Source: Cyanobacteriota bacterium (GTDB lineage: Bacteria > Cyanobacteriota > Cyanobacteriia > Thermostichales > Thermostichaceae). From it: 64,000 nt of DNA. Positions within the stretch are counted from its first letter, which is position 1. Every line of letters begins with the position of its first letter. Position numbers and translations under genes: made by a program. The notes below the pieces were generated by a model. The model searched no databases. It was not told the DNA's origin and saw only the letters and a list, made by a program, of their open reading frames with translations. The stretch covers positions 1 through 64,000 of the forward strand of contig JANRIL010000023.1 of assembly GCA_033764955.1 (NCBI GenBank), in the 5' to 3' direction. Shown piece after piece: positions 1 to 64,000 of this stretch.

Positions 1-249
1 CGGCATATTCAAGCCGCTTTAGAAGCAGGGGCGGATTGTCTGGTCACTCCCTGTCCCCTTTGTCATCTCAACCTCGACTCTCGCCAACCGGAGGTGGAAA
101 AGGTGATCGGACGGCGGTTGGGCTTGCCTGTGCTGCATCTGTCCCAATTGGTAGGCTTGGCTTTAGGGATCCCTGCTGATGCCCTAGGACTGCAACGGCA
201 TGTGGTGGAAACGGGATCCCTGTTGCAGAAACTTCAGAGCTATGACTAA
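1..249 (+). CDS. Heterodisulfide reductase subunit B-like / CCG-domain protein (cyanobacterial SdhE/HdrB type), 3' part only
   Basis: Frame 1 reads RHIQAALEAGADCLVTPCPLCHLNLDSRQPEVE...LPVLHLSQLVGLALG, the C-terminal CCG-domain signature; stop TAA at 247-249; 5' end lies outside the window. Confidence 0.85.
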   Translation, partial: RHIQAALEAGADCLVTPCPLCHLNLDSRQPEVEKVIGRRLGLPVLHLSQLVGLALGIPADALGLQRHVVETGSLLQKLQSYD

Positions 250-370
250 AGAAAGGGGTGGATCCGCTTTCTGTTATTCAGTTTATTCACGATATTAAAC
301 AATTATGATTTTTTTAGAAAGCTACTTGATCGCCAGTAAGCTTAGCTATAACTCGCTTTGCTCAGAAGTA

Positions 371-496
371 CTATAGCAATCCTATAAGAGTTATGAAAGC
401 TAGGATGCCTGAGGGATCCCCCCGTCCTATCGGGCACCCCCCTTAGCAAGAGGGGCTTAGGGGGATCGGTTTTCACAAATCAATTAGGCTTACTAT
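371..496. mobile_element. MITE-like small element with imperfect terminal inverted repeats and a GC-rich internal hairpin
   Basis: ATAGCAATCCTATAAGAGTTATGAAA (373-398) matches the reverse complement of TTTCACAAATCAATTAGGCTTACTAT (471-496) at 19/26 positions; interior GATCCCCCC...CCCCCTTAGCAAGAGGGGCTTAGGGGGATC. Confidence 0.55.
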
Positions 497-802
497 GTAG
501 TCATTCCAGATAGGAATGCGACCACCTAAATCTTGATATCCTAGCTTTGAGAGATTTTGGGATTCTCAAACTAAATTGGAACGACTATAAATTTCAACCC
601 TCTACTACTTGCACCCTATTAACCGGAAAAACATATAGGTGTTGCTTCCTTATTACAGCAAGTTGTGGATCAAAGAAGCAGAGTGACGATGCCAATAATC
701 TCCTCCCATCAATGCCTACCGATTTTGATTTCCTATAACTTCAAAAGCGATAAGTTGTTTTCTTTGGAAAAGTTATTAATCAACGCTCTATCCCCGATCG
801 GA

Positions 803-2584
803 TTATGAGGAGGCGAGAAACAAAGCCTCAATTTCAGTGGCGGCTAAGGGCTTTGAGAACAGATAGCCTTGCCCAAAATCACAACCAATTTGTTGCAACC
901 AAAGCAGTTGATCAGGAGTTTCGATACCTTCCGCAATAACAGTCACATTAAGTTTTTTGCTAAGGCTGACAATAATTTCGACAACGGGGTAGCTACTCCC
1001 TATGTTTTGAAATTGACGAATAAAAGACTGGTCAATTTTAAGACTATCAATTGGAAATTGATGTAAATAGCCCAAAGAGGAGTACCCAGTACCAAAATCA
1101 TCAATGCTAATCTGGATATGGCGCTCACGCAACTGGCGAATGACCTTAATGGCAAGTTCTATGTTATCCATAAGCGAACTTTCTGTAATTTCAATCTTGA
1201 TAGCGGATGAATTAACAGCTGTTGTTTGTAGAATCTGGTCAATATCAGCAACCAAAGTATGACTACTAAATTGCCGAACAGAAAGATTGATACTCATGGT
1301 CAAATCTTGCCAGCCCTCTTGATGCCAAGAGTGTAATTGTTGGCAAGCTCGCTGCATGACGAGTAATCCAACTGGAACAATTAAACCCGTGGTTTCCATG
1401 CAGGGTATAAACTCGGCGGGCGAAACTATCCGACGAGTAGGATGATGCCATCGCACTAGGGCTTCAAATCCGGATAGTTTTTGTGTTTTCAAATGAATAA
1501 TTGGCTGATAATAAATAACAAACTCATCATTATTCACAGCCCGCTGTAAATCACTTTCTAAGGTGAGCCGATTGAGGATAGCGACATGCATCTGCCGATC
1601 GAATATTTGGTAACTATTTTTAGTATTTAACTTGGCTTGATACATGGCTGTATCAGCATCTTGAAGCCATTGTTCTGGTGATTGAGGGGGATAGGATCCC
1701 AAAGCAACCCCGATACAGGCTGTCATAAAAACTTCAAAACTGATCACCTTAAAGGGATCCACGAAAGATTGAAAAATATTGTGGATGAGAGCTTCTAAAG
1801 CGACAACATCCTCAAGCGGATACACCAAAAAGCAAAATTCATCCTCGCCTAAGCGTGCAATGAGATCAGAAGATCGACAATGTGCCTGTAGGCGTTTAGC
1901 AACTTCAATCAATAGTTGATCACCCACAGCATGGCCAAACGAACCATTAATCAATTTAAACTCGTCACAATCTAGACATAGGATAGCAAAGGCGTAATCT
2001 TCATTCACCAAAATAGTCTCTAAGCGCCGTAGCAATTGGGTGCGACTAGCAAGGCTAGTTAAACTATCCTGATCAATCATAATTTGTAATTGTTCGGTTC
2101 GTGCTCTCACCAGATACTCTAGTTGCCTATTAAAGGTTGATAATTCTAGATACTGCTCACGGATTCGCAGCATAGAACGGATGCGTGCCGTCAACTCTAA
2201 GCGGTTAACAGGTTTGGCTATAAAATCATCAGCCCCAGCATTCAAACAATTTGCTAAATCTTCCTTACTGGAAAGGGCGGTCACCATGACAATCGGAACC
2301 CCCTCCCACTCGGGCATTTCTTTAATCAATTGACAGGCTTGGATCCCGTTCATATCCGGCATCATTACATCCATCAGGATTAAATCGGGTTGGTATAAGT
2401 TAAGGGCAGAAAGGGCATTTTTACCACTAGACGCATAATGTAATTTATATAACAGAGACGACTTAGAGGTAGACATTTCAACACTTAATAAAGCCTCAAT
2501 CACATCAAAATTGTCAGGTTCATCATCGACAATTAAAATAGAAAAGATACGGGATGATTTCTCTAGGGGACATGATTCTGCCAT
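803..2584 (-). CDS. Response regulator REC + degenerate GGDEF + EAL (probable c-di-GMP phosphodiesterase)
   Basis: REC ([20 protein letters not shown]); RSSD-x5-GEDEF; EAL domain with [31 protein letters not shown] start taken at 2584. Confidence 0.92.
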
Positions 2585-2712
2585 GAGTAAAGCCTCTTGC
2601 AAGCCAATAAGAAAAGGTTAAATTCAAATTGAGATTTTGAGTTAGCCAATAGTTAAGGAAATTATCGAGGTTGATTTTTATGGTTTAGCCTAAACCATAA
2701 AAATATGAAGAA

Positions 2713-3828
2713 TTATACTGGCAAAGTTAATTCAAAAATTGTTCCTGTAGGTTGATTATTTCTAGCCCTAACTTGTCCCTGATGAGCTTCCACAACCATT
2801 TTACAAAATGCTAATCCTAGACCCAATTGTGGAGTATCTTGTATAGGAGTACCAATTTCATACTTTTCAAAGATTTTTTCCTTGAGGTTATCAGGAACTC
2901 CCTTGCCAGAATCTGCTACTGCGATAGTGATGCTATTCTGCTGAGGACGAGTAATGTTAATAGTGATTCTGCCTTTGGTTGGAGAGAATTTAATTGCATT
3001 TGATAATAAATTATCCATTACTCGTCGAAACAGGGAAGCATCCAGTTGAATTAGGTAGCTTGATTCTGGCAAATCACAAATGAATTCAATTTTTTTTTGT
3101 GCTAAAGCTTCCTCAAAATCCAGAACTACCGACCGAACTAAACTACCGAAATCAACTTCGGTTAGATTAAGTTGTAACTTGCCAGATTCCATTTTGGCAG
3201 TCAATAGCAGATCATCAATTAGAGACTGGAGCTGCCGTCCTGATTTTTTTATTCTAGTAACTTTTTCTGCCTGTTGTTCCCTGGTCAAAGGCATCTTCTC
3301 AAGAAGATCTAACCCAAATAATATATTTGTTAATGGATTTCGCAAGTCATGAATGATCATTTGTACAATATCTTCCCGTAGCCTCAGCAAATTCTGTAGA
3401 TTATCGTACTGCTTTTTGATTCGTAGCATAGAGAGCACCCTAGCACCTAATTCAACTCCGTTAATAGGTTTACTAACAAAATCATCGGCACCTGACTGGA
3501 GGCAACGAGCTAAATCATCCTTGGAGTTTAGAGCTGTAACCATGATGATTGGAGTAGGCTGCCACATTGACATAGATTTAATCTGGCGACAAGTTTCAAT
3601 GCCATCCATGTCTGGCATCATGACATCTAGCAGGATCAAATCCGGTTGATAGAATTCTAAGGAGTCAATGGCTTCTCTTCCACTAGCAGCATAATGTAAC
3701 TGATAATGGAAGGGCTTATCAGAGGTGGATATTCTGATGCCTAAAAGTGCCTCAATTACATCAAAGTTAGTTGGGTCATCGTCAATAACCAAGATCGAAA
3801 AAGTGGGGTTCAAAGTTTGGTTGATCAT
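2713..3828 (-). CDS. Hybrid sensor kinase, REC-HisKA-HATPase
   Basis: N-terminal REC (LLDVMMP, FVSKP), H-box IIHDLRNPL, N-box NLLSNAIKF, DSGKG and GLGLAFCK. Confidence 0.92.
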   Translation of the reverse strand: MINQTLNPTFSILVIDDDPTNFDVIEALLGIRISTSDKPFHYQLHYAASGREAIDSLEFYQPDLILLDVMMPDMDGIETCRQIKSMSMWQPTPIIMVTALNSKDDLARCLQSGADDFVSKPINGVELGARVLSMLRIKKQYDNLQNLLRLREDIVQMIIHDLRNPLTNILFGLDLLEKMPLTREQQAEKVTRIKKSGRQLQSLIDDLLLTAKMESGKLQLNLTEVDFGSLVRSVVLDFEEALAQKKIEFICDLPESSYLIQLDASLFRRVMDNLLSNAIKFSPTKGRITINITRPQQNSITIAVADSGKGVPDNLKEKIFEKYEIGTPIQDTPQLGLGLAFCKMVVEAHQGQVRARNNQPTGTIFELTLPV

Positions 3829-3973
3829 GGTTATGCTCAGTTCCTAAATTGGTGGGTTTACGTGATAGATATTAATAGACTGTAATGATTGACCTATCAT
3901 CCTTCACTATGAAGGGGGCAACCAACCATCAAGCTAGAGACTGGTGGACGGAGACTCTTGGGGCACGCGATCT

Positions 3974-6900
3974 TCAGGATCCATTCCTAGCTGCTAATAA
4001 TAACTTTTCCATGGTGACAATTAGCTCCTTCAGCTTGACGGGTTTACTCATATAGCTAGTGGCTCCGGCCTCCATACATCGGTCTTGATCGCCGTACATC
4101 GCTAAAGAAGTTAAAGCAATAATCGGTATTTGACGGTATTGTGGATCTCGTCGAATTTCCCGCATGGCAGCTAACCCATCTACTCCAGGCATTTGAATAT
4201 CCATAAGGATAATGTTGGGATTTTGAGAGCGGGTCAAGTCGATTGCTTCCTGCCCATCCTTTGCCACAATCACTGAATATCCTTTGGCTTTTAGATAACT
4301 GGTCATAGTACTAATATTGGCTTCATTATCTTCAGCCAGTAAGACTAAAGGTGCAGAGGGGGAGAGGAGGGGAAGATCTGTTTCAGAGGGGATTTGAGGA
4401 GACAAGGAGATGGACGGAGAGAGGGATCCCGCAACACAAGGCAAACTGATCATAAAGCAACTGCCTACTCCCGGTTTACTCGCTAGCCCCACTTCGCCAC
4501 CGTGCATCTCCACAATTCGTTTGACTAATGCTAACCCCAGTCCGGTGCCGGAATACTGACGGTTAAGTGCGCTATCCACTTGAATGAAAGGCTGAAATAA
4601 CCTATCCATATCTTCAGGGGTAATACCAATGCCCGTGTCCAAGACGGAGATATAAAGAAACCTGTTGATTTTCTCACTGAGGGGGAGTTTATTCAATTTG
4701 GGATCCTTCTCTGATCGGTAGTTGGTACGGTAATGGAGCCCCTGTAGTTGAAGAGGTACCTGCCATTTGTGCCTAATCTCCACCGTGATCCTACCGCCTT
4801 GCGGAGTAAATTTGATAGCATTGGATAGCAAATTGATTAAAACTTGTCGAACTCGTCGTTCGTCAATCAACAATTCAGGCAGATCACTCGGTAAAGTGGT
4901 CTCAATTTGAATTTGTTTTTGTAGTGCTTGTTGACGGACAAAAGCGATGCTAGCTGCACAAAGGGGGGCAACTGGAGTGGGTTTTGCATCCAATTCAACA
5001 CGACCGGCTTCGATTTTGGAGAGATCAAGAATATCGTTGATCAACTCTAATAGATGGGATCCACTACGCTCAATCGTCTCTAAAGCACGTTGTTGCTCAG
5101 CGCTGATCGAACCGAATACGCCCTCTTGTAAACCTTCAGACATGCCCAAAATGGCGTTAAGAGGGGTACGCAGTTCGTGGCTCATATTCGCCAAGAACTC
5201 ATCTTTGAGACGGGTAGCCCGAGCTAGTTTTTCGTTAGAAATGGCTAATTGTTGATTAGAGGTAGTGAGTTGTTGTTGGGTTTGTGCCCTTTCCCAAAGT
5301 TCCTGCTGCAGTTGCTCGACTAGATTAGCTTGCTGAATAGCGATGGCTAATTGATTGGCTAGTTGCTGAGCAAGATCAATTTCGATGGAGTACCAATGCC
5401 TGACTTGATGACATTGATGAATACAGAGTAATCCCCACAATCTATCGCCACAGATTAGAGGCACGACTAAATTGGCACGTACTTGAATCAGAGCTAAGAC
5501 GTTGGTGTGACACTCCGAAAGTTTATAAATATCATCCATGGCTGCATAACGACCCTGCCGATAAAGGGGTGCATATTCTTGGCCAAAACAGTGATCGTGA
5601 ATGCGAATGGCTAGAGCCGAGGGCAATCCTGTCTCGACAGATTCCGCTACAAATTGTCCGTCATCCCCATTGGACTCAGGATCAAATTTGAAGACTCCTA
5701 CTCGATCTGCCTGCAAAACTCGACGAATTTCTTGGCAAGCAGTGTCAAAAATAGTTTGGAGATCCAGAGATTGGCGGATTCGTTGAGTGACTTCCCGAAG
5801 TAGGGCTTCCCGTTCCGCCCGCTGCTGGCTTTCTTCTTCCTGCCTGACTCGCTCACTGATATCTCTAGCAACGGCAAACACCAGATCACCACTTAAAACA
5901 ACTCGCCATTCTAGCCAGCGGTAGGAGCCATCCCGACAGGTCAAGCGATTGCTGAAACTGGGCGCGCTATGACCAGGCACTAGATTATGACTAAATGTTT
6001 TGTCTACATACTCCAGATGGACATAGCTACTGAAACTGGTGCCCTCCAATTCCGCGATAGAATAACCTAACAGGTTTTCCCATTGCTGATTGATCCGTAC
6101 AATTTGCCCATCGGCTGTGCCAATAAGCATCAAGTCAACAGAGAGAGAAAAGAACCGATCCAGTGCATCAGTTTTGGATTGTAAGGCTAATTCTGCCTTC
6201 TTCCGCTCCGTGATATCGAAGCGAATAGCGAGGTACTTGGAGGGATAGTTCTGAGCATCCAAAAGCGGCACAATGGTGGCTCGTTCCCAATATAAATAGC
6301 CACTCTTAGCTCGATTGCACACTTCTCCCTGCCAAACATCTCCTTGGCTAATGGTTATAAGTAAGTCCTGATAAAAATTTTCCGACTGGATCTCTGATTC
6401 AATCAAGAAGTTGGAACCACCTATCAGCTCATCACGAGAGTAGCCAGTAACCTCGCACATGCGATCATTAACATAGAGAATCACACCGTCTCTATCGGTG
6501 ATTGCCACCGTTGCCGCCCGATCAAGCGCTAGTTTGAAGGCACTTAATTCTTGAATGAGTTCTTGTTTGGCAAATTCAGCCGTTTTTTGTTCAGTAATGT
6601 CTAAAATGGTGCCAATCAGTTTCACAACTCGTCTAGCTTTATCCGTAAAGGGTTCCCCACGAGCCAGAAAATAGCCTAGACTCCCATCGGGTTTATAACA
6701 GGAGAACTCAATCTCATAAGGCTGCTGCTCCTCAATGGCCAAATGGATGACCTGCTGGTGATAAAGACGATCGGCAGGAAGTAACATTTGTTCGAAGGCT
6801 TCTAGGCTGGGGGTTGGCTGGGTCGGGTCATAGTCAAACATACGAAAAACTTCTTCTGACCAGGTGATTTGTCCAGTCAAGAGATCAAACTCCCAACTGC

Positions 6901-9574
6901 CTATTTGTCCAATCCGTTGAGCTGTTCTCAGATGAGCTTCACTCTGCTGCAAGATAAGCTCAGTGTGTTTGCGGTCACTGATGTCTTGGATAACAGCTAA
7001 AAAATTGGCTTGCCCGTGGGCATCAACCAACTGCGAGGTTGTAATTGTAATGGTGCGGGTGGAACCGTCGCGGTGTTGAATCTCCCATTCCTCTGCGAGG
7101 AAGTGCTGACCGCGCTGCATTTCCTCCATCCGCGTGATCGCCTGACGGCGCACTTCTGGATCGGGATAAAGGCTGTGATCCCACCCCAGGCGGTTCATAT
7201 CCTCTTGGCTATACCCCGTAATAACCTGCATTTGTGGGTTCCAGACCGTAAACCTTAGAAAGGGTGGTTCAGGTATGGGGTGACAGACACACAAACCTTC
7301 GGCCATGTTGTCTAAAATTTGCTGACGGAAGTTGTTGTCTTGCTCCATCCTTTTTTCGGCTAATTTACGCTCAGTAATATCGGTCAGCATCGCTAGGGAT
7401 CCGATAAACTGACCAACTTCATCGTATTGAGGTCTGGCGGATACTAGAACAAAGAACGTTGAGCCATCGGAGGGGCGACGAAGGGGCAGTTCGTATTGCT
7501 CTGGGATCCCTTGTTGGCGACATTTTAGGCGCTCTTGTAGGAAGGCGTGGTTTTCTTGGGGGACAAACGCAAAGACGGAGGATCCGACAATCTGCTCAGC
7601 ACTTACCCCCAACATGTTTACTAAAGCTGGGTTACAGAAGATGGTATTTGCCTGAGTATCAATCATCCAGATCCCTTCACTGGCGGTTTCCACAATTTGG
7701 CGATACCGAGCTTCACTTTCTTGCAAAGCCAATTCTGCCTGCTTGCGCTCGGTAATGTTGCGGAAAATAGCACGGGTGGCTACGGGATGTTCCTGACCGG
7801 ATGGATCAACTTCGTAGCGGCAGTTAATGCTGCCCTCCACCAGAATCGGTTGACCTGCCTTGCTAAAGAAGGTAAGTTCCAGATGTTCGAGGGTTTGTAG
7901 CTTTTTGGTGGCCAACTGAATGAGCACTTCACGGCAATGGGCATGACAATTAGGGTGCAAAACATCAAAAACCGTCAAGTTTTCTATCTCGGCGGCGGAA
8001 TAACCCAAAGTTTCTTGCCAAGCGCGATTGACATAATCAAACTTGCCTGTGTCGAGGCGGACACTCTGAATCAAGTCATTCGCATTGTCTAAAAAATCCT
8101 GTAGTTGAGCTTCGCGGTGGTGGAGTTCGCTGGTTCGGTGAGCAATCTGTTCTGTCAAGCTGGCATTGAACTGTTCTAGGGTAAGCTGGGCTTCTTTCAG
8201 ATCAGTGATATCAATAATGGTGCCACAGGAGACAATCGGGATCCCGTTCTCGGCAAACTGGGTCTGGCACTCTTCTTGTACATGCTTCACCCGCCCATCA
8301 GCTAGGACAATCCGATGAGTTATATGGTAGGGTCTCCGATGCTGTAGATGCTCAGCGTAGGCCGCAGTCACCATGGGGAGATCATCGGGATGAACGTGCT
8401 GCCAAAACAGTTGTTGAGAGGGGACAAAAGACCCTTCTTCCTCTTCAAAAATATTGAAGACTTCCCCTGACCAAAAGACGTCACCCGAGCAATGATCTAA
8501 CTCCCAGAAACCCAACTGGGCAATCTGCTGAGCCATCTTCAGGCTATATTCAGCTTTTCGTAGATTGGCCTCCACCTGATGCCGTTCGTCTAATTCCTTT
8601 TGCAGGTGCTGGTGCAAGATAGCTTGTTGCAGAGCCACGGACAGATGTGCCGCCAGCGATTGTAGCAGTTCCACTTCTTCTGGTTGCCAGTGGCGGGGAT
8701 GTTGACTCTCACAAGCACTGATTAACCCCCACAGGTGATCCCCGCAGAGGATGGGTACAAGAATCTTGGCGCGGGTTTGGAGGCGGATTAACAACTCTCG
8801 ATGACAGTCAGACATCGGGGTGGTGTAAATGTCCGGTACGACCCGTACCTTTTCTTGTCGATACTCTTCCAGATAGCTTGCTTGAAAGCAGTTATCGTTA
8901 ATCTCTTCTCCTATGAAGGACAAGGGAGAATGCGTTGATTCTGCTACTACCACCGTGTCCCAGTTTTCCGTAAACTGCCAGATACTAACGCGGTCACATC
9001 CCAAAATCTGCCGCACCCTCTCCACCGTGGTTTCTAAAATATCTTGTAACTTGAGGGAGGCACGAATTTGGGTTACCAATTGAGCCAGAAGGGTTTGCTG
9101 TTCGGCTTGTTTATGGAGGGTAGGGGAATGAAGGGCTTCTAGGAGGGTACTTTGGGTTAGCAGCCCTATCGGACGATCCTGATCATCCACTACAGGGAGA
9201 TGAAGCAGGCCATGTTCCTGGAGGAGCGTGAGGGTTGCCCATGGTTCGGTTAGATCTCCTACCCGTAGGCAGATTGGTAGAGGAGTCATCACCTGCTCAA
9301 TCAAAATCTGATCCAAGGGATCCCCATGGGCGCTCAGGCGTAGCCCATCTTGAGCTGTAAATAGACCAACTAGGCGTTCTTCTCGCAAGATGAAAACACA
9401 GGTGGAGCGTGCTTCTGTGTGAATAATGGCTAGGGGTTGCGGGGATCGGGATCGGTCTGCCGCGATGGTCATTTGGGCAAGAGCCACCTTTACCGTTGTG
9501 TCACCAGAAACAAGCAGAGGATCTGAAATGATCGCTGCTTTGAGTTGAGGATGAATCGGTTGGTGGTCACTCAT
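3974..9574 (-). CDS. Multi-sensor hybrid histidine kinase: CBS pair, DXCF cyanobacteriochrome GAF, multiple PAS, second DXCF GAF, HisKA, HATPase, REC
   Basis: CBS motifs (HLPVVDDQDRPIGLLT); GAF1 DNCF...SDCH; GAF2 DHCF...SECH; repeated PAS/PAC ends (DITERK); FLANMSHELRTPLN; GTGLGL; C-terminal REC (LMDIQMP). Confidence 0.93.
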   Translation of the reverse strand: MSDHQPIHPQLKAAIISDPLLVSGDTTVKVALAQMTIAADRSRSPQPLAIIHTEARSTCVFILREERLVGLFTAQDGLRLSAHGDPLDQILIEQVMTPLPICLRVGDLTEPWATLTLLQEHGLLHLPVVDDQDRPIGLLTQSTLLEALHSPTLHKQAEQQTLLAQLVTQIRASLKLQDILETTVERVRQILGCDRVSIWQFTENWDTVVVAESTHSPLSFIGEEINDNCFQASYLEEYRQEKVRVVPDIYTTPMSDCHRELLIRLQTRAKILVPILCGDHLWGLISACESQHPRHWQPEEVELLQSLAAHLSVALQQAILHQHLQKELDERHQVEANLRKAEYSLKMAQQIAQLGFWELDHCSGDVFWSGEVFNIFEEEEGSFVPSQQLFWQHVHPDDLPMVTAAYAEHLQHRRPYHITHRIVLADGRVKHVQEECQTQFAENGIPIVSCGTIIDITDLKEAQLTLEQFNASLTEQIAHRTSELHHREAQLQDFLDNANDLIQSVRLDTGKFDYVNRAWQETLGYSAAEIENLTVFDVLHPNCHAHCREVLIQLATKKLQTLEHLELTFFSKAGQPILVEGSINCRYEVDPSGQEHPVATRAIFRNITERKQAELALQESEARYRQIVETASEGIWMIDTQANTIFCNPALVNMLGVSAEQIVGSSVFAFVPQENHAFLQERLKCRQQGIPEQYELPLRRPSDGSTFFVLVSARPQYDEVGQFIGSLAMLTDITERKLAEKRMEQDNNFRQQILDNMAEGLCVCHPIPEPPFLRFTVWNPQMQVITGYSQEDMNRLGWDHSLYPDPEVRRQAITRMEEMQRGQHFLAEEWEIQHRDGSTRTITITTSQLVDAHGQANFLAVIQDISDRKHTELILQQSEAHLRTAQRIGQIGSWEFDLLTGQITWSEEVFRMFDYDPTQPTPSLEAFEQMLLPADRLYHQQVIHLAIEEQQPYEIEFSCYKPDGSLGYFLARGEPFTDKARRVVKLIGTILDITEQKTAEFAKQELIQELSAFKLALDRAATVAITDRDGVILYVNDRMCEVTGYSRDELIGGSNFLIESEIQSENFYQDLLITISQGDVWQGEVCNRAKSGYLYWERATIVPLLDAQNYPSKYLAIRFDITERKKAELALQSKTDALDRFFSLSVDLMLIGTADGQIVRINQQWENLLGYSIAELEGTSFSSYVHLEYVDKTFSHNLVPGHSAPSFSNRLTCRDGSYRWLEWRVVLSGDLVFAVARDISERVRQEEESQQRAEREALLREVTQRIRQSLDLQTIFDTACQEIRRVLQADRVGVFKFDPESNGDDGQFVAESVETGLPSALAIRIHDHCFGQEYAPLYRQGRYAAMDDIYKLSECHTNVLALIQVRANLVVPLICGDRLWGLLCIHQCHQVRHWYSIEIDLAQQLANQLAIAIQQANLVEQLQQELWERAQTQQQLTTSNQQLAISNEKLARATRLKDEFLANMSHELRTPLNAILGMSEGLQEGVFGSISAEQQRALETIERSGSHLLELINDILDLSKIEAGRVELDAKPTPVAPLCAASIAFVRQQALQKQIQIETTLPSDLPELLIDERRVRQVLINLLSNAIKFTPQGGRITVEIRHKWQVPLQLQGLHYRTNYRSEKDPKLNKLPLSEKINRFLYISVLDTGIGITPEDMDRLFQPFIQVDSALNRQYSGTGLGLALVKRIVEMHGGEVGLASKPGVGSCFMISLPCVAGSLSPSISLSPQIPSETDLPLLSPSAPLVLLAEDNEANISTMTSYLKAKGYSVIVAKDGQEAIDLTRSQNPNIILMDIQMPGVDGLAAMREIRRDPQYRQIPIIALTSLAMYGDQDRCMEAGATSYMSKPVKLKELIVTMEKLLLAARNGS

Positions 9575-10134
9575 GACACTGGTGTCAGGCAGGGGAATAC
9601 CTGTATATATTGAGGCTTACTTCCACATCCTGGCATTTTTCCATCATGATGTCAGAAAACTTCCCAAAACTCCCTCTGAATAAATGCTCCCTTTGCCCAA
9701 CTATGGGAATGTATCTCCCTTAATGCTTCAAAAATCTTTATCTTTTTCCCTTCATCGGCAGCGGGGAGGACGGGTCAAGATATCCTACCCTTCTTTGGCG
9801 GAGGATTGGTGGCTCATGGCGGAAATCAAAGCGCTAGGAGAGATTTGGGTATCCTATGCAAGTGGGTGCTGCACTATCGATGCCAGCCGTGGAGCAAGCC
9901 GTGATGCAAGAAGTTGAAGCGGATCCCAACTATGGTTCTTCAGCTTCTGGAAGAAGGATAGAGTTTCTCTCACTAGCCTTCTGATCCCTTGTTAAGAGTG
10001 TTACTTAATTGTTGATATAGTAAGAGTTTATTCACTAACGATATATCCGGCCTAAGAAGCTAGAAAATCGCGTTGCAATAATCTTAAATTTCCTTCGTCA
10101 CCATAATAAGTTATTCCCTACTTAGAGCTACCAA

Positions 10135-10695
10135 CTATTTTAGAAGCTGAGGGAAATGGGTTTGTAAATAGGCTCGATAACCTGTTTGTTGTAGCTCCGC
10201 TTCTTTATCGAAAACCATCTGCTGTAACTGCTGGCGATAAAGCTGCACCTGTGCCATGAGATGGGGATATTGCAAGCCTAAAATTTGGATAGCTAAAAGT
10301 CCGGCGTTTTGAGCATTGCCAATCGCTACCGTGGCCACAGGGATCCCTCTAGGCATCTGCACAATCGCATAGAGGGCATCAAGTCCCTGGAGCATTCCTC
10401 CAGGTACGGGGACGCCAATCACAGGTAAAGGGGTGAGGGCAGCCACCATTCCTGGTAAGTGGGCGGCTCCTCCCGCTCCGGCGATAATGACACGGATCCC
10501 CTCTTGGTGAGCAGTTTTGGCATAACTAACCATGGCTTCAGGCGTGCGGTGGGCGCTCAAAAAATGCACATGATGCCTGACGGCAAACTGTTCACAGATA
10601 GCAATCGCGGCGCTCATGACGGGCAAGTCAGAGTCACTGCCCATCACAATAGCGATGATGCCGGGGGAGGGATCAGGAGGAGGGGGAAGAGTCAT
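10135..10695 (-). CDS. purE: N5-carboxyaminoimidazole ribonucleotide mutase
   Basis: IVMGSDSD, SAHRTP, IAGAGGAAHLPGMVAA, IVQMPRGIPVATVAIG. Confidence 0.97.
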   Translation of the reverse strand: MTLPPPPDPSPGIIAIVMGSDSDLPVMSAAIAICEQFAVRHHVHFLSAHRTPEAMVSYAKTAHQEGIRVIIAGAGGAAHLPGMVAALTPLPVIGVPVPGGMLQGLDALYAIVQMPRGIPVATVAIGNAQNAGLLAIQILGLQYPHLMAQVQLYRQQLQQMVFDKEAELQQTGYRAYLQTHFPQLLK

Positions 10696-10788
10696 GAGTT
10701 GGGAGGGTTACCGAACAGGCATGTAGTGGGGGTCAGATGGCTGGGCTTGCGGATGGTTCCCAATCACACGAGGGATCCCGCGGCTACC

Positions 10789-11886
10789 TTAAATCATCCG
10801 TTTTACGGCGGCACGCTGCAAGCGGTCAGCGATGGCATGTCCTAGCCCATTCATAGAGGGAGAGGGTTCGCTGACGATGATATGGGCGGGGCTTTCATCC
10901 AAGGTACGCAAACTGGCAAACAGACCACGAGCGGCGGCGGGCAAGTCTTCAACTCCACTCAAGAGACTGACGGTGACGGGCTTTCGCCAAGGATCTGCAA
11001 GATCGAGCACGGCATCCCCTGGCTGGACGAACCGTAAAACACCCAGATGGGGGTAAGGATCCAGTTTCTCCCGCCATATCTGCCAATCGTTTTCGGTAAA
11101 GTGCGCCAGCGGCTTGGGCAACAGCAACAGCGGTTTTTGGGGGGCATAATGGCTGGTCAACCGACCTGGGGATCCTTGGCTGGCTTCGCTGTTGGGTAGG
11201 TGCAGAGGCTCACCCCAAACCGCTGCGATCTGCTCGCTGGCTAACCCTCCTGGGCGCAATAACCAAGGGATCCCCTGGAGATCAATGCGAATCACCGTGG
11301 ACTCCAGCCCCACCTGGCAGGATCCTCCATCTAGGATGCAAGGGATCCGTCCAGCTAACTCGGCCAAGACAGCCTGGGCTGAGGTGGGACTGATTCGTCC
11401 AAACCGATTGGCGCTGGGAGCCGCCAGAGGAGTTTGGCTAGCTTGTAAAACCGCTTGAGTAATGGGGTGTTTGGGTATCCGCAACGCCACATCCCCCAAG
11501 CCACTGGTGACCAAATCAGCGACACGGGAAGTTTTGGGGAGAACTATCGTCAATGGCCCTGGCCAAAAGCAATGGAGAAGGTGGTCAATTTTTTGTCGGG
11601 TTGATGCAGAAAAATCACTGAGGTTAACTAACTGCAAATCCTCTTCTAAATAGGTGAGAAAGGATCCCTTTTGATTGAGAGAAATATGCACAATTAAGGG
11701 ATCAAAAGTGGGGCGTTCTTTGCTGGCAAAGATCTGACTAATGGCATGAAGATTAGTGATATCTCCAGCCAATCCATAGACGGTTTCGGTGGGAATAGCA
11801 ACTAAATTTCCCTCCCTCAACAGTCGGGCAGCTTCAGCGATTCCTGTCGGAGTGGGATCCAGAATTTGAGTGGCCAACATACCCAT
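10789..11886 (-). CDS. sua5: L-threonylcarbamoyladenylate synthase, Sua5 type (YrdC + SUA5 domain)
   Basis: PTETVYGL, KERPTFDPLIVH, FWPGPLT, AAPSANRFG, GLEST, PGRLTSHYAP, AIADRLQRAA. Confidence 0.93.
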   Translation of the reverse strand: MGMLATQILDPTPTGIAEAARLLREGNLVAIPTETVYGLAGDITNLHAISQIFASKERPTFDPLIVHISLNQKGSFLTYLEEDLQLVNLSDFSASTRQKIDHLLHCFWPGPLTIVLPKTSRVADLVTSGLGDVALRIPKHPITQAVLQASQTPLAAPSANRFGRISPTSAQAVLAELAGRIPCILDGGSCQVGLESTVIRIDLQGIPWLLRPGGLASEQIAAVWGEPLHLPNSEASQGSPGRLTSHYAPQKPLLLLPKPLAHFTENDWQIWREKLDPYPHLGVLRFVQPGDAVLDLADPWRKPVTVSLLSGVEDLPAAARGLFASLRTLDESPAHIIVSEPSPSMNGLGHAIADRLQRAAVKRMI

Positions 11887-11889
11887 TCT

Positions 11890-12459
11890 TTACCCCCAAA
11901 TGCGTCTGAGATCTAAGATAAACCCTGGCAAAACCTCTTCTCCCGACAAGCTATCAGGATCCTCTAAAATCTCAGGTGTTTGTTCCGGTCGATAAATTTC
12001 CACCCGTTTATTTTTCGCATCCAACAGCCAACCCAAACGACAGCCATTATCTATGTATTCTCGCATTTTTACCTGAATATCACTAAGGGAATCAGAAGCA
12101 GAGCGTAGTTCTACCACAAAATCAGGACACAACGGCAAAAAACGACGGCGTTGTTGGGGGGTGAGTGCATTCCATTTGTCTATAGGGATCCAGGCTAAAT
12201 CGGGGGAACGATCCGCTCCGTTGGGCAGCTTAAACCCTGTGGACGAATCAAACCCCTTGCCTAAGTGAAGCTGGCGATTCCAAAGGGCTAAGTCACTGGC
12301 AATTTCAAAATTAACGTTGCCCGTTTCTCCACCCGTTGGCTCCATAATCAATAAATCTCCCTGGGCATTCCGCTCAAACTTTAATTCCCGATTGCGCTGA
12401 CACAACTCAAAAAACTGCTCATCACTCAGGGTTACCACCGGATCTAACTTGATGATCAT
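11890..12459 (-). CDS. Uma2-family (PD-(D/E)xK-like) putative endonuclease, copy 1
   Basis: GFDSSTGFKLPNGADRSPDLAW, LCPDFVVELRS, KMREYIDNGCRLGWLLD, LSGEEVLPGF; GGAGG RBS before ATG at 12459. Confidence 0.92.
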   Translation of the reverse strand: MIIKLDPVVTLSDEQFFELCQRNRELKFERNAQGDLLIMEPTGGETGNVNFEIASDLALWNRQLHLGKGFDSSTGFKLPNGADRSPDLAWIPIDKWNALTPQQRRRFLPLCPDFVVELRSASDSLSDIQVKMREYIDNGCRLGWLLDAKNKRVEIYRPEQTPEILEDPDSLSGEEVLPGFILDLRRIWG

Positions 12460-12493
12460 AAGCTTGGATCCCTCCATGCAAGCCCAGTCTTCA

Positions 12494-13063
12494 TTACCCC
12501 CAAATGCGTCTGAGATCTAAGATAAACCCTGGCAAAACCTCTTCTCCCGACAAGCTATCAGGATCCTCTAAAATCTCTGGTGCCTGTTCCGGTCGATAAA
12601 TTTCCACTCGTTTATTTTTCGCATCCAACAGCCAACCCAAACGACAGCCATTATCTATGTATTCTCGCATTTTCACCTGAATATCACTGAGGGAATCAGA
12701 AGCAGAGCGTAGTTCTACCACAAAATCAGGACACAACGGCAAAAAACGACGGCGTTGTTCAGGGGTGAGTGCATTCCATTTGTCTATAGGGATCCAAGCT
12801 AAATCGGGGGAACGATCCGCTCCGTTGGGCAGCTTAAACCCTGTGGAGGAATCAAACCCTTTGCCCAGTTGAGCCTGATGATCCCAGATGCCCAGTTGTG
12901 TGGTGAGGGCAAAATTGAGATTACCGGTTTCTCCACCCGTTGGCTCCATAATCAATAAATCTCCCTGGGCATTCCGCTCAAACTTTAATTCCCGATTGCG
13001 CTGACACAACTCGAAAAACTGCTCATCACTCAGGGTTACCACCGGATCTAATTTGATGATCAT
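12494..13063 (-). CDS. Uma2-family putative endonuclease, copy 2
   Basis: Same motifs as copy 1; GGAGG RBS before ATG at 13063; the longer N-terminus in the ORF track is probably non-coding. Confidence 0.92.
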   Translation of the reverse strand: MIIKLDPVVTLSDEQFFELCQRNRELKFERNAQGDLLIMEPTGGETGNLNFALTTQLGIWDHQAQLGKGFDSSTGFKLPNGADRSPDLAWIPIDKWNALTPEQRRRFLPLCPDFVVELRSASDSLSDIQVKMREYIDNGCRLGWLLDAKNKRVEIYRPEQAPEILEDPDSLSGEEVLPGFILDLRRIWG

Positions 13064-13302
13064 AGGCTTTGTCCTCCCGTCTACCTCTATTTTGCGTTGG
13101 AGAGATGGGAAGGGTAGCGATCCGCCCGAATCAATCCTGGCGAGGACTAGGCAAATTCCGTCTGCTCTCATATAGTTTTAATTAGAACAGTTTTATCTCT
13201 TCCAAACGAGAGGGGAACAGTTTCGATGCGACTAGCGCATCTGTCCATGTTGAATCACGACTCAAGCAAGTAAAGCTCAGACAAGCAAAGGAGATAACCG
13301 TT

Positions 13303-13542
13303 ATGACTCAGCCCGTTGTTGCCGCCACCGTGCCGAAGGTGATGACGCTGGAAGCCGGAACTTACTATTGGTGTAGCTGTGGTAGTTCCAAAAACCAGCC
13401 CTTTTGCGATGGATCCCACAAAGGAACAGAATTTAGCCCACAAGCGTTTACCCTCGAAGCGGCAGGGCAAGTGGCTTTATGTCAGTGCAAAGCCACAGGG
13501 AATGTTCCCTTTTGTGATGGATCCCACAGCAAGCTGGCCTAA
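13303..13542 (+). CDS. Tandem CDGSH iron-sulfur domain protein (MiNT-like)
   Basis: Two motifs, WCSCGSSKNQPFCDGSH and LCQCKATGNVPFCDGSH; AAGGAG RBS. Confidence 0.93.
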   Translation: MTQPVVAATVPKVMTLEAGTYYWCSCGSSKNQPFCDGSHKGTEFSPQAFTLEAAGQVALCQCKATGNVPFCDGSHSKLA

Positions 13543-13759
13543 TTTGGGTTGGATTCGCTCTCGGTTGCGCAGGAGGATCTGCTAACCGTTGGAGCACCCA
13601 TACTCTAAAAAAGGGATCCCCTGACTCCACAATCTTTAAAGACCGTGAGGAAAAGGGATCCCAATTTTGGACTCACTTGCCAAATTAACGCTGTTGAACG
13701 AAATGTAGACTTTTGGGCAGATTTTCAGGTTGTCGATCTACTAGAAAGCCACCGGTGAA

Positions 13760-14899
13760 TTAGCGGTTTTCTGGGACAGTAATTTTGCCTTGAATAATAT
13801 CCTGTTTGACCGCCTCTACCTTGCTAATCAAATCGGCAGGAATCAGTGCTTTGTTAAAGTCATCTAAGGCATAGCCCACACCATCGTTGGCTAAGCTAAA
13901 ATCCTGTAACCCGCCCTTAAAAGTTCCCTCGACAACGGCTTTAATCGAATCGTAGGTGGCCACATCCACTCGCTTGAGCATAGAGGTGAAACCATAGTTA
14001 AGAGTTTCAGGATTATTATCCGCATCTCCCAAATAATTTTGGTTCGCATCAACGCCAATAAAAAACATGGGGCGACTATCCTCACCACAAGCACTGGCAT
14101 AATCAGCCGGCTTGGGCACATCCTTAAAGGGATCCCGAATAAAGCTAACTCCACTGGGTAAATCGGCAGCCTTTAGACATTTTTCCTGTTTGACAAAATC
14201 GATCAATCCCAATCCCGATCCTCCGGCTGCCGCATAGATAATATCGGCTCCTTGGGTCTGTTGGGCGGCTGAAATCTCTTTGGCTTTGGCCGGATCATTC
14301 CAGGCGGCTGGGGTGGTGCCGACATAATTGGGAATGACTTTGCAGGTGATACCATCCTCTTTGCAGGCATACTCAACACCCGCCCGATAGCCCGCTTCAA
14401 ATCTGTGGATGAGGGGGATATCCATACCTCCCAAAAAACCCACCACACCCGTTTGGGTTTGTTTGCCCGCCAGATAGCCCACCAAAAAGGAGCCTTCTTG
14501 CTCTCGAAACACTAAGCTAGCCACATTGCTTTCTTCGGGTGAAACCGAATCAATGACCGCAAATTTGACATCCTGAAATTCTTTAGCGGTGGTGGTGATC
14601 GAGGCTTCTAAAGCAAAGCCAACCCCTACGACCAAATCAAATCCTTCTTCCGCAAATTTTCTCACCCCTTGTCCAATCTGGGAGGGATCCGTTGGCTCAA
14701 AGTCAAAGATTTCTACCTGTAAATCCTCCTTAGCTTTGGCCGCTCCCTCAGCCGCCGACTGATTAAAGCTGCGGTCGTTTTTACCCCCTTCTCCAAAAGC
14801 GATACCAATGCGTAATGCTTGGGCTTGGCCAACTTCCCCCATCCAGAAACTTACAGCTAGTGTCAATAAACCCAGTGAAACGGATTTCATTCCTTTCAT
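13760..14899 (-). CDS. BMP/PnrA-family nucleoside-binding periplasmic protein
   Basis: Signal peptide ending AQA; GGKNDRSFNQSA, FREQEGSFLVG, GADIIYAAAGGSG, IGVDANQ, TSMLKRVD. Confidence 0.88.
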   Translation of the reverse strand: MKGMKSVSLGLLTLAVSFWMGEVGQAQALRIGIAFGEGGKNDRSFNQSAAEGAAKAKEDLQVEIFDFEPTDPSQIGQGVRKFAEEGFDLVVGVGFALEASITTTAKEFQDVKFAVIDSVSPEESNVASLVFREQEGSFLVGYLAGKQTQTGVVGFLGGMDIPLIHRFEAGYRAGVEYACKEDGITCKVIPNYVGTTPAAWNDPAKAKEISAAQQTQGADIIYAAAGGSGLGLIDFVKQEKCLKAADLPSGVSFIRDPFKDVPKPADYASACGEDSRPMFFIGVDANQNYLGDADNNPETLNYGFTSMLKRVDVATYDSIKAVVEGTFKGGLQDFSLANDGVGYALDDFNKALIPADLISKVEAVKQDIIQGKITVPENR

Positions 14900-15114
14900 G
14901 TCCTAAACATTCCTTAAATGTGATGAAATGGATCCAAATATTGTGGCAGTTTTCTCAAGGATTTTACCGATTTTCGGCAGACCTGATCAGCCGCAACCGC
15001 TCTAGGATCCCCATAGACACAGACAACGAATTTAAGATGGCATCTGCAATGGCATCGTTCCCCATCGCTTATCCATCCCAATCCAACCATCCCAATCCAA
15101 CCTTAATTTTGTGC

Positions 15115-16059
15115 CTATCCTCCAAGCAATGTTGCTAGCATGTCTCGAAATGCCAATTTGTTTGCCTTGAACACAACCTCTGCATTGGCAGGCTGATTCA
15201 GAACCCCAAAGGTATCGACGAGACTATAGCCACGGGTCAGATCGCTTCGATATTCCACATCCACGAACAGACGTTTTTGTTCGATGACAAGTTCCGGATT
15301 GAGCAAGAGGGCAATGGTGAGGGAATCGGGGTGGGTAATGCCATCGATGGATCCCCCTTCTCTGTGGTGTAAATTAAAGTCCCAGACTGCACGGTTGATG
15401 GCAAAATAAAACTCACTCAGGGCAGTATTAAGCTGGTAAATTGGTTCTAGTTCATCCCGCAAAAGAGTTCCATAATTCACACATAGATCCCAGGGAACCA
15501 AAACGATCTCAAATCCGGCCTGCATGACGATATGAGCCGCTTCGGGATCCACATAAAAATTAAACTCGGCTGCTGGAGAAATGTTGCCAATAAAGTTATT
15601 GCTTCCCCCCATGATCCACAGCCGCTTAACCTTCTGGGGCAATTTAGGATCCTTCAGAAAAGCCATCGCCAGGTTGGTTAAGGGTGCTTGAGCAACAATT
15701 TCCAGTTCTCCAGACCAACGATTGGCCGTCTCAATAATCGCATCTACTCCGTGCTGAGCTTCTGGGCGTTGCTTTGCCTTCGGGAAATAAGAATTGCCCA
15801 TCCCATCCTGCCCATGCACATACTCCGCTGTCACCAATGGACGCACCAGTGGACGACTCGCCCCTGCAAAGACAGGGATCCCAGTTTTTCCCGCCACTTC
15901 CAGGGTGTAGAGAGCATTTTCCACACAGGGATCTAGGGGCAGATTGCCCGCCGCAATGGTGATGGCTTCTACCGAAGTATCCGGCCAGAGAATACCAAAT
16001 AAGATAGAAACCGCATCATCCCCAGCCGTATCGGTGTCTATTAAAAGCCGTTTCACCAT
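15115..16059 (-). CDS. Nucleoside hydrolase (IU-NH family)
   Basis: DTDTAGDDA N-terminal motif, VHGQDGMG, PLTNLA, MGGS, AEFNFYVDPEAA, HPD; ATG taken at 16059. Confidence 0.92.
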   Translation of the reverse strand: MVKRLLIDTDTAGDDAVSILFGILWPDTSVEAITIAAGNLPLDPCVENALYTLEVAGKTGIPVFAGASRPLVRPLVTAEYVHGQDGMGNSYFPKAKQRPEAQHGVDAIIETANRWSGELEIVAQAPLTNLAMAFLKDPKLPQKVKRLWIMGGSNNFIGNISPAAEFNFYVDPEAAHIVMQAGFEIVLVPWDLCVNYGTLLRDELEPIYQLNTALSEFYFAINRAVWDFNLHHREGGSIDGITHPDSLTIALLLNPELVIEQKRLFVDVEYRSDLTRGYSLVDTFGVLNQPANAEVVFKANKLAFRDMLATLLGG

Positions 16060-16170
16060 GAGTTCCAGATGTCCTGCCAAAGAGCGTCAGTCGGATGGGA
16101 TCCGTGAGGGGGAGTGCTAGAGTCAAAGCGGGTCTGCCGCTTGCCCCGTTCAGCCGACTCACCCCCTACT

Positions 16171-16728
16171 ATGCCAGCAACCACCCCGCAGGGCAAGTCA
16201 CGCCCCCTACCTATGGGATCCCCTTTTGTGGTTTTGCCCATCGCCATCAGTGTGGTGATTGGCTCCAGTCTGGCTTGGCATTGGCAACCGCACCGACAAA
16301 TTGAGGCGCACACCCAAAAATTTTTGCGATCGATTGAATCCCAGGATTGGCAGGCTATGCAAGGGTTGGTGGCGGATAGCTATCAAGATGATTGGGGCAT
16401 GGATCAAGCCGAGTTACTGGCCACTACTCGCCAACTGCTCACACCGATGCAGGGGATGCGGGTGGATCCCGTCGATATTCAAGTCACGCTCCAAACGGAG
16501 TCATCCTCCTTTCCCACCGGCAAAGCCTCGACCTTGATTGATCTGACCCGCCGAGGCAACTCCCCCCTGCCCTGGGTATCTTCTACCCAACAACAGGTTT
16601 TAGCGACGCCCTTTGGCTTTGTCTGGCAACAACAAAGCTGGCGACCCGACGATTGGCAGTTGATGAAAATCGAGAACCCTGCCCTGCAATCCCAAGATCT
16701 GGAACAGTGGCGCTCCGGAGGGCTCTAG
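16171..16728 (+). CDS. Hypothetical membrane-anchored protein, possibly NTF2/SnoaL-like fold
   Basis: Hydrophobic anchor FVVLPIAISVVIGSSLAW followed by FLRSIESQDWQAMQGLVADSYQD; start uncertain. Confidence 0.6.
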   Translation: MPATTPQGKSRPLPMGSPFVVLPIAISVVIGSSLAWHWQPHRQIEAHTQKFLRSIESQDWQAMQGLVADSYQDDWGMDQAELLATTRQLLTPMQGMRVDPVDIQVTLQTESSSFPTGKASTLIDLTRRGNSPLPWVSSTQQQVLATPFGFVWQQQSWRPDDWQLMKIENPALQSQDLEQWRSGGL

Positions 16729-16831
16729 CGGATCGCGGGGGGATCCCCCACTGAGCCAAGCAAAAAAGGGATCCCTGAATGTCAAGGGATCCCCCATTAG
16801 GATTAAGGAAGTTCATGCACTAAGGGTGAAA

Positions 16832-17173
16832 TTAGCGCAAGATTTCCCGATCAATCACGGGTTCCGTCTGGGTGACCCGATAGTATCCCGCTTGCGTCCG
16901 CAGGGAAGCCTGATAGGGAGAGGGCAAGTCTAGAGAAAACATTGGCTCTTGCGAAGCAAAGCGCTGGTTAAACAAATCGACGAAATAAGCATTCAAATCT
17001 CGGTACTGAGCCTCCACCACATCCTCAGGAAAGGCAATGGCATCAATATCATTGCCACTATCGAGAATAATGCTATCCACCGCCGACCCGACGGGATAGG
17101 TTTGGGCTTGCATGGGCGCAGCCGCCACAGCCAGAAAGACAGTACCTAAAGCTACCGTTAGTACAGAACGCAT
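16832..17173 (-). CDS. Hypothetical exported protein
   Basis: Sec-type signal MRSVLTVALGTVFLAVAAAPMQA; GAGGA RBS upstream. Confidence 0.65.
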   Translation of the reverse strand: MRSVLTVALGTVFLAVAAAPMQAQTYPVGSAVDSIILDSGNDIDAIAFPEDVVEAQYRDLNAYFVDLFNQRFASQEPMFSLDLPSPYQASLRTQAGYYRVTQTEPVIDREILR

Positions 17174-17214
17174 CGTGATCAATCCTCATGCTCTACAGTG
17201 TATTCATCAATAAT

Positions 17215-17402
17215 TCAGAAGCAGGGTTTGACTTCCCAAAGGGAGTTGTGAACTACCGAATAACTGGACTGGCTTCCCCTGAACTCTCTGCACACCTCTC
17301 CACCAGCACGGTGGGAGAAAGACCATTCGGCCTCACCCACAATTGAAAGTGATTTTACTCGACATGGCAAAATCGGCAACCGATTTGCACAGCGGCTTCT
17401 CC
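17215..17402 (-). ncRNA. Candidate structured ncRNA, 6S RNA-like
   Basis: About 188 nt intergenic; ends pair (AGAAGC/GCTTCT), GTTGCCGA pairs with TCGGTAGT, apical hairpin CTCCCACC-GTGCT-GGTGGAGAG; TAAAAT -10 at 17435-17440 on the minus strand. Confidence 0.4.
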
Positions 17403-17701
17403 AGGACTGGGTGATAGCCCTCTTCGGGTTGAGAATTTTACTATCCACCTATCCCTCTGCTTATCCAACAGTCCGTTGACAACATCCAGTTGTGAACCAG
17501 CAAAACAAGCCCAGCCCCATAGACCCATCAAACAATCCAATGATCAGAACCAACTGTTGTTAACCTTTGTTTAATAAAAATCCAGGAATTTCTTTACTAA
17601 GCATTAGCAACAGAGACTCGCAGCAATTCTTAAGGATCTTTTTGATCCCAGACGGTGAGCAAGCTTGAGCCTTTCGCTGGCTGTTTAGCAACAAAATGCA
17701 A

Positions 17702-17749
17702 ATTTTCTCACTTTGACATCGACCTGAGAAAATCGTAAAAATGGATACA
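17702..17749 (+). promoter_or_regulatory. Sigma70-like promoter overlapped by an NtcA box and flanked by a 9-bp inverted repeat
   Basis: TTGACA 17713-17718, 17-bp spacer, TAAAAA(T) at 17736; GTA-AAAATGGA-TAC 17735-17748; ATTTTCTCA 17702-17710 / TGAGAAAAT 17725-17733. Confidence 0.6.
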
Positions 17750-17957
17750 GAAAAACATTTGATTTTGCCCTCATGTTTTCTCCGATACTTTCATTATCTA
17801 TCAATGGTTTTTGGCACAACTCGCATCAAGGTTTGGGTTAGCTAGCCGCTAAGTATCGGTTTTTTTCTTGCTGATTGTCCAGATTATCCATCGGACAAAC
17901 CCTCTTTCTTTAGTTACCTTAGTTGCCCTACTTAATGTTTTCAGGAGTTCGGAACTT

Positions 17958-18344
17958 ATGAAACTCTCCTATCGTGGTGTGGATTTTGATTATTCGCCTG
18001 TTATGCCGGAATGCACCAGCCAAGAGGCTGTGGGGATGTATCGGGGACATGCCTACACTGATCCTATGATGAGGGCTACAGCGATTTTGCCTGCTGCCTA
18101 TGGTTTGAGCTACCGTGGCATTGTCTACCACCGTCCTACTGTAGCAGCGGTGGTGGTGGGCAGAGTGGAGTCACTACAGAAGTCAGGTTCCACTCGGGTT
18201 AGCAAAACCAAAGCCGAATCAGTGGCTCAAATTCACCATGACCACCTCCTGCATCGTCTGCAAAAACGGATTCGGGCGGCTGAGCAGAGAGGGGATCAGA
18301 CCTTGATCAAGATGTTGGAAGAAGAGCAGCAGCAGTTAGCTTAG
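17958..18344 (+). CDS. DUF4278-domain protein with PirA-like C-terminal helix hairpin
   Basis: MKLSYRGVDF, GMYRG and LSYRGIVY repeats; C-terminus HHDHLLHRLQKRIRAAEQRGDQTLIKMLEEE; AGGAG RBS before ATG 17958. Confidence 0.82.
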   Translation: MKLSYRGVDFDYSPVMPECTSQEAVGMYRGHAYTDPMMRATAILPAAYGLSYRGIVYHRPTVAAVVVGRVESLQKSGSTRVSKTKAESVAQIHHDHLLHRLQKRIRAAEQRGDQTLIKMLEEEQQQLA

Positions 18345-18352
18345 CCGCCGAT

Positions 18353-18390
18353 GGCGGGAGGAGTTGCCACGGTTGGCAGTTTTTCCCGCC
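18353..18390 (+). terminator. Strong stem-loop downstream of the DUF4278 gene (terminator or stabiliser)
   Basis: GGCGGGAGGAGTTGCCA-CGGT-TGGCAGTTTTTCCCGCC gives a 17-bp stem with 4 G-U pairs, so it forms fully only in the + strand RNA; lies between convergent genes. Confidence 0.65.
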
Positions 18391-18482
18391 CAGTTAACGC
18401 GAGGAGTGGGGCGCACGCCCTCAATCCAAGGGGAACATGACGCTTTGTGAAGAGATGCTTTTCACCCAGCGACGTCAAGAGA

Positions 18483-19403
18483 TTAGCCGCTAGGGCGGTC
18501 GATGGTGGCTTGCTTGCCGATAGCCACACTCACCAGCACCACGACTCCTGTTATCACTGCCAGAGGGGTTAATGGTTCTCCCAAAAATAGAGCGGCTATC
18601 CCCAGAGTCAAAAAGGGTTGCAACAGTTGAATTTGTCCGACTCTAGCAACTCCTCCCAGGGCTAAGCCATGATACCAGGCAAAAAAGCCTAAAAATTGGC
18701 TGACCAGACTGACATAAGCAAAGGCCAGCCAGGCTTGCCAGGAAGCTGCTAGGCTGAGGGATGCCATCAACCAGAGCAAAGGGATCCCTAGGATGGGGCC
18801 GGATAGCACCAAAGCCCAACTGATCACCTGCCAACTGCCCAGGTGAGGCGAGAGCTTAGCCCCTTCTGCATAGCCAAGGGCGGCTGCCGCCACCGCCGCC
18901 AACAACAGCAGATCTCCCCACTGCCAATGCCCCGCCCCTGATAACCAGGCAAAAGTGAGAACGGCTCCACTTCCCACTAATCCGGCTAACCAAAATAGCC
19001 AAGAGGGGCGTTCGCGGTTACGCCAGACCCCAGCCAATGCCGTGGCTAAAGGCAAAATCCCCAAAATAATTCCCCCATGGGAGGCGGGAAGCTGTCGCAT
19101 CGCCCAAGCCGACAACAACGGAAAACCCAGCACCACCCCAGCGGCCACGATTCCTAAGGATCCCCAATCTTGCCGAGTCGGTAGAGGTTGCCGCTTGATC
19201 CCTAGGCTGATCGCCGCCAGCAGAGCCGCTACCACCCCTCGCCCCAGCCCGACGAAACTGGCATCCAACTCTGCCACTGCAAGTCGGGTAGCTGGTAACG
19301 TGAGGCTGAAACTGAAAACACCGATCAGCCCATAGAATAACCCTAGGTTTTCCGGCTGGATCAACCAAGATTTTAGGGTGCTGGGAGTTCCTAGGGGAGT
19401 CAT
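18483..19403 (-). CDS. EamA/DMT-family transporter
   Basis: About 10 hydrophobic segments; FSLTLPATRLAV, GFFAWYHGLALGGVARVGQIQLLQPF. Confidence 0.9.
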   Translation of the reverse strand: MTPLGTPSTLKSWLIQPENLGLFYGLIGVFSFSLTLPATRLAVAELDASFVGLGRGVVAALLAAISLGIKRQPLPTRQDWGSLGIVAAGVVLGFPLLSAWAMRQLPASHGGIILGILPLATALAGVWRNRERPSWLFWLAGLVGSGAVLTFAWLSGAGHWQWGDLLLLAAVAAAALGYAEGAKLSPHLGSWQVISWALVLSGPILGIPLLWLMASLSLAASWQAWLAFAYVSLVSQFLGFFAWYHGLALGGVARVGQIQLLQPFLTLGIAALFLGEPLTPLAVITGVVVLVSVAIGKQATIDRPSG

Positions 19404-19525
19404 GGATCTGGGGATCCCTTAATACGTTTGCAGAATTTGCTATTTATCATTGATTGACTAACTCTGCCCTGATGTCCTACTGCTTTGCGTGAGAGAATCA
19501 ATGCGGTGGCGCTAGGCAAATCCCT

Positions 19526-19999
19526 ATGAGAATTGGGCAGGGGTATGACATTCATCGGTTAGTAGAGGGGCGACCCCTGATTTTGGGAGGGATCCCGATT
19601 CCCTACCACTTGGGTTTATTGGGGCATAGTGACGCCGATGTGTTGACCCATGCAATTATGGATGCTCTCCTGGGGGCGGCGGCGCTGGGGGATATTGGGC
19701 ATTACTTTCCTCCCGATGACGAACAATGGCGAGGAGCCGATAGCATTCATTTATTGGAAAAAGTGATGGACTTACTGCGGAGCAGGCATTGGCAGATCGG
19801 CAATATCGACTCAGTGGTGGTGGCCGAACAGCCCAAATTAAAGCCCCACATTCCCGCTTTGCAAGCCAGACTGGCCTCAGCGATGGGAATTGAGCCGGAA
19901 CAGGTGGGAGTTAAGGCTACCACTAATGAAAAACTTGGTCCGATTGGGCAAGGGGAGGCGATAGCTGCTTATGCCGTGGCTCTCCTCCTGCCTGCCTGA
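19526..19999 (+). CDS. ispF: 2-C-methyl-D-erythritol 2,4-cyclodiphosphate synthase
   Basis: [34 protein letters not shown]. Confidence 0.98.
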
Positions 20000-20162
20000 T
20001 GCCGCTGCCCATCGCTACCATTCCCAGGAGCTGAACTGAGCGGGATTCTTCTGGTTTGGAGGGGATGGTCTTTTTCCAGTACGTGGTATCCTGCAAAGCA
20101 TTACCCATCTTAAGCATCTTCCGGTCGAGATGCCGCTTGCTCTTGACTGGTGTGAGACCGTT

Positions 20163-20465
20163 ATGCATCTGACTCCTCAAGAAAAAGACAAACTGCTCAT
20201 TTATCTGGCGGCTCAGTTAGCCAAAGATCGGCGAGAGCGGGGTCTCAAGCTCAATTATCCTGAGGCCGTTGCCTATCTGAGTGCGGCGGTGATGGAAGGA
20301 GCACGAGAGGGCAAAACGGTGGCTCAACTGATGAGTGAAGGCTTGACCTGGCTAACGCCGGCGGATGTAATGGTCGGGATCCCCGATATGATCCCTGAAA
20401 TCCAAATTGAGGCCACGTTTCCGGATGGAACCAAGCTGGTCACCTTACACCATCCCATTCGCTAG
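20163..20465 (+). CDS. ureA: Urease subunit gamma
   Basis: [38 protein letters not shown]. Confidence 0.97.
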
Positions 20466-20475
20466 TGGCCTTCCC

Positions 20476-21918
20476 CTAAGCATGAGCAATCATCACGTGC
20501 TTGGTAATTTGGTAGTCTCCCACTGCTTCTACCGAGAGATCTTTGCCAAAGCCTGATTGCTTAAAGCCGCCGTGGGGAGTTTCTGAGGTGAGGGGAATAT
20601 GATCGTTAATCCAGACGGTGCCAAACTCCAATTGGCTGGATAATTGCATGGCTCGCCCAATATCTTTTGTCCATACCGAGGCGGCTAGTCCATACAAAAC
20701 ATCATTGCCTAGGCGGAGAGCCTCCGTTTCATCGTGAAAACTGCTGATGGTCAAGACAGGGCCAAACACTTCACTTTGAATAATTTCTGAGGACTGATCG
20801 GCTTGGCTGATAACGGTGGGGGTAACGTAATAGCCTCTAGCCGGCAGATCCGCCGGGATCCCTCCTCCAGTCAACACTTTGCCTCCACTCGCCACCGCCC
20901 GCTCGATATAGCCCATGACCCGTTGCCGTTGTAGTCCTGAAATGAGAGGACCCATCTCGATGCCTGGGGTAAAGGGGGATCCCACCTTCACCTGCCGCAT
21001 CGCCTCCACAATCGCCTCTTGTAAGGGAGCCATTTGTTTTTCTTGCACATAGACGCGGGTGGCGGCGGTGCAGTCTTGTCCGGTGTTGACGGTGGCGGCG
21101 AAGGTTGCCTTGGCGGCTACGGTTTCGATATCCGCATCATCAAAAACCAGCAGGGGAGCTTTCCCACCTAGCTCTAGGTGTACCCGCTTCAGGCTTGCTG
21201 CCGCTGTCTCCATGATCTTTTTGCCTGTGGCGGTAGATCCGGTCAAACTGACCATCCGGATATCAGGATGTTCGACAATGGCTTGACCGGTAGCGTTGCC
21301 GCCGGTCACCACATTCACCACCCCCGCTGGGATGCCGGCTTCCGCCGTCAATTCTGCCAGCATCAAGGTTGTCAGCGGAGTCGTAGGAGCTGGCTTCAGG
21401 ACGACCGTACATCCAGCCGCTAAAGCAGGGCCAATTTTCCAGACGGCCATCAACAAGGGATAATTCCAGGGGGCAATTTGGCCGACCACCCCCACGGGTT
21501 CTTTCCGAAAGATCGAGGTATAGCCTTTGGCATATTCTCCGGCACTGGAGCCGTGGGTATCGCGGGCGGCGGCTGCAAAAAAGCGCAGGTTATCCACCGC
21601 AAAGGGCAAATCTCCCCCTAAGCTGACCAATTCATAGGGTTTGCCCGTATTTTCCGATTCCACCCGCGCAAAATCGGCAGCCCGTGCCTGCAAAAGATCC
21701 GCCAGTTTCCAGAGGGCAAGGGAACGCTCGGCAGGGGTCAACCTTGACCACCGACCATCATAAAAGGCGCGCTGAGCCGCCCCCACAGCCCGATCGACAT
21801 CGGTGGCATTGGCATCAGCCACATCAGTGAGGGGTTCTCCGGTGGCCGGATTTTCGATCGCCATTCGTCCCCCCGCCGCGACCACCCATTGACCATCGAT
21901 CCACAGTTGGTGACTCAT
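20476..21918 (-). CDS. NAD-dependent aldehyde dehydrogenase, gamma-aminobutyraldehyde dehydrogenase-like
   Basis: IAPWNYPL, LTGSTATG, LELGGKAP, catalytic GQDCTA, EVFGPV, PHGGFKQSGFGKDLS; ATG taken at 21918. Confidence 0.88.
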   Translation of the reverse strand: MSHQLWIDGQWVVAAGGRMAIENPATGEPLTDVADANATDVDRAVGAAQRAFYDGRWSRLTPAERSLALWKLADLLQARAADFARVESENTGKPYELVSLGGDLPFAVDNLRFFAAAARDTHGSSAGEYAKGYTSIFRKEPVGVVGQIAPWNYPLLMAVWKIGPALAAGCTVVLKPAPTTPLTTLMLAELTAEAGIPAGVVNVVTGGNATGQAIVEHPDIRMVSLTGSTATGKKIMETAAASLKRVHLELGGKAPLLVFDDADIETVAAKATFAATVNTGQDCTAATRVYVQEKQMAPLQEAIVEAMRQVKVGSPFTPGIEMGPLISGLQRQRVMGYIERAVASGGKVLTGGGIPADLPARGYYVTPTVISQADQSSEIIQSEVFGPVLTISSFHDETEALRLGNDVLYGLAASVWTKDIGRAMQLSSQLEFGTVWINDHIPLTSETPHGGFKQSGFGKDLSVEAVGDYQITKHVMIAHA

Positions 21919-22119
21919 AACTTCCCCAATCCTTTCGCCCCGCGAATGCCAGAGACCGCGACGGTCATTCCAGTTTACAGGCTTGTTCCAGATTGCTTGG
22001 CAACTACCCCGAAAATTCTGGATTCTTACAGCTAGCAAGGGGATCCGACCCCAAATCTCCACAATCTCCATCGGAGAGCCGGACTATGATAGGGGCAACA
22101 TGGGTTGAGGCATTAGCTT

Positions 22120-22563
22120 GTGGAATTATCCTGTAAGAGTGAATATGCGCTATTGGCGCTGCTGGAGCTGGCTCAGCACTATGCGGAGGGGCAGGTACTC
22201 CAGATTAAAGAGATCTCCGCCCATCAGTCCATTCCCGATCGGTATTTGGAGCAACTGCTCGCCACGCTACGGCGGAGTGGGTTAGTGCGTAGCCAACGGG
22301 GAGCACGCGGGGGTTATGTCTTGGCTCGCGCCCCTTGGACTATTACCCTCTACGACGTGATTCAAGCCATTGAAGGGGAGGATCTCACCCAACAGGGGCG
22401 ACCTGCTGAGGGGATCCCTCTTACCCCAGAGCGGGAAACCCTCCACAGCAGTTGGCAGGAGGTGCAGGCGGCGGCGATAGCAGTATTAAAGAAGCTAACG
22501 TTACAGGAACTGTGTGACCAACAGGCACAACGACAACAAGGAACAATCATGTATTACATCTAA
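22120..22563 (+). CDS. Rrf2-family transcriptional regulator (CymR-like, no Fe-S cysteine triad)
   Basis: EYALLALLEL, YLEQLL, VRSQRGARGGYVLA, C-terminal MYYI. Confidence 0.92.
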   Translation: MELSCKSEYALLALLELAQHYAEGQVLQIKEISAHQSIPDRYLEQLLATLRRSGLVRSQRGARGGYVLARAPWTITLYDVIQAIEGEDLTQQGRPAEGIPLTPERETLHSSWQEVQAAAIAVLKKLTLQELCDQQAQRQQGTIMYYI

Positions 22564-22656
22564 ATACTTGCATAGGCCGGAGAAAGAAACCCATCACTCG
22601 ACCTGAGCCAGATCAGGCCATAATACTGCCCACCCTCTCACGATGTCTGCGATTGA

Positions 22657-24108
22657 CTATGCCTGGGATCCATTGCTGCGGCTGAGGGTGGATAGCTCAA
22701 CATCAGGATGCTCTGGGTTCGTCAGGTGGGATGGGCGGGTAATTTTGATGCGATCCAAACGGGGACCTTCGATCTTGACCACTTGAAACTCCCAGCCCAA
22801 ATAGGTCAACTTCTCACCCACGCGGGGAATCTTTTGCATCTGATAGATCAAAAATCCTCCCAGGGTTTGATAGTCATCATGCACAGGCAGATCAAAATCC
22901 AGACGCTCACTCACCTCTTCAATATCAAGCTGAGCCTGCACTATTAAGGTGTTTTCATCGATCACCTGGATATCCGGTTCGTGATCGCCTGTTGCAGGTT
23001 CATCCGAGAGTTTCCCGACAATTTCCTCCACGAGATCTTGAATCGTAATCAGTCCAGCCGTACCGCCAAATTCATCCACAACGACTACCATCGTGCGGTG
23101 ATGTTGCTGCATTTCCGGCAACAGTTCGGCAATCAGCTTGTTTTCATGTTCAAAATGAGCCGGACGAATATAGCTGCGAATCGAGCTATCTAAGGTTAGG
23201 GAATTTTTGGCAAGACCAGCAATTAAATCTTTGACATTGACTAAGCCACGAATATCGTCGAGGGATTCTCCATAGGCGGGATAGCGAGAATGACCGGATT
23301 CGGCCACTTCCGCCAAAACATCCTGAACCGTGGCCGCTTCGGACACCGCATCGATGCTGGTGCGGGGAATCATCACCTCACTAGCCACAGTTTCGCCAAA
23401 CTCAAAAATATTAGCCAATAGCTCCCGTTCTTCTTCTTCAATGCCAGTTTCGGGTGAAGAGGCAATCAAAAGCTGCAATTCTTCCGCTGTCATGGTGCTA
23501 TAGAGGCGGGCGGAATCGGGCAACGGCACCCGCAACAGGTGCAAAATCAAACGGGAAGAAAAGCGAGGCACTTCGACGAAGACAGCCAGCAGGCGGCTAA
23601 CCAGATGATTCAAACGAGCCAACCGCAGGGCGATCGGTTCTCCATAGACAATCGCCACCGTTTTGGGCAGCAACTCCCCCCAGACAATTTGTAGGTAGGT
23701 CAACAAAATAAAGCTGATCAGCAGCGCTGCCCACTGAATGCCCCCCTCACTCCAGGAGGAGGCTGATGGAAGGTGATGAAGAAGGGCGGCCACAATTTGG
23801 GCGACACGGGTAGCCCCAATCCATCCCAGCAAGACACTGGCAACTGTGATTCCTAACTGAGTGGTTGAGAGGGATTTCTCCAGATTCTCTTGAGCCTTTT
23901 GCACCAAAACCGCTTGCCGGGATCCCTCGCTGGCTAATTGCAGCAGGCGGGAACGGCGGGTGGAGACCAACGAAAACTCTACGGCTACAAAAAAGGCATT
24001 TACCCCCAGCAATCCCAAAACCCAGAAAAAACTGGCCCAGATATCTCCCCATGTGATGTCGGTGGAGACAAGGGGGCTGGCGGAGAGGGATAAGGATGGG
24101 TCGCCCAT
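22657..24108 (-). CDS. Hemolysin-family / CNNM-CBS-CorC Mg2+/Co2+ transporter-like protein
   Basis: NAFFVAVEFS, QLGIT, GELLPK, VMIPRT, HSRYP, VVDEFGGTAGL, YQTLGG. Confidence 0.92.
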   Translation of the reverse strand: MGDPSLSLSASPLVSTDITWGDIWASFFWVLGLLGVNAFFVAVEFSLVSTRRSRLLQLASEGSRQAVLVQKAQENLEKSLSTTQLGITVASVLLGWIGATRVAQIVAALLHHLPSASSWSEGGIQWAALLISFILLTYLQIVWGELLPKTVAIVYGEPIALRLARLNHLVSRLLAVFVEVPRFSSRLILHLLRVPLPDSARLYSTMTAEELQLLIASSPETGIEEEERELLANIFEFGETVASEVMIPRTSIDAVSEAATVQDVLAEVAESGHSRYPAYGESLDDIRGLVNVKDLIAGLAKNSLTLDSSIRSYIRPAHFEHENKLIAELLPEMQQHHRTMVVVVDEFGGTAGLITIQDLVEEIVGKLSDEPATGDHEPDIQVIDENTLIVQAQLDIEEVSERLDFDLPVHDDYQTLGGFLIYQMQKIPRVGEKLTYLGWEFQVVKIEGPRLDRIKITRPSHLTNPEHPDVELSTLSRSNGSQA

Positions 24109-24403
24109 TGGAGCGTGTGACTACGGCAGGACGGATAGATTGCATTCTAGCTTAGGCTATCTCCATCGGTTTGCCTATCGAGTAGAATTGCCTCTCACTG
24201 GGGATACGGGATCCCTCAACCAGCCGCAACCCCTAGGAACTATCAAATTTTTTAGGCAGGATATAAGCGTGGAATTTCCCCCCAATTCCCTCACCAGACC
24301 TCAACGGAAATAGAGCCGAGAAAATGCCAGAGTGGACTCAGCTTGGGATAGCCTATGGAGGAGAACGGCACAGTTACGGCACCAGATGGAGGGATCCCTA
24401 GAC

Positions 24404-24844
24404 ATGGCAGATAACCGCACAGGCGCATTTATCGGAGGGCTGCTCCTTGGCACCGCTATCGGCACGGCTGTGGGTCTTTTGCTTGCCCCCCGCAGTGGCC
24501 GGGAGACCCGCCGCTTCTTACGCAAATCCGCCGAAGCTTTGCCGGAGGTAGCCGAAGATGTCACCAGTAATTTACAAATTCAAACCGAAAAGTTACTGGA
24601 TTCTGCCCAAAAAAGCCTAGATGAAACCTTAGTTCGTCTGCAAGAAGCTATTGCCACGGGCAAGGAGGCGATGCTGCAAAAGCGGCGGGAACTGGATCAG
24701 CAGTCTCTGCGCGCCACTCTTCGGGATACCGCGGAGCCACTAGCGGAGGATGAAGCAGGAGATAGCAAACTATCGCCCATGAACAGCCTACAGGAAGCGA
24801 CTCCCTACCGCCCTGCCTTCTCGTCGTCTCATGAGGAAAACTAA
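24404..24844 (+). CDS. YtxH-domain protein
   Basis: AFIGGLLLGTAIGTAVGLLLAPRSGRETR. Confidence 0.88.
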   Translation: MADNRTGAFIGGLLLGTAIGTAVGLLLAPRSGRETRRFLRKSAEALPEVAEDVTSNLQIQTEKLLDSAQKSLDETLVRLQEAIATGKEAMLQKRRELDQQSLRATLRDTAEPLAEDEAGDSKLSPMNSLQEATPYRPAFSSSHEEN

Positions 24845-24849
24845 GCATT

Positions 24850-25344
24850 ATGGATGATCCAATTTTTTGGCTGGGGCTGTCGGTGGGGTTAGTGGCTGCC
24901 GGACTGTTTGCGGTGGTGGTGACACTAGTTCCTGCCGTTATTCAGTTGGGGCGAGCGGCGCAAAGTGTAGAGCGTTTTTTTGACACCCTCTTGCGGGAAC
25001 TGCCCCCCACCCTAGAAGCCCTCCGCCTCACCACCCTAGAGGTGAGCGAGATTGCCGACAGTGTGGATGAAGGGGTGAAAGGAGCCGGACAGGTGGTCAA
25101 GCAGGTCGGACAATCTCTAGAAGGGGCACGCAGCCAAGCCCGTGGTGCTCAAGTCAATGCCCGTAGTGCTTGGGCTGGTCTACAGGCCGCTTGGAAAACT
25201 TTCCGAGAAGATCCACCAGCAATGGCTGCCAACCGATTGCCCACTGCTCCCCCCGCCCGTCCCCTTTCTCGTCAATCCGTTGCCTCTAACCCCCCCCTGC
25301 CGCCGCAGTCCACCCCTTCTAACCTGCCCAGATCCGAACCCTAG
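24850..25344 (+). CDS. DUF948-like membrane-anchored protein
   Basis: MDDPIFWLGLS...RELPPTLEALRLT, a typical cyanobacterial partner of YtxH. Confidence 0.8.
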   Translation: MDDPIFWLGLSVGLVAAGLFAVVVTLVPAVIQLGRAAQSVERFFDTLLRELPPTLEALRLTTLEVSEIADSVDEGVKGAGQVVKQVGQSLEGARSQARGAQVNARSAWAGLQAAWKTFREDPPAMAANRLPTAPPARPLSRQSVASNPPLPPQSTPSNLPRSEP

Positions 25345-25635
25345 GCAAAAAGAATTCCTCATCTTTTGGGATCAGATGGTCAGGCTGTCTGGTAGTGTAA
25401 AGTTGTCCTTACTATGAAACAACTCTTAAAAAACCACAAAAAATCCATACAACAGCCGCCTCCCCAGCCGCAAAATGTTGTGATTTTTGGTGATCTGGGT
25501 CAAGATCCCGCGATTAAGAGATGGCAAAGTTAGGATAGAGCCTTCCCAAAATGGCTTTAAGGCTGGTACTAGGCATCCCCTATTTTCCCAGCCCATCGAC
25601 AGGACGACACCGGATGAGGATCATCAGAAGTCACT

Positions 25636-26574
25636 ATGTCTCTATTTGATTGGTTTGCGGATCGGCGGAAGGAATCTAGCCCTGCTCTAACTGGCAACGG
25701 CCCTCTGGCTAAAGATCGCCAGCTCCGCGAGATTGCCGATGGACTGTGGCAAAAATGTCCAGCCTGTGCATCCCTGACTTATACCAAAGACTTGACGGAC
25801 AATTTTAATGTTTGTCCCCACTGTCACCATCACCATCGGCTTTCGGCTCCTGAACGAATTCGCCAGCTAATTGACTCAGGCACTTGGCAGCCCCTCGATG
25901 AGCGACTCAGTGCTGGGGATCCCCTCAAATTTGTCGATCAAAAGCCCTATCCTGAGCGGATCAAAGCCTACCAAGATAAAACCCAAATCAAAGATGCCAT
26001 CCTCACTGGACTGGGGCAACTGCAAGGGATCCCTCTCGCTCTGGGGGTGATGGACTTTCGCTTTATGGGCGGCAGCATGGGATCCGTAGTGGGAGAAAAA
26101 GTAACCCGCCTAACGGAACGAGCCACCCGCGACCATCTGCCGTTAGTGATTCTCTCTGCCTCAGGAGGAGCCAGAATGCAGGAAGGGATCCTCAGCCTGA
26201 TGCAGATGGCCAAAACCGCCGCTGCCCTACAGCAGCATCGGGCGGCGGGGGAACTGTTTATCTCCGTTTTGACGGATCCCACTACGGGCGGCGTCACCGC
26301 TAGCTTTGCCATGCTGGGAGACTTGATTTTGGCGGAACCAAAAGCGCAAATTGGTTTTGCTGGACGGCGGGTAATCGAACAAACCATCGGACAAAGCAAG
26401 CTGCCAGAAGGATTCCAGACCTCCGAATATCTGTTGGCTCATGGCTTGATCGATGCCATTGTCCCCCGTACCGAGTTACGCAAACGTCTGGCTCAACTTC
26501 TCGAATATCATCGCCCCCACATGCATGTGCCTACTCCTCACCCGGAAGCTAGCCTTCCGTTATCCTTGATTTGA
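25636..26574 (+). CDS. accD: Acetyl-CoA carboxylase carboxyltransferase beta subunit
   Basis: MSLFDWF, Cys4 zinc finger, [32 protein letters not shown]. Confidence 0.98.
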
Positions 26575-26632
26575 GATAGATTTTCCCCTCACATGCGCTA
26601 GCCTATGATATGCTCCCCCCGCTACTAAACCC

Positions 26633-27340
26633 ATGCTAATCCTTGAGGATGTCCATACCTATTACGGCAATATTCATGCCCTAAAAGGCATTTCTCTACA
26701 GGTCAATCAAGGAGAGGTGGTGACTCTGATCGGGTCAAATGGAGCTGGCAAAACCACCACCCTCCGCACCATTCAAGGACTGCTCAGACCCCGCCGTGGT
26801 CAGGTCTTGCTAGAAGGCAAGCCGATCCAATCCTTAAGTTCGGATCAAATTGTCAATTTGGGAATTTCCCAAAGCCCAGAAGGCCGTCTTGTCTTTACCC
26901 GCATGACGGTGTTGGAAAATTTGGAAATGGGCGCATTTTCTCGCCGTGATCCGATTGGCATTCGAGAAGATATGGAGCGAGTTTTTGCTCTGTTTCCCCG
27001 CTTGAAAGAACGGATTCACCAAAAAAGCGGCACCATGTCCGGTGGAGAACAACAGATGTTAGCTATTGGGCGAGCGTTGATGGCACGTCCTCGTCTGTTG
27101 ATGTTAGACGAACCAAGCATGGGTTTAGCTCCCCTGCTAGTCGCTCAAATCTTTTCGATTATTCGAGATATTCACGCCCAAGGTACCACCATCTTATTAG
27201 TTGAACAAAATGCCCGTTTAGCCCTTTCGGTAGCTAATCGTGGTTATGTTTTACAGACTGGCGAAATTGTCTTGAGTGATGACGCTCAAAAGCTACAAAC
27301 GAACGAGACGGTGCGGAAAGCGTATTTGGGGGAATCTTAA
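26633..27340 (+). CDS. livF: Branched-chain/neutral amino acid ABC transporter ATPase (LivF/NatE type)
   Basis: GSNGAGKTT, SPEGRLVF, MSGGEQQMLAIGRAL, LDEPSMGL, LVEQNA. Confidence 0.88.
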   Translation: MLILEDVHTYYGNIHALKGISLQVNQGEVVTLIGSNGAGKTTTLRTIQGLLRPRRGQVLLEGKPIQSLSSDQIVNLGISQSPEGRLVFTRMTVLENLEMGAFSRRDPIGIREDMERVFALFPRLKERIHQKSGTMSGGEQQMLAIGRALMARPRLLMLDEPSMGLAPLLVAQIFSIIRDIHAQGTTILLVEQNARLALSVANRGYVLQTGEIVLSDDAQKLQTNETVRKAYLGES

Positions 27341-27553
27341 AGATATTTTTCCTGACTGATCTTCTCTGTTTAGTGGAATTGACCAGCTCAAATTTCTGAG
27401 TGACCCCCAGATGAAGACGGCAGTCAATCCCAGAAAAATCAGGAAGTGAGCCACTCTGATTGAGGCAAAGTGCTTAGAAATTTAGGAAAAGTCAAGGATT
27501 CCCTCTCAGAAATGGAATGCTACCATGTGCATGAAAGATTTCAGCACAACCCT

Positions 27554-28552
27554 GTGGTTCGCTCCGCGCCTCTTCTGCAAGGTCCTCTGTTGCCCCCTGT
27601 TGCTGACAGCAATCGTCTCAAAATTTTTTCGGGTTCGGCAAATCCACCCCTTGCTCAAGAAGTAGCTCGCTACTTAGGCATGGATTTAGGCCCGATGGTC
27701 AGAAAGCAATTTGCCGATGGAGAGCTTTACATCCAAATTCAAGAGTCGATTCGGGGAGCCGATGTCTATTTGGTTCAGCCTACCTGCCGTCCTGTCAATG
27801 ACCATTTGATGGAGTTGTTGGTGATGGTAGATGCCTGTCGGCGAGCCTCTGCCCGTCAGATTACAGCCGTTCTACCCTATTATGGCTATGCCAGAGCGGA
27901 TCGCAAAACCGCAGGCCGTGAATCCATCACCGCCAAATTAGTGGCTAACATGATCACCCATGCCGGAGCCCATCGGGTGCTAGCTATGGATCTGCACTCG
28001 GCTCAAATTCAGGGATATTTTGATATTCCCCTCGATCATGTCTATGCCCTACCTGTTTTATTGGGTTACGTGCGGGATCGGGGGCTGGCAAGCCAAGACA
28101 TTGTGGTGGTTTCCCCGGATGTGGGAGGGGTATCCAGAGCCAGAGCTTTCGCCAAAAAACTGGATGAGGCTCCGCTCGCCATTATTGATAAACGGCGGCA
28201 AGCCCATAACGATGTCGAGGTGATGAACTTGATCGGGGATGTGCGGGGTAAAACCGCCATTCTGGTAGACGACATGATTGATACGGCAGGAACGATTACT
28301 GAGGGAGCTAAGCTGCTGCGGAAGGAGGGGGCGCAAGCGGTTTATGCCTGTGCCGTTCATGCCGTTTTTTCAGAACCCGCTATCCAACGCTTAACAGGGG
28401 GGGTCTTTGAGGAGGTAGTGGTTACCAACACCATCCCCATTCCCAACGAGAAAGTATTTCCTGAATTGCGGGTGTTGTCAGTAGCAAACGTTCTGGGTGA
28501 GGCCATTTGGCGAATTCATGAGGATAGCTCCGTCAGCAGCATGTTTCATTGA
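27554..28552 (+). CDS. prs: Ribose-phosphate pyrophosphokinase
   Basis: FADGE, PYYGYARADRK, DLHSAQIQG, VSPDVGG, VDDMIDTAGT; start approximate (GTG 27554). Confidence 0.97.
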   Translation: MVRSAPLLQGPLLPPVADSNRLKIFSGSANPPLAQEVARYLGMDLGPMVRKQFADGELYIQIQESIRGADVYLVQPTCRPVNDHLMELLVMVDACRRASARQITAVLPYYGYARADRKTAGRESITAKLVANMITHAGAHRVLAMDLHSAQIQGYFDIPLDHVYALPVLLGYVRDRGLASQDIVVVSPDVGGVSRARAFAKKLDEAPLAIIDKRRQAHNDVEVMNLIGDVRGKTAILVDDMIDTAGTITEGAKLLRKEGAQAVYACAVHAVFSEPAIQRLTGGVFEEVVVTNTIPIPNEKVFPELRVLSVANVLGEAIWRIHEDSSVSSMFH

Positions 28553-28824
28553 TAACCAAGCATAGAATTAACCCTTCCTTCAAGCTTGAACTTGTAACCC
28601 ATTGTATCTAATTGAAGATATTCCGTGGTCTTGCTATACTTGTTGGAGAAGGGTGATGATAATCTGGCATTCACAAGGACAGCTTCTCTCCCCTTCCCTG
28701 GGCATGAAGGTTAAAGTTAAGAGTGATTCTACCAGCTTGAAGGCTCCCTAAGTTTCTTAAAGCTTTCCTGGATTGGTGTTTTTGGGGCTTGCCTAATATA
28801 TTGTTCAATATATTGTCGGGTTCA

Positions 28825-31245
28825 ATGTTGATGACTACAGCGATCAACAGCAACCATTTCGAGATTGCCCACCAGCCTGATGAGTTGCTGGCAAGGGTCA
28901 TACCGCACAGGGATCCATCCTTATTACTGAGTTTGGCGCGTATTTTAGCCCACGGCTTGCCAATACCCTTGGTGGTTAGTTGGCTTCCCACAGACTCCAG
29001 AACCACGCTTTATCCAGAGGGATTAGTCACCTCCACTGAATTTCAATTAACCTCTGAGGTTATTTCGTGGCATTTGGCTTCATCTCAGGAAATTGCCAGA
29101 GGAGTTGCCATCAGCTATCCCGCCATTGATGGGCACTGTCCGACCTCTGCCTCTATCGGGGGGCAGCCTATTCACGTTCTGATTTCAATTACCTGTTTTA
29201 TCCCTGACGGGGAAAATCATCTGCATCCGCATTACCTGATGGTTGGGGATCCCTCCTCCCGCCATTTCGATAGCCACCAGGTTGCCCTGCTTTGTGAAGT
29301 TCGGGATTTATGGCAGCATCAGATAAACTCCACCCTCTGCGGGGATCATCCCGTACCCATCGGTGATTTAACTGAGCGAGGAAGCTCACCAAGCAATTCC
29401 CTTGCACAAACTAAGCATAGCCTTTCCTCTCAGACCATATTTGAACAGACCGATCATGCCTTTCTTGTTTTGAATCTTGACAATACGATTGATGACCTAA
29501 ATCCAGCTTTTGCCCAGCTATTAGGATATAGCCCATCTCACCTTGTCGGCAAACCCATTCAGGATATTTTGCATTCAGATGATCTGGTCTCTCTGCTTTC
29601 TGAGCAAGCCAACTGTCTAGATAATCAGGCGTTGTCATTTTTTCAGGCAAGACGATTCTTCAACTGGGAACATCGTGTAGTTAATCTATGTTCAAAAATA
29701 ATTTTTTTAACAGCTAATGATCCTGATTTTTTTGAGGCTGGTCATGCTTCTGCTGTTTATAAACTGGGATCCCAACATCAGGCTCAGTCTAAAAAAATAG
29801 GCTACCTAATCCAAGTTTGCGACATCGATCACGAGCAACAAATTAAACAACTCAAGCAAGATCAAGAAGAGCGATTTCGACAAACATTTGAACTGGCTCC
29901 CATTGCTAAGGCGATTACCAACCTGAGTGGATCTTATTTACAAATCAATGCTGCCTTTACTCAAACTTTAGGTTATAGAATTGAAGATCTAGCGGGCAAA
30001 CAAATTACTGATATTACTCATCCAGATGATGTTGTTGCTACCCTAGAGAGAGGGTATAAGCTTCTTGATGACCCCCATAGTTTATGTGAAGAGCTAGAAA
30101 AGCGATATTTGCACAAAGATGGCTCTGTGATCCATGCCATCTTACGCATTACCTTAGTGCGAGACAGCCGGCAAAAACCCGCCTACTTCATGAGCCAGAT
30201 TTTAGATATTAGCCGTCGTAAGCGAGCTGAAGATGCCCTTTTAGCTAGTGAAGCTCGTTTTCGGGCTATCTATGAACAATCAGCCCTAGGCATATCGTTG
30301 GCGGATCCTCAAGGGCATTATCTGCGAACCAATCCAGCTTTTCAAAAAATGGTGGGCTACTCTGAGGAGGAACTATCCACAAAAACATTTATCGAATTGA
30401 CGGATGCAAAAGATATTTCACAGGATCTTCAACTGCACAGTCAGTTATTGTCTGGAAAGTTGGAACATTATCAGATTGAGAAGCAATATGTATGTAAGAG
30501 TGGTCAATTACTTTGGGTGCGCCTAATCGTCTCTGCTCTAAAGGATCCCCAGGGTCGTTTGCAGTGTACCATCGCTATTTCAGAAGACATTTCCCTTCAA
30601 AAACAACAACAAGTTGATCTAGAACTAGCTCTTCATGAAAAAGTAGTGCTTTTACGAGAGATTCATCATCGCGTCAAAAACAATCTGCAAATTATCTCTA
30701 GCCTGCTTCGCCTACAGTCTGACTCCATCAAAAATCCAAAATATTTGAAGGTTTTTCGAGATGCAATTAGCCGTGTGCAAGCTATGTCACTTGTGCATGA
30801 AAAGCTTTATCAATCAAAGGATTTGGGTCAGATCAAGCTTTTGGATTATCTAGAAACTTTGCTAACTAACCTCCTCCAGTCCTATGGAGTTTATCCCGAT
30901 ATCATCCATTTTACTATCGATGTGGGAGATATTTTCTTAAGCATTGATAACTGCATTATTTGTGGATTAATTATCAATGAATTAGTCACTAACTCTCTAA
31001 AACATGCCTTTCCAAGAAGTCGGCATGGAGCTATCTCAGTTCAGTTCCGTCAGGATCAATCTTTCACCTTTCTCACTGTGGCTGATAATGGTCTCGGCAT
31101 TCCTGATCATCTTGATCTCAAAACTACGGAATCGCTAGGATTGCAGTTGGTGGCTGCCCTAACTGACCAGCTTGAAGCTAAGATAGAGATTGATAGCTCA
31201 GGGGGCACCAAGTTTTCCATTACATTTCCGAGGATAGACCATTGA
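28825..31245 (+). CDS. PAS-domain sensor histidine kinase (HisKA_2 type)
   Basis: Three PAS/PAC units; LREIHHRVKNNLQ; HEKLY; INELVTNSLKHAF; DNGLG; SLGLQLV; start approximate. Confidence 0.92.
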   Translation: MLMTTAINSNHFEIAHQPDELLARVIPHRDPSLLLSLARILAHGLPIPLVVSWLPTDSRTTLYPEGLVTSTEFQLTSEVISWHLASSQEIARGVAISYPAIDGHCPTSASIGGQPIHVLISITCFIPDGENHLHPHYLMVGDPSSRHFDSHQVALLCEVRDLWQHQINSTLCGDHPVPIGDLTERGSSPSNSLAQTKHSLSSQTIFEQTDHAFLVLNLDNTIDDLNPAFAQLLGYSPSHLVGKPIQDILHSDDLVSLLSEQANCLDNQALSFFQARRFFNWEHRVVNLCSKIIFLTANDPDFFEAGHASAVYKLGSQHQAQSKKIGYLIQVCDIDHEQQIKQLKQDQEERFRQTFELAPIAKAITNLSGSYLQINAAFTQTLGYRIEDLAGKQITDITHPDDVVATLERGYKLLDDPHSLCEELEKRYLHKDGSVIHAILRITLVRDSRQKPAYFMSQILDISRRKRAEDALLASEARFRAIYEQSALGISLADPQGHYLRTNPAFQKMVGYSEEELSTKTFIELTDAKDISQDLQLHSQLLSGKLEHYQIEKQYVCKSGQLLWVRLIVSALKDPQGRLQCTIAISEDISLQKQQQVDLELALHEKVVLLREIHHRVKNNLQIISSLLRLQSDSIKNPKYLKVFRDAISRVQAMSLVHEKLYQSKDLGQIKLLDYLETLLTNLLQSYGVYPDIIHFTIDVGDIFLSIDNCIICGLIINELVTNSLKHAFPRSRHGAISVQFRQDQSFTFLTVADNGLGIPDHLDLKTTESLGLQLVAALTDQLEAKIEIDSSGGTKFSITFPRIDH

Positions 31246-32270
31246 AAAAACCACACCCGGCCATTAAAGGCAGCATTTTGATTGTAGAAGATGAAAAGAT
31301 CATAGCTAAGGATATTGCAACTGTCCTAAAAAAGTTTGGTTATACGGTTCATCACCTGGTAGGCTCTGGCGATGAAGCCATTAAGAAGCTTGAGGAAGGT
31401 CAGTTTGATTTGGTCTTAATGGATATTGTCCTGAAAGGTGACTTGGATGGCGTAGAAGTTGCTAAGCAAGTTTATGAACGTTTTCATACCCCTGTTGTCT
31501 TTTTGACAGCCTATGCCGATGATGACACTCTTGATCGAGCTAAAGAAACTGAGTTGTTCGGGTATGTCATCAAGCCTTTTCAGGAGAGAGAGCTTTATAC
31601 TGCCATTGAAATTGCTCTCCACAAGCATCGAGTCAACATTGAGAAACAACTGACTGAAGAGAAAAAACTTGAAGACCTCAAGCAAGGGCTGCAAAAACTC
31701 CAACAATTCTCTGATATCAAAGATGTCTTGTTTAAGAAATTCCTTAAGGATTTAAGCGATCCTCTATTTAATCTAAACGTAGCCATTGAGCTGCTAAAGG
31801 ATTCGTCCTCGGCTATTAAACGGGATCATTACATGCGTATTTTGGAGGAGGAATTTGCTAGAGAGGTTGAGTTGATTAACCAAACCTCTAACCTCCAGGA
31901 CTTGTTGAGTGTTGAGAATGTTGAGCTGCTCAGCCAGTTTAGTTTGTTGAGGAAGAAAGTAGAAGCCCCTGACGAAACCGCTTCTCCCGCTTCCCTCTTC
32001 CAGCCTGCTAGTGGATCCCAATCTGGATTGTCTGCTTTGCCTTATGCGGCTAAATCTAATGTCTCTCAGGCTGTTCTAGAGAGACCTGTTTCCAAACGCA
32101 ATATGCGACCCCTCAACCAAACTCAACTCTCTGAACGATTGGGGGTGGTTGTTTCCGCTATTACTTATTGGAAGCAAAAGCCTGGTTTTTCGGAATGGAG
32201 TCGCAGTAAAGATCCAGATGGAGTAACTTGGCGGTACTCTCCTGACTCGAAGCGATTTATTCCAGACTAG
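31242..32270 (+). CDS. Response regulator: REC + His-less DHp-like helix pair + C-terminal HTH-like domain
   Basis: ILIVEDE, LMDIVL, FLTAY, VIKPF; TTG start overlaps the kinase TGA; C-terminus LNQTQLSERLGV...WSRSKDPDGVTWRY. Confidence 0.85.
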   Translation: MKKPHPAIKGSILIVEDEKIIAKDIATVLKKFGYTVHHLVGSGDEAIKKLEEGQFDLVLMDIVLKGDLDGVEVAKQVYERFHTPVVFLTAYADDDTLDRAKETELFGYVIKPFQERELYTAIEIALHKHRVNIEKQLTEEKKLEDLKQGLQKLQQFSDIKDVLFKKFLKDLSDPLFNLNVAIELLKDSSSAIKRDHYMRILEEEFAREVELINQTSNLQDLLSVENVELLSQFSLLRKKVEAPDETASPASLFQPASGSQSGLSALPYAAKSNVSQAVLERPVSKRNMRPLNQTQLSERLGVVVSAITYWKQKPGFSEWSRSKDPDGVTWRYSPDSKRFIPD

Positions 32271-32444
32271 AGTTGTTTTGAGTGCCAGCTCTTAATGAGT
32301 CAATAGACTGGGGAGATTTTATCGGGAGCGGGAACGAATCACAAAGACTTTCGTCAGCACTCGGGATGTCCTGTCGATGGTGATAGCTATTGCAGCCGTT
32401 CTAGATAGGGCAAACCTCTCTAAATAGAAAGCGAGCCATCAACC

Positions 32445-34193
32445 CTACACCGACTGGGTAGGATGACCGGTTTTGCGATGTAGAACGGCAGTGCGACCGT
32501 TGGTATCGATCACCTGCCCCTGTTGGGTTGTGGCATAAATCACCCAATGATCCCCACAGTCGAGGCGACTCACCACCTGACACTCCAAATAAGCCAATGC
32601 GTCCTGCAAAATAGGTGCTCCATTGCTGGCAACCCGAACCTCCAATCCAGCAAAGCGATCTTCTCCGGGCGCAAAGGTTTTGAGAAAGTGTTTACGGATC
32701 TGTTTGCCCTCTTGCAGGATGTTGATCACAAAGGGATCCCCAGTGTGGAGGAGAGATTCAATCGGCTGGTCTTTGGCAATCGCCACCGTAAAGCCGGGGG
32801 GATTAAACGTGGCTTGAGCCACCCAGGAGGTGAGCAGGGCGCTAGAAACTTCCCCCTGTTTGGCCGTGACCACACAAAGGGATCCGATCACCCGCCCCAG
32901 GGCTTGTTGAGCGGCGCTTCCGGTTTGGCTGGTTGTTTTGGCCAGCACGGGTTGGCGTTGCTTGTGGGTGCGTTTCAGTTCTTGAGCAAACTGTATGCCC
33001 GATTCTTCACACAGTTGGAGGGTGGTCTCGGTGGGCTTAAACTTGACGCGGATGGGTTCAAAGCCGAAGCGAAAACCAGCTTCCCGCAGTTTATCAGCGA
33101 GCAGATCAATCGCTTCCCCACTCCAACCAAAGGAGCCAAACACCCCCACGGTTTGTCCACGGCTGGCGTTGGAGAGGAGAATACCAAAGGCGGTCTGAAT
33201 TTGGGTGGGGACATGCCCTCCCAGGGTCGGGGATCCGATGATCACCCCATCACAGGTTTCGATGGCGGTTTTGACCTCGCTGGGTTCGGCAGACTCACAG
33301 TTGATCAGTTCTACCCCTACCCCTGCCTTGGTGATGCCCCGCCCGATAGCTTGCCCCAGGGTAGCGGTGTTGCCGTAGGCGGAGGCATAGAGGAGCGCCA
33401 CCTTGAGGCTCTGCACCCGTTGCTCTTGGCTCCACTGTTGATAGAGGTAAGTCAACTCCCGCAAGCCATCCCGCACCATCGGCCCGTGATTGGGAGCATA
33501 AAATTCCACCTGCAAGGGGGCGATCCGCTCCAGGGCAGCTTCCACCTGACGGGGTTGCGTCGCCATCAAACAGTCATAATAAAAGCGCCGATCCTCCAAA
33601 AACACCGACCAGCCCTCATCAAACACTTGATCCCCACAGACATGGCAGCCAAACCATTTATCGGTAAAGAGGATTTGCGTTTTGGGGTCGTAGGTGCAGA
33701 GCAGATCCGGCCAGCGGGGGCTAGGGGTGGGCAGGAACTTGAGGGCGTGGCCTTGTCCCAGATCGAGGGTTTCTTCTCCCCGCACAATCGAGATGGGCAG
33801 ATCATAATCGGGGAGAGCCGCTTTTAGGGCAACCGCCGCCGGATTGGAGCAGATAATTGTTACTTGATGAGTAATTTCTAGGAGGGCTTGCAGGGTCGCC
33901 ATCCGGTTGGGGTTGATGTGAGCCAGGATCAGATAGTCCAGTTGCCGCACATTCACTCGTGCCAATAGCGATTCCAGATAAATGCCCGTAAAGGTCTCAC
34001 CGGGAGGATCGATCAGGGCGGTTTTGTCTCCCTGAATCCAATAGGAATTGGCGGTGGTGCCCCGCTGCAAGCCATACTCCATCTCAAACCGGAGACGGTT
34101 CCAACTGCGGGAGCGAAAGACGGTGGTTTGTTTGGCTATAGGAAAAACCTGAACATCGCGGGGCTTGCTTGGGGTGAGAAGGGAGTTAACCAT
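32445..34193 (-). CDS. Class C flavodiiron protein (Flv1/Flv2-like, non-canonical diiron ligands)
   Basis: RGTTANSY, LIDPPG, AHINPNR, PNHGP, flavodoxin YASAYGNT, GSFGWSGEA, flavin-reductase GDHW; ATG taken at 34193. Confidence 0.9.
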   Translation of the reverse strand: MVNSLLTPSKPRDVQVFPIAKQTTVFRSRSWNRLRFEMEYGLQRGTTANSYWIQGDKTALIDPPGETFTGIYLESLLARVNVRQLDYLILAHINPNRMATLQALLEITHQVTIICSNPAAVALKAALPDYDLPISIVRGEETLDLGQGHALKFLPTPSPRWPDLLCTYDPKTQILFTDKWFGCHVCGDQVFDEGWSVFLEDRRFYYDCLMATQPRQVEAALERIAPLQVEFYAPNHGPMVRDGLRELTYLYQQWSQEQRVQSLKVALLYASAYGNTATLGQAIGRGITKAGVGVELINCESAEPSEVKTAIETCDGVIIGSPTLGGHVPTQIQTAFGILLSNASRGQTVGVFGSFGWSGEAIDLLADKLREAGFRFGFEPIRVKFKPTETTLQLCEESGIQFAQELKRTHKQRQPVLAKTTSQTGSAAQQALGRVIGSLCVVTAKQGEVSSALLTSWVAQATFNPPGFTVAIAKDQPIESLLHTGDPFVINILQEGKQIRKHFLKTFAPGEDRFAGLEVRVASNGAPILQDALAYLECQVVSRLDCGDHWVIYATTQQGQVIDTNGRTAVLHRKTGHPTQSV

Positions 34194-34297
34194 AAAAGTA
34201 GGGATCCGCTCAAACCAAGCAGATGATGAGGGTGGACTGCACACAGTCAGTATCCCGAAGGGATACCCTTGCATTCTAATCCGGCTTTGGTCACGGC

Positions 34298-36418
34298 CTA
34301 GCTGAGGGGAAGGGGCAACACCTGCACGGCACAGGCTTTTAATTCGGGCTGGTGGGAAATCGGATCGTCGATGGGATGAGTGAGGGTGTTGGCTTCCGAT
34401 TGCTCCGCCCAAAGGGATCCCCAGTGCATAGGCACAAACACAGTCCCTGGAGCAATGGCACGGGTGATCTCAGCCAGAAAGTGGGCACTGCCCCGCCGCG
34501 AACGCACTTCCACCCAGGTTTGGTTACGGATGCCCAGATGGTCAGCATCACGGGGATGAATTTCCAGAAAGGGCTGCGGGTACATCTGGCGAATTTTGGG
34601 GATGCGACCTGTGCGAGTTTGGGTATGCCAATGTCCATAGACACGACCCGTGGTTAAGACGTAGGGATAGTGGGGATCGGGGGGTTCGGCGAGACCACGG
34701 GAGTGATAGGGGACAAAATTGGCTCGCCCACTGGGGGTATGAAAGTGAAAGTCAGTGTAGAGGCGGGGCTGGGGTTGATTGAGGGATCCCGCCGATCCGT
34801 CTGGGCACGGCCATTGTAACGGGCCTTCCTGGGCGAGCCGCTTGTAGCTAATCCCTGACATATCACAGGGGCGACCACGGGTGAGCTGCACGAATTCCTG
34901 ATGGATCTCTGCTGCCTGTTGATAAGGAAATTGTTCGGCAAATCCCAGCCGTTTTCCTACTTCTGCAAAAATTTGCCAATCAGGGAGGGCTTCGCCACGG
35001 GGAGTCTGAAAGGCCTCGCAGAGGGTGACGCGCCGTTCGGAATTGGTCATCGTGCCTGTTTTTTCACTCCACTGGCAGGCGGGCAAGAGGAGGTGGGCAT
35101 AGCGAGCCGTTTCGGTGGGAAAGTAGGCGTCTTGATAAATCGTAAAGGGGGAGAGGAGCAAGGCTTTTTTCACCCGTTCCAAATCCGGCAGACTGACCAG
35201 CGGATTAGTGGCGGCAATCCAAAATAGCTGAAGGGATCCCGATTCCAGCCCTTCGATCATCTGCCAGGTGGTTCGCCCCATCTGCGGGGCAATCCGTCCC
35301 GCCGGGATCCCCCAAAACGCCTCCACTTCGCGGCGGTGTTGCGGATTGCTGACGGAACGGTAGCCGGGGAGGAGATGGCTCAGCCCGCCCGCCTCCCGTC
35401 CGCCCATCGCATTGGGTTGTCCGGTTAAGGAAAATGGCCCACACCCAGGTTTCCCAATCTGCCCCGTCAGCAGATGTAGGTTGATCAGGCTAGAAACTTT
35501 GGCGGATCCCTCCTGAGACTGGTTAAGTCCCATCGACCATAGAGAAAGAATATGTTTGGACTCTTGCCAGTAGCGGGCGGCCTGCATCAGATCGGCGATC
35601 GGGATCCCGCAATGGTCAGCGACTTTTTCGGGGGGGTAGTGGCTGAGTAGAGCCGTATAGCTAGGGAAATGCTGAGTACATTCGTCAATAAATTCGGGAT
35701 CCAGTTCTCCCCATTTCAACAAAAGATGTCCAATGCCGTTCAATAAATCAATATCGCTGCCGGGACGAATCGCTAAATGCAAATCACACCCCTCAGCGGT
35801 GGCGGTTTTGCGGGGATCCACCACGATCAACTTGAGGGGGCTGCCTAATTTGTGGCGTTTTTTGAGGCGATTAAAGAGAATGGGGTGGCATTCGGCGGTA
35901 TTGCTACCAATTAAAAAAGCACAATCAGTGATATCCAAATCGTCATAACAACAGGGGGGACCATCCGCTCCTAAAGACTGCACATATCCAGCAATCGCGG
36001 AAGACATACACAGACGTGAATTGGCATCAAAATTATTGGTTCCTAAACAACCCTTGAGCAGTTTTTGAGCCAGATAATATTCTTCACTCAAAAACTGGCC
36101 AGATCCATACATAGCGATGGCATCGGGTGTTGATTGCAGGGCACAAATTCGCTCCGTTATGTGGGCAAAAGCTTCCTCCCAACTAATTCGTTCAAACTCA
36201 TCGGTTAGAGACTGACGAAACAGAGGATACAACAACCGATCCTGATCCACCGACTCCAAAATGGTTGCTCCTTTCACACACACCATGCCGTGGCTGGAAG
36301 GATGGCGGCGATCCCCGCGAATTTTCCAACGGGATCCCTGGGCATGATGGGTTGGGATCGCTTCTAAACCACAGCCCACCCCACAATAGGGGCAAAGGGT
36401 TCTTACACTGTCTGTCAT
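34298..36418 (-). CDS. narB: Ferredoxin-nitrate reductase
   Basis: [53 protein letters not shown]. Confidence 0.96.
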
Positions 36419-36569
36419 ATCCGCTCGCCTGTGTCCTCAGAAAAAGGGATCCCTTTTTCCGTTCCTAAATGGGATAAAACTGCTAGTTTCTGGTGTTTTT
36501 TCTGGAGTGTTTTTTAGTCACTATCAGTCACGATGGTGCCAAAAAAATAATTAATGAATGGCTGATCAC

Positions 36570-37388
36570 TCATTCGTGGTGGCTGAAGCGCCGATAGAGA
36601 AAATCAAGAGCATAATTCCGCAGTTCATAATATTCGGGGGTTTCCAAAATTTGGGTGCGTTGGCGGGGTCGTGCAAAAGGGATCTCTAGGATTTCACCAA
36701 TTTTGGCGGCAGGTCCATTGGTCATCATGACCAGCCGATCCGCCAGAAAAAGAGCCTCATCAATATCATGGGTAATCATCAAAATTGTGCAGCGATGATC
36801 CCGCCAAATTTTTAACAATTCTTCCTGCAATTCCTCTTTGGTGATAGCATCTAGCGCCCCAAACGGTTCATCCAATAGCAACACCTGCGGACGAATCGCC
36901 AAAGCGCGAGCAATGGCTACCCGTTGTTTCATACCCCCCGATAACTGGTGAGGACGTTTGTGGGCGGCTTCGCTCAGCCCCACCATCTCCAGGTGCTCTT
37001 TCACAATCGAGCGCCGTTCCAGTATGGACTTTTCCGAGAAAACCTGACTGACCACCAATTCCACATTTTCAAAAGCGGTCAACCAGGGCAGGAGGGCATA
37101 GTTTTGAAAGACCATCATCCGATCTGGCCCCGGTTCGCTAATCGGTTGATCGTTCAAGAGAATGGTTCCACTACTGGGGGTGGAAAAGCCTGCCACCATG
37201 TTCAAGAGGGTGGACTTGCCACAGCCGGAGTGACCGATCATGCAGATCAGTTCTCCCGCCTTCACCGAGAGATTGATGGGATCCAACACCCGCAGATCCC
37301 CGTAGGATTTGGTAACCGATTGAATGTCTAGCAAAGGTTTCACCGACGGATTGGATAAACGAGCCGGAGGGGAAGCGGAGATCAGCAT
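36570..37388 (-). CDS. nrtD: Nitrate ABC transporter ATPase
   Basis: GHSGCGKST, LSGGMKQRV, LDEPFGALDAITKEELQ; position in the operon; ATG taken at 37388. Confidence 0.93.
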   Translation of the reverse strand: MLISASPPARLSNPSVKPLLDIQSVTKSYGDLRVLDPINLSVKAGELICMIGHSGCGKSTLLNMVAGFSTPSSGTILLNDQPISEPGPDRMMVFQNYALLPWLTAFENVELVVSQVFSEKSILERRSIVKEHLEMVGLSEAAHKRPHQLSGGMKQRVAIARALAIRPQVLLLDEPFGALDAITKEELQEELLKIWRDHRCTILMITHDIDEALFLADRLVMMTNGPAAKIGEILEIPFARPRQRTQILETPEYYELRNYALDFLYRRFSHHE

Positions 37389-37438
37389 AAGCACCGTTGG
37401 GGGGAGATGGATAGGGGGGACAGAAAGCAAAAGGATCC

Positions 37439-39457
37439 CTAGCTGGGCAGGGCGGCTATGGGATCCATCACCACTTCGGCGATACGAATGTCAAGAGAAA
37501 AGGGCAACGATTGCAGATAGGCTAAGGGATCCTGTCCGTCAAAGCTGGAGCCATCCCCAAAAAGGAGCGCCCCCCGATCGTGCGCCCGATCCGGCAATCC
37601 CAAGTCATGGGCGGCCACCCCATAAACATCTGCCCGCACCACCCGCTCCAGCACCTCCTGCCAATTGCGCGGAAAGGGCGTGATCTGCCAGCGCACCAAT
37701 TGGGTGAGAATCCAAAGGTTTTCCAGGATTTCAGGACAACTATTCCGCCCATTGGCAAACTGGTTAAAGGTCAATACCTGCGGACTGTCCTGCCGCAAGC
37801 TAGGGTAAGGATCCACAAAACCAGGACGGACGTAAAGCGGGTCGGCATTCAGATAGTCAGGACGACAGAGCAGCTCCAGAATTTCTTCCCGATGGTGCGG
37901 CTGATCGCAGTAGTGGCAGGCTTCCAGCAAGGCTTTCACCAACGCCACATGGGTACGGGGATAACGGCTGGCCCATTCTTCCCTTACCCCCAAGACTTTC
38001 TCGATATGACTGGGCAAAATTTCGGGGGTGGTGGTGATCACAAACCCCATCTGATCCAGAACGGCACGTGAATTCCAGGGTTCTCCCACACAATAGCCAT
38101 CCAGATTTCCGGCCTTCAAGTTAGCCACCATTTGGGGAGGAGGAATCACCGTTAAGCTGACATCTTGATCGGGATGAATGCCCCCTCCCGCCAACCAGTG
38201 GCGCAGCAGCAGGTTGTGCATCGAGCCCACATGCACCATCCCCAAGGTAGGCACTTTGTCAGGGGTCTGATGGATAAACTGCCGCAGATCCGCCAGCGTT
38301 TTTACCCCCCGTTCCGCCAGTCGGTTGCTGAGGGTGATTGCGTTGCCGTTACGGGAGAGGGTGAGGGCGGTGACAACATTGACCAGGGATCCCCCCCAGC
38401 CCAGGGTGAGCGCTAGAGGCATCCCCGCCACCATCTGTGCAGCATCCAGGCGTCCAGTCAGGATCCCGTCGGCAATTCCCTTCCAACTGGTTTCACGGCT
38501 AAGGGTAACTTGATCCAATCCATATTTGGCAAACAGCCCCTTTTCCTTAGCCACAATCAGCGGGGCACAGTCGGTGAGGGGAATAAACCCCAACTCCACA
38601 TTCACTTTTTCCAGACCATGTCCGGTCACCACCGCCGGAGCCACCCATTTGCGCCGCTTTAACTGCTTCTGTTGGTTGAGGAAATAGATCATTTCTCCCC
38701 GCAGGCTGTAGTAGCTGGGATGATTGACCACCTCCAGCCGTTGGCGGGGTCGTGGAAAAGGAACCGTTAAGATCTGACCGATATGCGCTTCTGGGCCATT
38801 GGTCAGCATGACAATCCGATCCGATAGCAAAAGGGCTTCATCCACATCGTGGGTGACCATGACGCCGGTGATCTGGCTAGCTTGGCAAATCTGCATCAAC
38901 TGTTCCTGCAAATTGCCCCGTGTTAGCGCATCCAGAGCGCCAAAAGGTTCATCAAGCAGCAGTAGCTTGGGACGGGTCGCCAAAGCACGGGCAATCGCCA
39001 CCCGTTGCTTCATCCCTCCCGATAGGTGAGCCGGACGTTTGTCAGCCGCCGCCTGTAGCCCCACCAGCCGAATATGCTCCTCCACAATCTGAGCGCGCTG
39101 CTCAACTGACTCCTGTTGTAGGACTTCATCTACAGCCAAAGCGATGTTTTCCCTCACCGTTAACCAAGGGAGGAGGGAATAGTTTTGAAAAATCACCATC
39201 CGATCTGGTCCGGGATCGGTCACCTGCCGCCCTTCTAAAATAATGCCTCCGCAGGAGGGCTGATCCAACCCAGCAATTAGATTGAGGAGCGTAGATTTGC
39301 CACAGCCAGAATGACCAATCAGTGAGATAAATTCGCCTTTGTGAATCTTCAGATGGATATTTTTGAGAGCTGTATAAAAACTCCCATCCGCTGAGGGAAA
39401 TACCCGATCAACATGATCCACTTCCAGATAAGGGCGGGATAGCAAAGTAGTGCTCAT
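37439..39457 (-). CDS. nrtC: Nitrate ABC transporter ATPase with C-terminal NrtA-like regulatory domain
   Basis: ABC domain plus GFIPLTDCAPL...CVGEPW domain. Confidence 0.94.
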   Translation of the reverse strand: MSTTLLSRPYLEVDHVDRVFPSADGSFYTALKNIHLKIHKGEFISLIGHSGCGKSTLLNLIAGLDQPSCGGIILEGRQVTDPGPDRMVIFQNYSLLPWLTVRENIALAVDEVLQQESVEQRAQIVEEHIRLVGLQAAADKRPAHLSGGMKQRVAIARALATRPKLLLLDEPFGALDALTRGNLQEQLMQICQASQITGVMVTHDVDEALLLSDRIVMLTNGPEAHIGQILTVPFPRPRQRLEVVNHPSYYSLRGEMIYFLNQQKQLKRRKWVAPAVVTGHGLEKVNVELGFIPLTDCAPLIVAKEKGLFAKYGLDQVTLSRETSWKGIADGILTGRLDAAQMVAGMPLALTLGWGGSLVNVVTALTLSRNGNAITLSNRLAERGVKTLADLRQFIHQTPDKVPTLGMVHVGSMHNLLLRHWLAGGGIHPDQDVSLTVIPPPQMVANLKAGNLDGYCVGEPWNSRAVLDQMGFVITTTPEILPSHIEKVLGVREEWASRYPRTHVALVKALLEACHYCDQPHHREEILELLCRPDYLNADPLYVRPGFVDPYPSLRQDSPQVLTFNQFANGRNSCPEILENLWILTQLVRWQITPFPRNWQEVLERVVRADVYGVAAHDLGLPDRAHDRGALLFGDGSSFDGQDPLAYLQSLPFSLDIRIAEVVMDPIAALPS

Positions 39458-39573
39458 AAGGGCAAAAGAATGGGTTTGAATCTAGAAACACACAGCCTGA
39501 GATAGCCAATTTGGAGACAGCTTGGCATGAGTAGAATCAACATCTGAGGGATAGGCTACCGCGACATCTGGCG

Positions 39574-40410
39574 CTAAGAATGCTCATCCGCTACCAAACG
39601 GGATCCAATAAAAGCCATCAAGCGATCCAGCAACAGCCCGATCAACCCGACATAGACTAGAGCCAAGATAATTTCACTAATGCGGGAACTATTCCAGGCG
39701 TCCCAAATAAAGAAGCCAATGCCCACGCCGCCGATCAACATTTCTGCCGCCACAATCGCCAGCCACGATAGCCCCACCCCAATCCGCAAGCCTGTGAAAA
39801 TATAGGGAATAGTGGCCGGAAAAACAATCTTAAAAAAGTAGCGCCAGCCGGACATCCGAATGATCCGTGCCACATTGCGATAGTCCTGAGGGATCCTCTG
39901 TACCCCAACAGTGGTGTTGATCAAAATCGGCCAAATAGCGGTGATAAAGATCACAAAAATAGCCGAAGGGCCACTATCTCGAAAGGCAGCCAAAGAAATC
40001 GGCAACCAGGCTAAAGGAGGCACGGTTCGCAATACTTGAAAAATCGGATCCACCGCTTCATGCAGGAGCGGGTTAGCGCCGATCACCATCCCCAGCCCTA
40101 CTCCCGCAACCGCCGCCAAGAGAAACCCTAGGGCTACCCGTCGCAAGCTGGCTAAAATTTGCCAGAATAGCCCTTTGTCGGTGCCACCATTGTCAAAAAA
40201 CGGATCTTTGATTAGGGGATCCCAGGTGTCTTGCCAAACGGTTAAAGGGGTAGGCAAAGTAGCTCCCGGCAAACTACAAAGCAGTTGCCAAACGACCAAA
40301 ACGATTAAGAGAGCAGTGATAGGCAGCAAAATTCGTCGAAGCAACCGATAATACTGCATACGTTGCATTTGGGCTGAGGCTGAGCTTGTGGAACTTTGCC
40401 CCACAACCAT
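39574..40410 (-). CDS. nrtB: Nitrate ABC transporter permease
   Basis: DPFFDNGGTDKGL, LRTVPPLAWLP, WLAIVAAEM; ATG taken at 40410. Confidence 0.94.
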   Translation of the reverse strand: MVVGQSSTSSASAQMQRMQYYRLLRRILLPITALLIVLVVWQLLCSLPGATLPTPLTVWQDTWDPLIKDPFFDNGGTDKGLFWQILASLRRVALGFLLAAVAGVGLGMVIGANPLLHEAVDPIFQVLRTVPPLAWLPISLAAFRDSGPSAIFVIFITAIWPILINTTVGVQRIPQDYRNVARIIRMSGWRYFFKIVFPATIPYIFTGLRIGVGLSWLAIVAAEMLIGGVGIGFFIWDAWNSSRISEIILALVYVGLIGLLLDRLMAFIGSRLVADEHS

Positions 40411-40636
40411 TTTCAACACAAGAGGAGACAACAAAAAAGGACGCATCCAAGCAGCTAGATGAGTCAATCCTTTAATTAAACCAAGGATCAAAGGGAACAA
40501 AAGGGACAACCATTTCTGTTGTTGAAAAGGAGAGATCATGCAGGCTCCTGAGACATCGAGCGGATCAAAAACAATAAGGTGAGTGAGGAGGGATCCAAAA
40601 GCAATCATTAGCAATGAGCTTTGAAAATCATCGCCG

Positions 40637-41950
40637 TTAGGCTAGTTTTTTGATTTGCACAGCATTGAGATAGGCAGATGGATTGCTGGGGTCAAATGTG
40701 ATGCCATCAAAGAATGTTTCCACACCCCGTGAGGAGTTAGCTGGAATAGAACTATCTTGCCCAATCACTTTAGCAGCTTGTTGCCAGAGATCCTCACGAT
40801 TGACAGTATCCACTAGTTTTTGGGTGTCGGTATCCGCAGGTAAATATCCCCAACGGATGTCTTCGGTTAAAAACCAAAGATCATGGCTTTTGAAGGGATA
40901 AGAAGCTTGATCTGACCAAAACTTCATAAGATGAGGGCTATTTTCTTCCACTTTGCCCGTGCCATAGTCAAATGTGCCAGAGGCTCGTCCTAAAATATCT
41001 GCCTCCGCTACACCTAACCACTTGCGAGCGCCAATAATTTTGCACATTTCGGCTTTATTAGCGGCTTGATCACACCACACTTGAGCCTCTAATACTGCCT
41101 GTAAAATGGCTTGGGTGGCCTTGGGATTTTTTTCCACCCAATCACTGCGGAGGGCAAGAGATTTTTCGGGATGATTGTTCCAAAATTCACCAGTCGTGAT
41201 GGCCGAATATCCCAATTTTTGAGTGATGAGTTGGGCATTCCAAGGTTCTCCCACGCAAAAGGCTTCCATGCTTTTTGATTTCATGTTGGCCACCATCTGG
41301 GGAGGAGGCACCACAATCACCGAAATATCCTGGTTGGGATCAATACCTCCAGCAGCTAACCAGTAGCGCATCCACAAATCATGGGTTCCCCCCGGAAACG
41401 TGACAGCAACCTTCAGTTCTTTTCCTTCCGCTTTGGCTTTGGCAAAAGGTTCTTTGAGGGGAGAACTATCCAAGCCTACCTTTAGGTCTTGATAAGTATT
41501 GGCAACGGAAATGGCTTGTCCATTCACATTTAAGCGAGCCAAAATCGACATCGGCACCGGATTTCCATCCGTAATTTTGCCTGTGGTCATCAGATATGGC
41601 ATGGGGGTCAAAATATGCGCTCCATCGATACCATTGCTGGCGGATCCCAGCACCAAATTATCGCGAGTCACCCCCCAAGAGGCTTGTTTAACCACCTCCA
41701 CATCCTTCATGCCATATTTGTCGAAATAGCCTTTTTCTTTGGCGATAATCAGGGGAGCTGCATCGGTTAACGCAATAAAACCTAGCTTCGTTCCGGTCAC
41801 TTCGGGAGTATCGGCTTGGGCTACCCAATAACCCGATTGAGGAATAGCTTGGGAACGTAATCCCGCCACAGTGGCTCCGGTAGCCAGAGCAGAAGCCATT
41901 AAAAACTGACGTCGAGAAACGGGCGATTTGACTGATTTTGGGTGAGACAT
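40637..41950 (-). CDS. nrtA: Nitrate/nitrite ABC transporter substrate-binding protein
   Basis: Twin-arginine SRRQFL, GFIALTDAAPL, VTFPGGTHDLW, CVGEPW, HPEK, SYPFKSHD; GGAGG RBS. Confidence 0.94.
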   Translation of the reverse strand: MSHPKSVKSPVSRRQFLMASALATGATVAGLRSQAIPQSGYWVAQADTPEVTGTKLGFIALTDAAPLIIAKEKGYFDKYGMKDVEVVKQASWGVTRDNLVLGSASNGIDGAHILTPMPYLMTTGKITDGNPVPMSILARLNVNGQAISVANTYQDLKVGLDSSPLKEPFAKAKAEGKELKVAVTFPGGTHDLWMRYWLAAGGIDPNQDISVIVVPPPQMVANMKSKSMEAFCVGEPWNAQLITQKLGYSAITTGEFWNNHPEKSLALRSDWVEKNPKATQAILQAVLEAQVWCDQAANKAEMCKIIGARKWLGVAEADILGRASGTFDYGTGKVEENSPHLMKFWSDQASYPFKSHDLWFLTEDIRWGYLPADTDTQKLVDTVNREDLWQQAAKVIGQDSSIPANSSRGVETFFDGITFDPSNPSAYLNAVQIKKLA

Positions 41951-42083
41951 GACAACCTCCTAAAAAACTACAAAACCAAGAGCAATAACTAGCAGAAATA
42001 GCTAGATGAGATAACCAAGGGATCCAACACCATAAAGGGTTGAAATCGTTTCGGGATCCCTTCCAACAGGGATCCAACCAGCA

Positions 42084-43619
42084 TCAAGCGGTGATGGAGG
42101 ATAGCTGATGGGGTTTGGCACCAAAATGTTCGATCAACAATTCCGCCAGCACCGGCTGCAAATCTTCACAGGGGATCCCTTTGCGAACACATGTGCCCAG
42201 TTTGGCGTCCTTGCCCACTTCTCCCCCCATATAAATGTCAACCGCTTCCACGGGCTGACCATTTTTGCGGGCGGTGGTTCCCATCAAACCAATTTCGGCC
42301 ACCTGCGGTTGTCCACAGGAGTTAGGGCATCCTGTCCAGTGAATGCGAACGGGATGAGGCAGATCTAACTCGGATTCCAGGGCATCGATCAGGGCAACGG
42401 CACGGTTTTTGGTTTCGATCAGGGCAAAGTTACAGAACTGATTGCCAGTGCAGGAGACTAACCCAGCCTGTAGTGGTCCTGGTTGGGTTTTGAACTTGTG
42501 CAGCAGCGGTTCTTGCAACAGTCCGTGTAGGTGGGGATGAGAAACATGGGGGATCACAATGTTTTGTTCAACCGTTAAACGCACTTCCCCTGAGCCATAG
42601 CTTTCCGCCAGGTGAGCCAGTTCCAGCAGATCTGCCGCCGTCAACCGACCCACCGGGATATGCAGTCCGACCGTATAAAAGCCCGGTTGCGCCTGTGGTA
42701 GCACCCCCAACAACTCCCGCTTGGCTAGGGTTACTTCGTCATGGGCTGCCGCCACCGCCAGGGATCTCCCCAGCCGCGCTTCCACCTCCGCCCGAAATCG
42801 CTCGATTCCCCATTCATCCAGTAACCACATCAGACGACACTTTTGCCGATTCAGACGGGGGCCATGATCCCGATAGATGGATAAGACAGCGACACACAGA
42901 TCCACCACCTGCTCAGGAGGCACCCAAACATTCAGGGGAATAGTCATGTCGCAACGACGGGCTGAGAAAAAACCTCCCACCAACACGTTGAACCCAACCC
43001 CCTGCTCCCCATAAGCGGGCACAAAAGCGAGATCATTGATTTCCGCATGAACCGAGTTATCGCGGCAACCCGCCACCGCGATATTGAATTTGCGGGGGAG
43101 ATTACTAAACTCAGGGTTCCCTTCGCCGTTCAAGGTGAGCCGGTCTTGAATGGCTTGGGTTAAAGCCCTCGTATCGTAGACCTCCAGCGGATCAATCCCT
43201 GCTAGAGGGGATCCGGTAATATTGCGGACATTATCCATGCCCGACTGCACTGTGGTGATCCCCACCTCCTTGAGATGAGTCAAAATCTGGGGAGCTTCTT
43301 CAATCGGGATGCCGCGCAACTGGATATTTTGGCGGGTGGTCAGATCGGCTACCCCCGCCGCCCCCAATGGATGGAGGATCCCTGCCATGACCCGCAACTG
43401 CGGACTGGTTAGGATCCCGTTAGGAATTCGTAACCGCAGCATGAACTGACCGGGGGTACTCTTACGGAAGAATAGCCCTAGCCATTTCAAACGGTGATCG
43501 CGGTCATCTTCAGGAATCTGCTGCCAGCCAATCTCGGCAAAGTGATCTAGCTCTGCCTTGATCGCCAACCCATCCTTACTTGCTTTGAGTTCTTCAAACT
43601 TGTTCGCCATCGCTTTCAT
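42084..43619 (-). CDS. nirA: Ferredoxin-nitrite reductase
   Basis: NKFEELK, LTTRQNIQ, GMDNVRN, LPRKFN, CTGNQFC, WTGCPNSCGQ. Confidence 0.96.
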   Translation of the reverse strand: MKAMANKFEELKASKDGLAIKAELDHFAEIGWQQIPEDDRDHRLKWLGLFFRKSTPGQFMLRLRIPNGILTSPQLRVMAGILHPLGAAGVADLTTRQNIQLRGIPIEEAPQILTHLKEVGITTVQSGMDNVRNITGSPLAGIDPLEVYDTRALTQAIQDRLTLNGEGNPEFSNLPRKFNIAVAGCRDNSVHAEINDLAFVPAYGEQGVGFNVLVGGFFSARRCDMTIPLNVWVPPEQVVDLCVAVLSIYRDHGPRLNRQKCRLMWLLDEWGIERFRAEVEARLGRSLAVAAAHDEVTLAKRELLGVLPQAQPGFYTVGLHIPVGRLTAADLLELAHLAESYGSGEVRLTVEQNIVIPHVSHPHLHGLLQEPLLHKFKTQPGPLQAGLVSCTGNQFCNFALIETKNRAVALIDALESELDLPHPVRIHWTGCPNSCGQPQVAEIGLMGTTARKNGQPVEAVDIYMGGEVGKDAKLGTCVRKGIPCEDLQPVLAELLIEHFGAKPHQLSSITA

Positions 43620-43639
43620 CTGGCTTCAGGTTGATGGCT

Positions 43640-43682
43640 ACTCTAGTCGGCAATCCTCATAGACTTTGGTATCGACCGTTAC
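43640..43682 (-). promoter_or_regulatory. NtcA-activated promoter of the nirA operon
   Basis: Minus strand GTA-ACGGTCGA-TAC (43682-43669), 23 nt, then TAGAGT (TAN3T, 43645-43640). Confidence 0.88.
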
Positions 43683-43717
43683 GAAATATTGTGAATCATG
43701 TAGATATTGCATTAAAT

Positions 43718-43736
43718 CTATGCGATTCTTGCATAG
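43718..43736. promoter_or_regulatory. LysR-type (NtcB-like) binding site
   Basis: CTATGC-GATTCTT-GCATAG inverted repeat containing T-N11-A; minus strand TGCA-N5-CGCA, upstream of the NtcA box. Confidence 0.65.
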
Positions 43737-43766
43737 GTTCTTCGGTAGGAAGGAGTGAAGGGATCC

Positions 43767-45449
43767 CTACTGCCCGCGCAACTGAGCCGCTTGAGCCAGC
43801 AGCGATTCCACAAATGGAATGGCCTCTTGGGCGGCATGTCCGGCGGTGAGCTGAGCCAGTTCGTCGCGTCGATCGAGATCCGACAGGACATCCACTTGCA
43901 CGAGGGTGCGCTGATTTTTCACAACTTTACGAACCCGCAGGTGATGATCCGCAATGGCGGCGATCAGAGGTTGATGGGTGACACAAAGGATTTGGTGATC
44001 CTGGGCGATTTCATGCAGCTTGCTGGCAATGGCTTGCGCCACCTTCCCCGATACCCCCGCATCAATTTCATCAAAGACCATCGTAGACACGGGATCCACC
44101 CGCCGAAACACACTTTTTAAGGCCAATAAAAAGCGACTCATTTCACCCCCCGAAGCCGTCAGTGCCAAAGGCTGCAAAGGCTCACCGGGGTTGGGACTGA
44201 TCAGAAAGTTGATCAGATCGTGACCTTCAGCACTCAGGGATCCCGGTGTGATCTCCACCTGAAAGCGCACCCCGCTCATGCCCAAGGGCTGTAGTTCGTG
44301 GATCAGGGCTTTTTGCAGGTGATGGGCGGCTTTTTGTCGTTGTTGACTGAGTTGTTGACAACGCTTTTCTAACTCCTGATAGGCACTGAGCTGTTGGGCT
44401 TCCAGATCCTCCAGGGTAGAGCCAGCGGTTTTCAGATCTGCCAATTCTTGCTCAAGATTTTCCGCATAGCTCAACACCTGTGCCAGGGAAGATCCATACT
44501 TACGACAGAGTTGCTTGAGGGTGAGGATGCGCTTTTCAATTTTGTTGAGGCGAGTTGGATCGGCCTCTAGCGCTTCCCCATACTGATACAATTCTCGTCC
44601 CGCCTCTTCCACCTGGATCAGGGCACTGCTGACCATCTCTAAAATAGAGTGCAGGTCAGGATCCAACTGAGTCATCTCCTGCAATAAACGCTCCGCCTGC
44701 CCTAACAAATCCGCCGCCGCCAAGGACTCTGATTCTGCTTGATAAAGCAATTGATAGGCGGCATAACTTTGCTTTTGTAGATCTACTACATGGGTGAGGC
44801 GATCCCGCTCTTTTTCTAGTTTACTGAGTTCATCAGGATCCTCTAAACGAGCCGCTGTTAGTTCCTGGGATTGGTACTCTAAAATATCGAGCCGTTGTAG
44901 GCGATCCTGTTGCTTTTTTTGGTGATCTTCGTAGGCCAGTTTCAGATCATGCCAAGTTTGATAAGCGGCACCCACTTTTTGGCGGGTTTCTAAGAGCTTG
45001 GCTCCGGCAAAAGCATCCAGCCAGCGTCGTTGCGTATGGGTATCTTGTAGTTGGATGGTTTGTCCTTGGGCAGTAATTTCCACCAGTTTTTGCCGAAAAT
45101 TTTGGATTTGTTGGCGATTGATCAAGACTCCATTCAAGCGGGAGCGACTGGTGCGTTCGGTGATTTCCCGGCTACAGAGAATGCCGTCGTCGAGCAGATC
45201 AATCGCTTGTTCTTGCAGCCAAGCCACCAGGATCGGTTCAGGACTAAAGATTGCTTCTAAAGAGGCTTTACGGCTGCCCGTGCGAACGGACTTTGTCGAG
45301 ACTTCGCCCCCCAATGCCGCATCCAAAGCATCCAAAATAATTGATTTTCCGGCTCCGGTTTCCCCGGTTAAAACATTCAAACCCTCGTGAAAAGTAATCT
45401 CTAGGTGTTCGATCAAGGCAAAATTTTCTATCCGTAATGTTTGTAACAT
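43767..45449 (-). CDS. recN: DNA repair protein RecN
   Basis: IENFALI, LTGETGAGKS, ASGGEMSR, VFDEIDAGVSG, CVTHQP. Confidence 0.97.
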   Translation of the reverse strand: MLQTLRIENFALIEHLEITFHEGLNVLTGETGAGKSIILDALDAALGGEVSTKSVRTGSRKASLEAIFSPEPILVAWLQEQAIDLLDDGILCSREITERTSRSRLNGVLINRQQIQNFRQKLVEITAQGQTIQLQDTHTQRRWLDAFAGAKLLETRQKVGAAYQTWHDLKLAYEDHQKKQQDRLQRLDILEYQSQELTAARLEDPDELSKLEKERDRLTHVVDLQKQSYAAYQLLYQAESESLAAADLLGQAERLLQEMTQLDPDLHSILEMVSSALIQVEEAGRELYQYGEALEADPTRLNKIEKRILTLKQLCRKYGSSLAQVLSYAENLEQELADLKTAGSTLEDLEAQQLSAYQELEKRCQQLSQQRQKAAHHLQKALIHELQPLGMSGVRFQVEITPGSLSAEGHDLINFLISPNPGEPLQPLALTASGGEMSRFLLALKSVFRRVDPVSTMVFDEIDAGVSGKVAQAIASKLHEIAQDHQILCVTHQPLIAAIADHHLRVRKVVKNQRTLVQVDVLSDLDRRDELAQLTAGHAAQEAIPFVESLLAQAAQLRGQ

Positions 45450-45517
45450 AGACCTATGATCTATCCCTGCTAAACCCTTTCCCACAGACCCCCACGGTCG
45501 GGATCCCTTCCCGTAGT

Positions 45518-47515
45518 TTATCTGGGTTTCTCGGTTGGTTCACACAGATAGCTGGCGATGTGTTCGAGGGTGGGGGCTACCAGGAATGGGATGGGGATGA
45601 CCGCTTGCTCTGGCAGGGTTTCGGCAATTTGTCTGAGCATCCGTTGGTGGCGCTGCTGAAGCGACTGTCCAAAACCATCGGAACTATCCAGCCAAATCCG
45701 GTTGATCACTAAATAGGGATGCGGGATCCCCAGATGATCAAGAGCCTGCAAAAGGCGAGTGGTCTCGGCTAAAACCGCCTGTTCGGGGTTGAGGATAGGA
45801 ATAAATGTGACAAAGGTGGGATCCTGTAACTGATCGCGTAACCCGCGCACCTGCTTGAGTAGTCCCCGCAGCCGTTGAGCCAACTCCGGTCGCCCCACCT
45901 GATCTCGATACTTCAACCACAATTTCAGAGCCAAGCTTACCCAGCCTTCCAAGGCTTCCGGCATTTGCAAAAACCGCAGCAGATGCCCAGTGGGAGCCGT
46001 GTCTAGCACCACCAAATCGGAGCCACCCGCCTCCTGTAACACCGTCAATAGCGCCATCACCTCATCCAAGCCGGGAGGAGGCATCTCCAACAACTGCTTC
46101 CAGGCTTGCGGATCGTATTGCACCTCCACACTGCCCGATTCCCCCGCCAAAATAGCCACGATATCGTCCAAATAGTCATGGCGAAATTGCTGCAAAATCA
46201 CCTCGGCATCCACCTCTTGCGCCCACAGGTTAGGCAGGATGGAGATGGGGATTTGGCCTAAGGGAGTTTGAAATAAATCCCCTAAGGAATGAGCCGGATC
46301 AATCGAGACCACCAACACCCGCCGCTCAGGATGTCGCCGTGCTAAACTCCAGGCCAAGGTTCCCGCCATCGTGGTCTTGCCGACTCCCCCTTTGCCCCCC
46401 GTGATCACCAGTGAAATACCTGCCGCCAGCAAATCCGGCAGACGGGATCCCTCCACATCGGGTCGTGAGGGTTCATCAGCAGGCATTTCAGTAGACAAGG
46501 AAGCAGCCGTCGAAAGGGGTTGAAGAGCCTCGCGGGTGAGGGGACGAATCTGCCCCACCAGGGCATCGAGGGCTGAGCTGCCCAGAGGTTCTTGGGTTTG
46601 AAATGGCACCAACCACAAGGGGTAATGGCACAGATCCGCAACCAACTTGTGCAGGATGGGCTGTTGTTCCTGTTGACGAGCCAACCAGACTGCCGACATG
46701 GGCTGCGGACTCTGGGGATCCCTGAGCAGCACTTGATTGACGAGGATCCCGGCTATGGGCACACGGCGCGCCTGCAACTGCTGATCAAACCGCTCGGTTT
46801 CCGCCAAACTGAGGGCTTCGGGAATCATCACCAACCAGGCGGCGGTACTAGCCGGATCTGTCAGTCTTGCCTTGCCCCCTGCCAATTCCGCTTTGAGGGT
46901 GGCTAAAAACGCATCTGCTTGGTCACTACGATAGCTACCTGTCAGGGTGCGGGAAATTTCCTGGTGTTTAGCTTGAAATAGGCTGAAAACCCCTAAAATA
47001 TTATCCAAAAAATCCGGCAGTTCCAGCAGACGTAGCGTGTGTCCAGTGGGCGCAGTATCCAAAATAATTTGATCCGCATCTCCGCTAGCCAATAGGCGGT
47101 TCACCTCCAAAATAGCCATCAATTCGTCCACCCCCGGCCAAGCCAGATCCCAGACGGGCAAGAGATCCTCCCGTTCAAACCAACTGCCTCGCTCCGTCAG
47201 TAACTCTAGAGCCTCTCCATAGGTGGCTTTGAAGCGTTTTAAGAGAGCTTCCGCATCCAAAGCACGGATGGCGAGATTGGGCAGATCCGCAGGGGAAGTC
47301 GCTTGATCGGTAATGGGGATCCCTAAAACATCCCCCAGCGAGTGAGCGGGATCGGTGGAGATCAACAAAATTTTCCGTTCAGGCTGTGATTGAGCCAGTT
47401 GACGGGTGAGGGCGCAGGTAAGAGTAGTTTTGCCCACACCTCCTTTGCCACTCAAGATCAACAATTGACGATCAGGGGCTAGCAATGACATAGATGGGTT
47501 CCAGTCTTCCGACAT
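45518..47515 (-). CDS. ArsA/Get3-family ATPase with two ATPase domains
   Basis: Two KGGVGKTT, two DPAHSL, two DTAPTGH. Confidence 0.92.
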   Translation of the reverse strand: MSEDWNPSMSLLAPDRQLLILSGKGGVGKTTLTCALTRQLAQSQPERKILLISTDPAHSLGDVLGIPITDQATSPADLPNLAIRALDAEALLKRFKATYGEALELLTERGSWFEREDLLPVWDLAWPGVDELMAILEVNRLLASGDADQIILDTAPTGHTLRLLELPDFLDNILGVFSLFQAKHQEISRTLTGSYRSDQADAFLATLKAELAGGKARLTDPASTAAWLVMIPEALSLAETERFDQQLQARRVPIAGILVNQVLLRDPQSPQPMSAVWLARQQEQQPILHKLVADLCHYPLWLVPFQTQEPLGSSALDALVGQIRPLTREALQPLSTAASLSTEMPADEPSRPDVEGSRLPDLLAAGISLVITGGKGGVGKTTMAGTLAWSLARRHPERRVLVVSIDPAHSLGDLFQTPLGQIPISILPNLWAQEVDAEVILQQFRHDYLDDIVAILAGESGSVEVQYDPQAWKQLLEMPPPGLDEVMALLTVLQEAGGSDLVVLDTAPTGHLLRFLQMPEALEGWVSLALKLWLKYRDQVGRPELAQRLRGLLKQVRGLRDQLQDPTFVTFIPILNPEQAVLAETTRLLQALDHLGIPHPYLVINRIWLDSSDGFGQSLQQRHQRMLRQIAETLPEQAVIPIPFLVAPTLEHIASYLCEPTEKPR

Positions 47516-47585
47516 CGGAGAATTTGCAGGTTAGCAGGCATTCATTCAATTTTGAAATATTTCACAGGGAAACAATTACTCACCC

Positions 47586-48716
47586 TTAATAGTCAACTCC
47601 CCGCTTCAAATCTGCCCCCCGCTCAGCATAGTGTTTGTGACAGACCATCTCGGAGTGAACCGAGGCCAGCTCAAAATAGGGAAGCGGAGCATAGCACCGC
47701 CCTGTGATAATGATCTCTGTATCTTTAGGCTTGCGTAGCAACCCTTGCACAATCGGCTCCACTTCTAAAAGTTCCAGATCGACCGTCGGGTTGAGTTCAT
47801 CCATGATAATGGTTTTATAAAGCCCAGAAGCCATCGCCGCCCGTGCCAGTTCCCAGCCTCGCTCCGCTTCTACATAGTCAATTTCCTGCTGCTTGCCTCG
47901 CCAAACAATGGCATCGCGTCCACAGCGTTGGTGATCCACCAGATGGGGGTAACTATCTCGCAATGCCCGAATAGCCGCATCTTCCGTATAGCCGGATCCC
48001 CCTTTTAACCACTGCATAATCAAGACACGGTGAGAGAGGTCTTTGCTGATACCCCGCCCAATCGCTTGCAGGGCACGTCCTAGGGCACTTGTCGATTTTC
48101 CTTTACCTCCCCCCGTATAAATCTCAATGCCACTGTCATAACCATTGCTTTCGGGACGGCGCAGGCTTCGCATCTCGGAGTGGAGATCGGCTAACTCGAT
48201 GATGGCCGGTGGCGCGCCCCGACCTGTGATGATCACCTCCATTTCCTCTGGTTTCTGCCGGAGAGTACCCACTACCTCTTCAACGGGCAGCAAGCCCAGA
48301 TCCAGCACGGGATTGAGTTCGTCTAGCACCACCACCGAATAGAAACCGGAGGCAATCGCTCCTTTGGCCACATCCCAGCCACGGCGAGCTTCTTGCCGAT
48401 CAAATTTGGTGATGGCTTCCGGGCCAAAAAATTCTCCTCGTCCCGTCCGTAGTTGGTCGATCAGGTGAGGGAAACCCCGTTGCAGCGCCGCGATAGCGGA
48501 GTCTTCGGCATATTGACGACCTGGCCCTTTTAAGAATCGTACTAGCAAGACACGGCTGGGGGCAGCGTTTTCGATCCCCAAGCCAATCGAGCGCAAGACC
48601 ACACCCAACGCCGCCTGGGACTTGCCTTTGCCCTCGCCATCATAAACATGGATTTGTCCACGACGGCGATTTTGAGATTGGGCGGTAAGAATGCCAACTT
48701 CTGCCATAGGGAGCAT
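47586..48716 (-). CDS. cobO: Cob(I)yrinic acid a,c-diamide adenosyltransferase, cyanobacterial tandem-domain form
   Basis: YDGEGKGKS and YTGGGKGKST halves, LDELN, ITGR, GVDY end. Confidence 0.88.
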   Translation of the reverse strand: MLPMAEVGILTAQSQNRRRGQIHVYDGEGKGKSQAALGVVLRSIGLGIENAAPSRVLLVRFLKGPGRQYAEDSAIAALQRGFPHLIDQLRTGRGEFFGPEAITKFDRQEARRGWDVAKGAIASGFYSVVVLDELNPVLDLGLLPVEEVVGTLRQKPEEMEVIITGRGAPPAIIELADLHSEMRSLRRPESNGYDSGIEIYTGGGKGKSTSALGRALQAIGRGISKDLSHRVLIMQWLKGGSGYTEDAAIRALRDSYPHLVDHQRCGRDAIVWRGKQQEIDYVEAERGWELARAAMASGLYKTIIMDELNPTVDLELLEVEPIVQGLLRKPKDTEIIITGRCYAPLPYFELASVHSEMVCHKHYAERGADLKRGVDY

Positions 48717-48888
48717 AATCCTGCTATATCACAAGGAATACCACCATTACCCAGTCTGTACTAGGCAGACTGAAGCAAGGGCTGTCACCACCATCTTAGA
48801 GCTTGTCAGCCGTTGCCACTACTGACCGCCCCAAGAGTAGCCACCTACGATGCCAGGGATCCCTATGCTGGTTACAGAACATCTACTA

Positions 48889-49896
48889 CTAATGATTTTC
48901 AGTAATGCGCTTGAGGGGAAGATAAAGAACGTGATCGCTGCCACTGCCCACAGGTTGTTGGGATCCCAGGCTGACTTTTTGTTGTTCTAGCCACAAAAGC
49001 AAGGATTGATGCTCAGGATAATATTCAAAGATGTAGTTTATAAAGTCCTCAATAGTGCAAGGTTTATTGGTTCCTCCCATCCATTGATGAAAGTGATTAT
49101 GAATTTCTGAGCTTAACGTGATCAAGTTGCTTAAGCTAGCGGCAATCTTAGGATAGTAAGCTTCTGAATAGAGATGATGGACAGTAAGACTGTGACATAT
49201 CATTCTTGTTACCTTGCAAAGATTTTTATCTCGTTTCTTAGCTAATTTTTTAGCCCATTCAATTTCTTTGTGCCTTGCTTCAATCTGCTTGATAATGAGA
49301 TCAATCTGAGGGCTAATTCTCTCGGCAACGTCACGACACCATTCTTTGCGATTTGCCTGGGTAATCAGGTCTCTCATCCCTATGGCAATGTTATAAATTC
49401 CCAACCGCGAAATATAAACATTCTCAGAACCAGCAAAACGAGTGTAGTGAATATCTTGGATCATCAGATTTTTTGCTATTAAACTCTTAATGATTTTGTT
49501 GAAGTAATCGCGTCGTGTACCCAAGATAGCAATAACATCTGAAACAGACAGCCAATAATCATCCTGACGACGAATCAAGGAAGTGCTGTTACCCAAAATT
49601 TTATGATCGACAAATGCTCGTTGGGTATGCTTTTTCTTATCAACAAACCATTTTTTTATATCTTTAGGATCGGGATTAATAAAATCTGGGTGTGCCTTCA
49701 AATAAAGATAGATGGCATGGGCACCCGTTTGGGTGTATTCTCGAACCTTATTGACTACTCGATAATCCTTGCCTTTGATTAACTCCCATTTGTCATCAGG
49801 GATCCGATCAAACTCTTCCTCAATCTGCTTGAGTTGCTCTAAGCTTATTTTCAAAAAATCTGCCAATTTATTAGAGGAAACAAAAACTATTGCCAT
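48889..49896 (-). CDS. Uncharacterised protein: two antirepressor-like N-terminal modules + C-terminal HNH nuclease
   Basis: RDKNLC...LTVHHLYS...SNLITL...IHNHFH; N-terminal ELIKGKDY...YTQTGA and MIQDIHY...YISRLG modules; AT-rich. Confidence 0.7.
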   Translation of the reverse strand: MAIVFVSSNKLADFLKISLEQLKQIEEEFDRIPDDKWELIKGKDYRVVNKVREYTQTGAHAIYLYLKAHPDFINPDPKDIKKWFVDKKKHTQRAFVDHKILGNSTSLIRRQDDYWLSVSDVIAILGTRRDYFNKIIKSLIAKNLMIQDIHYTRFAGSENVYISRLGIYNIAIGMRDLITQANRKEWCRDVAERISPQIDLIIKQIEARHKEIEWAKKLAKKRDKNLCKVTRMICHSLTVHHLYSEAYYPKIAASLSNLITLSSEIHNHFHQWMGGTNKPCTIEDFINYIFEYYPEHQSLLLWLEQQKVSLGSQQPVGSGSDHVLYLPLKRITENH

Positions 49897-50513
49897 TGCT
49901 CAAATTTCTCCGTTAAACTTTTATAGTAGATATTTATTTTCTGAAAGATCTTATCGTCTCCGGTATTAGGAATATCAGGATGATAAATTTTACTCAGGTT
50001 GCGATAGGCAGTTTTAATGTCTTCATCCGTTGCTTTTTCAGGATCTAAGCCAAAAACACGCCAAGGCAAATCATACTTAAAGATATTGATGCCATTGATG
50101 CAGCCATATCCAACTTCCCCCTCTTCCTCTGGCAAAACTCCAATCAGTCGACGATAGATTTTTTTACAATCTTCGGGATCCGAAAGACTCAATTTGCCCA
50201 GGCCGCTGCTGGCGAGCTTAAAGCTTCCTGATTTCTTTAATTCTGTAGCATTAGCAACTTCAAAATGCTGATAGATAGCTTTCTGAAGTTCTTTGATGGA
50301 GAGCGGTTGGGGTGGATAAACCTGCCGCAGAATAAACTGAGAAAATGCTTCTAGAGTTGCCCGTGGGAGGTCAGAGGTTGTGACCAGCCTTTCAATTTCA
50401 GTCTGAACGGCAGCTATTACCGCGGCATGAGGAACTACCGTAGGGGTCTTGCTGGTGGATTTTGAGGCTGTGGATTTGGGCTTTGAGCTAGCAGATTTTT
50501 TGGTGGCGGGCAC
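49887..50513 (-). CDS. Protein with C-terminal J-domain
   Basis: PWRVFGL...IKTAYRNLSKIYHPD...FQKIN (HPD intact); GTG start with AGGAGGAG RBS; overlaps the HNH gene by 10 nt. Confidence 0.85.
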   Translation of the reverse strand: MPATKKSASSKPKSTASKSTSKTPTVVPHAAVIAAVQTEIERLVTTSDLPRATLEAFSQFILRQVYPPQPLSIKELQKAIYQHFEVANATELKKSGSFKLASSGLGKLSLSDPEDCKKIYRRLIGVLPEEEGEVGYGCINGINIFKYDLPWRVFGLDPEKATDEDIKTAYRNLSKIYHPDIPNTGDDKIFQKINIYYKSLTEKFEQWQ

Positions 50514-50617
50514 AACTCCTCCTGAATAAGAGATCCCAACTCAACACACATGTTTTGCCTATTGAACAAGGATAATCCAAGTTCAGAGTTGAGCCTAGCT
50601 TTTCAGATTGAATTCAA

Positions 50618-50902
50618 CTATTTCGATTCAAACTGATAGCCTAAATCCTTCAATAATCCTGGAGAACGCCACTAATGGGGTCACACACGCACAAATAACT
50701 CTAGATAAATCTTCCCAGCTACTAACTTTTGCATTTGTAGGCGAGCATTGTGTCCGATCGTTTTCAACATATCCCCTTTCTTGCCAATTAAACTCGCCTT
50801 TTGCGATTCCCGCTCGACGGTGATCGTGGCTAAAACTCCCGTCAGCGTGGGGGACTCTTCCCCCTGATTAACAGTGACCGCTACCGAGTGGGGAATCTTT
50901 TC
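50618..50902 (-). pseudogene. era: 3' fragment of era (KH domain) with two in-frame stops
   Basis: IPHSVAV...VERESQKASLIGKKGDMLKTIG...KIYLELFVRV*PH*WRSPGLLKDLGYQFESK*; no GTPase domain upstream. Confidence 0.85.
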
Positions 50903-51091
50903 AAAGCCAGAACGAAATCCGGCTGGTGCGACAGGAATGGAATAGGGGATCCCCTCACCCTCTGACCCCAGTGAGGAGAAGTTCAGTAGTTCGGTCATGG
51001 ACAGAGCTACATTTAGAAGTCCTATGCCACCTCGTGGGTAGAGGCAGGCAGGGGATCCCTACCTCGGAGGAATCAGGGCGAGTCACAGTAC

Positions 51092-52744
51092 TTAGGGGTT
51101 GGGAACCGTAATCAATAGATCAAATCCCAGACTATTTTGATCGACGGCATAGCTCGTCATGCCCATCGCTTCTAAGCTCTTGAGGGCGGTGCGGGTTTCA
51201 GCATCCAGAGTGAGGGATCCCGGTAGGGTGGTCTCCACCATTTCGATCACCCCTTGCCAATTCAACAGAAAATAGCCGTAGTTGGGCTGGGAGAGGCTGT
51301 CGTAAAGCGTCTGGAGAGGCTGGGTTTGGGGAAGAAGGGATCCTTCGCCCTGGATAAAGGCTTGGACTGCCGCTCCACTGCTAGCCAGCACGAGGTAGTT
51401 ATCAGACCAGGAACGGGTGACGAGAGGCTGACCAAAGAAGGGATCCCCCCAGAGGGTCTGATCCCCCTGCTGGGTGACCTTGAGACGGGATTGACGAGCC
51501 AAAGCATCCAGTTTATCAAGGGTGGCATTGGCCTGTTCCTTCTGGCTGGTTTCTACTACCAGCACCGCACCCATCCCCTGCAATAGGGGGCTAGCATTCT
51601 GATCGGGCAGCACCGCCAGCGCCACTTCCCCATCCATCCAACTCAAGACATCTTTATCCAGATCCATTTGGGTGGAAGACTTGAAGAGATCGCGTAATTC
51701 ATCCAAAGCTGTGCTCGCGGTCGGATCCTGTTTTTTGAGCAGTTCCGTGCGGGCTTGCCAGCTTGGACCTGGGTGAGTGGCACTGAAGACCGCTAGGGCA
51801 TTTCCCGGTAAGCGCTGGATGACCTTGCCACTAGCCATCGGGGATCCATTGATCGGCTGAAAGAGGCTATCTGCCTGAAGATCCACCTGGGTTTTGATCA
51901 GCAGTCCGGCTTCATTCCAGCGAGCCGCCGCTGCTATCCCGCCAAAAGCCTCTAACGACTTGAGGCTGTCCACATCCACTTCTGTATCCATCCCGTCCGT
52001 GAACTCAGCCATCAGATCCGGATCTGAAAGTAGAGCCGGAGTGTTGAGATAGGCAAAAGCCAGGGTTCCCTCCTGAAAAACATCCTTCACGATGGACTGA
52101 AACTGAGGACTTTCACCGAGGGATTGTCCGCGAAAGGCTTGCACTGCCCGTTCCATCACCTGCGGATCATTGGCAATCGCCACATAGTTTTTGCCAAATT
52201 CCCCCGTGATCAGGGCTTCCCCCAACTGGCCGTTGGTTTGCAGGTGCAACTTTACACCATCCTTCTGCTGTTCAGAAAACTCTGCCCCCTCTTGGCTAGC
52301 GGCTTGGCGAATTTCGGCCAAAAATTGGGAAGAGGCTTGGGCGTCTTGGGTGGTCACCGCAATCAAAAAGCCTGGGATCCCTTCCTCATCGCCAGGTTGC
52401 AGGTTGGGATCCACCACCGCCAGCGTGATCTGCTCCCCCGCCCAACTGTCCACTGCCGCTAGGTACTGATCCATTTCTTCCGCCTTTACTTCCGCCCACA
52501 TCTGGCGTTGCCATTCCTGAATCTGGGTTTGTAGGCTGGCAGGGGCAGATTCCGCGACTTTTTTAGAATCGGTAGTCATTGACAGGATCAACACACTGTT
52601 GTCAGGAACCAGCATCGTTTCAGCTAAAAGACCCGTCGGTGCTTGAGCGGAGGGAAGCTTGAGGAGTTGGCAGGAGGCGAGGAGGGCAGAGCCAGAGGTA
52701 GCCAGGAGAGAAACAGCGAGGGTGCGGGCGGATAGACGTGGCAT
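51092..52744 (-). CDS. DUF3352-like lipoprotein
   Basis: Lipobox LLASC; WAGEQITLA, DVLSWMDGEVALA and NYGYFLLNW motifs. Confidence 0.72.
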   Translation of the reverse strand: MPRLSARTLAVSLLATSGSALLASCQLLKLPSAQAPTGLLAETMLVPDNSVLILSMTTDSKKVAESAPASLQTQIQEWQRQMWAEVKAEEMDQYLAAVDSWAGEQITLAVVDPNLQPGDEEGIPGFLIAVTTQDAQASSQFLAEIRQAASQEGAEFSEQQKDGVKLHLQTNGQLGEALITGEFGKNYVAIANDPQVMERAVQAFRGQSLGESPQFQSIVKDVFQEGTLAFAYLNTPALLSDPDLMAEFTDGMDTEVDVDSLKSLEAFGGIAAAARWNEAGLLIKTQVDLQADSLFQPINGSPMASGKVIQRLPGNALAVFSATHPGPSWQARTELLKKQDPTASTALDELRDLFKSSTQMDLDKDVLSWMDGEVALAVLPDQNASPLLQGMGAVLVVETSQKEQANATLDKLDALARQSRLKVTQQGDQTLWGDPFFGQPLVTRSWSDNYLVLASSGAAVQAFIQGEGSLLPQTQPLQTLYDSLSQPNYGYFLLNWQGVIEMVETTLPGSLTLDAETRTALKSLEAMGMTSYAVDQNSLGFDLLITVPNP

Positions 52745-52896
52745 GGTGATAACCCACAAAAAAGTGACCTGCCCCTTGAGCATAGGCTAAGCTTCTTAGC
52801 TTTGTCTGTAGGGTCTGACGAACCCGAAGCACTTTCCCGGATCTTTACCCATTGGGATCCCTTTTCTGCCAGCACATGGATGCCGATTGGCTAGGG

Positions 52897-53745
52897 TTAG
52901 AGGGGTTGTAAGTGAGGCCGCAAGATCGGGATTAACTCAGGACGGCTCAGGATCAGGGTTGGGTAACCCTGCCGCCCATAGTCCTGTTGAGAAATGAGGG
53001 GAAAGAGGGGGATCCCCTGCTCCTCTGGCCAGTGTCCCTGCGGATCTAGGGGGATCCAAACGGCCCCGGCAGCTTGAACCATCACCCAAACGGCGGCGAT
53101 ATCCCAGATTTTGGGCGAGCGCTCGATTGCCCCTAAAAAGGTTCCGGCGGCAACCGACAACATATTGTAGGCGGCTCCTCCCAACATGCGAGCTTTACAG
53201 GGGAAGGTGGGAGTGATCAAGTGGGTACTGCGGGAACAGAAGTTAAACAGTTGATTCGCCCCCGGATCAGCAGCACTAGGCTGGATGGGCTGTTGATTGA
53301 GAAATGCCCCCTGTGGTTGCTCGGCAAACAGTGGCGAGGTGAAGCCGGCCCTCCAAAACCCATAAAAGCTTTGGGCAATCGGCGGCAAATGTACATAACC
53401 AAAAACGGGCGTTCCTTGATAACACAGCCCCAGCGAGATACCCCAAATCGGGATCCCACGGGCAAAGTTGGTGGTGCCATCAATCGGATCGACAATCCAG
53501 CACCAATCTGTGTTGGGGAAGATGTGGTTGGACTCTTCGCTCAAAAAACCATGTTCGGGAAAAGTAGTGGCAATCGCTTGCGCCAGTTGCTGATCCGCCC
53601 ACTGATCGGAGCGAGTCACCAGGCTACCGTCGCTTTTTTCTTCGGCGGGGGTCTGTCCAAAATCCTTGAGTAACTGTGTACCCAAAACATGGGTGGTGGT
53701 TTCGGCAAACGCGAAAACCGTTGTCCAAAAAGGGGAAGAAGACAT
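52897..53745 (-). CDS. Inositol monophosphatase family protein
   Basis: LSEE, WIVDPIDGTTNF, IWDIAA. Confidence 0.92.
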   Translation of the reverse strand: MSSSPFWTTVFAFAETTTHVLGTQLLKDFGQTPAEEKSDGSLVTRSDQWADQQLAQAIATTFPEHGFLSEESNHIFPNTDWCWIVDPIDGTTNFARGIPIWGISLGLCYQGTPVFGYVHLPPIAQSFYGFWRAGFTSPLFAEQPQGAFLNQQPIQPSAADPGANQLFNFCSRSTHLITPTFPCKARMLGGAAYNMLSVAAGTFLGAIERSPKIWDIAAVWVMVQAAGAVWIPLDPQGHWPEEQGIPLFPLISQQDYGRQGYPTLILSRPELIPILRPHLQPL

Positions 53746-53913
53746 GTGGGGAGGCAGCGAAAGAAAAGGGTTCTGGGATCCTTCAAAACTTTTGAAGCAA
53801 AGATTTTACCTTGCCTGACCACTATCCTCACCAGGAACCTGAGAGCGGGCGATCAGGAGAAAGAGATCCTGATTACAATCATAATTGGGTAACTGTACCT
53901 GCTTTCTCTCCTT

Positions 53914-55941
53914 ATGACCCAGGGCTTAATCGGGCAGCTCATCGGTAATCGCTATCGACTGACCTATCATGTGAGTGAGGGGGGGTATGGAAATGTTTTT
54001 AAGGCGGTTGATACCCAGATGGAGGATCAACTGGTAGCCGTCAAGCTACTGCGCTCTCCGCCGCCAGATATGGATGAAGATTACTACGCCCAGTTGCAGC
54101 AGCGGTTTATGGATGAAGCGCGGGTGAGCGCTCTTCTGGGGGAACATCCCAATATTGTGCAGGTGAAATCCTACGGGATGCACCACAATCGTCCCTACCT
54201 AGTCATGGAATATCTCAACGCCAAACCTTATGTAGGTAACGGCCTGGACTATATTCTCAACCGCGAGGGTACGTTGGAACCGGCACGGGTGGTGCGGCTG
54301 GCTTTGCAAATTTGTTCTGCTCTCTACCATGCCCACTGCTTTCAGATGGATCTGGGGCGCTATTCGATCCGTGGCGTGGTGCATCGAGATATCAAACCCA
54401 GCAACATCTTTGCTCTACGTGCCCCCGGCCAAGCGGAGAAGGTCAAACTCCTGGATTTTGGCATTTCTAAACTTCTCAATGACACAGGTAAAGGGCTAAC
54501 GCAGGAGGGTTACTTTTTAGGAACCATGTGCTACTCCTCTCCTGAACAAATGCGGGGGGAAACCCTGGATGGACGTTCTGACATTTATTCCCTAGGGGTG
54601 GTGCTTTACGAGCTGCTGACGGGATCCCTCCCCCTCAACCCTGAAACCGATTCGTTGCAGGGTTGGTATCACGTTCATAATTTTCAAAAGCCAAGACCGC
54701 TACGGGATTTTCGAGTCAGCCAAGGGATCCCGGTTGAGTTACAGCGGGTGATCATGCAGTGCTTAGCCAAAGAGGCCGCCAACCGCCCTGCCAACATGAT
54801 GGAGCTAAAGGAACAACTGCAAGCCGCTATGCCGGAAGCGGAATTGACGGCGGTTCCCCCTCCGCTTCCCAAAGGAAATGGCAATCCGGCAAAACCCGCC
54901 TCACCCCCCTCCAGTAAGCCCGCCGCCCCGAAACCTGTCGCCGCGAAACCTGCCGATGTGCCTCCGGTTGCTTCCCCCGCTCCCTCCGAAACCCCTATCG
55001 AGGTGGCTCGCCGTTTGATTGAACAGGGGCATTGGCGGGATGCTATCTACATTCTCAACCGGATGATTCAAAAAGAACCCAACGAAGCCAATTACTATCT
55101 TTATCGGGGTCTCGCTCATCAGCAGTTGGGGGACTGGGGATTGGCGCAGGCGGATTTTCATGGGGCGTTGCGCCTGGATCCGGATCATCGAGAGGCCCAG
55201 GAGGGGTTAAAAGCGGTTTTGGCGCAACAGGCGGCGGGAGCCACTGCCCCCACCACCAATCAGTCCACTATCAACCCGATGCGTCCCACCGTTGAGGATC
55301 CCCTTAAGGATCTGCAACAGCTAGATACGGTGGAAGTGGCTGTGGATTGGCGATTTTGGCCCCTCTGGATGCTGGCTAACGCCCTGGCTTTTGGGATAGC
55401 TCATGCGGGGATGCGCGGGATCCTCAGCTACTGGCAGGGGGACACCTGGACATCGGTGGTCTATGGGCTAGCCATCGGCACCTGGTTGGGACTGGTGACT
55501 GGACTGGCGCAGTGGTTGGTGTTGCGCCCTTGGCTGCGGCAACCCGCCGGATGGATGTTGGCAACTATGCTGGCCTACGGACTGGGGGGATTGGGATTTG
55601 TGTTGTTGCATCTTGAGGACGCGAAGATGGCTCTCCAGCAATTCACCCTGCTGGGATCCCCGCTGATTGGTCTATGGGTGGGCATTCTTTTGGGATCCCT
55701 GCAATGGTGGCTATTGCGTCAGGTCTCGGCGCGGGGCATCTGGTGGATCGCCATTAGCGCTCTAGAGTTGGGATTAGCCACCTGGGGCATGACTGCCCTT
55801 AGCCAACGGGAAATCCCACTTTTCCCCGGTTTGGCTTTGCTGGGAATGCTTCTTTACTGCCGCCCTCTGGCGGGCTACTGTCTGACATGGCTCCTACAAC
55901 ACCCCCATTTTGCTAAATCCAGGGATCAATCACCTCAATAG
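53914..55941 (+). CDS. Hanks-type Ser/Thr kinase with Pro-rich linker, TPR and multi-pass membrane C-terminus
   Basis: EGGYGNV, VAVK, HRDIKPSN, LLDFG, YSSPEQ, SDIYSLG; TPR YYLYRGLAHQQLG; repeated QWxxLR hydrophobic units. Confidence 0.9.
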   Translation: MTQGLIGQLIGNRYRLTYHVSEGGYGNVFKAVDTQMEDQLVAVKLLRSPPPDMDEDYYAQLQQRFMDEARVSALLGEHPNIVQVKSYGMHHNRPYLVMEYLNAKPYVGNGLDYILNREGTLEPARVVRLALQICSALYHAHCFQMDLGRYSIRGVVHRDIKPSNIFALRAPGQAEKVKLLDFGISKLLNDTGKGLTQEGYFLGTMCYSSPEQMRGETLDGRSDIYSLGVVLYELLTGSLPLNPETDSLQGWYHVHNFQKPRPLRDFRVSQGIPVELQRVIMQCLAKEAANRPANMMELKEQLQAAMPEAELTAVPPPLPKGNGNPAKPASPPSSKPAAPKPVAAKPADVPPVASPAPSETPIEVARRLIEQGHWRDAIYILNRMIQKEPNEANYYLYRGLAHQQLGDWGLAQADFHGALRLDPDHREAQEGLKAVLAQQAAGATAPTTNQSTINPMRPTVEDPLKDLQQLDTVEVAVDWRFWPLWMLANALAFGIAHAGMRGILSYWQGDTWTSVVYGLAIGTWLGLVTGLAQWLVLRPWLRQPAGWMLATMLAYGLGGLGFVLLHLEDAKMALQQFTLLGSPLIGLWVGILLGSLQWWLLRQVSARGIWWIAISALELGLATWGMTALSQREIPLFPGLALLGMLLYCRPLAGYCLTWLLQHPHFAKSRDQSPQ

Positions 55942-56006
55942 ATGTCAGAAGGTTTTAGAGTTTTATAGATTTTGGTGAGAAAGATTCAATTCCATTAAAG
56001 CGAAGA

Positions 56007-56996
56007 TCATTTGGGTTCTGTTTCAAATCCATAAGCTTTTTGTACCAAATAGAGGGGACGACCCTTCACCTCCTCAAAAATACGACCCAAATATTCGCCG
56101 ATCACCCCCAAGCTGACCAACTGGATCCCTCCCAACAAGAGCATGATCACTGCCAGAGAGGCATATCCAGGCACATCCACCCCCAAAATCAGGGTGCGAA
56201 TTACCAAATATAAAGCGTACAGCAAAGCCACCATCGAGAGTCCTACCCCCAGATAGCTCCACACTCGCAACGGCAACGAACTAAAGGAGGTGATCCCTTC
56301 CACGGCCAAGTTCCACAACCGCCAATAGTTCCACTGGGTTGTGCCCTGATAGCGAGGGGCACGATCATAATAAATCGCCGTTTGTCGATAGCCGACCCAA
56401 GCAAATAACCCTTTCATAAAACGGGTGCGTTCTCGCATTTGTTTGAGGGCTTCTACCACCTGTCGATCCATCAAGCGAAAATCTCCCGTATTGCGGGGAA
56501 TATGAATTTGGCTCATCCGCCCAATCACCCGATAAAAAGCATTGGCGGTCAATCGTTTGATCCAAGTTTCTCCTTGGCGAGTTTTTCGTACCGCATAGAT
56601 GACTTGATAGCCCTCCTGCCATTTTTTGACCATTTCTCCGATCAACTCCGGTGGATCTTGTAAATCCGCATCAATCGGAATAACTGCCCTTCCGGTTGCA
56701 TAGTCAATGCCTGCTGTCAAGGCAATTTCTTTGCCAAAATTACGGGAGAGGTTAATCACCTTAATGGCTGAGTTTTTCTGATGATACTGAATTAAATACT
56801 CAAGAGTTTGATCCTGACTGCCATCATTGACACAGACAATTTCATAGCGCAAGCCCAAAAGATCCAGATTTTGGGTGAGTCGCTCAAACAAATAGCTGAG
56901 ATTATCGGCCTCATTGCGACAGGGAATCACAATTGACAGATCCACGGTTTGGGTTTGATAGCCTTGAGCCTCTGCTGGTGGGGGATCCAGACGCAT
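56007..56996 (-). CDS. Glycosyltransferase family 2, GtrB-like polyisoprenyl-phosphate glycosyltransferase
   Basis: VNDGSQD, LSRNFGKE, IDADLQDPP, TGDFRLMDR, two C-terminal TMs, GEYLGRIF. Confidence 0.92.
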   Translation of the reverse strand: MRLDPPPAEAQGYQTQTVDLSIVIPCRNEADNLSYLFERLTQNLDLLGLRYEIVCVNDGSQDQTLEYLIQYHQKNSAIKVINLSRNFGKEIALTAGIDYATGRAVIPIDADLQDPPELIGEMVKKWQEGYQVIYAVRKTRQGETWIKRLTANAFYRVIGRMSQIHIPRNTGDFRLMDRQVVEALKQMRERTRFMKGLFAWVGYRQTAIYYDRAPRYQGTTQWNYWRLWNLAVEGITSFSSLPLRVWSYLGVGLSMVALLYALYLVIRTLILGVDVPGYASLAVIMLLLGGIQLVSLGVIGEYLGRIFEEVKGRPLYLVQKAYGFETEPK

Positions 56997-57245
56997 AGCA
57001 ACACCTCAACAGGCATCCCTATCCTACCTTTCCGTGAGGGGATCCCTAGCTAGGCTTTTTCCTGGATAGCAGGGAAACGGGTCTCCCAATTGGCGCGAAT
57101 CGCTGCACAATAGCTAACAACCGTGTCTATTCCGGCGGGTTTGCTTGTAAGGTAAAGGCTGTAGCTAAAAACCCTGGACATCACGATCGGAAAGCATTCT
57201 AATGATCGGAAGCTCTAGCCATCAAAATTCATGAGGTGTGCTGGT

Positions 57246-57869
57246 ATGGAGTGGCATGTGAGTGACGCAGAAAGCCTGAGAATTATTGACCAAGAGATCG
57301 GGAAACACGAACTCTCCCCGGCTGAGTATGAGGTAGTGCGGCGGGTCATTTATGCCACGGCTGACTTTGAATATCTGAAGCTGATCCGTTTCTCCAATGA
57401 AGCCCTGCAAGCAGGGGCAGCGGCTTTGGCGGCTCGCACGACGATTGTGGTAGACGAGCCAATGGTGCAGGTGGGGATTGCGATGGCGATTCAAAACACC
57501 TTTTCCAACCCGATTTATTGTGCCACCGAAGCGGTGACTCGTCCGCAACGGGACAAAACCCGTTCTGCTTGGGGGCTAGAAACCCTGGCGCAACGCTACC
57601 CCGAAGGGATCTTTGTGATCGGACAATCTCAAACGGCGCTTTCCAGTTTGGTGCGATTGATTCGAGAACGGGAGGTGGCTCCGGCGCTGGTGATTGCCGC
57701 TCCGGCTGGGTTTGTGGATGTGGTGGCGGCGAAGCAAGATTTAGCTGACTCGATGATTCCCCATATTCGCACCGATGGCCGCAAAGGAGGTCCGACCGTC
57801 GCGACCGCCATCCTCGACAGCATTCTTGATCTATCCTGGCAAGCCTATGACAAACGAGCTTCTGGCTAA
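57246..57869 (+). CDS. cobH: Precorrin-8X methylmutase family protein
   Basis: MEWHVSDAESLRIID, RRVIYATADF, IGQSQTAL, PAGFV, GRKGG. Confidence 0.85.
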   Translation: MEWHVSDAESLRIIDQEIGKHELSPAEYEVVRRVIYATADFEYLKLIRFSNEALQAGAAALAARTTIVVDEPMVQVGIAMAIQNTFSNPIYCATEAVTRPQRDKTRSAWGLETLAQRYPEGIFVIGQSQTALSSLVRLIREREVAPALVIAAPAGFVDVVAAKQDLADSMIPHIRTDGRKGGPTVATAILDSILDLSWQAYDKRASG

Positions 57870-57912
57870 CCAGGGGCTGCATCCTCTCAACTCTGACCTG
57901 CTTTGGGCATGA

Positions 57913-59493
57913 ATGGGCATGAATAGTAGCTCCCATCTCCTGGTTTCTGCCTCCCAGATGCAAGCCCTTGAGCAGGCCATGTTTGCTGCCGGAATGCCGG
58001 TGGCCGCGTTGATGGAGAAAGCCAGCCTGGGGGTAGCCCGCCAGATTGCCCGTGCCTTTCCCACCGCTCGCTATCGGCAGGTGGGTTGCTTAATTGGAGC
58101 TGGACACAACGGTGGGGATGGGTTGGTGGTGGGGCGAGAGTTGGCCTTACAGGGGCGCAGGGTGCGGGTGTGGATGCCGATATCCCAGGCTAAGCCCCTA
58201 ACTATAGAGCAAGCTCGGTATGTGCAGGCTCTGGGATCCGATTTTGTGCAAGACCCCACCCATCTCTCTGGCTGTGATCTGTTGATTGATGCCATGTTTG
58301 GGATTGGCTTGACTCGTCCTGTCGAGGATCCCTGGCGCATGGCCATAGACTGGGCCAACCAATCCGGGATCCCCATCCTCAGTCTGGATTTACCCTCTGG
58401 CTTGCACAGTCAAACCGGGCATCCTCTGGGATCCTGTATTCGCGCCGAGGTCACCTATTGCTTAGGTTTATGGAAAGTTGGCCTGTGGCAGGAAGCGGCT
58501 CAGCCCTATGTCGGTCGCCTAGAGCGGATTGACATCGGGATCCCTGCCTTTGCTCTGAATGCGGTTCTTCCTGACGCCCCGCCCCTTCACCTTTTGCCAT
58601 CGATTCCGCCGTTTCTCCCCCCACCCCCCGCCCCTACCACCCACAAATATCGCCAGGGATCCCTGTTGTTAATTGGGGGATCGGCCACCTACGGAGGAGC
58701 CGCCATTTTGCTGGGACTGGGATCCCGCTACAGTGGCGTGGGTATGGTGACGTTGGCGCTGCCTGCCTCCCTTCACCTGCTGGGGCTGCACTGGCTGCCG
58801 GAGGTGCTGATCCGCGCTTGTGGGGAAACCGAGCAGGGAGGGATCGCCTCCGTGGGCAACCTGTCCTGGTCAGACTATGATGCCATCGCCATTGGCCCAG
58901 GACTGACGGCTGGCGATGCCCCCTTTTGGCGAGAATGGTTAGAGGAGGCAAGCCAGATCCCTAGCGTGGTGGACGCGGATGCCCTGAATTGGCTAGCCCG
59001 TCAGCCCTCAACCCTCTGGGCACAACGGCAAGCTCCCACCATTTTGACCCCCCATGCCGGAGAATTTCAGCGATTGTTTCCTGACATCCCATTCACCGAT
59101 CGCCTTCAGGCCGCTCAGGTCGCGGCGGCTCAGTCCAACAGCATCGTCGTACTGAAAGGATCCAAAACCGTGATCGCCGCCCCCCACGGCAAAACCTGGG
59201 TCAATCCGGCTAGCACAACCGGATTGGCGCGGGGGGGCAGTGGGGATGTCTTAACCGGATTGATGGCCGGATTGTTAGCCCAACACCTGCCTGCCGAAGA
59301 GGTGGCTTGTCTGGCGGTGTGGTGGCACAGTCAGGTGGCGCGGCGGCTAGCCGAACAACGCAGCAGGCGAGGAGTGGATCCCGTGCATTTGGCGGAAGCC
59401 TTCGCCCAGTTTCCCTTAGAGAGCTTGGCCGATAGTCAACCTGAAGAAAACCCTTCCCTCCCCTGGGCAAGATTTGCGGGGGGAGAACTCTAG
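57913..59493 (+). CDS. nnr: Bifunctional NAD(P)H-hydrate epimerase/dehydratase
   Basis: LMEKA, GAGHNGGDG, DLPSG, THKY, VVDADAL, LTPHAGEF, LARGGSGDVLTG. Confidence 0.93.
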   Translation: MGMNSSSHLLVSASQMQALEQAMFAAGMPVAALMEKASLGVARQIARAFPTARYRQVGCLIGAGHNGGDGLVVGRELALQGRRVRVWMPISQAKPLTIEQARYVQALGSDFVQDPTHLSGCDLLIDAMFGIGLTRPVEDPWRMAIDWANQSGIPILSLDLPSGLHSQTGHPLGSCIRAEVTYCLGLWKVGLWQEAAQPYVGRLERIDIGIPAFALNAVLPDAPPLHLLPSIPPFLPPPPAPTTHKYRQGSLLLIGGSATYGGAAILLGLGSRYSGVGMVTLALPASLHLLGLHWLPEVLIRACGETEQGGIASVGNLSWSDYDAIAIGPGLTAGDAPFWREWLEEASQIPSVVDADALNWLARQPSTLWAQRQAPTILTPHAGEFQRLFPDIPFTDRLQAAQVAAAQSNSIVVLKGSKTVIAAPHGKTWVNPASTTGLARGGSGDVLTGLMAGLLAQHLPAEEVACLAVWWHSQVARRLAEQRSRRGVDPVHLAEAFAQFPLESLADSQPEENPSLPWARFAGGEL

Positions 59494-60266
59494 AGCGTGC
59501 CCGACAAAATGGGGGATCCCTTTTGATCGAGGCTATCCGTTGTGGCATTGGCCGTGATCCATACCCGTTCTCCCTTGGCTCCAGCCGGAAAAGGGGACTC
59601 AGGCCGCAGTAGGGTTAAGACCTGCCCGCCTTCATCCACCCGAAACTCACCACAATAAACGGTGTTGCCGTTATCCAAGGTCACCCACAGCCGATAAACC
59701 TGTTGTTCCGTCAGGGGGGGTAAATCCGTCAACGCCACCACCATCTCTCGCCACTGTGGGGTAAAAAACACACTGCCCTGGGAAGGGCTGCTCGTTGCCG
59801 GCGTAGTCAACGCCACTACCTTCAGATCGGATCGCTGCCAAAAAGCCGAAAGATCCTGAGGAGCGGGGGAGGAGGAGGAGGACTCTTGAGCCAGTTGGAG
59901 AGACTGGCGTAACCGCCAATTATCTAACCCTAAGAGGGCAGCAAGGAGAGCAGATGCCGCGACTAGCCACGGGATCCAGGACGGCCTCTTCGCCAAACTA
60001 GCTTGAGAAAGCCGCTGAGGTTCGGCCACTGCTTGGGGGAAGACCTGACGCAACACCTGCTGACGCAGATGCTGGGGAGGGGGGGAGGGGGGCAAGCCAT
60101 AGGGCAGAAGGGCCAAGGCTTCCTGCAAAATAGCCATCTCACGGGTCAAGTCAGGATGAGCGGCCAGCAGGGCTTCCACAGCTTGTGCCTCCTCTGGCGA
60201 TAGGTCTCCCAATACATACCCCGCCAATAAGCTGTCGGTGGTTTCGGGAGAAGGAAAATCAGTCAT
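59490..60266 (-). CDS. Anti-sigma factor, RskA-like
   Basis: LLAGYVLGDLSPEE, one TM, LPPLTEQQVYRLW; directly downstream of the ECF sigma. Confidence 0.88.
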   Translation of the reverse strand: MTDFPSPETTDSLLAGYVLGDLSPEEAQAVEALLAAHPDLTREMAILQEALALLPYGLPPSPPPQHLRQQVLRQVFPQAVAEPQRLSQASLAKRPSWIPWLVAASALLAALLGLDNWRLRQSLQLAQESSSSSPAPQDLSAFWQRSDLKVVALTTPATSSPSQGSVFFTPQWREMVVALTDLPPLTEQQVYRLWVTLDNGNTVYCGEFRVDEGGQVLTLLRPESPFPAGAKGERVWITANATTDSLDQKGSPILSGTL

Positions 60267-60281
60267 GCTTATCTCCCCCAG

Positions 60282-60884
60282 TTATCCCACAAGATTTTTT
60301 AACAATTGCCGCAGTTTGATCAGCCCCTGCCGCGAACGGGTTTTGACCGTACCCAAAGGAATATCTAGCTGTTGGGCAACTTCCGACTGGCTGAGTCCAG
60401 CGAAATAGAGCAATTCTAAAATTTGTCGCTGTGCTAGAGGGATCTCGGCCATGGCCTGCTGAACCCGTTCCCGCCGCTCCTGGGAGGCCACCTGCTCAAA
60501 GGGCAAGGCTCCACTCCACTCCCCGGTCATGGTTTGCTGCCAGCGATCCAGAAAACGTTGGCCACTCTGACGGGAACGCAGTTTATCGATAGCACGCGAA
60601 CGGGTCAACATACAGAGATAGCTACTCAAAGAGCCACGCGCTGGATTATAGGTTTGTTTCTGCCAGAAAGTAACAAAAATCTCCTGGGTTAAATCCTCCG
60701 CTTCGCTGGGTTGCCCTAATATTCTTAAAGCTAAGCTATAGACCAATCCTGCATAGCGATCATAAAGAGTAGTCAGGGCAGCAGCCTGACCGGATCGCAA
60801 CGCCGCTACCAAGTCAGCATCCGTAGCCGCGACTCGATCGGCTCCACGAAACCGTGCGGATTCAGGCTCACCCAAGGATCCCAT
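60282..60884 (-). CDS. ECF sigma-70 factor (SigK-like)
   Basis: LYDRY, EAEDLTQEIF, RSRAIDKLR, GLSQSEVA, PLGTVKTR. Confidence 0.93.
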   Translation of the reverse strand: MGSLGEPESARFRGADRVAATDADLVAALRSGQAAALTTLYDRYAGLVYSLALRILGQPSEAEDLTQEIFVTFWQKQTYNPARGSLSSYLCMLTRSRAIDKLRSRQSGQRFLDRWQQTMTGEWSGALPFEQVASQERRERVQQAMAEIPLAQRQILELLYFAGLSQSEVAQQLDIPLGTVKTRSRQGLIKLRQLLKNLVG

Positions 60885-61116
60885 AATTGTTTGAACCCAT
60901 CTCTCTCACCCTGTTGATGGCTCAGGGGATGACGTTGTTCCGATTATTCTCCTCTATAGGTTAGCCTCTGGCCAAGCTTCACCCTCCTCAGGCAGGCAAG
61001 CAGGCTTAGGCAAGAAGGTTATCGAATCATGGCAACTCCTCCCCTTTTGACATTGGTTAGCTTGGGCGCTAGCTTTTACTGGTTGCTGGGAGCATTCCCT
61101 ATCAAGGAATACGCGG

Positions 61117-62484
61117 TCAATTGCCAAACGGATTAGGAGTGCCCCATAAAGCCATCAAATCATCCAGTTCGCGGTAATCGGGGAGTGAGGTATCAATCGG
61201 TTTACCGCGGCGCAACACGAGGCGGTCATGTTGGGAGCGGGAGAGTAGTTCGCTAAAGCCACGCCCTTTGAATAGCACCAAATCCGCCGAACAGCCCACG
61301 CCAATTTGACCCGTATCCCCCAGATTCATCAGGTGAGCAGGAGTTTTGGTGATGGCTTGAGGCCACTGACCATAGGGGGTATCCAAATGACCAATCCGTA
61401 CTGCCTGCGTAAACACCTCTAACCCATCGTGATCGCCAAAACCATAAAAAGGATCCCGACAATTGTCACTGGCAACGGCCACCGGGATGCCAGCGCTGTG
61501 TAATTCCTGGATCAGGGTAATGCCTCGCCAGCGGGGGGTACGCTGGGGCTGGCGATCCTGCAAAAACAGATTACACATCGGCAGGCTGACAATACCGATT
61601 CCTGCCGTTTTGACCAGTTGCAAGGTTTTCTGGACTTCGGCCTCCGGCTGCACTGCCAAGCTGCAACAGTGACCACACACCACCCGTCCCGCAAAGTTAT
61701 GGCGCAGGACAGCGGCAGCCACATGGCGGAGGGTTTGTGCTTGGGGATCCCCACTTTCATCACAGTGAAAATCCAGATCCAGTCCTCGCTCTTGGGCGAG
61801 ATCAAACACCCGATCCAAGTGTCTATCCAGATCGGGGCCAGGCTGCGTAACCCCCCCCAGCAACCCATTCAGATCCGCTACACGGTCAGCCAGATGCTCC
61901 CCAGCAGGGGTCATAAAGGAGTCCAGATAGAGAATTGTCACCGCCTGTAGAGTCAAGCGGCCTGCCCATTCCTTTTGCAGGTGGGCAAAAATCTCCAGGT
62001 TGGCGATGGTTTGGGGAGAGGAGCAAGAGATATGGGTACGAATGGCCTGCGTACCGTGGGCATAGCTACATTTCAGACCAAACTCCAGGCGTCGCCGCAC
62101 ATCCTCCTGAAAGCGTTTGGGATCCCCCTGATAAACCTGTGCCATCCGCTCCCAGTCGGCCTGAGCCGCCGTAGCCGCCCCCGCAAAAGTCCCGTCTGGA
62201 TTGGGGGTGCGCGACCAAACATGGCCTTTGTCCAGATGCGTATGCATATCCACAAAACACGGCCACACCTGCCCCCCCCGCCAATTGACCACCGGGATCC
62301 CCGATTGGGAGTGCTCACCAGCGGGCAACACCTGAATAATCAGGCCATCCCGAATGCAGAGATCCACCGCCACCAAACCATCGGGCTGGGATCCCTGAAG
62401 CAGGCGAGTGTCGTTGGTGGTCAGCAGGGATTGGGGAACGTGAGCATTGGCAAGCCAATAGCAAGGAACATCCGGGATGGTCAT
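61117..62484 (-). CDS. codA: Cytosine deaminase (amidohydrolase)
   Basis: DMHTHLDKGH, HGTQAIRTH, DFHCDE, GHCCSL, SDNCRDPF. Confidence 0.88.
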   Translation of the reverse strand: MTIPDVPCYWLANAHVPQSLLTTNDTRLLQGSQPDGLVAVDLCIRDGLIIQVLPAGEHSQSGIPVVNWRGGQVWPCFVDMHTHLDKGHVWSRTPNPDGTFAGAATAAQADWERMAQVYQGDPKRFQEDVRRRLEFGLKCSYAHGTQAIRTHISCSSPQTIANLEIFAHLQKEWAGRLTLQAVTILYLDSFMTPAGEHLADRVADLNGLLGGVTQPGPDLDRHLDRVFDLAQERGLDLDFHCDESGDPQAQTLRHVAAAVLRHNFAGRVVCGHCCSLAVQPEAEVQKTLQLVKTAGIGIVSLPMCNLFLQDRQPQRTPRWRGITLIQELHSAGIPVAVASDNCRDPFYGFGDHDGLEVFTQAVRIGHLDTPYGQWPQAITKTPAHLMNLGDTGQIGVGCSADLVLFKGRGFSELLSRSQHDRLVLRRGKPIDTSLPDYRELDDLMALWGTPNPFGN

Positions 62485-62543
62485 GGGCAGGTTTATCGAG
62501 AAAGCTTAATCCATAAATCTTAATGATTTTAAGGGAAGTGTTT

Positions 62544-63980
62544 CTAGGAACGCAAAAAACCAGGCAAGTCGATGCCCCGTTGAGTGATGCGGCGGGGCAC
62601 CCGTTGGGGAGGGGGGGCTGGCGGCTTATGGGTGAGGGTGGGTTCAACCGATTCTTTGGTGGGGGAACGCTCCAAAGCCAGCTTGAGGCGGAGATGGTGT
62701 TGTTGTTGCTCGGTGATCTTTTCTTTGAGGATCTGAATCTCCGCCTCCATCTGGGATTGATATCCAGTTTGTCGTTCCAGATCGGCGGATTGCTGGCTGA
62801 GTTCTTGGGCTAACCGACTATTTTCCTGTTCTAGGTGTTTGACTTGGGATTGGGCAGAGAGCAACTCCGGTAGCAGGGTTTGGTATTCGGTCACCTGCGC
62901 TTGCAGGGAAGCCAGTTGCGCTAGCATCTCTGGCGAGGGATCCCCGGCCTGCTCCCCATCTTCTGCATGATTCGGAGTGAGAGGGTGCGGAAGGTTGAGT
63001 TGTTCATAATGGCTGAGGCGCTGGTTGAGATCGGCAATCTGAGCTTGCGCCTGCCAGAGAGTCGTCTGCCATTCCTGCTTTTGTTCCTGCCAACGCTGTT
63101 CAATCTCACTTTCGGTTTCGGCATATCCAGCAAGACGAGCTTCCAAATGTTCCCGTTGCTCCAGCCAGGCTGCCTGTTGATTGGCATGGAGACTTTTCAG
63201 TTGACTAAGTTCCTGTTGAGTTTCGGCAATTTGGGTACGGGCTAAGGAGAGTTCAGCCTTGAAGCGTTGCAGCATATCTACCCGTTTTTGAGCCAGATCT
63301 TGCGCTTCAATCAGCGCAACCTGAGTTTCTTGCTGACGAGTCTCCCATTGACGGCGCTCTTGAGCCATCGCCAGTTGTTGTTGTTGCAGTTGTTCTTGCA
63401 GGGTTTCAATATCCTGCCGCTGCCGTTCGTTGAGTTTTTGCCGAGCGGCCACTTGAGATTCGAGATCACTCACCTTCAGAAGCAGTTGGTGATGGTCTGT
63501 GCGATGGGTTTGCAGGTGAGCTTCTGCCTGAGCCAACGTTTGTAATTTTTGCTCTTGACTGGCCAGTTGTTGCTCTAGAATTTGAACTTGAGCCTGCAAC
63601 TGGTCAATGGCTTGCTCCCGCAGGGCTACGGTGGCGACCAGATCGGCGGACTGGCTGGCCTGCTGCATCTCAAATTGTTCTCGGCGTTTTTGGGCAGCAA
63701 TTTCGTGTTGGGAGAGGGTTTGTCTCAGGTGGGTTACTTCCTGCGTCAGATGTTCACAGGTTTGCTGCCGTTCCTGCAATTGTGCTTCCAGCTTCAGGAG
63801 GCGCGCCTCCAATCGTTGCCGCTGTTGAATGGCTGTCTCCAACTGGCTGTGCAGATCAACATCGGATTGGGCATCGGGTTGTGAAGCAGGAGAACTAGCC
63901 ATGCATGGCCCTTGGGTAGGAGAAGAGGAACTAAGCGGTAAATTTCCTTGCAGTATAGTGATATTTTCCGCTGGTCTCAA
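62544..63980 (-). CDS. Long coiled-coil protein with C-terminal IDLPGFLRS tail
   Basis: Gln/Glu/Leu heptad-rich sequence; start uncertain (TTG 63980 or ATG 63902). Confidence 0.75.
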   Translation of the reverse strand: MRPAENITILQGNLPLSSSSPTQGPCMASSPASQPDAQSDVDLHSQLETAIQQRQRLEARLLKLEAQLQERQQTCEHLTQEVTHLRQTLSQHEIAAQKRREQFEMQQASQSADLVATVALREQAIDQLQAQVQILEQQLASQEQKLQTLAQAEAHLQTHRTDHHQLLLKVSDLESQVAARQKLNERQRQDIETLQEQLQQQQLAMAQERRQWETRQQETQVALIEAQDLAQKRVDMLQRFKAELSLARTQIAETQQELSQLKSLHANQQAAWLEQREHLEARLAGYAETESEIEQRWQEQKQEWQTTLWQAQAQIADLNQRLSHYEQLNLPHPLTPNHAEDGEQAGDPSPEMLAQLASLQAQVTEYQTLLPELLSAQSQVKHLEQENSRLAQELSQQSADLERQTGYQSQMEAEIQILKEKITEQQQHHLRLKLALERSPTKESVEPTLTHKPPAPPPQRVPRRITQRGIDLPGFLRS

Positions 63981-64000
63981 GGGGAGGGTGGGATCCGCCA

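Follow-up and report, generated by a model that had tools for sequence, protein, structure and literature searches.

The window analysed here is a 64,000-nucleotide stretch of a cyanobacterial contig (JANRIL010000023.1, family Thermostichaceae), in which two overlapping genes on the reverse strand form the locus of interest. Gene 1 (49887..50513, minus strand; 208 aa, GTG start) encodes a J-domain protein, and gene 2 (48889..49896, minus strand; 335 aa, ATG start) encodes an HNH protein with putative DNA-binding modules. Their ORFs share the 10 nt at 49887-49896, ATGGCAATAG. The Shine-Dalgarno-like stretch AGGAGGAG (50516..50523, minus strand), as read from the sequence, lies 2 nt ahead of the GTG of gene 1, and this start codon is supported because close J homologues likewise start with "MP..". 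GC content is 0.35-0.44 over positions 48800-50399, compared with 0.53-0.57 in the flanking CobA/CobO (PF02572, E 5.7e-90) and DUF3352 (E 1.2e-83) genes. Thus, the co-orientation with a 10-nt overlap, the ribosome-binding site and the AT-richness relative to cobO and DUF3352, all of which had been pointed out in a preceding sequence-only reading of this DNA, agree with the ORFs and the base composition. The AT-rich island that holds both genes and their own upstream region runs approximately from 48880 to 50650, according to the GC profile and by analogy with edges that were mapped in other genera. A fragment of Era lies 168 bp upstream of gene 1. Promoter and terminator scans of the locus gave scores that were not above those of shuffled sequences, and only short, chance-level repeat matches, with no flanking direct repeat, were found around the window copy.

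The product of gene 1 has a variable tail rich in Lys, Ser, Thr and Pro, a middle domain that is conserved (GYGCINGINIF, LPW), and, at its C-terminus, a J-domain (aa 153-202; 49908..50057, minus strand) that scores 40.3 bits against PF00226 (cut-off 27.8). The J-domain is short, its match spanning profile positions 5-55 of 63, and the profile of the whole J family also matches solved J-domains (best E 6.6e-8). Homologues are numerous in cyanobacteria (440 at E ≤ 1e-3), and an alignment of 77 family members contains 15 invariant columns, including H178, P179 and D180 of the HPD motif (aa 178-180; 49974-49982, minus strand), which is identical in 77/77 sequences. The C-terminal J-domain with intact HPD that had been proposed from the sequence is therefore well founded, and the Lys/Ser-rich N-terminus noticed at the same time is indeed present in gene 1, yet absent from many homologues. 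The middle domain matched no Pfam family and no family of solved structures, and an atlas search with it returned no score ≥0.9 and no informative family.

The AF2 model of gene 2, built from a 98-sequence alignment, reached a pLDDT of 93.9 and a pTM of 0.85, and an earlier model from an 8-sequence alignment (pLDDT 65.4) was set aside. In this model, module 1 (aa 2-69; 49690..49893, minus strand) comprises a strand, two helices, a beta-hairpin and a further helix in a helix-turn-helix-like arrangement. Module 2 (aa 112-177; 49366..49563, minus strand) was delimited by hhalign and contains the site at which the J protein is predicted to dock (residues 112-172). A long helix (aa 181-222; 49231..49356, minus strand), of which residues 188 and 191-196 belong to the predicted interface, links module 2 to a divergent HNH (beta-beta-alpha-metal) domain (aa 227-281; 49054..49218, minus strand) that was recognised by alignment, Foldseek and the family profile. 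The similarity of the two N-terminal modules to each other, suggested earlier by eye, is supported by hhalign (aa 2-69 vs 112-177, probability 89.8%, E 1.8e-6). Their proposed KilA-N/ORF6N resemblance was not supported by Pfam, no such family appearing among the 25 listed of 70. Matches of the modules to BRO-like or antirepressor proteins in BFVD (probability 0.1-0.9, E 0.015 to 0.11) and to the winged helices of MerR, CarH, TraN and CRP in the PDB (probability ≤0.2) are weak, and the BRO-like and the MerR-/TraN-like matches conflict with each other. Pfam Bro-N was detected in 3/98 members of the nuclease family (best E 1.5e-4), and a PHROG anti-repressor family matched gene 2 at E 0.018.

Within the HNH domain, C227, H240, H241 and N257 are invariant in 98/98 nuclease sequences, and conservation is at least 90% for H266, F269, H270 and C280. 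The model shows the HNH fold, with strands 237-241 and 258-262 followed by a helix (263-272). The HH...N...H-x2-FH signature and the loss of the CxxC zinc pairs reported in the sequence-only reading were both recovered, although one Cys is kept on each side (the invariant C227 and C280). Foldseek aligned the domain with the GVE2 HNH protein (5h0m; probability 0.95, rmsd 1.9 A over 61 columns) and with several phage HNH proteins (probability 1.00, a local HNH match); these local matches alone are informative, as the whole model returned nothing at E ≤ 1e-3 in PDB or BFVD. At the level of sequence profiles, PHROG 119 ("HNH endonuclease") matched gene 2 at E 1.9e-6, Pfam HNH_2 scored the window protein at 13.2 bits, under the cut-off of 21, and reached E ≤ 0.1 in just 21/98 family members, and NCBIfam gave no match for gene 2. 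The nuclease family profile reached proteins in which PF01844 or PF13391 scores above its cut-off, and its matches to PDB sequences (serpin, interferon, dynein light chain) were spurious. The family profile and the model superposition indirectly support gene 2 as a putative HNH nuclease.

Starting from J genes, we found that the next gene downstream, on the same strand, is a gene-2 homologue in 76/80 cyanobacterial loci. The count was seeded from the J side only, and therefore leaves room for nucleases that lack a J partner. The usual gap between the two genes is 2 nt, and the 10-nt overlap recurs in the window, L001 and L030. Pairwise identities of the J and nuclease proteins are correlated (r = 0.785, a value reached in 0/999 Mantel permutations), and dN/dS ranges from 0.05 to 0.32 for J (computable in 13/14 close pairs) and from 0.04 to 0.64 for the nuclease (12/14). 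Orphan or truncated J genes occur at L074, L078 and L056, and split nuclease genes at L012 and L019. Structure prediction suggests that the two proteins bind each other, with an ipSAE of 0.73 (runs 0.73, 0.83 and 0.70) compared with 0.00 for the best control, contact agreement of at least 84% between runs, and partner pLDDT of at least 84. An ipSAE of 0.73 was reached by 116/157 solved complexes and 2/215 mismatched pairs, a calibration that is only rough because the complex prediction used self-built alignments. The predicted interface involves nuclease residues 112-196 and J residues 95-104, 122, 148-152 and 195-208, including the near-invariant J residues S95, A101, P150, W151, K198 and S199, and the listed contacts do not include HPD (178-180). 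Adjacency, co-divergence, invariant motifs and the predicted complex together support genes 1 and 2 as a functional pair, in line with the pairing put forward in the sequence-only reading. The gating of the nuclease by a chaperone, which was also part of that reading, would be compatible with a predicted interface that leaves HPD uncovered.

The pair, hereafter the cassette, was found in at least 12 named cyanobacterial orders, with up to three deeply divergent copies per assembly. Prochloron carries three copies whose nucleases share 27-31% identity and fall into different starred clades. A restriction of gene 2 to Thermostichus was considered and rejected, as a genome scan and an exhaustive profile search showed a wider range; word-indexed protein searches undercount gene 2, returning 8 matches, or 9 with the 98-member profile. 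Taxonomic labels mapped onto the nuclease tree require 23 changes, compared with a mean of 32.9 after shuffling (0/200 shuffles were as low); the labels cluster, and much of the inheritance is therefore vertical. Several genera have loci in which the pair occupies the same site, namely L005/L008 in Alkalinema, L033/L036/L041 in Nodosilinea, and L021/L027. No model-strain name was present among the 120 J matches listed of 440. A tblastn search with gene 2 against 72,556 plasmid and 50,697 phage records was negative, and such an absence is unusual for addiction or defence modules.

The surroundings of the cassette change from locus to locus. All-against-all clustering of flanking ORFs placed J in 80 loci and the nuclease in 74, and the next flank family in only 5. 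GC content of the pair is below that of its flanks in 77/80 loci (mean -0.08). Four Microcystis loci (L068, L070, L071 and L072) share homology that is limited to ~1.8 kb, with 92-96% identity and four different left flanks. Homology is likewise confined to the cassette, between unrelated flanks, when L054 is compared with L049 and L033 with L037, and the window shares nothing but the pair with its closest relative, L001. Because the pair occupies unrelated contexts even within a genus, it is not core and syntenic in relatives, an arrangement that the sequence-only reading had regarded as speaking against its proposal. Edges mapped in other genera are discrete, extending from ~130-145 bp ahead of the J start codon to 6-27 bp past the nuclease stop. 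There is no recombinase inside the cassette and there are no consistent terminal inverted repeats at the mapped edges. Inspection by eye of the upstream 170 nt of 30 loci revealed no shared motif, and a promoter-like TTGACA within a palindrome is specific to Microcystis.

Direct repeats on both sides (≤800 bp) were detected for 11/64 cassettes compared with 9/967 control placements within the same loci (Fisher p = 2.4e-9), an enrichment of ~18-fold that persists when counted as ~8 independent events (p = 1.6e-6). The repeats are 36-1278 bp long and 78-100% identical. At L054, 179 bp from the 3' end of a CHAT gene adjoins both cassette edges, and at L060 two 1.29-kb copies of a sigma-70 gene, 94% identical, bracket the pair. 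The remaining 53/64 cassettes, including the window copy, have no flanking repeat. In PMC2853133, restriction-modification units are described as inserting "with long target duplication" and without other mobility genes, also in Microcystis, and the mark of such insertion is direct repeats >30 bp of local sequence; repeats of this kind flank the same 11/64 cassettes, with no other mobility gene inside.

We prefer to explain the pair, with slightly less than an even chance of being right, as a self-contained and mobile nuclease cassette in which the J subunit couples the nuclease to host DnaK. The window copy would be one instance of a mobile unit of ~1.7-1.8 kb, made up of an upstream region, the J gene and the nuclease gene, that is widespread in cyanobacteria, horizontally mobile and complete in itself. 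Gene 2 would encode a DNA endonuclease in which two helix-turn-helix-like modules for DNA binding, arranged in tandem, are joined through a long helix to an HNH active site. The middle domain of J and the flanks of its J-domain are predicted to clamp module 2 together with the first part of the long helix, and the HPD loop, left free, would recruit and fire host DnaK (Hsp70). If module 2 binds DNA as a canonical winged helix, J would cover its recognition helix and wing, and we therefore propose that the nuclease is kept off DNA, the J subunit acting as an antitoxin-like escort. DnaK would then decide whether the complex is held, remodelled or released. In this reading the cassette behaves like selfish nuclease pairs, for example restriction-modification or toxin-antitoxin units: it is under purifying selection, divergent copies build up, its chromosomal sites change with a possible contribution of the nuclease to movement, and some insertions create a long duplication of the target. 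Several observations weigh against the mobile cassette, namely that part of the context signal could be mimicked by the heavy shuffling of cyanobacterial genomes, that neither a recombinase nor consistent terminal inverted repeats were found, that most cassettes (53/64) have no flanking repeat, that label clustering on the nuclease tree points to much vertical inheritance, and that the plasmid and phage records (72,556 and 50,697) contained no copies.

Some of these points would suit a vertically inherited housekeeping factor, for instance in DNA repair, recombination or nucleoid remodelling, whose apparent mobility would be an artefact of poor synteny. The presence in at least 12 named orders, strong purifying selection on both genes, clustered taxonomic labels, and shared sites in Alkalinema, Nodosilinea and L021/L027 are what such a factor would leave, but it would not be expected to show a GC deficit in 77/80 loci, flanking repeats ~18-fold above control placements, or sharp boundaries with unrelated flanks within Microcystis. 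Also against it are assemblies with as many as three deeply divergent copies, the orphan or truncated J genes and split nucleases, and the absence of model-strain names among the 120 J matches listed of 440, and we regard a housekeeping role as quite improbable. Another alternative is a free-standing homing-type endonuclease that cuts cassette-free sites, after which repair copies the cassette in, with J as an accessory that recruits DnaK for folding of the enzyme or for its removal from tightly bound product. The nearest structural look-alikes outside the family are phage HNH endonucleases with DUF723, CapR or NUMOD3 DNA-binding modules, the edges tightly enclose the upstream region and both genes and end shortly after the stop codon, with the nuclease as the sole enzyme inside, and host genes are represented at cassette edges by fragments or near-identical copies; the Era fragment in the window also fits this scenario. 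Homing brings an element back to one cognate site, whereas copies 92-96% identical occupy several unrelated sites in a single genus (Microcystis), and the cassette does not reside in an intron, an intein or a phage. We know of no homing endonuclease that requires a J-domain partner. None was found in the literature on DnaJ or J-domain proteins together with HNH or homing endonucleases, and in PMC11622646 DnaJ and homing endonuclease appear only in unrelated contexts. Homing is, in our judgement, also quite improbable as an account of the pair.

A role in anti-phage defence or abortive infection, the direction taken in the sequence-only reading, is somewhat easier to entertain but still unlikely. 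The nuclease would serve as effector, and J would sense infection, either from the condition of DnaK or by way of a phage protein engaging the chaperone system, and then release the nuclease. The pair has traits of conflict systems (AT-richness, a changing location, several divergent copies in a genome, and a nuclease site that is invariant), ~22/140 nearest neighbours are, by our own reading, transposase, integrase, PIN or other toxin-antitoxin, methylase or restriction-type genes, and a chaperone-linked sensor has a precedent in bNACHT25, for which phage sensing is reportedly mediated by host DnaJ (PMC12169576). On the other side, PADLOC-DB 2.0.0 has no family for gene 1 and matches gene 2 only with E1-E2 (E 0.034, 11 bits); this library dates from 2023 and therefore does not cover newer defence systems. 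Most nearest neighbours are housekeeping genes (CP47, ArgRS, aconitase B, MetH, Ddl, NDH subunits, PEP synthase), and the expected enrichment in defence islands did not emerge, as no consistent island surrounds the pair in the J-seeded loci. Together with the failure to find phage-borne or plasmid-borne copies, these results do not bear out the assignment to defence.

The pair may further represent a new class of selfish element, a chromosomal nuclease cassette with its own Hsp70 adaptor in which the DnaK cycle gates a sequence-specific HNH endonuclease; this reading is possible but doubtful. The DnaK cycle would take the place of a methyltransferase, a labile antitoxin or a recombinase as the means of control, and the chaperone would gate the upkeep of the cassette, its spread among cyanobacterial chromosomes, and possibly DNA cleavage set off by heat or infection. 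We found no description of a J-domain/HNH pair in the literature on J-domain proteins, HNH or homing endonucleases, defence, antitoxins, and cyanobacterial DnaJ. J-domain proteins select the substrates of Hsp70, and the fixed coupling of a J-domain to a DNA nuclease, with the signature motifs of both proteins unchanged in all aligned members from many cyanobacterial orders, would amount to an Hsp70 client relationship of a kind that is new in bacteria as well as a new way to regulate a potentially lethal enzyme. If selfish or defensive, the cassette would be a family missed by present catalogues of defence and toxin-antitoxin systems. It would also provide a small unit, open to testing, in which to study "insertion with long target duplication" beyond restriction-modification. 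It also accounts for a recurrent AT-rich two-gene island that is annotated merely as "DnaJ domain protein" and "hypothetical protein".

Each half of the cassette has relatives among known proteins. Type III (class C) J-domain proteins, such as DjlA, CbpA and phage RB43 Rki, are dedicated Hsp70 adaptors, and gene 1 shares with them a J-domain with HPD (invariant in the gene-1 family), the absence of glycine-rich and zinc-finger regions, and a private client-binding domain elsewhere in the protein. Unlike in these proteins, the J-domain of gene 1 is short and placed at the extreme C-terminus, the middle domain has no Pfam or solved-family match, and the predicted client is a nuclease from the overlapping next gene. 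Gene 2 has in common with free-standing phage-type HNH enzymes (PF01844 or PF13391 with DUF723, CapR or NUMOD3) and the GVE2 HNH (5h0m) the beta-beta-alpha-metal core with its His-His, Asn and His residues and the joining of HNH to separate DNA-binding modules. It differs from them in that the window protein stays under the Pfam cut-off, CxxC is absent, and two tandem helix-turn-helix-like modules are N-terminal, and in that its family is chromosomal, found only in cyanobacteria, and nearly always preceded by a J gene in the J-seeded loci.

As a unit, the cassette resembles type II toxin-antitoxin systems in its two-gene operon of overlapping or 2-nt spaced genes, in a smaller upstream protein that is predicted to bind the downstream enzyme, and in the presence of several divergent copies per genome and of orphan upstream genes. 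Gene 1 does not have a known antitoxin fold. Toxin-antitoxin-chaperone (TAC) systems carry a SecB-like chaperone; the cassette is similar to them in that a chaperone is wired into the module, but it encodes none itself, and the J-domain would borrow host DnaK. In contrast to restriction-modification units, the cassette has no methyltransferase, and the partner of its nuclease is a J protein predicted to bind it. The cassette is like the restriction-modification units described by Furuta et al. 2010 (PMC2853133) in being small and nuclease-bearing without a transposase or integrase, in having GC content lower than that of the host, in its presence in Microcystis, and in being flanked, above control levels, by long and variable repeats of local sequence.

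The two genes lie on the minus strand and overlap by 10 nt (ATGGCAATAG); gene 1 (49887-50513, 208 aa, GTG start) encodes a J protein and gene 2 (48889-49896, 335 aa, ATG start) a putative HNH nuclease. The sequence AGGAGGAG (50516-50523) is located 2 nt ahead of the GTG, a start supported by close homologues that begin at the same 'MP' residues. GC content is 0.35-0.44 over 48800-50399 versus 0.53-0.57 in the genes alongside, and the neighbors of the pair are a two-domain CobA/CobO gene (47586-48716, minus strand) and a DUF3352 gene (51092-52783). The former encodes tandem CobA/CobO/BtuR domains in a single 376-aa protein (PF02572, two matched stretches).

A genome scan seeded with the J-protein alignment yielded at least 80 loci, 76 from records named Cyanobacteriota and four without a named phylum, covering at least 12 named orders. 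By comparing a gene-2 profile with all ORFs, a co-oriented gene-2 homologue was detected directly 3' of the J gene in 76 of the 80 loci, typically after a gap of 2 nt; the 10-nt overlap is found in the window, its closest relative L001, and L030. Where no nuclease follows, the contig stops 190 bp past the J gene (L048), or the J-family gene stands alone with HPD intact (L074, 4319-4861; L078, 152-616) or is cut off before HPD (L056, 8043-8474), and the assemblies of these last three each also contain a complete pair elsewhere. The nuclease is in two pieces at five loci (L004, L006, L009, L012, and L019), some of which may reflect sequencing errors because L009 is a MinION-only assembly. In a word-indexed protein search, gene 2 gave only 8 clusters, all of Thermostichus type, versus 440 clusters across many cyanobacteria for gene 1; we regard this difference as an artefact of the search method, since the genome scan places gene 2 beside J genes far more widely. 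When 1.84 billion representatives were searched exhaustively with the gene-2 profile, 879 matched at E<=1e-3 and 57 at E<=1e-30, and among the best 150 of the 879 the weaker ones align solely to profile positions ~200-300. In the ESM Atlas, the nuclease family occurs in Cyanobacteriota only, its nearest outsiders being phage HNH proteins with DUF723, CapR, or NUMOD3 modules.

The J-domain that the sequence-only reading had assigned to gene 1 is confirmed by Pfam (aa 153-202, 40.3 bits against a cut-off of 27.8). In 77 aligned J proteins HPD is invariant, conservation is at least 90% at P150 and W151, and a private middle domain has invariant residues too, such as C138 and N140 in GYGCINGINIF. 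Solved-structure matches of the J protein cover the J-domain only, and no informative relative of the middle domain was found. An N-terminal tail rich in Lys, Ser, Thr, and Pro occurs in some members but not in others.

For gene 2 of the window alone, HNH profiles match below threshold (HNH_2, 13.2 bits against a cut-off of 21; PHROG 119, E 1.9e-6), and neither PADLOC nor NCBIfam gave a match. However, many of its weak profile matches carry PF01844 (HNH) or PF13391 (HNH_2) above cut-offs, and the C-terminal region is therefore a genuine, though divergent, HNH domain. C227, H240, H241, and N257 are invariant in a 98-sequence alignment, in which conservation reaches at least 90% for H266, F269, H270, G274, G275, C280, and T281. 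The CxxC pairs described earlier as lost are indeed not present, a single Cys being kept on either side. AlphaFold2 modelled gene 2 with pLDDT 93.9 and pTM 0.85 from a deep alignment, versus pLDDT 65.4 from an 8-sequence alignment. The model contains two modules (aa 2-69 and 112-177), each composed of a strand, two helices, a beta-hairpin, and a helix, followed by a 42-residue helix (aa 181-222) and a beta-beta-alpha unit (strands 237-241 and 258-262, helix 263-272). Foldseek gave no match at E<=1e-3 for the whole model; good local fits to the HNH region include the GVE2 HNH protein (5h0m, probability 0.95, rmsd 1.9 A, 61 columns), Cas9 and Cap5 HNH domains, and HNH proteins of phages (probability 1.00). 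The suspected similarity of the two N-terminal modules was borne out by profile-profile alignment (probability 89.8%, E 1.8e-6). Their matches are weak and mixed overall: PDB gives MerR/BmrR/CarH, TraN, and CRP winged helices (probability <=0.2), BFVD gives BRO-like and antirepressor proteins (probability 0.1-0.9), and Pfam reports Bro-N in 3 of 98 members and DUF2316 in 26. The modules appear helix-turn-helix-like in the model; given these mixed fold matches and the rarity of Bro-N, we did not accept the KilA-N/ORF6N label proposed earlier.

Several results connect the two proteins. Over the 63 loci where neither gene is disrupted, pairwise identities of J proteins and nucleases are correlated (r = 0.785; 0 of 999 Mantel permutations as high), and both genes are under purifying selection, with NG86 dN/dS of 0.05-0.32 for J and 0.04-0.64 for the nuclease (dS was computable for 13 and 12, respectively, of 14 close pairs). 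Complex prediction with the full-length nuclease and J residues 30-208 gave an ipSAE of 0.73 (runs 0.73, 0.83, and 0.70) versus 0.00 for the best control; 116 of 157 solved complexes attain the mark used, as do 2 of 215 mismatched pairs, a calibration that is only rough here because custom alignments were used. The runs share at least 84% of contacts, with partner pLDDT of at least 84, and a specific complex via nuclease module 2 is predicted. At the predicted interface, module 2 and the beginning of the long helix of the nuclease (residues 112-196) contact J residues 95-104, 122, 148-152, and 195-208, and HPD (178-180) is absent from the listed contacts. Within module 2, nuclease contacts at 133-153 and 160-172 correspond in the model to the second helix, hairpin, and third helix; this surface would face DNA if the module were a canonical winged helix-turn-helix, and J may compete with DNA there.

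The genomic contexts of the pair are variable. When flanking ORFs at 81 loci were clustered all against all, the J family was represented at 80 loci, the nuclease family at 74, and the next commonest flank family at only 5. Most of the 140 nearest neighbors are housekeeping genes of diverse types; approximately 22 were classed by eye as transposase, integrase, PIN or other toxin-antitoxin, methylase, restriction-like, or similar genes. GC content is lower in the pair than in its flanks at 77 of 80 assessable loci (mean difference -0.08; flank GC 0.27-0.59). Among four Microcystis loci, homology of L068 to L070, L071, and L072 is limited to ~1.8 kb (L068 7658-9445, 92-96% identity), with left flanks different in all four and a right flank common to L070 and L072. 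Only 7876-9595 is common to L054 (Phormidium) and L049 (Oscillatoria), only 7951-9537 to the Nodosilinea loci L033 and L037, and nothing but the pair to the window and L001. The edges mapped within genera therefore define a unit extending from ~130-145 bp 5' of the J start to 6-27 bp past the nuclease stop. At the Microcystis left edge (L068 7670-7720, and likewise in the other three), a TTGACA box within the perfect palindrome CCACTTGACAAAGTGG is followed by the palindrome CCACAGCAGTGG, which may represent an operator overlapping a promoter. Neither an upstream motif common to all subfamilies nor consistent terminal inverted repeats were found. Much of the inheritance is vertical, because the cassette occupies one site within some genera (L005/L008, L033/L036/L041, and L021/L027) and taxonomic labels are clustered on the nuclease tree (23 changes versus a shuffled mean of 32.9). 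The same tree has at least three starred clades each mixing several orders, with Nostocales and Leptolyngbyales each in two, and three Prochloron copies (27-31% nuclease identity) occupy different positions.

We also searched for sequence shared in direct orientation by the 800 bp on either side of each cassette (blastn E<1e-6), using same-length placements within the same loci as controls. Direct repeats flank 11 of 64 cassettes versus 9 of 967 control placements (Fisher's exact p = 2.4e-9; p = 1.6e-6 when counted as ~8 independent events). In L054, a 179-bp repeat of the 3' end of a CHAT-domain gene (7662-7840 and 9594-9767) adjoins the cassette edges mapped against L049; repeats of 503 bp (86% identity) and 127 bp (87% identity) flank L031 and L028, respectively. 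This pattern matches the 'insertion with long target duplication' of restriction-modification units, which involves repeats >30 bp in the absence of other mobility genes and is reported from Microcystis among other genera (PMC2853133). In Nostoc parmelioides (L031, 4062-8753), the cassette lies beside a telomere-resolvase (ResT/TelK) gene and the repeats carry an HTH_17 gene, a context that suggests a linear plasmid or prophage. In a further example, from a Merismopediaceae bin (L060, 6504-10911), the pair lies between two 1.29-kb sigma-70 gene copies (94% identical) and the nuclease ORF continues in frame into the downstream copy as a 784-aa ORF, which could be a real fusion or duplication or an assembly artefact of the metagenome bin.

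The window's own copy has no flanking direct repeat of such kind. Between its DUF3352 and J genes, a 105-aa ORF (50681-50998, minus strand) matches the C-terminal KH domain of Era only (NCBIfam Era positions 202-275 of 291, E 3.9e-21; Pfam KH_2, E 1.7e-14); the upstream space is too small for the GTPase domain, and no further Era-like sequence was found elsewhere in the 64-kb window or in the 80 related loci. It may be the remnant of a gene at the cassette edge, comparable to the CHAT and sigma-70 fragments at other loci. The highly iterated palindrome GGGATCCC has 76 sites in the window (~1 per 840 bp) versus 2.5 expected from shuffles (largest shuffle 6), for example at 48856, 48960, 50946, and 51052, that at 48960 being the sole copy within the cassette. 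A 665-aa ORF with two GKGGVGKTT P-loop motifs by eye (45518-47515, minus strand) suggests a duplicated ArsA/Get3-like ATPase. Two long ORFs overlap on opposite strands (32445-34412, minus, 655 aa; 32523-33827, plus, 434 aa), one presumably spurious.

The two genes form a conserved, selected, and co-diverging pair with an invariant HPD and HNH site. They are carried as a discrete AT-rich cassette whose surroundings vary and which duplicated target sequence flanks in some cases. J-domains with HPD recruit Hsp70 and trigger its ATPase, and HNH domains cleave nucleic acids. We tentatively favor, at somewhat below even confidence, a selfish J-adaptor/nuclease cassette, in which the J subunit would act as an escort or inhibitor keeping the nuclease off DNA, the action or availability of DnaK would set the state of the nuclease, and the unit would persist and spread in the manner of toxin-antitoxin or restriction-modification systems. 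The structural core of this reading, in which a mobile cassette encodes a complex of J adaptor and nuclease, stands on much firmer ground than the inhibition model, and a possible variant is that DnaK is recruited to fold the nuclease or to strip it from its DNA product, not to gate it.

Anti-phage defence, a role proposed by the sequence-only reading, gained no direct evidence and seems unlikely: PADLOC gave no match, no consistent defence island surrounds the pair, and no phage or plasmid copies were found, although a chaperone-linked sensor has a reported precedent in bNACHT25 with DnaJ (PMC12169576). Near-identical copies at several sites in one genus make a homing-type endonuclease quite improbable, even though it would suit the architecture and the tight cassette edges. 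The taxonomic breadth and purifying selection would fit a housekeeping factor, which we consider just as improbable because it is at odds with the GC deficit, flanking repeats, multiple copies, and orphan J genes. With regard to the selfish cassette that we favor, no paper on a J-domain/HNH gene pair was found in the full-text literature searched, from which subscription journals are largely missing. We rate the cassette as belonging to a known kind, the selfish or conflict cassettes composed of a nuclease plus a partner, and its hard-wired Hsp70 adaptor as new.
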